DNA of 36,189 nt from Rhodothermales bacterium (lineage in GTDB: Bacteria; Bacteroidota; Rhodothermia; Rhodothermales; VXPQ01): assembly GCA_040904565.1 (NCBI GenBank), contig JBBDTI010000061.1:6188-42376 (forward strand), in the 5' to 3' direction. Made by a program: the position numbers and the translations under genes. Numbering within the stretch: position 1 is the stretch's first letter; the number at the start of each line of letters is the position of its first letter. The notes below the pieces were generated by a model that did no database searches, was not told the origin of the DNA, and saw nothing but the letters and a program-made list of their open reading frames with translations. Below, one piece after another: positions 1 through 36,189 of the stretch.

Positions 1-40
1 ACGCCTTCTTCATTATGCCGGCTTCATTATACTTAGGGAT

Positions 41-1654
41 ATGGACACGGACCCGAACACGAAGCAGACGGCCCGCGATCGCGACGACGATCCGCCGCGC
101 CAGAACCCCATCCGCGTCTGCGTGATCGACCTGGGCACCAATTCGTTCCACGCCCTGATCGTCGACGCCTATCCCAACCGGAGCTTTCAGGTACTCGACA
201 AGATCAAGGAGCGCGTCTATCTCGGCGAGCACGGTCTCGGCCGGCACCTGCTCACGGAAGACGCCGTTCAGCGTGCCGTCGGTGCCCTGAAGCGGATCCG
301 TCTGCTGGCCGAGGGGTGGCAGGTCGAAGAGTACCTGGCCTATGCAACGAGCGCCATTCGGGAAGCCGCCAACGGGGGCGATTTCGTCGTGCACGTGCGG
401 AAGCAGGTCGGTATCGACATCCACCCCATCAGCGGGCGTCTCGAAGCCCGGCTCATCTATCAGGGCGTTCGCCGGGCCGTTGCCCTGAATGAGAAGACGC
501 TGATCGTCGATATCGGCGGCGGGTCCACCGAATGCATCGTGGGCGACGCCGAAGCGGTTGATTTCGCCGTGAGCCTCAAACTCGGCGCCGCGCGCATGAC
601 GGAACGCTTCGTCACGGCCGACCCGCTGCCGGAGAAGGAGCGAAAGGCCCTGCGCAGCCACTATCGATCGGAGCTCGACGCCGTCTTCGCTGCCGCCCGC
701 GAGCATGGCGCACGGCACCTCGTAGGCTCGTCCGGCACGATGGAAAGCCTCGCCGAGGCGTGCCGGCATCGCTTCGGCGACGTGGATCGAAGCGTCTTTC
801 AGCAGGCGTTTTCGGCGGATGATTTCCTGACCGTTACCTCCTCGATCGTCGGAGCCACAAGGTCCGAACGACTGCAGATGGACGGCATCGAAGAGAAGCG
901 CGTCGACCAGATTGCCGCCGGGGCGCTGCTGGCGAACGTGCTCACCGGCGAGCTGGATATCGCGTCCGTTCTCGTCTCGCCCAGCGCGCTACGAGAAGGA
1001 ATGGTCGTGCACTTCATCGAGGAGAACTACGAGCGCCTCGAGCGACTTGCCCCGCTGGGTGACGTGCGGCGCCGCCAGGTCTTCGAGCTTGCGGCCCGGT
1101 TCGACTTCGACGAGCCGCACGCGCGCCACGTCGCAGCACTCGCCCTGCAGCTCTTCGATGCCTGCCGGGACGTACATGGACTGGGGGATCGGGAACGGGA
1201 GCTGCTCGAATACGCGGCCCTGCTCCACGATATCGGCTGCAGCATCAACCGGAAGAAGCACCACAAGCATTCGCGGTATCTCATCCGCAAGGCCGACTGG
1301 CACGGGTTTCAGCCGGAGGAGATCGCCATGATGGCGATGATCGCACGCTATCACCGCCGCGCCCTCCCGAAAAAGTCCCACAAGGTGTATCGCGACCTTT
1401 CCGACGAAAACAAGCGGGTCGTGCGTCGACTCGCCGCCTTCCTCCGTCTCTCGGAAGGACTCGACCGGAGCCATTTTCGCAACGTATCCCGGATGGACGC
1501 GAGCGTGGCCGGCGACCGGCTCTCGATCACCGTCCGAACCCGGGAAGATCCACAGATGGAGCTCTGGGGCGCTCGCCGTGCCGCCGACCTTTTCGAGCAG
1601 GAGTTCGACCGCACCGTGCACGTTTCCGCCGCCTGGGAGCTCCGCTCAACGTAA
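41..1654 (+). CDS. ppx: Ppx/GppA exopolyphosphatase / pppGpp phosphohydrolase with C-terminal HD domain
   Basis: ASKHA motifs VIDLGTNSFH, ATSAIREAANG, IVDIGGGSTE, GSSGT, LREG; C-terminal AALLHDIG...HHKHS HD-like domain; 537 aa. Confidence 0.93.
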   Translation: MDTDPNTKQTARDRDDDPPRQNPIRVCVIDLGTNSFHALIVDAYPNRSFQVLDKIKERVYLGEHGLGRHLLTEDAVQRAVGALKRIRLLAEGWQVEEYLAYATSAIREAANGGDFVVHVRKQVGIDIHPISGRLEARLIYQGVRRAVALNEKTLIVDIGGGSTECIVGDAEAVDFAVSLKLGAARMTERFVTADPLPEKERKALRSHYRSELDAVFAAAREHGARHLVGSSGTMESLAEACRHRFGDVDRSVFQQAFSADDFLTVTSSIVGATRSERLQMDGIEEKRVDQIAAGALLANVLTGELDIASVLVSPSALREGMVVHFIEENYERLERLAPLGDVRRRQVFELAARFDFDEPHARHVAALALQLFDACRDVHGLGDRERELLEYAALLHDIGCSINRKKHHKHSRYLIRKADWHGFQPEEIAMMAMIARYHRRALPKKSHKVYRDLSDENKRVVRRLAAFLRLSEGLDRSHFRNVSRMDASVAGDRLSITVRTREDPQMELWGARRAADLFEQEFDRTVHVSAAWELRST

Positions 1655-1679
1655 CGCCCGGAGACACCGGCATCGTTTC

Positions 1680-2894
1680 TTACGGGTCTTCTCGCCGCAA
1701 CCAGCGCGCACGTGGCGGCCCCGCCTCGCTCTCGCGGTCCCACACGCGATCCGGCCACGGATAGCTTCCTGATTTCGTCGTGACGTAGATCGGGGTCGTC
1801 GCGTCGACCGGCGTCATCGTCACCACGCCCGGCGCCACCACGCCGGCCACGCGCAGATGCGTCCACGCCATCTGCTTCAGAAACGCCGCTGCCGTAGCGC
1901 CACCTTCGAGATAGACGCTGCGAAAAGCGGGTGCGAGTCCGACCGCCGCCTCCGCGAGCCGTCCGACCAGCACCTCGGGAGCGACTCCTTCCACCTCAGT
2001 GGATCGGCCGATGGCGATAAGCGCGCTCCCGCCGTCCCGCCGCGCCTCCACGTCACGACGGAAGTCGGCGCGGGCTGCCTTCAGATCGCCGTTTTCAACC
2101 AGCATCTCATCCGGCAATCGAAACACGGGTACGTCGTAACGCGCTGCCTCACCTGCGCGTCCGTCTCGCCAGGCGGACAAGCTGCCGCAGACGAAAAGAG
2201 ACGGACCCGTCGGCGCGACGTCGACCCGGCCAGGCTTCCGGCCTCCGGCCTCCTCGCGGGCGGATTCTGCGCGACCGAACAGGATCGCCTCGAAGAACGC
2301 CGCCGACCCCGCTGCGAGCGTGTCCGGATCGAGCTCTGACGCGAGCCGTCGCAGGTCGTTGACCGAGGTCGCATCCGGCAATCGAATCGGTGTACCGGCC
2401 CGTGCGCCCAGAAGCCGGTCGACGCAGGACGACGGGCGTGGATGTCCGGGATCGCGGGCGAGCGGACTCTCATGGAGCGGAACGCCATATATATAGTATC
2501 GCCCTCGCTCGATCGTTCTGCCGATGGCCGGATGGGCCGGAACGAGAAGCGTCGAAGACAATCCGAACGCCCGTCTTACAACCTCTACCTCGCGGACGAC
2601 GTGTCCTCGCAGCAGCGAGTCCACCTTCTTGAAGACCCTTTCGGGACGCTCGCGGCGGAGCGCATCCGCGGCATGTTCGACGCGGGATCCGGCCTCCTCC
2701 GGCGACCGCCACCGCGTATCGGTATCCAGCACGACCACGTCGGCGCCACCGGACGACCACCCGGCGGCGCCGAAGGCCGACTCGCCCGGCACACCCGACT
2801 CGGCCGTCCAAACCTCGGCCGAAAGACCTGCGGCAAAGGCTGCGCCGGCGACTTCCGCGGCACCCGTCAGATCATCCGCGATGACGCCGATCAT
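1680..2894 (-). CDS. Four-carbon acid sugar kinase (DUF1537, DtnK/DenK-like)
   Basis: True start MIGVIADDLTGA at 2894 overlaps the pdxA stop (ATGA); motifs FKKVDSLLRG, PAHPAIGR, LEGGATA, TKSG. The longer ORF-track N-terminus is spurious. Confidence 0.88.
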   Translation of the reverse strand: MIGVIADDLTGAAEVAGAAFAAGLSAEVWTAESGVPGESAFGAAGWSSGGADVVVLDTDTRWRSPEEAGSRVEHAADALRRERPERVFKKVDSLLRGHVVREVEVVRRAFGLSSTLLVPAHPAIGRTIERGRYYIYGVPLHESPLARDPGHPRPSSCVDRLLGARAGTPIRLPDATSVNDLRRLASELDPDTLAAGSAAFFEAILFGRAESAREEAGGRKPGRVDVAPTGPSLFVCGSLSAWRDGRAGEAARYDVPVFRLPDEMLVENGDLKAARADFRRDVEARRDGGSALIAIGRSTEVEGVAPEVLVGRLAEAAVGLAPAFRSVYLEGGATAAAFLKQMAWTHLRVAGVVAPGVVTMTPVDATTPIYVTTKSGSYPWPDRVWDRESEAGPPRARWLRREDP

Positions 2895-3922
2895 ACACCG
2901 GCCCTCCGAGTCCGGCTGAGCTGTACTGCCAGACGCACCGCCTGGAACAGGCTTTCCGAGCTGGCGACGCCCTGCCAGGCGATGTCCAGCGCCGTGCCAT
3001 GATCGACGGACGTGCGGACGATCGGGAGACCCAGCGTGACGTTTACGGCGAGATCGAAAGCGAGCGCCTTCAGCGGTATGTGGCCCTGATCGTGGTACAT
3101 GCAGATGAATCCGTCCGTACGCTCGCGCCGCGCCGGCAGGAACGCGGTGTCGGGTGGCAGTGGGCCGTCGACCTGAATGCCTCTGTCTCGAGCTGACGAA
3201 ATGGCGGGAATGATGACGTCTTCTTCCTCCCCCGCGCCGAACAGTCCGTGCTCTCCGGCGTGGGGGTTGAGTCCACATACCGCCAGCACCGGCCGGCGGC
3301 CGCGGAGCGCCGTCAGCGCCGCATCCGTCAGCTCGATCACGTCGAGGATGCGCCGCCGCGACAGGAGTCCCGGCACGTCGCGATATCCAACGTGCGTCGT
3401 AGCGAAGCTGCAGGTCAGCTCGGGCGAGGTAAGCATCATGCACGACCGCGAGGCGTCAGTCCGGGCCGCGAAGATCTCCGTGTGCCCGGGCTCGTCGATG
3501 CCCGCTGCCCGGAGCGCCTCCTTGTGGATGGGACCCGTCGCAACGGCGTCCACGCGGCCCTCCAGCGCTCGATCGATCGCCGCCGTGATGTAGGTATAGG
3601 CCGCGCGGCCCGTCGTGGCACTTACCTGTCCGGGCACGACCGACTCGGCCTCGGGGACGTGCAGGTCGACTACGTTCGCCGCCGTGGCCGGCGCGGCTCC
3701 ATCCACCCATTCCTGCAGCGTGCACGAACGCAGCTCCACGGACCGGCCGACCGCCTCCGCCACGCGCTGCATAAGGGGCGCGCTGCCGAAGACGACCGGA
3801 CGGCATACGTCGCGCAGCGCCGGCTTCGAAAGCAGATCGAGACAGATCTCCGGACCGATACCCGCCGGATCGCCCATCGTGACGGCGATGCACGGCCGGC
3901 CGGCCGACGTGAATATGGGCAT
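2891..3922 (-). CDS. pdxA: PdxA-family dehydrogenase (probably PdxA2, D-threonate/D-erythronate 4-phosphate dehydrogenase)
   Basis: TMGDPAGIGPEI, PGHTE, GLNPHAGE, MYHDQGHIP, RTSVDHGTALDIAW; coupling to the DUF1537 kinase favours PdxA2; start placed at ATG 3922. Confidence 0.9.
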   Translation of the reverse strand: MPIFTSAGRPCIAVTMGDPAGIGPEICLDLLSKPALRDVCRPVVFGSAPLMQRVAEAVGRSVELRSCTLQEWVDGAAPATAANVVDLHVPEAESVVPGQVSATTGRAAYTYITAAIDRALEGRVDAVATGPIHKEALRAAGIDEPGHTEIFAARTDASRSCMMLTSPELTCSFATTHVGYRDVPGLLSRRRILDVIELTDAALTALRGRRPVLAVCGLNPHAGEHGLFGAGEEEDVIIPAISSARDRGIQVDGPLPPDTAFLPARRERTDGFICMYHDQGHIPLKALAFDLAVNVTLGLPIVRTSVDHGTALDIAWQGVASSESLFQAVRLAVQLSRTRRAGV

Positions 3923-4024
3923 GGGATCTAGTACAGGCGAATAGACGGAAGGAGAGAGCAAAATATACGGAGTAACGCGCAGTGGAGGGCTGGATGGACG
4001 TGCGGGTGGATGATGAAGAGCACG

Positions 4025-4063
4025 ATGCACTGCCGTCGACATGCATTGCCGTCGACATCCATT
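4025..4063. repeat. 16-bp tandem direct repeat (about 2.4 copies) in divergent promoter region
   Basis: ATGCACTGCCGTCGAC (4025-4040), ATGCATTGCCGTCGAC (4041-4056), ATCCATT (4057-4063). Confidence 0.8.
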
Positions 4064-4078
4064 CTCAAGGCAATGTTC

Positions 4079-4105
4079 TTAAGAATCTACGGGTTAAGCC
4101 GATAC
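4079..4105 (+). promoter_or_regulatory. Putative sigma-28 (FliA/SigD/WhiG-type) promoter
   Basis: TTAAG-N14-GCCGATAC versus consensus TAAAG-N14-GCCGATAA; 44 nt upstream of the pilin ATG, followed by SD GGGAGG at 4137-4142. Confidence 0.6.
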
Positions 4106-4149
4106 TATTGGGTGCCCCTATCATTGGCGGCACAACGGGAGGCCTGAAA

Positions 4150-4629
4150 ATGAGATCTTTCATATGGTTCATACTAACCCTTCTGCTCGTCGGCCTGGCC
4201 AGCGCGCAGGCGACGGACAGCGAGAGCGCTACGATCTCGGCTGACGTCATTGCCGCGCTCAGCCTGGCCAAGAGTCAGGACCTGTCCTTCGGAGACGTGG
4301 CGCAGAATACGACCAGCACGATCGCCGTGACGGATGGCGGCGTGGTGAAGTTCACCATTACGGGTGAACCCAGCAAGAATATCACGTTTACGCTGACCGT
4401 ACCTGCCAACCTGACCGACGGGAGTGCCAATACGCTGCCGTTTACGGACGACATACAGTACAACACGGCGGATGACGCCGGTACGGCGAGCAACCTGAAC
4501 GACGGCGCGACCATCGCCATCAACGGTACGGGAAATCTGTACGTGTACCTCGGCGGAGAAGTCACGGCCGGCGGCGCACAGGTGACCGGTAGCTACACGG
4601 GTACGTACACCGTAAAGGTCGATTACTGA
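4150..4629 (+). CDS. DUF4402-like secreted pilin subunit (putative major pilin)
   Basis: SD GGGAGG; signal peptide MRSFIWFILTLLLVGLASA; DLSFGDV motif; C-terminal GSYTGTYTVKVDY strand typical of chaperone-usher pilins. Confidence 0.75.
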   Translation: MRSFIWFILTLLLVGLASAQATDSESATISADVIAALSLAKSQDLSFGDVAQNTTSTIAVTDGGVVKFTITGEPSKNITFTLTVPANLTDGSANTLPFTDDIQYNTADDAGTASNLNDGATIAINGTGNLYVYLGGEVTAGGAQVTGSYTGTYTVKVDY

Positions 4630-4680
4630 CGTGCCATGCCCCGTCGCGGACTGCATCGCCCCACCACAGCTGCACGCGTC

Positions 4681-5178
4681 ATGTCCACCCGAACCCCCCA
4701 ACACGCCCTGTACGCGCTCCTCGCCGCGGCATGCTTCGCCTCCCTCCTCACGGCGGGCGGCGTGCACGCGCAGGCATCGGTTACGGTGAACCGGCTGGCG
4801 GACATGAACTTCGGTGACGTCGCCGCGGGATCTTCTGCTTCGGTGCTTTACACCGATGCGGACGCCTCCGTCTTTCGGCTCGATTGCAGCGGCATGCTTG
4901 GATTTCAGCACGTCGATATTGCATTTACCCTGCCGACTCATCTGACGAACGGTGGCGATACCGTCGCCATTTCGTTCGGATCTACTTCCGCCGCCTGGTC
5001 CTATACCAACGATCCCGGCGGCGCTACGGCGTTCGATCCGAGCACGGGCGCGCAGGTCAACAAGGATGGCGGCTCCTTCAGCATCTACGTATGGATCGGC
5101 GCCGGCATCAGTCCCGGTGGCGCCACGCCGACGCAATCCTACTCGAACACGTTCACCCTCGACGCCGAAATACAGTAG
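4681..5178 (+). CDS. Second DUF4402-like pilin subunit (putative minor/tip subunit)
   Basis: Signal peptide ending VHA|Q; DMNFGDV, FTLPTHLT, IYVWIGAGI and QSYSNTFTL align with pilin 1; start could alternatively be 4636. Confidence 0.7.
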   Translation: MSTRTPQHALYALLAAACFASLLTAGGVHAQASVTVNRLADMNFGDVAAGSSASVLYTDADASVFRLDCSGMLGFQHVDIAFTLPTHLTNGGDTVAISFGSTSAAWSYTNDPGGATAFDPSTGAQVNKDGGSFSIYVWIGAGISPGGATPTQSYSNTFTLDAEIQ

Positions 5179-5182
5179 TATC

Positions 5183-6040
5183 ATGCCAGAGCTTCGATAT
5201 CACCGCTATACATACCTCGGTATCCTGCTGCTGCTCGCCGCCGTCCCGGCGTTTGGGCAGGTCACGCTCGCACCCACGTTCGTGTACGTGGACGAGCCGG
5301 CCCGCTACGGAACCGTTCAACTCACGAACGCAAGCGATCAGGTGCAGGAGGTCTTCATCGACTTCGAGTTCGGCTACCCCACGGCCGACGAGAGCGGTCA
5401 GCGCTATCTCGAGTACGACGACGCGGATACGGAAGCCGACCATTCGCTCTCTCCGTGGATTCGGAGTTTCCCCGAACGGTTTCGCATCCCCCCGAAACAC
5501 CGGCGCACGATCCGCCTGATGATCGACGCCCCGGAAGACCTCTCAGGCGACATGTACTGGACGCGCATGGTCGTGACGTCCCGGGAAGAGGTCCCGCCCG
5601 GCAGCGAAAAAGGGCCGGCACAGATTCATTTCGAATTTAAGCAGGTGATTCCCGTCGTCTTCGAACGCGGCAGCGCGTCGACGGACGTGGCGATCACCGA
5701 TCTATTCGTGGATGCCCAGCCTCGACACGTCACGCTCGTCGCCGCCGTCGACCGCACGGGCGAGGCTCCCTTCTTCGGCAGCATCGATCTGTCGTTGATG
5801 AATGAGGAGGGCACGGAGGTCGCGCGGAGGTCAACGACGACGGAGGCCTATTACGCCGCGAGCACCTATTTCACCATCGACCGCGAGGCACTCCCGGCGG
5901 GTCGTTACCTGGCGGACGTGACGCTGCGCGCCGAACGAAACGACGTGCGCAAGGGAGACGTGCCGGCTATGCGGCCCGTAACCCGGCGATTCGTCGTCCA
6001 CGTGCCGGAGCCCGTACCGCTGTCGACCCGATCACGATAA
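5183..6040 (+). CDS. Periplasmic fimbrial chaperone-like protein (PapD/EcpB-like two-Ig-domain)
   Basis: Signal peptide then QVTLAPTFVYVD..GTVQLTNAS; WIRSFPERFRIPPKHRRTIRL matches the chaperone P..F.I.P...Q.IRL pattern; lies between pilins and usher. Confidence 0.75.
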   Translation: MPELRYHRYTYLGILLLLAAVPAFGQVTLAPTFVYVDEPARYGTVQLTNASDQVQEVFIDFEFGYPTADESGQRYLEYDDADTEADHSLSPWIRSFPERFRIPPKHRRTIRLMIDAPEDLSGDMYWTRMVVTSREEVPPGSEKGPAQIHFEFKQVIPVVFERGSASTDVAITDLFVDAQPRHVTLVAAVDRTGEAPFFGSIDLSLMNEEGTEVARRSTTTEAYYAASTYFTIDREALPAGRYLADVTLRAERNDVRKGDVPAMRPVTRRFVVHVPEPVPLSTRSR

Positions 6041-6059
6041 TCACCGTTCATGGCACGCA

Positions 6060-9000
6060 TTGAACCGACCGGCGCCACATGGCATACCGATTGGACTCGG
6101 CCCAGCGCCGATCGTCCTCTTGCTGCTTGCCTCCGTTCTCGCAGGGACGCCGCCGTCGTATGCCCAGGACGTCGAATCGCCTCTGGCTTATGTGGCGGGT
6201 GACGACGGTGCGCGACGGGACGACGACAGCGAAGAGCCGGCCCAGGAGATCATCCTTTCTTTTCGGTATGGCGACCTGGTGACGGCCGACGTGTCGGCGC
6301 GCTTTCTGGGGTCTGACGTCTACGTGCCCGTAGGCGGACTCTTCTCGCTGCTCGGCGTCGCCTGGCAGCTCGATCGGGACGCCCCGGCAATCTCCGGCTT
6401 TTACCTGGACGAAACGCGTTCCTACCGCCTCGACTTCGGCAGCGGTACCGCCCACATCGGATCGTCGACCGTGCCCATGTTATCGGACGACTATATCGAA
6501 CGCGAGCACGATGTCTTCGTGAAGCCGTACCTTCTCGACGACGTCTTCGGTCTCCGCGTCGAGTTCGACCTGGCTGCCCTCTCGATTCACGTGCGAAGCG
6601 ACGAGCCGCTGCCCGTGGAGATGAACCGGCGACGCGCCCGACAGCGGCCCGCCGAAATCGATCCGTTCGCGGCCTTCCGCCACGCCCCACTGGCCTTTCA
6701 GCGAACGCGCAAGTCCATCGGCGGCGGTGTCGCCGATTATAACGTGTCGATCAACAAGACACACGATCGAACGCGTGTGAACCTGCAGACCGCGCTCGGC
6801 GCCGAAGTGTTGGGTGGAGACCTCGCCTGGCAGGGACGAGCGGGGGTAGGGAGTACGGCGTTCGTTGCCCACGATTACGTACGATGGCGCTACGTCATGG
6901 ACGATACGCCGCTGCTGCGGCAGGTCCGACTCGGCACCCTCCACGCCACGGGCCTCCGTCCGGATGCCTACCGGGGGATCCACCTCACCAATCAACCCGC
7001 GCGTCCGGAACGCCTCTTCGGGGAGTACACGATTTCGGGCCAGGCCGAGCCGGACTGGGAGCTCGAGCTTTATATGGACGATCGCCTGATCGACGTGACG
7101 CGCGCGCCGGCCTCCGGCGTGTATCGCTTTCAGGTCCCGGTGACGTACGGTTCGTCGCAGTTCCACGTGCAGGCTTACGGTCCGGCAGGCGAAGTGCGCC
7201 ACCTCCGTCGGCGCATCCAGGTCCCCTTCTCGATGGTGAGCCCGGGCGACCTGCGCTACAACGTCCACGTCGGCGAACGCCGTGAACGGTCCGGCTTCCT
7301 GGGGCAGGCAGACGTCGGCTACGGCGTCAGCAAACACCTGACAACCCGTCTGGGCTTCGACTACGCGGACGGCGCCCCCGGCCGTCGCCCGACGGTCTAT
7401 GGATCGGTCACCTCGCGCCTGCTCCACCACTACCTGGCCACGATGGACGTATCCGACCGCGGACTGCAGCGGTTCTCGATCCACGCGTTCTACCCATCGC
7501 AGTCCTCCCTGGAAGTACAGTACATCCGCAGCGATCCGTCTACCCGCCACCGCCTTTCCGGTCGTCGCAGCCATACCTCCGCATCGGGATTCCTGCCTTT
7601 CCACGTCGGCCGCTTCCCGATGAGCGTTCGCCTCTCCGCGTCACGATCGCAGTACGGAGGCGACCAACAGTACCGGTTTCGATCCCACCTGCAGGCCGCT
7701 TTCAACAGCCTCCAGCTCTACGTAACGGCGGAGACGGACGTTACGGAGTCCTATCGCTCCTCGACGATCCGGCCCGCCATGTCGTTCGTCTTGTCCAGGC
7801 CCCCACCGTCGATGGCGTACTTTCGCGGGTTGCTGCTCAGCGCTCGCGCGCGCTATAACGCTTCCGACCACCGGTTGGACGGCATCGAACTGAATGCCGC
7901 TCACAGCGTGACGCCCGATACCCGCGTTCAGCTCTTTACGCATCTCGGGATGTCGGGACGAGCCAGCTCGGTCGGAATTCGGCTTTCCACCGCGCTGCCG
8001 TTCGCTCGAAGCGTCACGGACACCCGGGTGACCTCGTCATCGACGAACGTCGTCCAGTCGGTCCGGGGAAGTCTCATCTTCGACAAACGAAGCGGCCGCA
8101 TCCTGGCCGGCGACCGGCCGGCAGTCGGGCGAGCGGCCGCGGCGCTGCGCCTCTTCGTAGATCGCAACGCCAACGGCACACTCGACGCGGACGAGCACGT
8201 GTTGGAACACAATGCCGTACACCTGGACCGGGGCAGCGCGCTTTCATCCGGCCATCAGGACGGGGTGACGCACGTCGGTGACCTTCTTCCCTACGAACGA
8301 TACACCGCCCGCATCGAGGAAGGGGCCATTGCAAATCCCCTCTGGGTGCCCGACCGATCGAGCTTCTCGTTCATCGCCGACCCGAACGGCGTCAAGCAGA
8401 TCGACGTGCCGCTCTTTGCCGCCGGCGTCGTAGAAGGTACGGTCGTGGACGCTCGAACGGGCGAACCGCTTGCCGTCTCCGGACTTCTCGTACGCATCGT
8501 AGACGTCGACGAAGGATCGGAGCGCGTCCTGCAGACGTTTTCTGACGGTTCGTTTTATGAGATGGGATTCCGGCCGGGTACCTACGAGGTGCAGCTGGAC
8601 GCCGACCAGCTCCACGCACGCGACCTGTCCGCCGCCGCAGCATCCGAACGGTTCGTGGTCCGAGCCACGGAAAACGGGGACTTTGTGGACGACCTCCGCC
8701 TCGCCGTCGTGGAACGACCCGCTGCGCCCGAGCGCCTGCTCGCCGGCGAATCCGACGCTTCAGATTCATCGGACACGTCGGATGCTCCGGAGAAGGATGG
8801 ACCGGAGAAGCTTGCGCCATCGACCGCCACACCGCTCGCCGAAACGACATCCGTACAACCTCCGCGACCTGCCATCCCGATTCCGACGGACCGTCCGCTG
8901 CCCGAACACGGAGCGATCGCGTGGCCTACGCCTTTCGCGATCGAAGCGGTCCACGCAGACGATTCGGTCGCAGCGCGCAATTCGGCCCGCCCTCCGCGCC

Positions 9001-9290
9001 CGCCGTTGTCGTTGCCGGACGTCTCACGACTTCCCACCGCGGTGTTTGCGCCCGGTCCAGCCCTGGCACTGGAGGCGTCGCCAACGGAGCTCGCGCGGAC
9101 GCCCGCCCTGGCACTGGAACCTCCGGCAGCGGAGCTCGGGCGGACGCCGCCCATGGAACCGCTCCTCCGCATTGGGACCGAAGCCTCCGCTCCCTCCCCG
9201 CGCCTCCCCGCCATGATCCTCTGGATCTGCACGGCCATGCTGCTCTCGCTCGGCTTGCATGTGACGCGCAGGAGAAGAATGGTTGTTTAG
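6060..9290 (+). CDS. Fimbrial usher-like outer membrane protein with C-terminal Ig-like domains, Pro-rich linker and hydrophobic tail
   Basis: Signal peptide; plug-like segment ISGQAEPDWELELYMDDRLID..GVYRFQVPVTYGSS; long amphipathic beta-strand region; FVDRNANGTLDADE and GSFYEMGFRPGTYEV Ig-like domains; TTG start. Confidence 0.75.
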   Translation: MNRPAPHGIPIGLGPAPIVLLLLASVLAGTPPSYAQDVESPLAYVAGDDGARRDDDSEEPAQEIILSFRYGDLVTADVSARFLGSDVYVPVGGLFSLLGVAWQLDRDAPAISGFYLDETRSYRLDFGSGTAHIGSSTVPMLSDDYIEREHDVFVKPYLLDDVFGLRVEFDLAALSIHVRSDEPLPVEMNRRRARQRPAEIDPFAAFRHAPLAFQRTRKSIGGGVADYNVSINKTHDRTRVNLQTALGAEVLGGDLAWQGRAGVGSTAFVAHDYVRWRYVMDDTPLLRQVRLGTLHATGLRPDAYRGIHLTNQPARPERLFGEYTISGQAEPDWELELYMDDRLIDVTRAPASGVYRFQVPVTYGSSQFHVQAYGPAGEVRHLRRRIQVPFSMVSPGDLRYNVHVGERRERSGFLGQADVGYGVSKHLTTRLGFDYADGAPGRRPTVYGSVTSRLLHHYLATMDVSDRGLQRFSIHAFYPSQSSLEVQYIRSDPSTRHRLSGRRSHTSASGFLPFHVGRFPMSVRLSASRSQYGGDQQYRFRSHLQAAFNSLQLYVTAETDVTESYRSSTIRPAMSFVLSRPPPSMAYFRGLLLSARARYNASDHRLDGIELNAAHSVTPDTRVQLFTHLGMSGRASSVGIRLSTALPFARSVTDTRVTSSSTNVVQSVRGSLIFDKRSGRILAGDRPAVGRAAAALRLFVDRNANGTLDADEHVLEHNAVHLDRGSALSSGHQDGVTHVGDLLPYERYTARIEEGAIANPLWVPDRSSFSFIADPNGVKQIDVPLFAAGVVEGTVVDARTGEPLAVSGLLVRIVDVDEGSERVLQTFSDGSFYEMGFRPGTYEVQLDADQLHARDLSAAAASERFVVRATENGDFVDDLRLAVVERPAAPERLLAGESDASDSSDTSDAPEKDGPEKLAPSTATPLAETTSVQPPRPAIPIPTDRPLPEHGAIAWPTPFAIEAVHADDSVAARNSARPPRPPLSLPDVSRLPTAVFAPGPALALEASPTELARTPALALEPPAAELGRTPPMEPLLRIGTEASAPSPRLPAMILWICTAMLLSLGLHVTRRRRMVV
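9060..9149 (+). repeat. 45-bp imperfect in-frame tandem duplication in usher linker
   Basis: Encodes ALALEASPTELARTP / ALALEPPAAELGRTP. Confidence 0.8.
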
Positions 9291-10654
9291 AATACGCGGG
9301 TGAGTCCGTATACCGCGACCAGGATGATCGAAACGATGCTGATCCACAATACGACGTCGTACAGGCGTCCGGGCCGCAGCTCGTCCGGAGCCCGGCGATA
9401 TCGAAAGTGAATGACGGCGAACACGACGATGAGCAGGATGACCGTCGTCGCCACACCGCCGATGGCCACCATGATGGCCGGCGTCTGCATCCACAGGAAC
9501 AGCGACGCCCAGATGAGCGGGATCGACCACGCCAGCCAGGCGATGGCCTTTCGTCGCTGCTCGACGTCCTTAAAATCCATCCATCCGATCTGACCGAATG
9601 CGTCGGAAAACAGGCGTGTCCAGATGGCCAGGGCGCCGAAGAGGGTTGAAAATAGCACCGCGAACGCACCGGCGAGAAAGATGGTGCCCGCCCACTCGCC
9701 CAGACTTCTCGTGTAGAGCTGTGAGAGCGTTTCCACGAGCTGCATGCCTTCGGGAAGGATGCCCTGGCGATGCAGGATGGTCGCACCTAGCAGGTAGAAG
9801 GCGGCCGTCATGAGCGTGTAGACGATCATCGCGGCCACCGCATCCATATACATCACCCGCATCCATCCCTTCGCGCGCCGCTGCCAGGCTTCGGTGCGCT
9901 CGTAGGGGCCGGTATAGGCCGCGTAGCCCTTCTCGATGAGCCAGTAGTTGTAGGCCATGATTTCGTCGCCGCCCACGCCGGTGATGCCGAACGCTCCGAT
10001 GGCGACGAGGACGACTTCCGGAGGGAGGTTGAACGTGAGGCCGCTAATCAGCTCCGCACTGGAGAAGGCGAAGTCCGTGTACTGCACGGCGACGACCGAG
10101 ACGATCGTCAGCACCGTAAAGAGTCCGATCAAGACGAGCGAGAGCTTCTCGATCGGCGCATATTTACCCTGGTAGATGATGAGCGAAACCGCGATGGCCG
10201 TGAGGTAGCACCAGACGGCCACGTGTACCTGCGGGAAGACGATCGTCAGCACGAGCGCCGTACCGCCGATAACCCCGCCGACCTGCATCATCTTGAAGGT
10301 CATGAGGCCGAGCCACGTCCAGATCGTCCAGTTCGCCTTTCCGAACTTCGGCCCGGGAAGGCCATTGAGTCCCTCCATGGTCGTCTCGCCGGAGTAGATG
10401 GCCTGGCGCCCGAATTCGACCTGCACGGCAACCTTGACGAGGCAGCTGACGAGGATCACCCAGAAGGTGACGAATCCGGCCTCGGCACCCAGCCTCGTGG
10501 TGGCGATCAGCTCGCCCGACCCGACGATGGACGCGGAAAGGATGAATCCGGGCCCCAGAAAGCGCAGCCGGTCGCGAAAGCTCCCCGGCGGCTCGCGCAC
10601 CTTCTCTGCCGTCAGATCGTAGGGATTGTCCTTGAGAACGGGGAGCGTGGGCAT
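9287..10654 (-). CDS. Nramp-like (APC superfamily) transporter with GSGE instead of DPGN
   Basis: LGPGFILSASIVGSGELI, FGITGVGGDE, roughly 11 hydrophobic segments; alternative start 10699. Confidence 0.82.
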   Translation of the reverse strand: MPTLPVLKDNPYDLTAEKVREPPGSFRDRLRFLGPGFILSASIVGSGELIATTRLGAEAGFVTFWVILVSCLVKVAVQVEFGRQAIYSGETTMEGLNGLPGPKFGKANWTIWTWLGLMTFKMMQVGGVIGGTALVLTIVFPQVHVAVWCYLTAIAVSLIIYQGKYAPIEKLSLVLIGLFTVLTIVSVVAVQYTDFAFSSAELISGLTFNLPPEVVLVAIGAFGITGVGGDEIMAYNYWLIEKGYAAYTGPYERTEAWQRRAKGWMRVMYMDAVAAMIVYTLMTAAFYLLGATILHRQGILPEGMQLVETLSQLYTRSLGEWAGTIFLAGAFAVLFSTLFGALAIWTRLFSDAFGQIGWMDFKDVEQRRKAIAWLAWSIPLIWASLFLWMQTPAIMVAIGGVATTVILLIVVFAVIHFRYRRAPDELRPGRLYDVVLWISIVSIILVAVYGLTRVF

Positions 10655-10714
10655 GGGGATACCACGTACGCGGGCTGTGGAAGCTGGCGCGGGCTGCATG
10701 TGGGAAGGATTCGA

Positions 10715-13465
10715 TTAACGGCCGAGCGAGAGGAGGTTGGCGAAGATCCGATAGGCGCCCGGCACTCCGTAAGGAAGTTGCCGGTGCACGGCATAGGCAA
10801 AGTACGTATACGTTCCCGCACCGTAATCGGCGATCAGCCAGCCACCTTGCTGCGGATCCTGGCCCAGGTCCTGCGTTTCGATCAGCGGAGTGTATGCGTC
10901 ATCCCATTCCGAAAAAAACTTGGAGCCCCGCTGCTCGATCCACCCGTCAAAGTCCGCCGCCGCGATCTCGTTCGGCTGGTTGAAAACAGGGTGTTCTGGA
11001 GCGAGAATGCGCACGGGGGCGTCCTCCTCGGACACTTCCTCCGCCGAACGCGGCAGTTCAGCCGGGAAGGCCGCCGCATCGTTCGGCACGAATTCGGGCG
11101 TCTGATACAGGACGATCAGGTGGCCCCCGTTACGGGCATAGTCGAGCAGGCGCTGGTTGTACGTCCACAGATCCTGGCGGACGGCATACGCCCGCGTGCC
11201 GACGACGATGACGTCGTACCCTGACAGGTCGGCACCCGCAAGTTCGGCCGTACCAAAGAGGTCGACACGCGCGCCCAGCCGCCGGATACCGGATGGCACC
11301 TCGTCGCCCACACCCATCACGTAACCCACCGTCAGGTCGGGTGCGATCTGCACGTCAACGCCGCGAACCTGCGTTTCAGCCGGCCGGAAAATATACTGCG
11401 TGTCGATGTCGAGCTGCGTGATGACCTCGTATCCCGTTCGATACTCTTCACCGTCCACCATCGCCACGGCCTCTACGAGGTAGTCCCGATCCTCCATGGT
11501 CGGGATCTCCACCTGCACGGCGAAGGTCCGCCGCTGTCCGGCATCCGTAAATGAGAACTCGTTTCGAGCCGGATCGGCGCGCCAACCCGCGGGAAGGTCC
11601 ACACGCAGCACGCCCTCTGCCCCGGAGGGCCGGTTGTTGACGAGTTCGACGTCCAGGTCGAACACGCGCCGGTCGCCGCCCAGCGGAACGATCCGCATCT
11701 CCGGACGCATGTTGACGGCAATCACCGGCGCAATCTTCAAGGCACGCATCTCGTAGCCGTACGGAAAATTCGCCTCGCGGCGCCGTACCGTCGAGACGAG
11801 ACCAACCGGCACGTCGTAGACCGTGTACGTGGCCGTAGCGGTTAGGAGAGGCGGACGATGGGGACGGTGCCGGTAGGAAGCGTAGCGTATGTCGTATCTA
11901 CTGTCTCGGATCGATTCACGGTAATAGTAGCGATGGGATACGCCGGCATCGGCCGGTACGGTCATCTCCATCGCCAGATCCACGTGCTCGTTCTCGCTCA
12001 GCGTCCGATCTACAGGAATGCTTGCGACGTATGAATCCGAATTAACCATGTCGGAAAAATCGGTCCACTGCGACGACGCATCCAGCCGCATTCCCCGCAC
12101 GTGGATCGCATCTCCACCTGCGTTGACAAGCCTCGATTGGACCCGAACGTCCTGACCGGGCACGGCAATCCCCATCGTCGCCCGCGACCCCCACGGACTG
12201 TCCGAGTCCACCGTACCGGGCGGCACGGCGACGGCCTCAAGACGAACGCCCAGCGCCGTGTTGATGGCATGCTCGAACTGCCGCTCTTTGATCTGCAAAT
12301 ACATATGGGCATCCGAGCCGTATTCGAACGCATCCATCGCGCGGCGCAACTTCTCCAGGCCCAGCGCGAGCGATGCCGCCATCGTAGCCGTTCGCTCGAC
12401 GTTGAAGCTCGCCACGGCATCGTCGACGTGGCCCATCACGGCTTCAAGAAGAGCGTGCGTTTCCGCCGAAACGTCTACGTCGAAAAGAGCCGGGAGACCG
12501 CGCAGTGACGTGTCGATCCCGTCGAAGAGGCTCGATTCCTGATCGGGGCTCTCTACGACGGCATCCATGCGTTCGTAATACCGAACGTAGGGACCGACCG
12601 ACTCGCGATAGGCACCGCTCGTCTGCGAACGCTGGTACTGCAGCCCCTCGGAGGCCACGTTCCGATACGAGGCTCCAAGGCTCGAGCTGTACGTTCCCGC
12701 GTCGATGCGGACGTTCCAGTGTTCGTCCTCGCGCACTCCGCCCCGGTATAGCTTGAGGGGCTGCCAGGGTTGCAGGCCTTCCTCGCTGATCTGCTCCGGG
12801 AAACGGTTCGGGTCCGCCGCCGCACGAAATGCTTCCTGCGCCATCACGCCGGCCGTTTCGTGGTGGCCGTGCCCATCCCGCTCCGTCCCATGAAACCGTG
12901 CGAGCACGACCAGAGGGCGGTTAAGCCGAATGACGCGAACGACGTCGCGAAGCACGTTTTCACGCCCCCAGTTTCGCAGCGCCTCGTCGAGCACCTTCGA
13001 GAATCCGTAGTCGATTGCGGTCGTAAAATAGAGATCGTCGAGTCCATAATAGGCTCCGGACAGAAGCAACTCCTCGGTCCGTACGAGCCCGAGCTCGTCG
13101 AACAGCTCCGATCCGACCGCGTTGGCACCGCCTTCACCTCTGGTAAGCGAAAGGAGCGCGACCCGGGCCCCTTCCCCCCGGCTGAGGTATGTGAGGACCC
13201 CGCCGTGTTCGTCATCCGGATGGGCTACGACGTGCAGCACGCTCGCCGTCGTACGGAGCTTTTGCAGATCCTGCCACAGGCCCGTGCCCCCGCGATCGAT
13301 CTGCAGCTCGTCAAGGCTCCGATCGGCATCCGTTAGCATCATGACCCGATCCAGGCCCTCGGCGGATTGCGCGAACGCCGGCCGCGAAGGAAGTGCGAGC
13401 GCCGACGTGAGGAAAACAACCGTCAATACGACGGATGTACGCAATTGGAGTAGACGAAAATTCAT
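10715..13465 (-). CDS. Secreted PIG-L/LmbE family deacetylase with NEW3-like Ig domain and C-terminal GATase-like domain
   Basis: AHPDDE, LTRGEGG, RTEEL, DYGFSK and HGHH motifs; signal peptide from ATG 13465; C-terminal GYVMGVGDEVP...RQLPYGVPGAYRIFANL. Confidence 0.88.
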   Translation of the reverse strand: MNFRLLQLRTSVVLTVVFLTSALALPSRPAFAQSAEGLDRVMMLTDADRSLDELQIDRGGTGLWQDLQKLRTTASVLHVVAHPDDEHGGVLTYLSRGEGARVALLSLTRGEGGANAVGSELFDELGLVRTEELLLSGAYYGLDDLYFTTAIDYGFSKVLDEALRNWGRENVLRDVVRVIRLNRPLVVLARFHGTERDGHGHHETAGVMAQEAFRAAADPNRFPEQISEEGLQPWQPLKLYRGGVREDEHWNVRIDAGTYSSSLGASYRNVASEGLQYQRSQTSGAYRESVGPYVRYYERMDAVVESPDQESSLFDGIDTSLRGLPALFDVDVSAETHALLEAVMGHVDDAVASFNVERTATMAASLALGLEKLRRAMDAFEYGSDAHMYLQIKERQFEHAINTALGVRLEAVAVPPGTVDSDSPWGSRATMGIAVPGQDVRVQSRLVNAGGDAIHVRGMRLDASSQWTDFSDMVNSDSYVASIPVDRTLSENEHVDLAMEMTVPADAGVSHRYYYRESIRDSRYDIRYASYRHRPHRPPLLTATATYTVYDVPVGLVSTVRRREANFPYGYEMRALKIAPVIAVNMRPEMRIVPLGGDRRVFDLDVELVNNRPSGAEGVLRVDLPAGWRADPARNEFSFTDAGQRRTFAVQVEIPTMEDRDYLVEAVAMVDGEEYRTGYEVITQLDIDTQYIFRPAETQVRGVDVQIAPDLTVGYVMGVGDEVPSGIRRLGARVDLFGTAELAGADLSGYDVIVVGTRAYAVRQDLWTYNQRLLDYARNGGHLIVLYQTPEFVPNDAAAFPAELPRSAEEVSEEDAPVRILAPEHPVFNQPNEIAAADFDGWIEQRGSKFFSEWDDAYTPLIETQDLGQDPQQGGWLIADYGAGTYTYFAYAVHRQLPYGVPGAYRIFANLLSLGR

Positions 13466-13544
13466 GTCACCACCTACCACGGGTAGTTGTCGATGATTGC
13501 AAGAGTTCAAGCGCGGGCGGACGTCTCGAGGCACTAAAGCGCCC

Positions 13545-15590
13545 TCAGCGCGCTACCGTGGGGATAAGACCGACGCGGAGCGTCGTCGCCCCATACGGCA
13601 GAAGCGTAATCTCCTCGAGCGGCTCGTCGGTCTGCGCCGGACTGTAAGGAAGCGGACCGGCCGATCCGTTATACTCGCCCCACGACGGAATGCGCCGTCC
13701 CATGGCACGAAGCCGGACGGGTACGTCGGACTCGGTCCACGGATAGGCAGTGGACGCGGAGCGATGGACCTCGAAGGATGCAGCCGGGTTTTCATCGTCA
13801 AGCGCCAGTCCGAAATTCCATGCCCCTTGCGGATGAACCTCCCATCCCGTCTCGCCCCGCATCTCGGGATTCGGCAGCCGCACCTGGTGCTCCCGGCCCG
13901 GAACGGCGAGCGCGAAAACGAGTGGTCCGCGGTGGACGGACACGGCCCGCTCGCGGCCGCGCTGCACGTCGACCTGCGCCGGCAGCTCGAGCGTCACGAC
14001 ATCCCCGTCGCTCCACGTCCGCGCCACCTGAACGATCTGTCCGGCTTCCGGCGTATCCCACGTCTCGCCGTTGACGACGATGCGTGCATCCCGCGTCCAT
14101 CTTGGAATACGCAGGTGGAACGGGAACGCAACCGGTTCGTCCACCTCGATCGTGAAACGAACCGTATCCTCGAACGGGTAGCTCGTCTCTTCGCGCACGT
14201 GCACCTCGTTTTCCTCTCCGACGAAGGCCGTCACGGCACTCGGACCGTATGCGAGCGCCGCGAGACCTCCATCTCTGCTCGCCATCCAGAGGTGCTGCAC
14301 GTACTTGGGCCACCCCTGATGGAGATTTGTCGTGCAGCACGGATAGCCTGTGAGGAGCCCGAAGCAGATGTCGGTTCCGTCGTGCGGCGTGATGAAATTG
14401 CGCGTTCCGAGACTGATTCGAACCTGATTCGCCTGCTGAAAGTACTGGCGCGCCGAGAAATCGTCGTTGATGTGCGTGGGCAGGGCGTTGTACGCGACGC
14501 GCTCCAGCCGGTCCACCCAGGCCACGTCGCCCGTGATCTTCGCCAGCCGCTCGAGACTGTACATGAACTCGACGACGGCGCAGAGCTCCGTACCGTGCGT
14601 CGGGTCGGTGCCGTGGAGCTCCTCATCGCCGGAGAAAAGCCCGTGCACCTGCCCGTGCCGTTCCATAATCGCCTCCATGCCGCGATGCACGGCGTCCAGG
14701 TAGCGCTGCTCGCCCGTCTGGAGATACTGCAGCGCCGGCTGCTTGACGGCCATGGCCACATTGACGACGTGGGTGTACCAGTAATCGTCGTTAGACTTTC
14801 CGGAAAGGAAATCGCTCGTCCAGTCCTGCGTCTGCTCGAAGACGAGGTCGGCCAGTTCGAGCAAGAAAGCGTCCCCGGTGCGATTGTAGAGCCAGTAGAT
14901 ACTTTCCTGATTTTCGCCGCCTCGAGCCGTCGCCCAGTTCGTCCACGTGTCGAGCGGCGTCTCCGGCAGCGTTTCGAGCTGATACCGGAAATACCGCGTC
15001 ATCAGCTCGATCACGCGCTCGTCCCCGGTAGCCTCATAATGCGAACGGAGCACCTTCAGCATGACCATCCGCGGCCACCAGTCGGCAGGAGCCATCTGCT
15101 GCACCCTCGAGCCTCCCTCGGCACTGGCATCCTCCGGGGCCGGACCAAAAAATCCGTCCGCGCGCTGGCTGGACAGGGTCCATTCGATGTAAGGACGGGC
15201 CTTCTCGACGAGCGTTTCATCGCCGAGAATATGGGCGAGCGGTACGAGTCCGTCGAGCCAGTACGGCCCCCGCTCCCAGTTGTCACCGTCGCCTCCGCGC
15301 CATCCGTTGGATTCGCCGACCAGCGGATATAACTCGTCGAGATGACCGGTCATCCCGCCTGCCGCCCGTTCGAGCTGCTCGCGCAGCCAGCCCCGCGGCT
15401 GAACGTCGCCCAACGGCAGCGTGGTATACGGCGTTTCGGCAAGCGGCGGCCGAGTAAACACGTAGCCGCGATCCGTGGTGTCAATCGGTGAGAAAAGATG
15501 CGCCTGCGAACGCTCGAAATCTTCCCCAACGTCCGCGGACCAGATCGAGGTCAGCAGCAGAAGCCCTATATGTGCTAACGTCACCATCAC
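13545..15590 (-). CDS. Glycoside hydrolase family 127 (beta-L-arabinofuranosidase/aceric acidase-like)
   Basis: WERGPYWLDG, HVVN, FSGDEE, GTELCAVVE, LERVAYNALP, YPCCTTNLHQGWPK (Zn-Cys cluster); N-terminal signal sequence; SD GAGGAGG. Confidence 0.88.
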   Translation of the reverse strand: MMVTLAHIGLLLLTSIWSADVGEDFERSQAHLFSPIDTTDRGYVFTRPPLAETPYTTLPLGDVQPRGWLREQLERAAGGMTGHLDELYPLVGESNGWRGGDGDNWERGPYWLDGLVPLAHILGDETLVEKARPYIEWTLSSQRADGFFGPAPEDASAEGGSRVQQMAPADWWPRMVMLKVLRSHYEATGDERVIELMTRYFRYQLETLPETPLDTWTNWATARGGENQESIYWLYNRTGDAFLLELADLVFEQTQDWTSDFLSGKSNDDYWYTHVVNVAMAVKQPALQYLQTGEQRYLDAVHRGMEAIMERHGQVHGLFSGDEELHGTDPTHGTELCAVVEFMYSLERLAKITGDVAWVDRLERVAYNALPTHINDDFSARQYFQQANQVRISLGTRNFITPHDGTDICFGLLTGYPCCTTNLHQGWPKYVQHLWMASRDGGLAALAYGPSAVTAFVGEENEVHVREETSYPFEDTVRFTIEVDEPVAFPFHLRIPRWTRDARIVVNGETWDTPEAGQIVQVARTWSDGDVVTLELPAQVDVQRGRERAVSVHRGPLVFALAVPGREHQVRLPNPEMRGETGWEVHPQGAWNFGLALDDENPAASFEVHRSASTAYPWTESDVPVRLRAMGRRIPSWGEYNGSAGPLPYSPAQTDEPLEEITLLPYGATTLRVGLIPTVAR

Positions 15591-15626
15591 ACGTGACCCT
15601 CCTCGTAAGACCCAATGACTTCATCG

Positions 15627-16313
15627 TCAGAAGCGAAAACCGAGCGATACGCCGGCCATGACCGGCGAGAGCGGAACGTCAACCGTACTGCTCGCGCCGC
15701 GACTTGCATCGAAAAACGCTTCGGTAAACTGAGCGACCGCCGCTCCGGCCCATGGATTCAGGGAGAGATACGGGGTACCCAGTGGAATTTCCAGACCTAC
15801 GATTAATCCCATGCCTGGACGCGAATCCGGTCGCACGGCAATCGACTCGCCGTCACCGAACGGCGGCCCCGGCCCCTCCAGCAAGAGATCCTCATACCAG
15901 GCATACAAAATAAACAGATCCGCGACAACATGGATTCCCCCATCGTCCAGGAAGTGCCCGACGACGCCGAGCGCAAGTACGTTCGCGCCCATCGCATCGC
16001 GCGACTCGAAGGTGCTGCCATCTGAAAACGTCTGCTGCCGGATGAAATCATGATCCGACCACGTGAACCCGCTCAGGCTGATGCCGAGCGACTCCGTGAA
16101 GCGCCGTTCGACGCGGACCTTGTAGAATATGCCGTCGCCAACATCCGTGGTTACCACCGTACCGAGTCCGATTTCCACGCTGGATTCGCCGTCGGAGTGC
16201 ATGTACCCACCACCGATCTGGACGCGCCAGGTGGGCGTCGACTGAGCGACCACGGAGGCAGGCAAGCCGGACACCGCGACGATGGTTATCAGAAAAAAAA
16301 GACGCCAAACCAT
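15627..16313 (-). CDS. OmpW/OmpA-like small outer membrane beta-barrel protein
   Basis: Signal peptide, alternating amphipathic strands, C-terminal PLSPVMAGVSLGFRF resembling OmpW C-termini. Confidence 0.7.
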   Translation of the reverse strand: MVWRLFFLITIVAVSGLPASVVAQSTPTWRVQIGGGYMHSDGESSVEIGLGTVVTTDVGDGIFYKVRVERRFTESLGISLSGFTWSDHDFIRQQTFSDGSTFESRDAMGANVLALGVVGHFLDDGGIHVVADLFILYAWYEDLLLEGPGPPFGDGESIAVRPDSRPGMGLIVGLEIPLGTPYLSLNPWAGAAVAQFTEAFFDASRGASSTVDVPLSPVMAGVSLGFRF

Positions 16314-16362
16314 ACGGAAATGCCTCGTCTGTAGTTTAATACGTATACGAACTGCCTGGCTT

Positions 16363-16391
16363 AGTACATCGATTCATAAATACGATGTACT
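16363..16391. promoter_or_regulatory. Perfect 9-bp inverted repeat, candidate operator in divergent promoter
   Basis: AGTACATCG-N11-CGATGTACT in an AT-rich intergenic region. Confidence 0.5.
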
Positions 16392-16575
16392 TAGTCACGC
16401 AGCAGGTCAGCGTGATCCGAAATTCTCGATTAAACAGTACGCGAGCGGCATCAAATACCCAGCGGACCGGTGCGCCAGGCCCTCCCACACGAAACCTTCT
16501 CCATCAGCGGACGAACACTAAACTCGGAATCTCGCGTATCGATCCTTCGTTACCCTACTCCTACATTCCTCTACC

Positions 16576-18432
16576 ATGCGCCGTGCAGCCCACCTGCCCA
16601 AATCCGTGAAGCCTACCGTTACGCGCACCGCCGTCTGCCTGCTCCTGGCCGCGCTCCTGACCGGCTGCGGAAGCACCCGCTCCATCAGCGATTCGGCGGC
16701 GGCCCTCGAGCCTCTCGAATACGTCGTCGACCTCAACGACTTGTCAGGCGACTCATTTAAAGTCACCCTCGCGGTTGACGATCTCGATGCATCCAATGCC
16801 GTCTACCAGTTCGCCGCCACGGCACCGGGAACGTACCAGGTGATGGACATCGGGCGCTACGTTCGAAGCTTCGAAGCCGTCGACGCGGACGGAAACGTAA
16901 TTCCATCCGAGCGCATTTCGACGAACCAGTGGCGCATCGGGGACCCCGAATCCGTCGCCCAGATCCGGTACGCCGTGGCCGAGACGTGGGATACACCGGT
17001 CGACGAGCACCCGATCTACCGCATGGCGGGCACGTCGCTCGAAGAGGACCACGCCCTGTTCAACAACCAGGCCGTATTCGGCTTTCCGGCCGGCATGCAG
17101 CAGCGGCCCGTCCGCATCCGCCTCGACCAGCCCGAGCCGTGGGTCGCCGGCACGGCGCTGGAAACGGACGACACGGGATATTACCTGGCGGAAGATTATG
17201 ACCACCTCGTCGATTCGCCGATACTGACCGGTCGCCTGAGCGTGGCCTCAACGGAGGTGAGTGGCGGCGACGTCGGCATCTACACCTATTCAGCAACCGA
17301 TCGGGTAGAATCGGACGAGATCCTGGAGTCGGTACACTCCATTCTGACCGCAGCCGGTACGTACCTGGGTGAGCTGCCCGTCGACCGGTACACGTTTCTC
17401 TTCCATTTCGAAGATCAGAACGTGGGTGCGCTCGAGCATTCCTACAGCTCTACGTATGCGCTGGCCGAGAACACATTCGATCAGATGATCGATGCAGCGA
17501 TACCGGACATCGTCGCCCATGAGTTCCTGCACGTGGTTACCCCGCTCAACATCCACAGCGAGGTCATCGAGCAGTTCAATTTCGTGGAGCCGACCCCTTC
17601 GGAGCACGTCTGGCTGTACGAGGGCGTGACCGAGTGGATGTCGCACGCATCGCAGCTGCGAGCCGGGTTGATCGACGAATCGGAGTACCTGGACCGCATG
17701 TCGGGCAAGCTGCGCAACAACGACCAGTACGACCCCGACTTCAGCCTGAGCGACATCGGCCTCCACTCATTCTCGGAGAAAGGCCAGCAGGAGTGGGGCA
17801 ACATCTACCAGCGTGGAGCCGTCGTGGCGGAGCTGCTTAACATCCGGCTGCTCGCGCTGTCGGACGGCCGCCGTGGACTTCGGGAGGTCGTCCTCGAGCT
17901 GTCGGAGGAATACGGCCCAAACAGACCGTTCGACGAAAGGACCTTCTTCGATGCGTTCACGGCGATGACGTATCCTGAAATTGGCCCCTTCCTCGACGCC
18001 TACGTGCGCGGCACGCAGGAGCTGCCCGTCGAGGAGACGTTCGGCTTGATCGGCGTCGACTACGTGGCCGAGGAGAACACGGGGGAGACGGTCGTTCTGC
18101 TCGGGGTGCGGTTCGGCGTGGATGGCGATCGGCTCGTGCTGGCGAGCGTAGAGGGCGCGGCAGCGGAATGCGGCTTTCAGCAGGGCGACGTACTCGTATC
18201 GTTCGACGATGAGACCGTCACGGTGCGAAACGCGCAGCAGGTTATAGGTGGTCTTCAGGCGATGGGTCCCGACGAACCATTCACCATGACCGTTCTCGGC
18301 GATGACGGAGAACAGACGATTCCGTGTGCGAAACAGGAAATCGACCGCATCGAACGTCACGTCCTGCGCATCGACCCGGACGCACCGGATGAGGCTGAGG
18401 CGCTGCGCTGGGCGTGGTCGAGCCGGCTGTAA
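16576..18432 (+). CDS. M61 family glycyl aminopeptidase-like lipoprotein with PDZ domain
   Basis: Lipobox LLTGC; PGTY, DHLVDSPI, GALEH, AHEFLH (HExxH), WLYEGVTEW, YQRG; C-terminal PDZ-like GFQQGDVLVSFD. Confidence 0.88.
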   Translation: MRRAAHLPKSVKPTVTRTAVCLLLAALLTGCGSTRSISDSAAALEPLEYVVDLNDLSGDSFKVTLAVDDLDASNAVYQFAATAPGTYQVMDIGRYVRSFEAVDADGNVIPSERISTNQWRIGDPESVAQIRYAVAETWDTPVDEHPIYRMAGTSLEEDHALFNNQAVFGFPAGMQQRPVRIRLDQPEPWVAGTALETDDTGYYLAEDYDHLVDSPILTGRLSVASTEVSGGDVGIYTYSATDRVESDEILESVHSILTAAGTYLGELPVDRYTFLFHFEDQNVGALEHSYSSTYALAENTFDQMIDAAIPDIVAHEFLHVVTPLNIHSEVIEQFNFVEPTPSEHVWLYEGVTEWMSHASQLRAGLIDESEYLDRMSGKLRNNDQYDPDFSLSDIGLHSFSEKGQQEWGNIYQRGAVVAELLNIRLLALSDGRRGLREVVLELSEEYGPNRPFDERTFFDAFTAMTYPEIGPFLDAYVRGTQELPVEETFGLIGVDYVAEENTGETVVLLGVRFGVDGDRLVLASVEGAAAECGFQQGDVLVSFDDETVTVRNAQQVIGGLQAMGPDEPFTMTVLGDDGEQTIPCAKQEIDRIERHVLRIDPDAPDEAEALRWAWSSRL

Positions 18433-18531
18433 GCCCGTGAATGCACGCGGTCAGTTTACCATCGCGCGGGAACCATAACCCCGCGGAAACTATCGACGCA
18501 ATCCGTTCGACATCAGGTAAGTGAGCGCGGC

Positions 18532-19752
18532 ATGCCCAGATTTTTCAGCCTCCTGATCGTACTGCTGGTTGCGGCGTCACCGCTGCAGGCGCAGCGAATC
18601 ACCGAACTCGACGCGTTGATGCACGGCGAGATCGAGGCGGGACACATCCCCGGTGCCGTTCTCCAGATCGTTCAGGGAGATGGGGTGCTCCACCAGGCCG
18701 CATACGGCTACGCCCAGCGTTACGGGTACGGGATGCAGCCGCTCGATCCGCCCGATACGATGACGACGGATCACCTCTTCGACCTGGCATCGCTCACGAA
18801 GGTGCTCGGGACCACGTTCGGCGTCATGCTGCTCGTGGATCGCGGTTTGATCGACCTGGATGCGCCCGTCCGCACGTACCTGCCGGAGTTCGCAGGCGGA
18901 AAGAAATCCGCCGTCACCGTGCGCCACCTCCTCACGCATACGGCCGGACTCGCACAGTGGCTGCCCCTTTATTACCACGCATCGACGAAAACCGAGACGT
19001 ACGAAACGATCGCCCGGCTTCCCCTCTCCTTCGACGTCGGCAAGGAACGCCGGTACAGCGACCTCGGCTTTATGCTGCTGGGCTGTCTCGTCGAACGGGT
19101 GACCGATAGGCCCCTCGACCGCTTCCTCCACGACGAGCTATTCGGGCCGCTCGGCCTCGAGAGAACCACCTTTACGCCGCTGGCGCACGGCGTCGAGGCA
19201 GCTGCCATCGCCGCGACATCGCACGGCAACCCTTTCGAGCGCCGGATGGTCTACGACGACGACTTCGGCTATCAGGTCGACGTGGATCCGGCGTCTTGGG
19301 ATGCATGGCGTGAATACACGCTGCGCGGCGAGGTAAACGACGGCAACGCGTACCATGCGAACGAGGGAGTGGCCGGACACGCAGGCCTCTTTTCTACCGT
19401 CGACGACGTACGGACGCTACTCGATCTGCTCCTCCATAAAGGGCGACACGGCGACGAGCAGATCCTGAGCCGCGACGTTGTCCACACCTTCTTTCGTCGG
19501 GATCACACCGGCAACGGACTTGGATGGATGATGGACCCCGCTATCATTCCCGCGGTCGGCACCCCGGACGGCACATTCGGACATACGGGTTTTACGGGCA
19601 CGTACGTGGCGGTCATCCCCGAACTCGACGTCACCATCATCCTGCTCACGAACCGGCAAAATGTGGGGACGCAAGGCGACGGTACGTATCATAACCTGAA
19701 TCCGACGAGGCAGCGCGTGGTAGACGTGGTGCTCGAGCTGGCGACAAAATGA
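18532..19752 (+). CDS. Secreted serine hydrolase, beta-lactamase class C fold (AmiE/YbbE-like)
   Basis: FDLASLTK (SxxK), LLTHTAG, YSDLGF, GEVNDGNA, GVAGHAGLFST, FGHTGFTG; signal peptide. Confidence 0.87.
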   Translation: MPRFFSLLIVLLVAASPLQAQRITELDALMHGEIEAGHIPGAVLQIVQGDGVLHQAAYGYAQRYGYGMQPLDPPDTMTTDHLFDLASLTKVLGTTFGVMLLVDRGLIDLDAPVRTYLPEFAGGKKSAVTVRHLLTHTAGLAQWLPLYYHASTKTETYETIARLPLSFDVGKERRYSDLGFMLLGCLVERVTDRPLDRFLHDELFGPLGLERTTFTPLAHGVEAAAIAATSHGNPFERRMVYDDDFGYQVDVDPASWDAWREYTLRGEVNDGNAYHANEGVAGHAGLFSTVDDVRTLLDLLLHKGRHGDEQILSRDVVHTFFRRDHTGNGLGWMMDPAIIPAVGTPDGTFGHTGFTGTYVAVIPELDVTIILLTNRQNVGTQGDGTYHNLNPTRQRVVDVVLELATK

Positions 19753-20417
19753 CGCCCTCGCCGCTGGCGGGATCGACTGCACTCATCCTTCCATTCAACC
19801 TATCTGACGACGCAGCTGCTTTGACGCCGATCGCACCCGTCATCCCGCTGCTTCTTGCACTGGCCCTTTCGGACGGGCGGGAGCTGGACGACGTTGAACT
19901 GGCCCGTCGAATACGCGGGGGCGACAGGGTGGCGTTTCGTGCGTTTTTCGAACGCTATCACGGGATCCTCTACGGCTACCTCCGCCGGCGCGGCGTCGGT
20001 CCGGCCGTCTGCGAAGACCTGGCGCAGCAAGCCTTCGTAAAGATCTGGGAACGGCGCGAAGACATCCAGCCGGGGAAATCGCTGCGCGCATTTCTGTTCA
20101 AGATCAGCTACAATCGGGCACTCAATCATTTCAGGGATACGGCCAAGTTTACCGATGACGCGAAACTGCACGAACGTTCTTCAGGCGCCGACCCCGAGGC
20201 ACGCGCGGAGTATGCGCTCATGCAGGAACATCTCTACAAGACCGTCGAGGAGCTGCCCGAGCGGCGGCGTGCCGTATTCGAACTCTGCTTTCTCGAGGAT
20301 CTAACGTATCGCGAGGCGGCCGAGGCGCTCGACATCAGCGTAAAAACGGTCGAAAACCAGATGAGCTCCGCCCTGAAAGTGCTGCGAGCGGCCTTCGAGC
20401 ATTTCAATGACCCGTAG
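19749..20417 (+). CDS. ECF RNA polymerase sigma-70 factor (FecI-like)
   Basis: Region 2 EDLAQQAFVKIW..FLFKISYNRALN; region 4 LPERRRAVFEL..LTYREAAEALDISVKTVENQM; start uncertain (19749 or TTG 19821). Confidence 0.92.
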   Translation: MTPSPLAGSTALILPFNLSDDAAALTPIAPVIPLLLALALSDGRELDDVELARRIRGGDRVAFRAFFERYHGILYGYLRRRGVGPAVCEDLAQQAFVKIWERREDIQPGKSLRAFLFKISYNRALNHFRDTAKFTDDAKLHERSSGADPEARAEYALMQEHLYKTVEELPERRRAVFELCFLEDLTYREAAEALDISVKTVENQMSSALKVLRAAFEHFNDP

Positions 20418-20453
20418 GGTGCTCGAGTAGACCGACCGAATGCGGGGCGGGAT

Positions 20454-20480
20454 AGGGGTGCTCCACTCCGTGATGTGTAT
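20454..20480 (+). promoter_or_regulatory. Candidate ECF-sigma promoter between sigma gene and lipoprotein
   Basis: AGGGG (20454-20458) ... TGTGTAT (20474-20480); resembles, from memory, motifs downstream of Bacteroidota FecI-type sigma genes. Confidence 0.3.
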
Positions 20481-20512
20481 GGGCTTTGAAGGTTCGTACA
20501 CAATAATCACGA

Positions 20513-21652
20513 ATGGACAAGACCATGATATTATCCGTCCTGAGAACCCAATCCGTCCGCCTCGCAGCCGCCTTGCTTTTGGCGGGATTCGTGCTGACGG
20601 GCTGCGAAGCACCGACCTCGGCCCTGATCGACGCAGAAACGTCCTCGACGCTGGAGGAAGCGGCGCTGTCGACCGCCGATCTGACGATGACCCTCACGCA
20701 GGAGTTGAACCTGACGCCCGAACAGCAGGCATCCATTCACGCCGATATGCAGCGGCATGGCTCGCCGGACGTGACACCGGGCAACCTGTGGTACCTCTCG
20801 GCACGCCTCCAGGGGTATTTAGACGAGCGGCAGAAGGAAAAACTATTTCGGATCGCCTCGCGCCTCGACGACCGCCAACTGCATAAGCTCGTCGGCGTAT
20901 ACGCTCCCTGCATCATCGAACGTCCGGGAGATGAGGACCGTCCACGCCCGATTCGATTTCACCTGATCGCCGACCTGCTCTCCGACGAGCAGCGATCGCA
21001 GATCGAGGAGATCCGCGCGAGCTACAGCGCCCGGATTCGAGCGCTGAACGAAGAGGTGCAGGAGGGTACGTTGACGCGGGAGGGAGCGGTCGAACAGATT
21101 CGCTCGCTGCACGAAGCCGCCGAAGCTGAGATCCGCGCGATCCTGAGCGACGACCAGATCGCCGCCCTCGAGGAGCGCGAGGCCGCCCGCGGCCGGCATC
21201 CGGAGAATCACGTGCAGTTCAACAGGGACGCGATGATCGCGGCACTCGACCTGCGCGACGTGCAGGTTGCTGAACTCGATGCGCTGCATCGCACGCAGTG
21301 CGAGGCGCTCGAAGCGCTGGTGCGCGAGTTGCACGCTGAAGAGATCACGCGCGATGCGTTCAAGGAAGGACTCGAGCGGCTTGTGCGTGCTAAACTATCA
21401 TCGTACGATGAGATCATGAACGAGGATCAGTTCACGACGTCGAAGATCCACGACGCCCTGGTGATCGTGAATGCGCGGCGCTACGTGAACCACGTGGCCG
21501 GGGTCGGTGCCGGCCGGCCCGGCGGACCCCACATGGGACGTCCGCATGCAGGCCGCCCGCACGGCGACGACGCGACCGCCGCGCGTCCGGCGAACCCTCC
21601 GCACGGTCGCCCCGGCTTCCAGGCCGAGGGATCGGATAGCTCCGACTCCTGA
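20513..21652 (+). CDS. All-alpha lipoprotein with Spy/CpxP-like LTxxQ repeats and His/Pro/Gly tail
   Basis: Lipobox VLTGC; LNLTPEQQ, LDERQ, LLSDEQR, ILSDDQ, IMNEDQ repeats; tail GRPGGPHMGRPHAGRPHG. Confidence 0.7.
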   Translation: MDKTMILSVLRTQSVRLAAALLLAGFVLTGCEAPTSALIDAETSSTLEEAALSTADLTMTLTQELNLTPEQQASIHADMQRHGSPDVTPGNLWYLSARLQGYLDERQKEKLFRIASRLDDRQLHKLVGVYAPCIIERPGDEDRPRPIRFHLIADLLSDEQRSQIEEIRASYSARIRALNEEVQEGTLTREGAVEQIRSLHEAAEAEIRAILSDDQIAALEEREAARGRHPENHVQFNRDAMIAALDLRDVQVAELDALHRTQCEALEALVRELHAEEITRDAFKEGLERLVRAKLSSYDEIMNEDQFTTSKIHDALVIVNARRYVNHVAGVGAGRPGGPHMGRPHAGRPHGDDATAARPANPPHGRPGFQAEGSDSSDS

Positions 21653-21692
21653 TCCGTCGTATCAGACATCCACCACCACGCCCGCCACACGA

Positions 21693-22685
21693 ATGACCGA
21701 CGATCCAAACACACCGCGAGATGACAGGGATGTGGACCTGGCTCGTCGTATCGGGGAGGGACTGGAAGAAGGCGCAGCGGCTGATACGCGCCCGACGCCG
21801 GACGACGGGCCTTTCTTCGGGTCGTTGATGGAGATGAAGCGGCTGGAAGACGCCCGGCGGGATCGGCCCAGTGAGGAAGCGGCCCAGCGCGTATGGGCCC
21901 GCGTCGACGACGCTACACGCTCGACGCGCATTCGACCCGACCGTTCGGCCGTGCGTCGATCCGACCGTCGAACACCTCGCTGGGTCTGGCTGTCGGCCGC
22001 GGCGGCCGTGCTTGCCTTCGCCGTCGTGACGATGCTCACGCTCCGCACTCCCGAGCCGGTGCTGGTAGCCCGCGCCGGCGCCGCATCCATCGAGTTCACA
22101 ACCGAAGACGGGTCCCTCGTCACGCTGCGGGCACATTCCGACCTCTATCGGCTGGATGCACCGGATGCCGGCGCCCGGTACCGCCTCGAAGGCGAAGCGT
22201 TTTTCGACGTCACCGAGCGCAGCACGGGTACGTTTGCGGTCGAGGCCGGGACGGCGGTCGTGGAGGTGCTCGGGACGCGCTTCAACCTGAGCACGTGGAG
22301 CGGTGAAACGTCGGTATACCTCGAAGAAGGTCGTATTCGCTTCGTTCACGCGGCGAGTGGCCGTGAGGTCGTGTTGCAACCGGGTCAGTCGAGCCGGACG
22401 ATCACGGACGGCGTCCTGGATCCGATGGACGACGTGCCGGACATGCACGTGGATTGGCTCGCCGGTGCGATCGAGTTCGATCAACAACCCGTTCGTGTGG
22501 TCGCAGCGGAGCTGGAACAGCATTATGACATCGCCATCGAGATACCGGATACGATGGCGGACGAGACCCTTTCTGGGCGTGTCTTGCTCGGAAGCGTCGA
22601 AGAGAGCCTGGAAGATCTCGGCCTGGCCCTGGGCGGCCGATTTATACCGGCCGGGCCCGATGTCTATCGCTTCGAGTCCCAGTAG
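21693..22685 (+). CDS. FecR family anti-sigma factor
   Basis: Single TM WVWLSAAAAVLAFAVV; DGSLVTL, LEGEAFFDV, VEVLGTRFN, LEEGRI, LQPGQ; C-terminal LEQHYDIAI; start ATG 21693. Confidence 0.9.
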   Translation: MTDDPNTPRDDRDVDLARRIGEGLEEGAAADTRPTPDDGPFFGSLMEMKRLEDARRDRPSEEAAQRVWARVDDATRSTRIRPDRSAVRRSDRRTPRWVWLSAAAAVLAFAVVTMLTLRTPEPVLVARAGAASIEFTTEDGSLVTLRAHSDLYRLDAPDAGARYRLEGEAFFDVTERSTGTFAVEAGTAVVEVLGTRFNLSTWSGETSVYLEEGRIRFVHAASGREVVLQPGQSSRTITDGVLDPMDDVPDMHVDWLAGAIEFDQQPVRVVAAELEQHYDIAIEIPDTMADETLSGRVLLGSVEESLEDLGLALGGRFIPAGPDVYRFESQ

Positions 22686-22695
22686 GTTATCTCCC

Positions 22696-25416
22696 ATGTT
22701 CGCATCCGGACAAAAAGAGCGGAAAAGCGTCGCGTGCTTTATTCTCTCGTTCATCTTGACGGTCGCGGCGATCACCCTTCCGGTAAGCGATGCATTCGGG
22801 CAGGCCGCGGACGATGCACGCGGGCAGAACGCCGGCGAACATGAATTCGCCTACGACGAAGCACCACTGCGGGACGTGCTGTCAGACGTGCGCGAGCGCG
22901 CGGGTTTTCACTTTCTCTACCGTGACGTGCTCGTGGCCGGCAAGACGGTCAGCTTCACGTCGAACGCCGAAGAGGTGCTGGCGAGGCTGAATGACGCGCT
23001 GACTGCACACGGCCTGCGGCTGCGGGTAGATGCACCGCGCAATCAGGTTCTGGTCGTGGAGGTACACGAATCCGCCGCGAACGCATCCGGTCGGCACGCA
23101 CCGATCCGGGGCGTCGTCGTGGACGACGAGCACGGCACGCGGCTTCCGTACGCGACGGTTACCTGGTACGAAGATCGCCGCCTCCGCGGAACAGCGACGG
23201 ATGCCTCCGGCCACTTTCGACTGCACGTCTCCGCCGATACGGCTGTCGACCTGTCGATCTCTCACATCGGTTATTCCACACGGCATATTCGTGTCGATGC
23301 CGACGCGGGTGCCGAGCTGATTCCCGTCCGGCTCGTCCCCGAGACGGCTTACGGTCCGGAGGTCATCGTCAGCACCGCCGCCCTGCAAAGTGAGGTCGAT
23401 ACGACCTGGCACCATCTCCTCCAGGCCGGGATCTTCTCGCCCCTCGGTGAGAGCGGCGTGATGCGCTCGCTGCAGACACTGCCGTCCGTCTCCCTTTCCA
23501 CGGCCGCCACCTCCGGCTTGAACGTACGCGGGAGCCGTGCCGACGGCTTTCAGGTGCTCCTCGACGGCATGTCGATTTACAATCAGAGCCATCTGTTCGG
23601 ACTCTTTGACGCCTTCAATGAGGATGTCCTTCAAACGGTAGGCCTCTACTACGGCATCGCGCCGGCCTCTTTGCAAGGTCCACCAGGCGGAACGCTTTCC
23701 TTCGTGACACGAACCGGATCGATGACGGGCGTGCACGGCTCGATGGGCGTCAGCAACACGTCAGGCAAGGGTACACTGGAGGGGCCGTTCGCGGGCGGAC
23801 GGGGAAGCTGGCTTATCTCGGGACGGCGCTCCTATCTGAATGCCTTCGACGGGTTCGACAACGACGCACTGATTCGACTCGGACTAGACGTCGGCCGCGA
23901 GACGGACGTACCGACCGGGCCCGTTCGCGAAGTTCCCGTTTCCGCACTTACCACGGGCGACGCCTCAGCGCACTTCTACGACGTCCACGGAAAGCTTGCG
24001 TACGAATGGGCCCCGGGCGCACGCCTTGTGGCGAGCGGGTACGTCGGCGGCGACGAGACGCTGCATCGTGCAGAACGATTCGCAAACGCCCCCCACTCGC
24101 GCGACGCCCCGCTCATAAATGCCGACACGAAGAACAGCTGGCACAACGCAGCCGCGAGCCTGCGGCTGCAGACACCTATCGGCTCGACGGCGTACGCCGA
24201 GTCGGTAGCTGGACTGAGCCGCTATCGCAGCGCTTTTTCGAAGGACGACTTCGTATATACCGATCCCACGCGCATGCTGCTGCCTCAGACCGACACATCC
24301 CACCACGTCGTTCGTCCGTTCAGCAACGAGAACGAGCTGTTGGAGCTCAAATTGGCGCAGAACATTGACGTACCGGCTTCCGGCACGACGTGGTCGGCCG
24401 GCTATGCATTCCACCACTACGCGATCGACTATCACGAACAGTCGATTCTGCGCGATGGCTTCGGCGGGACGCAGGAGAGTGCGCAGGCGGACGTCTTTGC
24501 ACAGGTGGAGGGTCGGTTCGCCTCGGAGATTGCGCTGGCTGCCGGACTTCGAACGCATTATTTCCAGCGTGGCCGGTTTTTCCGACTCTCTCCGCGGCTT
24601 CGTGTGCGCCTGTTTCCGGATCGCCGCCTATCTTTCGCTGCCGGATTCAGCCGCAACCATCAGTTCGTACATCGCCTGTACGTCGAGCAGAGTACCCATG
24701 CCGATATCTGGGTGATGAGCACGGCGGAGCAACCTCCCGGGAGTGTCGATCACGTTTCGGCGGGCACCTACCTGCAGGCTTCACCCAGGCTCCACTTTCA
24801 GGTGGAAGCCTACCGCAAGCACTTCACGAACCTCCGTGAGCACGAGGCGAGCGCGGCGCGGCGGCGCCTGCGCCCGATCAGCCCGCTGCTCGACCCGTGG
24901 CTCCATGACAATGAGGGGCGGGCGCGCGGCATCGAGATGATGGCGCGGCTGGACTTCGGCACGGTAACGTGGACAAACTCCTATACGTTGTCGGCCATGG
25001 AGCTGAGGAATCGCCGGGTCAGCGACGGAAGTTGGTATCCGGCCGACTGGGATCGCCGCCATCAGCTTACGTCCCATATGCAACTGTCAATCGGCGAGAC
25101 TCTGCAGCTCCACCTCATCTGGGCGTCCGGCAGCGGCACACCAAACGCGCTCGCCCATGCAGTACCTAGAGAACCGTCCCGCCTGCCGGCCTACCATCGG
25201 ATGGACGCCGGTCTCCGATGGCATCAAGCCGTCGGCAGCGGGACCTTCGAGGTGAAAGCAAGCGTCTTCAACGTGCTCGACCGCGCGAACACGTGGTACC
25301 GCCGCCCGGTCCCCGTCGCGACGCGGAGTCCGGCCGGCCGTCGCGTGGGCTTGATGAACGTGGATGTCTACGACCTCGGGCGGAGGCCTTCGCTGGAAAT
25401 CAGCTATTCATTCTGA
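22696..25416 (+). CDS. TonB-dependent receptor with N-terminal STN and CarboxypepD_reg-like domains
   Basis: Signal peptide; STN-like PLRDVLSDVRERAGFHFLY; IRGVVVDD..LPYATV..ISHIGY; plug LQTLPSV..LNVRG..VLLDG; RLPAYHRMD, FNVLDRAN, terminal F. Confidence 0.9.
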   Translation: MFASGQKERKSVACFILSFILTVAAITLPVSDAFGQAADDARGQNAGEHEFAYDEAPLRDVLSDVRERAGFHFLYRDVLVAGKTVSFTSNAEEVLARLNDALTAHGLRLRVDAPRNQVLVVEVHESAANASGRHAPIRGVVVDDEHGTRLPYATVTWYEDRRLRGTATDASGHFRLHVSADTAVDLSISHIGYSTRHIRVDADAGAELIPVRLVPETAYGPEVIVSTAALQSEVDTTWHHLLQAGIFSPLGESGVMRSLQTLPSVSLSTAATSGLNVRGSRADGFQVLLDGMSIYNQSHLFGLFDAFNEDVLQTVGLYYGIAPASLQGPPGGTLSFVTRTGSMTGVHGSMGVSNTSGKGTLEGPFAGGRGSWLISGRRSYLNAFDGFDNDALIRLGLDVGRETDVPTGPVREVPVSALTTGDASAHFYDVHGKLAYEWAPGARLVASGYVGGDETLHRAERFANAPHSRDAPLINADTKNSWHNAAASLRLQTPIGSTAYAESVAGLSRYRSAFSKDDFVYTDPTRMLLPQTDTSHHVVRPFSNENELLELKLAQNIDVPASGTTWSAGYAFHHYAIDYHEQSILRDGFGGTQESAQADVFAQVEGRFASEIALAAGLRTHYFQRGRFFRLSPRLRVRLFPDRRLSFAAGFSRNHQFVHRLYVEQSTHADIWVMSTAEQPPGSVDHVSAGTYLQASPRLHFQVEAYRKHFTNLREHEASAARRRLRPISPLLDPWLHDNEGRARGIEMMARLDFGTVTWTNSYTLSAMELRNRRVSDGSWYPADWDRRHQLTSHMQLSIGETLQLHLIWASGSGTPNALAHAVPREPSRLPAYHRMDAGLRWHQAVGSGTFEVKASVFNVLDRANTWYRRPVPVATRSPAGRRVGLMNVDVYDLGRRPSLEISYSF

Positions 25417-25426
25417 TCCGACTGCG

Positions 25427-25444
25427 CGCGTGCACTGGCACGCG
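25427..25444 (+). terminator. GC-rich hairpin just after the TBDR stop, possible terminator
   Basis: CGCGTGC-ACTG-GCACGCG, 7-bp stem; no U-tract. Confidence 0.3.
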
Positions 25445-25628
25445 AGGTAACTACCGCTGCTGCGCGGAGGGGAGGATTCGCACTTCTTCCCGGCGTGCCG
25501 ACCCGCGTCCACCACCCCGGATTTTTCCAGGGGCTGGGAGGCATCGGCTATCAGTATCTCCGCCTGGACGCACCGGACCGCTTTCCGTCGATCCTCACGT
25601 GGAATCAATCGTAGTCTACGACCTGCAC

Positions 25629-26753
25629 ATGGATACACCCACTCATTTAGACGCTTCATTCATCGCCATGCCGCGCATCGCCCTTCGTCTGCTCACCGCT
25701 CTCGTCCCAATCGTCTTCCTCGCCTTCCCGCTGCCGGCCGCCGCGCAGGACGCGGGCGAAGCCCTCGCGCCCATCGAGCCGCTGCAGGGAACGCTGGAAC
25801 GCATCACCGTACATGGATCGTCTCTTGAAGGCAATCTGCTCGGCGACGATCCCGATCGCCCCGTGTCCGTCTATCTCCCACCCGGTTACGCGACGTCCCC
25901 CGACCGTCGCTATCCCGTCGTCTACGTCCTGCACGGGTTCACCGATACCGACCTGGCATGGTTCGGGTGGAGGGAGCACTTCGTAAACGTGCCGGCCGCC
26001 ATGGAGCGCGCGCTCGAAGACGGCACGGCAAGCGAGATGATCCTGGTCATGCCGAATGCCTATACGGCGTACGCCGGCAGTATGTACTCGAGCTCGGTCG
26101 CGATTGGCGACTGGGAATCCTTCATCGCCGACGAGCTCGTAGCGTACGTGGACGCCAACTACCGTACGATCGCCCACCGGGACAGCCGGGGGCTTACCGG
26201 TCATTCCATGGGTGGATATGGAACGATTCGAATCGGGATGAAGCGCCCCGACGTCTTTTCGAGCATCTACGCGATGAGCCCGTGCTGCCTGGAGCCGAAT
26301 GTGAATCCGGGCGGCCCGGATGCCGATCGGCTCGAGACGTTCGAGACGATCGAGCAGGTGGAACAGGCCGACTTCTTTACCAAAGCACTCTTCGCATCCG
26401 CCGCCGCGTGGTCGCCCGATCCGAACGATCCGCCGATGTTCGTCGACCTGCCCACCGAAGACGGTCGCCGCCAACCGGACGTCGCCGCGCGCTGGATAGC
26501 CAACGCTCCGCTCGCCACCATCCATCAGTACATACCGCGGGTACGGCGCCTTACGGCGATCGGGCTGGATTCCGGAGCGCAGGATGGATCGATCACGGAG
26601 ACGACCCGTGCGCTGTCGGAGGTGCTCTCGCGGTACGGCATCTACCATTTCGCTGAGATCTACGACCCCGGCAACCACATCAGTCACGTCGACGAACGCG
26701 TGGAAGTGTTCGTCCTGCCCTTCTTCGCGGACGAACTGGCGTTTCGGGAATAA
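25629..26753 (+). CDS. Secreted alpha/beta-hydrolase esterase (CE1/Fes-like)
   Basis: VYLPPGY, YPVVYVLHG, GHSMGGYG nucleophile elbow, C-terminal GNH; signal peptide; alternative start 25668. Confidence 0.87.
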   Translation: MDTPTHLDASFIAMPRIALRLLTALVPIVFLAFPLPAAAQDAGEALAPIEPLQGTLERITVHGSSLEGNLLGDDPDRPVSVYLPPGYATSPDRRYPVVYVLHGFTDTDLAWFGWREHFVNVPAAMERALEDGTASEMILVMPNAYTAYAGSMYSSSVAIGDWESFIADELVAYVDANYRTIAHRDSRGLTGHSMGGYGTIRIGMKRPDVFSSIYAMSPCCLEPNVNPGGPDADRLETFETIEQVEQADFFTKALFASAAAWSPDPNDPPMFVDLPTEDGRRQPDVAARWIANAPLATIHQYIPRVRRLTAIGLDSGAQDGSITETTRALSEVLSRYGIYHFAEIYDPGNHISHVDERVEVFVLPFFADELAFRE

Positions 26754-27140
26754 TTACGGGCACGTCGCGCTTCCCTCCTCCGCCGAATAGGAGCAGGCGC
26801 ACGCCGTCACGGCACGGTCGACCACGGTGCCGTCGCCGCCGCGCTTCTGTACGACGGCCGTAATGCGAAGCGGCTTCTCGAGGGGACCGCCGTCGCGTCG
26901 GCAGAGCCGGAGGCGGCGCTCCACCCGTCTAGTTCCGCTTGAGGAGAGAGCTTCGTCGCGAACGTAACGAACCACCTCACCGCCCTCGACGAAACGAACG
27001 GGCTGCTCTTCGGCCACGGAGTAGACGACGTCGACCGGACCTACGCCGCTAAAAGCGAACGACACCTTGGTCGTGCCCGGTTCGGGCAGGGTAACCGCTG
27101 ACGGCACGGCCTGAAGACTCGACGTAATGATGAGTGCCAC
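26754..27140 (-). CDS. Hypothetical small beta-rich protein with Cys-rich C-terminus
   Basis: SD GGAGG then GTG at 27140, 14 nt after the upstream gene's stop; ends CACSYSAEEGSATCP. Confidence 0.6.
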   Translation of the reverse strand: MALIITSSLQAVPSAVTLPEPGTTKVSFAFSGVGPVDVVYSVAEEQPVRFVEGGEVVRYVRDEALSSSGTRRVERRLRLCRRDGGPLEKPLRITAVVQKRGGDGTVVDRAVTACACSYSAEEGSATCP

Positions 27141-27154
27141 TGCTATACCTCCAT

Positions 27155-28966
27155 CTACTTTGTGATGGCGCTGCCCAGAACGCCCAGCGTCTGCCTGACG
27201 TCCCAATCGAACGACACGGAGAAAAAGAAGGCCCGGCTCAACTCGAAATCGGGCTGGGACGCACCTGCGGCGGGCGCGCGCGGGTCATTGCCCTTATACA
27301 CCAGCGCGCCGGCGGACACGCGCAGCACGTCCGTCAACCTGAGACCACCGCCTACGAGCAGCGCGTTGCTGCCGAAGAGATCCGCTCGCTCGTCCGTTTT
27401 CTCCACGGACGCGTACGTCACCCCGATCAACGCAGCGAACCGCCGACCGATGCCGCCCCGGGCGCTCAGCGGTGCCTCCTTATTGACGGGACGGAAATAG
27501 ACGTTCATGCCGAAATAAGGCAGCACCTCATCCAGTACGGGGACGGCGGCGAGGCCGACGTCGGCACTGAGATACCAGCGCGCGCGCGTCTCGAACGTGC
27601 CGCCCGAACTTCCCGTTACCGTCATGCCGTACCGGGCGTGAATCGATAGATCATCGACCAGCTCGTCCAGCACCGCATTCCGTTGTTCGAGGGCTCGCCG
27701 TATCTGGAGGTGATGGCCTGCCAGTCCCTCTATCCCGTCGCCCAGATACGCGACCCTATCGAACAGCTGCTCTAGATGGGCCGGCGGCTGACGGGCCAGT
27801 CGCGGACTCAGATCCCGAAGTGCGACATCCCGAGACAGCCGACGCAGCAGCGACGCCGCGCCGCGCAGGGCACGTCGCGTTCGCTCGAGATTATCGAGGC
27901 GCGCGTCTATCGAATCCGGCGCCCAGACCTCGTCGAGGGGTGCCGTCACGCGAAAGGCTGCCGCGCGGACGGACGTGAGCGGATCCTGACCGGTAAGCAC
28001 GCGGGTGCGCTCTTCGCTCGACAGGTCTGCCAGCAGACCCAGCGTGACGGCGGATGAGACGTGCGGCTGCAGGGCCGCATCCTGCGCTGCCAGCGCGCGG
28101 ATCTCCTCGGCGATCGTCACGAGTGTGGAATCACCGGCCGGGGCATCCATGCGCGGTCGAACCAGATCGAAATAGGACGGATCCGGTTCCCCATCCCCAT
28201 CGAAATCATCCGGCAGCGGCCCACTCATCGCGTTGCGCCTCGCGGCGTCGAGGTCAGCCTGCGGCGTCAGCAGCCTCGCCATCTCCGAGCGGAGGCGGGC
28301 CCGGCCGGACGTCGACGTGGTATCGAAGATCGATCCCGGCTCCGCAGCGACCGTCATGCCGGACGCACCCGCCGGTCGAGGCAAAGCGGAGACCAGGGAT
28401 TGCTGAAACGCCTGCACGTCACCGATCGCGTCGGCCGACTGCCGGCGCATGAAACGGTCGACGGCAGACCGCGCACGAGCGTGGAAGGCCTGCAGCTCAC
28501 CGCTCGTCGGAGACCGCCGGTAGACGAAGTGGAACTGGTAGAACGAATTGGCCTCCAGCGCCGGCACGTGCACGTAGAAACTGTCGCCCGCGGCCCCTTC
28601 GAAACGCGACCAGTTGTCGACGTTCCTCCACGTGTCCGCATCGAACGGCGCCGAGCGCACGTCGGGCTTCTCCACGATCCAGACCGACACGCCCGTAACC
28701 TGATCCGTAACGGCGCCGCGAACCCTGAAGGGAACGTCAAACGGCACGGCCGACTTCATGGCGCCGGAAGAGAGATCGACGGCGATGGTTCGGTAGGCCT
28801 GCGCCGCTGCGACCGACGTACCGAGGCAGATCAGGCAGAAGCCGCACAGGATGCAGCACAGTAAGCGGCTTGCCCGTTGACGCCCCGGGGTCACGAACGC
28901 ATACTGATCCTCACGGACGGACCGCTTCGCAACCAGATGAGACGGATATCTCGGTGTCGATTCCAT
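27155..28966 (-). CDS. Hypothetical exported protein: N-terminal beta domain, helical middle, C-terminal beta-barrel-like region
   Basis: Purine-rich AAGGGGGG before ATG 28966; hydrophobic signal-like segment ending AAA|Q; DFDGDG motif; amphipathic C-terminal strands. Confidence 0.75.
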   Translation of the reverse strand: MESTPRYPSHLVAKRSVREDQYAFVTPGRQRASRLLCCILCGFCLICLGTSVAAAQAYRTIAVDLSSGAMKSAVPFDVPFRVRGAVTDQVTGVSVWIVEKPDVRSAPFDADTWRNVDNWSRFEGAAGDSFYVHVPALEANSFYQFHFVYRRSPTSGELQAFHARARSAVDRFMRRQSADAIGDVQAFQQSLVSALPRPAGASGMTVAAEPGSIFDTTSTSGRARLRSEMARLLTPQADLDAARRNAMSGPLPDDFDGDGEPDPSYFDLVRPRMDAPAGDSTLVTIAEEIRALAAQDAALQPHVSSAVTLGLLADLSSEERTRVLTGQDPLTSVRAAAFRVTAPLDEVWAPDSIDARLDNLERTRRALRGAASLLRRLSRDVALRDLSPRLARQPPAHLEQLFDRVAYLGDGIEGLAGHHLQIRRALEQRNAVLDELVDDLSIHARYGMTVTGSSGGTFETRARWYLSADVGLAAVPVLDEVLPYFGMNVYFRPVNKEAPLSARGGIGRRFAALIGVTYASVEKTDERADLFGSNALLVGGGLRLTDVLRVSAGALVYKGNDPRAPAAGASQPDFELSRAFFFSVSFDWDVRQTLGVLGSAITK

Positions 28967-28982
28967 CGAATGCCCCCCTTTG

Positions 28983-29036
28983 GACGGCGATGACGGCGTG
29001 GACGGCAAAGACGGCAAAGACGGCAAAGACGGCGTT
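28983..29036. repeat. 9-bp tandem repeat GACGGCNNN x6
   Basis: GACGGCGAT GACGGCGTG GACGGCAAA x3 GACGGCGTT, intergenic. Confidence 0.9.
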
Positions 29037-29079
29037 CAACGCAGTGGCTCGTTCAGTATATGTTTTCCGTCGTCGGTCG

Positions 29080-30054
29080 TCAATACGATGCGTCGTAGAC
29101 GAACAATCTGCCGTCGTTGTCCTCAGGCAGGAAAAAGGCCCGCAAGCCGTTTTCGGATATCTCGAAAGCAGCCGGATTCTGGGTCATCGGGACGCCCGCC
29201 TCCGTCCACAGTGGAACCGGCACCTGATGCAGGGGCCGGCCCTCAAGCAGGTCGATGAGCTCCATGCCGCCAAGGGCTACGGCGTGCTCGGGACCTGAGA
29301 TGCGGCTAACGCCCGTACACAGCGCTTCCCCATCCCCCACGTACTGGCAGTCCTGATAGTCGACGTAGTGGGCTGGATTCGGCGAGCGCACCGGATCCGG
29401 CGGAACCTCCGATCGGGACCGATCCAGCACCACGTCGATAGGCCACGTGAAGAACGTTCGCGACCCCCAGCTGACGGCGTGCAGCGTCCCGTCGTCGATA
29501 TTGTGCACGATACCGCCCAGGTGATCGGCGAACCGAAACGCTTCCGTCGCCTCCATGGTCTGCGGATCCACCCGATACACGATCGTGCGGGAGTGCGGGC
29601 GGTATTCGGCTACGGGTACCCAGACCGACGTGCCGTCGAAATCGATGCCGCCTGGATGATAGATGTCGCCTTCACCGATCTCTATGTGCGCGACGAGCTC
29701 GCCGTCGAGATTCATCTTGAACAGATGTCCTCGACCCCTGCCCGCGCTGCGGTCAACGCCGTCGCGGGAAGGATCGAAGCGGCGGGTCGGCTCGAGAATC
29801 TCGACCGAGGACAGGAAGAGATGATCGCCGACTTTTGCGAAACCCTGTGGATGGTAGGTGTCGAAACGGACCTGGACGGCGCCGACCTGCTCCCAGATCG
29901 CGTCTCTGGTAAGCTGCCTGACGTGCATCGAGAGCGTGTCCGCGAGACGGGCCGGCATTCGCGCGGTACTGGTGTGGGCCGCGTTACCGTCGCGCCCGCC
30001 GGCCGCCAGGAGAGGGACAAGACACGAGAGAACGACGAGAGACTTGAGGCTCAT
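29080..30054 (-). CDS. DUF6454-like secreted beta-propeller protein
   Basis: Signal peptide; YHPQG, YHPGGIDFDG, VPVAEYRP, DHLGG, VSWGSR, DYQDCQY, TQNP. Confidence 0.7.
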   Translation of the reverse strand: MSLKSLVVLSCLVPLLAAGGRDGNAAHTSTARMPARLADTLSMHVRQLTRDAIWEQVGAVQVRFDTYHPQGFAKVGDHLFLSSVEILEPTRRFDPSRDGVDRSAGRGRGHLFKMNLDGELVAHIEIGEGDIYHPGGIDFDGTSVWVPVAEYRPHSRTIVYRVDPQTMEATEAFRFADHLGGIVHNIDDGTLHAVSWGSRTFFTWPIDVVLDRSRSEVPPDPVRSPNPAHYVDYQDCQYVGDGEALCTGVSRISGPEHAVALGGMELIDLLEGRPLHQVPVPLWTEAGVPMTQNPAAFEISENGLRAFFLPEDNDGRLFVYDASY

Positions 30055-30332
30055 GAACTTTTTCTGTCGGCGTGTCCGAGCGACTTGTCGGGCGCGATTT
30101 CGTCACGTACGACCTGCTTGAGTTCCGTGATTTCGGGGAAACGGCCGATATCCGTGCGCGACCAGACCACGGTGTCGTTTGCCACCACGTCAAATACGCC
30201 GCCGGTCGACGGGCGAAGCGTCACTGCGTCGAGTTCCCCATCGAACGTCGACAGCAGCTCCTGTGCCATCCATGCAGCGCGAAGCTGCCACCGGCACTGA
30301 GTACAGTATCGTATCTCGACGTGGTTTTCCAT
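30051..30332 (-). CDS. SelT/SelW/SelH (Rdx) family thioredoxin-like protein
   Basis: IRYCTQCRWQLRAAWMAQELLSTF..GGVFDV..FPE..ELKQ.VRD; ATGA overlap with downstream gene. Confidence 0.92.
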   Translation of the reverse strand: MENHVEIRYCTQCRWQLRAAWMAQELLSTFDGELDAVTLRPSTGGVFDVVANDTVVWSRTDIGRFPEITELKQVVRDEIAPDKSLGHADRKSS

Positions 30333-30395
30333 CCTGTTACGGATTCAATCGATGAGTCCGTGCTCGTCCGATACCGGGCTCGGTGTGAGACACAT

Positions 30396-31709
30396 CTAGT
30401 CGACCCGGTCCCAGACCTTCTCCTGCATGTCCTGCACGCGAAGGTCCACATCTGGAAGATCGGGCAGATTGCTTGACGGCCTGTCCAGATAGAAGTAGGC
30501 GGTCGCCGACACGTCGTCGCTGCGATAGAAGAATCCGCCTTTGTCGGCGAGGTCCAGCTCATCCATCGAAGGAACGGGATCCATGTCGAGGAGGTCGACG
30601 TGCTCCGGAGCCGGCGACTCGATGCGTGTAATGTCGGAGGCACCGTGCAGATCCAACAAGGCGGCCAGCTGCAACTCCGCCCCTTCTTCCGCCATCTCCC
30701 GAACGCGCTCGGCCGTTGCCGCGCCCATTTGCTGGATGGTCACCCGGAGGTCCTCATGGAAATACACCGGATCGGCGATATGATATCGGTAGAACGTGTA
30801 CAGATCGCTTTCGTAGTCGGCCACCGTCGAGCCGTGAAGGTCGCCGTCGTACTCGCCCTGGCCCCATCCCGAACCGATATAATCTTCCGTACCGGTTCCG
30901 ACGAGCGTCGGTAGCGTGGTGTCGCCGTCGACGTACATCTTCACCTCGCCCTCGCCGAACCACGTGCCCCGATACGCGGGATCACCGATGACGCCAACGT
31001 TCGTTCCGATAAAACGTCCCGTGCCCTCGACGCGGGGAAGAATTTCGTAGTCGATGCCGACGCCCGTGTCCACGTCGCGATTCCAGTAGGCGTGGAAATA
31101 CATCACGTCGTCAGCATGATTCGGTACCTCGACGAAATTGAGATCATACCAGAAGAGGACGTAGTAGGGCGACTCGTTCGTCACGACGACGCGGGCCGAC
31201 GTTCGATACGGCATCGGTATGGTAAAATTAAACGATCGCCCTTCGGGATTGGAAAAGAGCTTGCTGTCGAACGGAGCCGTGAGGCCGAGGCCGACCCCGA
31301 AAAAGTCCCCAATCGGCGCAGAGACGGCCGGCTTCTCCGCACCATCCCAGTACATGTCCAATCGAACCATGCGCCGCTGTTCGGCATTCCGCCCAATCGT
31401 TCCACTCATCCACATCCGTGTGATGACGCCCGCCCCTTCACGATCGAGAAGGACCTGATCCTCACCTGGCGGAATGATATAGAATGCCTGTCCTTTTGCG
31501 CCCTGGTTCGTTTGTCCGCCCGCTCCTTTTTCGCCATTCGGGTTCTCCGGACTCGCCCATCGCGTATGCACGCCCTCCGCGGGTGCTTTGTACAGGACGC
31601 CTTCCTGTCCGACCTGCCACGAAGCCTCGCTGCCGGAGTCGGGCGACGTAGTGCAGCCCGTCAGGACCGCGATCGATATGAAAACGAGGGTCAGCGTGCT
31701 TGTGCGCAT
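30396..31709 (-). CDS. Glycoside hydrolase family 172 (DUF2961) lipoprotein
   Basis: Lipobox VLTGC; ENPNGEKG, GVITRMW, APIGDFFG, WFGEGEVK, GTGTEDY, YRYHIADPVYF. Confidence 0.88.
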   Translation of the reverse strand: MRTSTLTLVFISIAVLTGCTTSPDSGSEASWQVGQEGVLYKAPAEGVHTRWASPENPNGEKGAGGQTNQGAKGQAFYIIPPGEDQVLLDREGAGVITRMWMSGTIGRNAEQRRMVRLDMYWDGAEKPAVSAPIGDFFGVGLGLTAPFDSKLFSNPEGRSFNFTIPMPYRTSARVVVTNESPYYVLFWYDLNFVEVPNHADDVMYFHAYWNRDVDTGVGIDYEILPRVEGTGRFIGTNVGVIGDPAYRGTWFGEGEVKMYVDGDTTLPTLVGTGTEDYIGSGWGQGEYDGDLHGSTVADYESDLYTFYRYHIADPVYFHEDLRVTIQQMGAATAERVREMAEEGAELQLAALLDLHGASDITRIESPAPEHVDLLDMDPVPSMDELDLADKGGFFYRSDDVSATAYFYLDRPSSNLPDLPDVDLRVQDMQEKVWDRVD

Positions 31710-31884
31710 GATTCTTCCAGTTGATTCCAGCCTGTGGATGATCGTCGGGACCCCGTCATGCGTGCACGCCGGATACGAACCCGACTACGTAAATGAACGA
31801 AATCCTTTTGAGTGAAACGTCAGCGGCTCGTTTGATGGTCATCGCTACAGCACGTATCGGGTGATCGGAACGGTATGGACGATG

Positions 31885-33558
<1,674 letters not shown>

Positions 33559-33710
33559 GGTCGAACGCTACGAGTGGATGGATCACTGAAGGGGATGCGT
33601 CGAATCGCGTGAGACCTGTTTGGTTCCGTTCGCATCAGCTCGCCAGTCCGTGTCCACCCACCGGGTCGGTGACGGTCGGCGGATCGAAGACGGAGATGAG
33701 CGGCCTGGCC

Positions 33711-33790
33711 CGTGCGATGGCGTCCCGAACCTCAGGCAGATCACTTTAAGATAATCAACGAAAACGAAAAGTTGATAGTACCATCGCACG
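33711..33790. other. 80-bp element bounded by perfect 10-bp inverted repeats with internal hairpins
   Basis: CGTGCGATGG (33711-33720) / CCATCGCACG (33781-33790); internal ATCAAC-N11-GTTGAT (33754-33776). Confidence 0.5.
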
Positions 33791-33816
33791 ATACCGCCAA
33801 AATCAGGCGGGCGGCT

Positions 33817-34419
33817 TTAATGATGTCCCGACGAATGGAGATGCGCTCCATCCCCGGCGTAGCCCCGCAACCGGTTATATGCGCTGATCTGGTCGGATGT
33901 CATCAGCTCCGCGGTCTCCAGGTGGGTGGACAGATGCGCGTATCGAACGTCGGCTTCGTGCCGCGCCGCCTCTTCGACCCATGCGCGGACGTCACGCTTG
34001 GACGCTTGCTTCGCAGCAAAGAGGCTGTCGAGTTTCGCCTCCGCTCGAACGAGTCTCTCGCCCGCGGCGCTTGCCGCATCCTGCATGGCATCGAACGTCC
34101 CCGCAATCTCGCGGCGCTGCTCTACCGTAAGCCCGAGGGAATCTCCCAGATCCAGCACGTGGCGTGGACCGGGATATCCGTTGAGCTCTGCCGCCAGCGC
34201 ATAGCCAAGACCTTCACCAGATAAGAGTCCCTCTATCCGGTCGTCAGAGAGCGCCTTGATGGAACGCCGTGTCTCGTCCACATACGATGACGTATACGAC
34301 CTACCTTCGTCGGACGCAGGGCCGTCCGGTTGACATCCGATGAGCGAGAAGGAGATCACCATCGCAATGAGTCCACAGGCACGCGAGGATGTCGCAGCCG
34401 CACATAACGGCGTGCGCAT
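33817..34419 (-). CDS. Spy/CpxP-like periplasmic (heavy-metal-binding type) lipoprotein
   Basis: LIGC lipobox-like; SIKALS, AAELNGYPGPRHVL, LGLTVEQ, LMTSDQ..YNRLRGY; His-rich C-terminus; start uncertain (34362/34419). Confidence 0.7.
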   Translation of the reverse strand: MRTPLCAAATSSRACGLIAMVISFSLIGCQPDGPASDEGRSYTSSYVDETRRSIKALSDDRIEGLLSGEGLGYALAAELNGYPGPRHVLDLGDSLGLTVEQRREIAGTFDAMQDAASAAGERLVRAEAKLDSLFAAKQASKRDVRAWVEEAARHEADVRYAHLSTHLETAELMTSDQISAYNRLRGYAGDGAHLHSSGHH

Positions 34420-34479
34420 TGGGATGGTCAGGTATGAAGTCACAACCGTCACAAGGGGCTAATGTAAATCAGATGCAGG

Positions 34480-34803
34480 CTAGGCGCGGCCCAGCCGCCC
34501 GAGGGTACTGTCGAGAGATCGCTTCATCTTCTCTACGGCACCGTCGACGGCCAGCTGCACGTTCCCTGCGTGATGATTCGCCGAGATGGGCCGGAGTCCG
34601 GCCAGGCGTGTTTCCAGCAGGCAGCGTTTATCGTTCGCACCGGCCTTCTTGTCACTGTTCTCGTCGCTCAGGTGAACTTCCACCCGCGTGATCTGCTCAC
34701 TGAACCGGGCTAACGAATTCCGAACCACCGTTTCGATCTCCTCGGCCAACGACTCACTGCCGTCTATGTGATCATCCGTGTTGACTTGAACGAGCATCTG
34801 CAT
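34480..34803 (-). CDS. HPF/RaiA family ribosome-associated protein
   Basis: SD AAGGAGG; QVNTD..ITRVEVHLSDEN..DKRCLLETRLAG..AVDGAVEKM; start 34803 or 34797. Confidence 0.87.
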   Translation of the reverse strand: MQMLVQVNTDDHIDGSESLAEEIETVVRNSLARFSEQITRVEVHLSDENSDKKAGANDKRCLLETRLAGLRPISANHHAGNVQLAVDGAVEKMKRSLDSTLGRLGRA

Positions 34804-35118
34804 GTCCTCCTTATTTACTACCACTGAACGTCGCAAGACCGGTTTTCGGGATACCGCCTTCGCTGGCGGCTCCACCGGGTAGGCACGGCTCAGCATTAAG
34901 CGAACTTCCGGTGTCAATCCGTCGCATGGTCGAACGCGGGAATTCCGCCTTCGATCCGGTTTGCGAAGGTGCCACAGGCCACTCACGGTGGCAGAGGGTT
35001 GATGCCGGGAGCGGCTCAAGGCGTGAGGCAGAGACTCGCTATGCGTTTCCGGCGGCACGTCGCTCCGAAGACGTCCGTTCCCGTTCCACCATGCGCTTGA
35101 GATTGCGGCCTTCTTCGT

Positions 35119-36123
35119 TCATGTCGGTAAGCTTCCATCCATTCCGTGCGCATCACGTTCCCCCTCATCGATCGAATCGACCTCTCTGAGAAATGGTTTC
35201 GCGCCCGTCGCCACGCGCAGGTCGAACACGTCCGGACGGGCGTAGTGACCGGCCGTATCCAGCTGAAACCGTGAGCCCGTGATGGTGGACCGGTCGACCT
35301 CTGCTATCAAGATCCCTTCTTCCTTTTCGAGCGGGCCGGCGACGATCTTTCCGTCCGGATCCACGATGACGGACAATCCCGGATTCAGCCACTGCGCCGA
35401 ATCAGACAGATACGTCGTTTTGAAGGCCAGCCGGTCTGGAAGGTCATCCAGGCGCATCGCGGAGCAGCATCCGACCACGTAACATCGTCCTTCCTTGGCA
35501 ATGTGGCGCATCGTGGAGATCCACGGCTCGCCGCGATCCCACGTGGGGGCCACATAGAGTTCCACGCCCCGAGCGTACAATGTATACCGGGCCAGCGGCA
35601 TATAATTCTCCCAGCATATAAGTCCGCCTACCCTGCCGAACGGCAGCGAATGGACGCCCAGATCGCTCCCGTCGCCCTGCCCCCACACGAGCCGCTCGCC
35701 CGTCGTTGGAACCAGCTTCCGATGTCGTCCCGGCACGTCGCCGTTCGGACCGATGTAGAGGATGGAGTTATACAGCGTGGATCGGCTCCCTTCCGTATTC
35801 CGCTCGTTCACGCCGATGGCTACCGCGATGCCTGCCTTTTTTGCCGCCGCACACAGCAGATCCGTCGCCGGCCCGGGAATGTCGATAGCATTCTCGAGCA
35901 GCTCCGCGTACAGACTCCGGAGATCGTGGGTCTTGCCGGAAGGGATATACCATACCCAGACGGGATACGCCGGCACGAACGCCTCGGGGAATACGGCCAG
36001 CGAGGCCCCAAGGTCGGCCGCCTCCGCGATGAGGTCGCAGGCCTTCTGGATGGTTGCATCGCGATCGAGAAAGACGGGGCTGGCCTGTACCGCGGCGATG
36101 GAGAAGGTTTGCGGAATAATCAT
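35119..36123 (-). CDS. Nitrilase (carbon-nitrogen hydrolase, branch 1)
   Basis: Catalytic triad FPEAF, HRKLVPT, LICWENYMP; DTAGHYARPDVF. Confidence 0.92.
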   Translation of the reverse strand: MIIPQTFSIAAVQASPVFLDRDATIQKACDLIAEAADLGASLAVFPEAFVPAYPVWVWYIPSGKTHDLRSLYAELLENAIDIPGPATDLLCAAAKKAGIAVAIGVNERNTEGSRSTLYNSILYIGPNGDVPGRHRKLVPTTGERLVWGQGDGSDLGVHSLPFGRVGGLICWENYMPLARYTLYARGVELYVAPTWDRGEPWISTMRHIAKEGRCYVVGCCSAMRLDDLPDRLAFKTTYLSDSAQWLNPGLSVIVDPDGKIVAGPLEKEEGILIAEVDRSTITGSRFQLDTAGHYARPDVFDLRVATGAKPFLREVDSIDEGERDAHGMDGSLPT

Positions 36124-36189
36124 CTGGAGCACCGGATGTCGGGAGATATGGCGTTATGCCGTTCGCACAGGATTCGTGCCGTTCGCAGG

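Follow-up and report, generated by a model that had tools for sequence, protein, structure and literature searches.

In textbooks, chaperone-usher pili exemplify an assembly machine of the outer membrane that is linked neither to the cell wall nor to the inner membrane; until now, their assembly has been seen as a process that needs no energy input and takes place at the outer membrane alone. The classical ushers FimD and PapC carry, to our knowledge, no anchor after their second C-terminal domain (CTD2). VirB10 and TonB join an N-terminal inner-membrane helix, which engages an energy-transducing partner, to a Pro-rich periplasmic spacer and to a C-terminal domain in contact with the outer membrane. 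Membrane-anchored chaperones of chaperone-usher-like pili are described in monoderm and CPR bacteria in the reports on ElrE (bioRxiv 10.64898/2026.10.17.759780) and PamC/PamD (PMC13278184); according to the ElrE paper, a helix of this kind is absent from all classical CUP chaperones.

Here we analyse a stretch of DNA of 36,189 nucleotides (hereafter the window) from a Rhodothermales bacterium, the genome of which is a MAG of 95 contigs, 94.9% complete. The window holds a pilus locus with an usher-like gene, the product of which ends in a tail that may tie it to the inner membrane.

The usher-like protein and its locus

The usher-like gene (6060..9290, + strand, TTG start) encodes a protein of 1076 aa, for which Foldseek searches with the AF2 model revealed a FimD/PapC usher fold. 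The top matches were FimD (3rfz_E, E 7.7e-29) and PapC (7lhg_C, E 5.7e-24), with E values from 7.7e-29 to 1e-15 at probability 1.0, and the 17 best among the matches listed were full-length FimD/PapC chains and their isolated translocation pores. The model is ordered over residues 61-888, with pLDDT mostly 70-95 across the usher core (6240..8714, +); according to AF2 and Foldseek, the core comprises a periplasmic N-terminal domain (about residues 61-180), a large beta-barrel with an internal plug (about 220-685) and, at its end, two beta-sandwich domains (about 690-885). The protein itself gave no Pfam match to PF00577 (Usher) at E<=0.1, and this family was matched at E<=0.001 by 10 of the 83 scanned relatives, three of which (P0010, P0020 and P0047) were over the 27.1-bit cut-off. 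Since its own Pfam match is absent, the identity as an usher is drawn from the fold and from the relatives matching PF00577; the name given to the gene in the initial annotation, thus, holds for the fold (FimD, E 7.7e-29) and not for a Pfam Usher match of its own. Pfam also recognised CarboxypepD_reg at residues 791-855 (E 5.8e-7) and a weak likeness of the N-terminal domain to Cu_amine_oxidN1 (E 0.017), which is clearer in relatives. The predicted signal peptide (residues 1-35; 6060..6164, +) has an uncharged run over residues 8-35 and a maximum Kyte-Doolittle 19-residue mean (KD-19) of 2.21, and would be cut after SYA. The best explanation of this ORF is an outer-membrane assembly pore that belongs to a divergent pilus system of chaperone-usher-like type, such as is typical for the FCB group, with subunits of DUF4402 type. 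A fusion of chaperone and usher in N-terminally extended relatives such as P0083 was considered and rejected (hhalign against the chaperone alignment, probability 0.2).

The genes upstream are on the same strand. A DUF4402 pilin-like subunit (4150..4629, +; Pfam PF14352, E 3.2e-11, 44.4 bits vs the 25.2 cut-off), with the ORF listed from 3982 and the likely start at the Met preceding the signal peptide, has an orthologue at the same position in the locus of another genome, G006. It is followed by a second pilin-like subunit (4636..5178, +), which matched no Pfam or NCBIfam family and has a syntenic orthologue at L014 10565..11086, and by a chaperone candidate (5183..6040, +) with a signal peptide and two beta-sandwich domains. 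The latter matched PapD_N below the cut-off (E 0.036), and its AF2 model has a mean pLDDT of 64 with a low-confidence N-terminal domain; Foldseek retrieved generic Ig-like tandem domains, with no PapD or FimC among the 43 matches listed. It is therefore no more than a candidate for a PapD-like chaperone. The candidate, the translation of which has no C-terminal helix, is conserved in the G006 locus and in a paralogue locus of its own genome, both of which share the gene order of pilin-like genes, chaperone candidate and usher-like gene. Further neighbours in the window are PdxA, Ppx/GppA, a PIG-L-domain protein, a GH127-domain protein and a transporter-like membrane protein with no Pfam match. 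A convergent gene (9287..10699, -) overlaps with its stop the stop of the usher-like gene by 4 nt, and this arrangement is preserved without gaps in a variant contig of the X2 metagenome (record 12, covering 9179..9506).

Structure of the C-terminal tail

After the last beta-sandwich domain the protein continues for 190 aa (8718..9287), rich in P (33) and A (31), followed by L (22), R (15), S (15) and T (14). As had been reported from the sequence at the outset, this tail consists of a Pro-rich low-complexity linker, a hydrophobic segment and a basic end, here measured as a 162-residue linker and a 21-residue segment, and the C-terminus reads LPAMILWICTAMLLSLGLHVT-RRRR-MVV-stop. AF2 assigns a pLDDT below 35 to all of residues 889-1076 and models only a single short helix there (1052-1062). 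The disordered linker (residues 887-1048; 8718..9203, +; pLDDT 22-32) contains 20% Pro and 18% Ala, with a net charge of -9, and includes a tandem duplication (9060..9152, +; TRF period 45 nt, 2.1 copies, 15 aa, 83% matches, score 128), which is in frame, the period being a multiple of 3. When the tail was compared with the rest of the genome, no linker-like sequence was found beyond compositional matches.

The predicted stop-transfer helix (residues 1049-1069; 9204..9266, +), which AF2 places at 1052-1062, is proposed from Kyte-Doolittle hydropathy only: KD-19 reaches 1.6 in just two segments of the whole protein, the signal peptide (2.21) and residues 1048-1069, with the maximum of 1.86 at residues 1051-1069. 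Its uncharged hydrophobic core covers 18 residues (1049-1066), with a His at 1067, which is marginal for a bacterial inner-membrane helix. The four Arg (9267..9278) and MVV form, with the stop codon (9288..9290), a terminal stub that is predicted to be cytoplasmic (9267..9290, +).

No Pfam or NCBIfam domain was detected in residues 887-1076 at E<=1, except NCBIfam MamX (E 0.69), taken as chance, and the same databases revealed no recognisable peptidoglycan-binding domain after the last beta-sandwich. ESM Atlas gave no usable match with residues 1020-1076, and the region 8500..9500 contained no Rfam match (E<=1) and no terminator-like or promoter-like site. A hidden gene in the tail region was rejected, the other frames being Arg-rich nonsense. 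The S-x3-H spacing (S1062, H1067 region) was considered as a TonB/TolA transmembrane motif and discarded, because the helix runs with opposite polarity and such a spacing often arises by chance.

Metagenomic contigs were used to follow the tail at DNA level. Since the window may itself derive from samples X1 and X2, these two do not count as wholly independent; X3 is a further sample from that study, and X4 comes from another one. X1 record 1 is identical to the window over 7900..9700, X2 records tile it without differences (7900..8693, 8664..9506 and 9477..9700) and X3 pieces are identical over 8517..8754, 8757..8907 and 9277..9700. With contigs from three samples identical, the tail is not an assembly error. 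Strain variants (X4, X2) have an in-frame +3 nt insertion at 8721-8723 and diverge after 8745. Variant contigs of X4 cover 8390..8745 and 8964..9265, the second with 19 differences and no gap, and the variant over 9179..9506 has 37 differences and no gap. Among the tail differences listed (3 of the 19 in the X4 contig), GC to TT at 9229-9230 changes Cys1057 to Phe, also hydrophobic, and that at 9197 is synonymous. The variant strains keep the tail frame and the helix. A weak X4 joint from 9036 to 9179 (side 22, depth 3.4) skips 142 nt, not a multiple of 3, and would break the frame if real. A look-up of RNA data over 8300..9500 gave no entry, which has no bearing on expression. Word-index protein searches for relatives of the tail returned only 7-8 proteins, a metagenome scan with the usher-like protein for close tail relatives gave 337 pattern matches, none of them confirmed, and a degenerate DNA pattern for the helix, with Cys or Phe allowed, gave no match.

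The C-terminus of the family as an anchoring slot

To place the tail within its family we used a profile search, which retrieved 8969 members at E<=0.001, with matches to the core down to 1e-296, and surveyed the C-termini of the best 150 of the 8969, that is, the window's own protein and 149 relatives. More than 30 aa after the core were present in 84 of the 150, including the window's own protein, and hence in 83 of the 149 relatives. These 83 carry peptidoglycan-binding tails of SPOR (42), OmpA (6) or LysM (5) type, in 52 distinct proteins; five have TPR only and in 26 nothing was recognised. Because 52 of 83 extended relatives hold SPOR, OmpA or LysM, the C-terminus of this FCB-group usher family is, on comparison of its sequences, a periplasmic anchoring slot that follows the two beta-sandwich domains. 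The general statement of the initial annotation that ushers end in two CTDs without an anchor does not, thus, apply to this family, and its suggestion that the tail might be exchanged for peptidoglycan-binding domains in relatives was borne out. The paralogue in the same genome also fits, with an acidic Pro-rich linker and a LysM-like end (Kbp/YgaU LysM, E 0.0022; TsaP, E 0.026). Our literature search found no paper on peptidoglycan anchoring in the FCB-group usher-fold branch.

A C-terminal hydrophobic helix was found in none of the 149 relatives among the best 150 family members, and in none of 52 genome loci (48 complete) retrieved with a 4-sequence alignment, a set that probably overlaps the 149. 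The nearest orthologue found, in G006, belongs to another genus, has the same gene order and 41% identity; its match reaches query residue 898 and the protein ends 8 residues later, about 20 residues past the last domain. Since this orthologue ends so early, no conservation of the tail is seen beyond strain level.

A putative tether to the inner membrane

In our opinion the tail is best read as an inner-membrane tether that replaces the cell-wall anchor in one lineage only, and from the sequence we assign to this reading a probability of about one half. The target would be the inner membrane because no peptidoglycan-binding domain is present, only a spacer and a hydrophobic helix. The predicted topology would agree: the N-terminus resembles a signal peptide, and four Arg stand right behind the sole C-terminal segment passing KD 1.6. 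Insertion, topology and function of the tail are proposed here as follows. The precursor would be exported by Sec via the N-terminal signal peptide until it is halted at the C-terminal helix, a stop-transfer anchor that would keep the RRRR in the cytoplasm according to the positive-inside rule, and the barrel would be inserted in the outer membrane by BAM, so that the spacer, with a contour length of about 50 nm and a random-coil end-to-end distance of about 10 nm, could span the periplasm. The usher would thus be tied to the inner membrane and not to the cell wall. Like the cell-wall anchors, the tether would probably serve to fix the pilus base, positionally or mechanically. Our literature searches brought up no earlier case of a beta-barrel protein that has an inner-membrane helix at its C-terminus.

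A bolder version, which we consider quite unlikely, is that the usher is integrated in both membranes and that the tether couples pilus assembly to an inner-membrane process; candidates would be the Sec exit site delivering the subunits, or else a partner that signals or draws on the proton-motive force, as with VirB10/TonB in reversed polarity. No ExbBD or ATPase partner genes are evident in the window.

Alternative explanations

The serious rival, somewhat unlikely in our estimate, is that the tail is a young and largely neutral extension, which arose when a stop near 8735 was lost or an earlier anchor module decayed; the tail would be translated, and its hydrophobic end, without a selected role, would be tolerated, degraded or partly inserted. 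The early end of the G006 orthologue, the uniqueness of the tail among about 200 relatives, its hypervariability between strains after 8745 and the recent 45-nt duplication in the linker all agree with this. So does the codon-usage score, which is about 0 in the tail (-0.15 to 0.20) vs 0.2-0.56 in the core, although the usher frame is still the best or equal-best in most tail windows. The openness of the tail frame is weak evidence alone, because three other reading frames are likewise open across this GC-rich stretch. Codon periodicity, on the other hand, is clear and argues against neutrality: GC3 is 0.80-0.83 vs a GC1 of 0.41-0.60 in the last 230 nt of the ORF, and 0.83 vs 0.41 in the helix stretch (9204..9266). 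That the tail is read in this frame is supported by its composition, which is protein-like in the usher frame (R 8%, G 4%), vs R 16-25% in the other two + frames. Moreover, the genome has 8062 ORFs that look spurious by their codon score (below 0), and only 4 of them end in a hydrophobic 17-mer with at least three R/K, so the TM-plus-basic ending of the usher-like protein is more than chance. The variants, without gaps over 8964..9265 and 9179..9506 and with Cys to Phe as the listed replacement in the helix, speak against it as well. We infer that, unless accommodated, such a stop-transfer segment ought to harm an outer-membrane protein, so that its persistence across diverged strains suggests a helix that is either tolerated or of use.

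Compared with the tether, it is distinctly improbable that the helix serves as a periplasmic interaction element, contacting the inner leaflet of the outer membrane or a partner protein, or acting on the usher in an autoinhibitory or plug-like way. The short core with its 18 uncharged residues and the His at 1067, and the AF2 helix of only 11 residues at low confidence, would suit such a role. The four consecutive Arg directly behind the segment, however, are in line with a stop-transfer anchor under the positive-inside rule, the neighbours in the window include no evident partner gene, and a 162-residue spacer would be needless for docking onto the usher itself.

The other possibility raised in the initial annotation, a cleavable sorting signal of PEP-CTERM, GlyGly-CTERM or LPXTG type by which an enzyme attaches the usher elsewhere, fared worse than the inner-membrane tether proposed alongside it, and we consider it very improbable. 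The layout resembles that of such signals in the low-complexity spacer, hydrophobic helix and terminal basic cluster, but no PEP, GG or LPXTG motif is present: the sequence before the helix is SPRLPAM, and LPAM at the helix start is not LPXTG. The exosortase and rhombosortase genes that would go with such a signal did not turn up: the genome, 94.9% complete, gave no match to exosortase PF09721 or sortase PF04203, and only two sub-cutoff matches to rhombosortase TIGR03902 (61 and 39 bits vs 84), which are generic rhomboids; sub-cutoff matches also occur in all 14 control genomes. No NCBIfam CTERM-type model matched the tail, and no substrate family was found in the genome: 27 ORFs, the usher included, end in TM plus basic residues, and the other 26, which have no motif in common, resemble the final helices of polytopic membrane proteins. 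With no enzyme and no second non-transporter protein with a comparable tail in this genome, a cleaved signal is unlikely.

Finally, a frameshift, a chimeric join near 8720 or another assembly or sequencing artefact, which the MAG of 95 contigs and the start of the tail exactly where the orthologue ends might suggest, is hardly credible, since X1, X2 and X3 contigs cross the junction without one difference (X1 and X2 possibly being source samples) and X4 variants from another study cover 8390..8745 and 8964..9265. Of the early concern that orthologues stop near 8720 and that the tail is read-through or an assembly error, the first part holds for G006 (41% identity), the closest orthologue available; the tail is not an assembly error, and the variants keep frame and helix.

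Comparison with known systems

The sequences suggest that a very large FCB-group usher-fold branch (8969 members at E<=0.001) routinely fixes its periplasmic end to peptidoglycan, and one Rhodothermales lineage appears to have replaced this anchor by an inner-membrane helix that follows a spacer as long as the periplasm is wide. Should this helix insert, the protein would be a natural beta-barrel protein tethered to the inner membrane and a direct test case for its handling by Sec and BAM, and it would show that the base of these pili has to be fixed to an envelope layer, whichever layer that is. If the tail is neutral, it would still be a clear example of how new C-terminal anchors can arise from low-complexity read-through.

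With respect to classical FimD/PapC, the overall fold is alike over about 900 aligned columns (Foldseek), whereas sequence identity is 12-14%, the solved chains recovered are 778-806 residues long vs 1076 aa here, and Fimbrial subunits are replaced by DUF4402 in this locus. The ushers with SPOR, OmpA or LysM tails share the core, the position of the extension after the last beta-sandwich and, presumably, the role of fixing the periplasmic end to another envelope layer; their tails are folded peptidoglycan-binding domains, unlike the disordered spacer and single hydrophobic helix found here. PEP-CTERM, GlyGly-CTERM and LPXTG signals are similar in hydrophobic helix and terminal basic cluster, and differ by the signature motif, enzyme and substrate family, which are absent here. 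In ElrE and PamC/PamD, a pilus component of donor-strand-exchange type is likewise tethered by a C-terminal transmembrane helix, but there the helix holds the chaperone and the cells lack a classical periplasm, while here it would hold the usher of a diderm. The usher-like protein has no family matches to TonB or VirB10 domains (Pfam, NCBIfam); like these two it would link the two membranes in a single chain, the Pro-rich spacer being the only element shared, and its polarity is the opposite, as here the anchor would be C-terminal and the N-terminal part a true beta-barrel.

Usher identity and gene context

The ORF at 6060..9290 (+), of 1076 residues, closes a cluster of four genes. The first three encode a pilin-like protein of the DUF4402 type (PF14352, E 3.2e-11), another small secreted protein that matched no family, and a two-beta-sandwich protein of ~285 residues that carries a signal peptide and matched PapD_N at E 0.036 only. 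No Usher domain was returned by the Pfam scan of the large protein, its sole match being a sub-threshold CarboxypepD_reg at residues 791–855, and the NCBIfam scan gave no match. An AlphaFold2 model based on seven relatives was confident over residues 61–888, and its Foldseek neighbours were FimD and PapC, both as full-length ushers and as isolated translocation pores (top match E 7.7e-29, probability 1.0, about 900 aligned columns, 12–14% identity). In addition, PF00577 was found at E ≤ 0.001 in 10 of 83 scanned relatives, in three of these ten above the cut-off. Because of this structural placement and of PF00577 in the relatives, the name usher, used in the initial annotation, is correct as regards fold and context, even if Pfam does not call the protein itself a member. 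By fold it works like the ushers and belongs among them, within a divergent branch of the FCB group whose subunits are DUF4402 proteins. The N-terminal periplasmic domain (window 6240..6599, residues 61–180) did not match the classical usher N-terminal domain; it weakly matched the copper amine oxidase N-terminal domain (PF07833, E 0.017), which was found in six scanned relatives at 5e-5 to 9e-4 (at E ≤ 0.001).

The genes downstream in the window are unrelated to the pilus cluster: a 939-aa PIG-L-domain protein (10715..13534, −), a GH127-like hydrolase (13545..15590, −), an M61 peptidase with a PDZ domain (16576..18432, +), a serine beta-lactamase-family protein (18532..19752, +) and an ECF-type sigma factor (19749..20417).

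The same genome carries a paralogous pilus locus, L013 (contig C72, 2147..9091), with two DUF4402 subunits, a 311-aa protein that has a poly-Asp/Glu stretch besides its CBM_5_12 domain, a candidate chaperone and an usher gene interrupted by one in-frame TGA (L013 7322..7324). The linker of this second usher is acidic and Pro-rich, and its C-terminal stretch matched the LysM of Kbp/YgaU (E 0.0022) and of TsaP (E 0.026); the Pfam scan called no LysM there.

A C-terminal slot in the family

A profile search against 1.84 billion representatives retrieved 8969 relatives at E ≤ 0.001 (3032 at E ≤ 1e-30). Among the best 150 of the 8969, 84 (the window's protein included) continue for more than 30 residues past the core. 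The replacement of the tail by peptidoglycan-binding domains, envisaged in the initial annotation, was indeed found in 52 of the 83 extended relatives scanned with Pfam (SPOR in 42, OmpA in 6, LysM in 5; 52 distinct proteins), while TPR alone was recognised in 5 and nothing in 26. With such domains at the ends of the relatives, the family C-terminus is periplasmic and is a slot for modules that attach the usher to a further layer of the envelope.

None of the 149 relatives from the best 150 ends in a hydrophobic segment, and neither does any of 52 loci from species-representative genomes (48 complete), two sets that probably overlap; the tail of the window's protein is thus unique against the relatives and loci compared. 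The taxa of the relatives include Bacteroidota, Balneolales, Rhodothermales, Ignavibacteriota, Kryptoniota and Gemmatimonadota.

Other features of the family were observed in passing. Some relatives among P0010–P0158 have tails of 550–630 residues, and P0083, P0136, P0141, P0111 and P0157 carry N-terminal additions of 200–680 residues with fn3 or Ig-like matches; a chaperone-usher fusion was rejected for the latter (hhalign probability 0.2, P0083 alone compared). Two usher-family contigs, L022 and L059, are assigned to MAGs labelled 'Candidatus Methanofastidiosia archaeon' (3.8-kb contig) and 'Limnohabitans', probably through binning errors.

The tail as a putative inner-membrane tether

Beyond the last beta-sandwich (residue ~885) the pLDDT falls to 22–32. 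The linker, residues 887–1048, contains 20% Pro and 18% Ala, has a net charge of −9 and harbours a tandem duplication of 45 nt (9060..9152) that keeps the frame; residues 1049–1069 are LPAMILWICTAMLLSLGLHVT, after which come RRRR, MVV and the stop. Over the whole protein, the Kyte-Doolittle 19-residue mean exceeds 1.6 only in the signal peptide (2.21) and in this segment (1.86). Composition, hydropathy and the sequence of the ORF end thus bear out the Pro-rich linker, hydrophobic segment and RRRR described at first, at the coordinates given then (8718..9290).

The initial annotation had proposed an inner-membrane-tethered usher or a cleavable sorting signal. We give a probability of about one half to an inner-membrane tether that replaces the peptidoglycan anchor and fixes the base of the pilus. 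The precursor would be exported by Sec via its N-terminal signal peptide, and the C-terminal helix would act as a stop-transfer, with RRRR staying in the cytoplasm. BAM would then fold the barrel into the outer membrane; in all ushers a barrel is followed by periplasmic domains, so BAM must handle such barrels. The 162-residue spacer (contour ~50 nm) could span the periplasm, which is 20–30 nm wide, and since its random-coil end-to-end distance would be ~10 nm, moderate stretching would be needed. This reading is plausible: it fits the anchoring slot of the family, and it draws its support from one lineage, hydropathy and a few strain variants.

Alternative explanations

The tail could instead be a young, effectively neutral C-terminal extension, a serious rival that we consider less likely. 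The closest orthologue belongs to an uncultured Rhodothermales MAG, shares 41% identity and the gene order, and ends ~20 residues past the last domain, which speaks for this explanation. An open frame is weak evidence for coding, because three other frames are open too over this GC-rich stretch, and by codon usage the tail scores about zero, with the usher frame still best or equal-best in most windows. Stronger evidence for coding comes from the final 230 nt, where GC3 is 0.80–0.83 vs a GC1 of 0.41–0.60, from the composition, protein-like in the usher frame (R 8%, G 4%) and with 16–25% Arg in the other plus frames, and from the rarity of a hydrophobic 17-mer with at least three basic residues at the end of spurious-looking ORFs of this genome (4/8062). 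The tail region yielded no Rfam family, terminator or promoter, and no copy elsewhere in the genome. The convergent gene at 9287..10699 (−), whose stop codon shares 4 nt with the usher stop, encodes a 470-aa polytopic membrane protein without a Pfam match at E < 0.1, which by eye we take to resemble an Nramp-type transporter.

Diverged variants were found in the public runs X2 and X4, both of sediment samples and the latter from another study. They have a 3-nt in-frame insertion at 8721–8723 and diverge completely past 8745, into sequence at the contig end whose manual translation in the usher frame is of low complexity and rich in Thr, Ser and Ala. They match the window again, gapless, over 8964..9265 (19 differences) and 9179..9506 (37 differences). 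Among the three tail differences listed, one is synonymous and two fall in the same codon, changing Cys1057 of the helix to Phe. The orthologue does stop early, but the tail is no assembly error. The linker (window 8721..9179) is hypervariable among strains, and in run X4 a weak contig joint leads from 9036 to 9179, skipping 142 nt, which would break the frame if real.

That the segment is a periplasmic interaction helix seems improbable; the RRRR right behind it speaks for the tether.

Even less probable is a cleaved sorting signal, with which the helix-plus-basic layout would agree. No PEP, GG or LPXTG precedes the helix, the genome (94.9% complete) contains no exosortase or sortase, and matches to the rhombosortase model were limited to rhomboids below its cut-off, a pattern seen in all control genomes. 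Of 6380 coding-like ORFs in this genome, 27, the usher among them, have a terminal helix with basic residues behind it; no motif is common to the remaining 26, whose ends resemble final helices of polytopic membrane proteins. Without motif, enzyme or substrate family, a dedicated sorting system is unlikely.

An artefact is scarcely credible, as public-run contigs settle the assembly question: one X1 record is identical across 7900..9700, X2 contigs tile the same stretch with zero differences (X1 and X2, possibly the source samples, are not fully independent), and X3, a further sample from the same study, shows full identity at 8517..8754, 8757..8907 and 9277..9700. The diverged variants are more informative than these identical contigs.

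Comparison with known systems

In the full-text searches made we found no description of an FCB-group usher branch with DUF4402 subunits, nor of an usher family ending in peptidoglycan-binding domains (SPOR, OmpA, LysM). C-terminal transmembrane tethers are described on chaperones of related pilus machines of Gram-positive and CPR bacteria (bioRxiv 10.64898/2026.10.17.759780; PMC13278184). On an usher, no such tether was found described in the literature searched. VirB10 and TonB, which reach from a helix in the inner membrane through a Pro-rich spacer to the outer membrane, are the closest functional analogies to the usher-like protein, with opposite polarity; peptidoglycan tethers such as TsaP at the PilQ secretin offer a further one.
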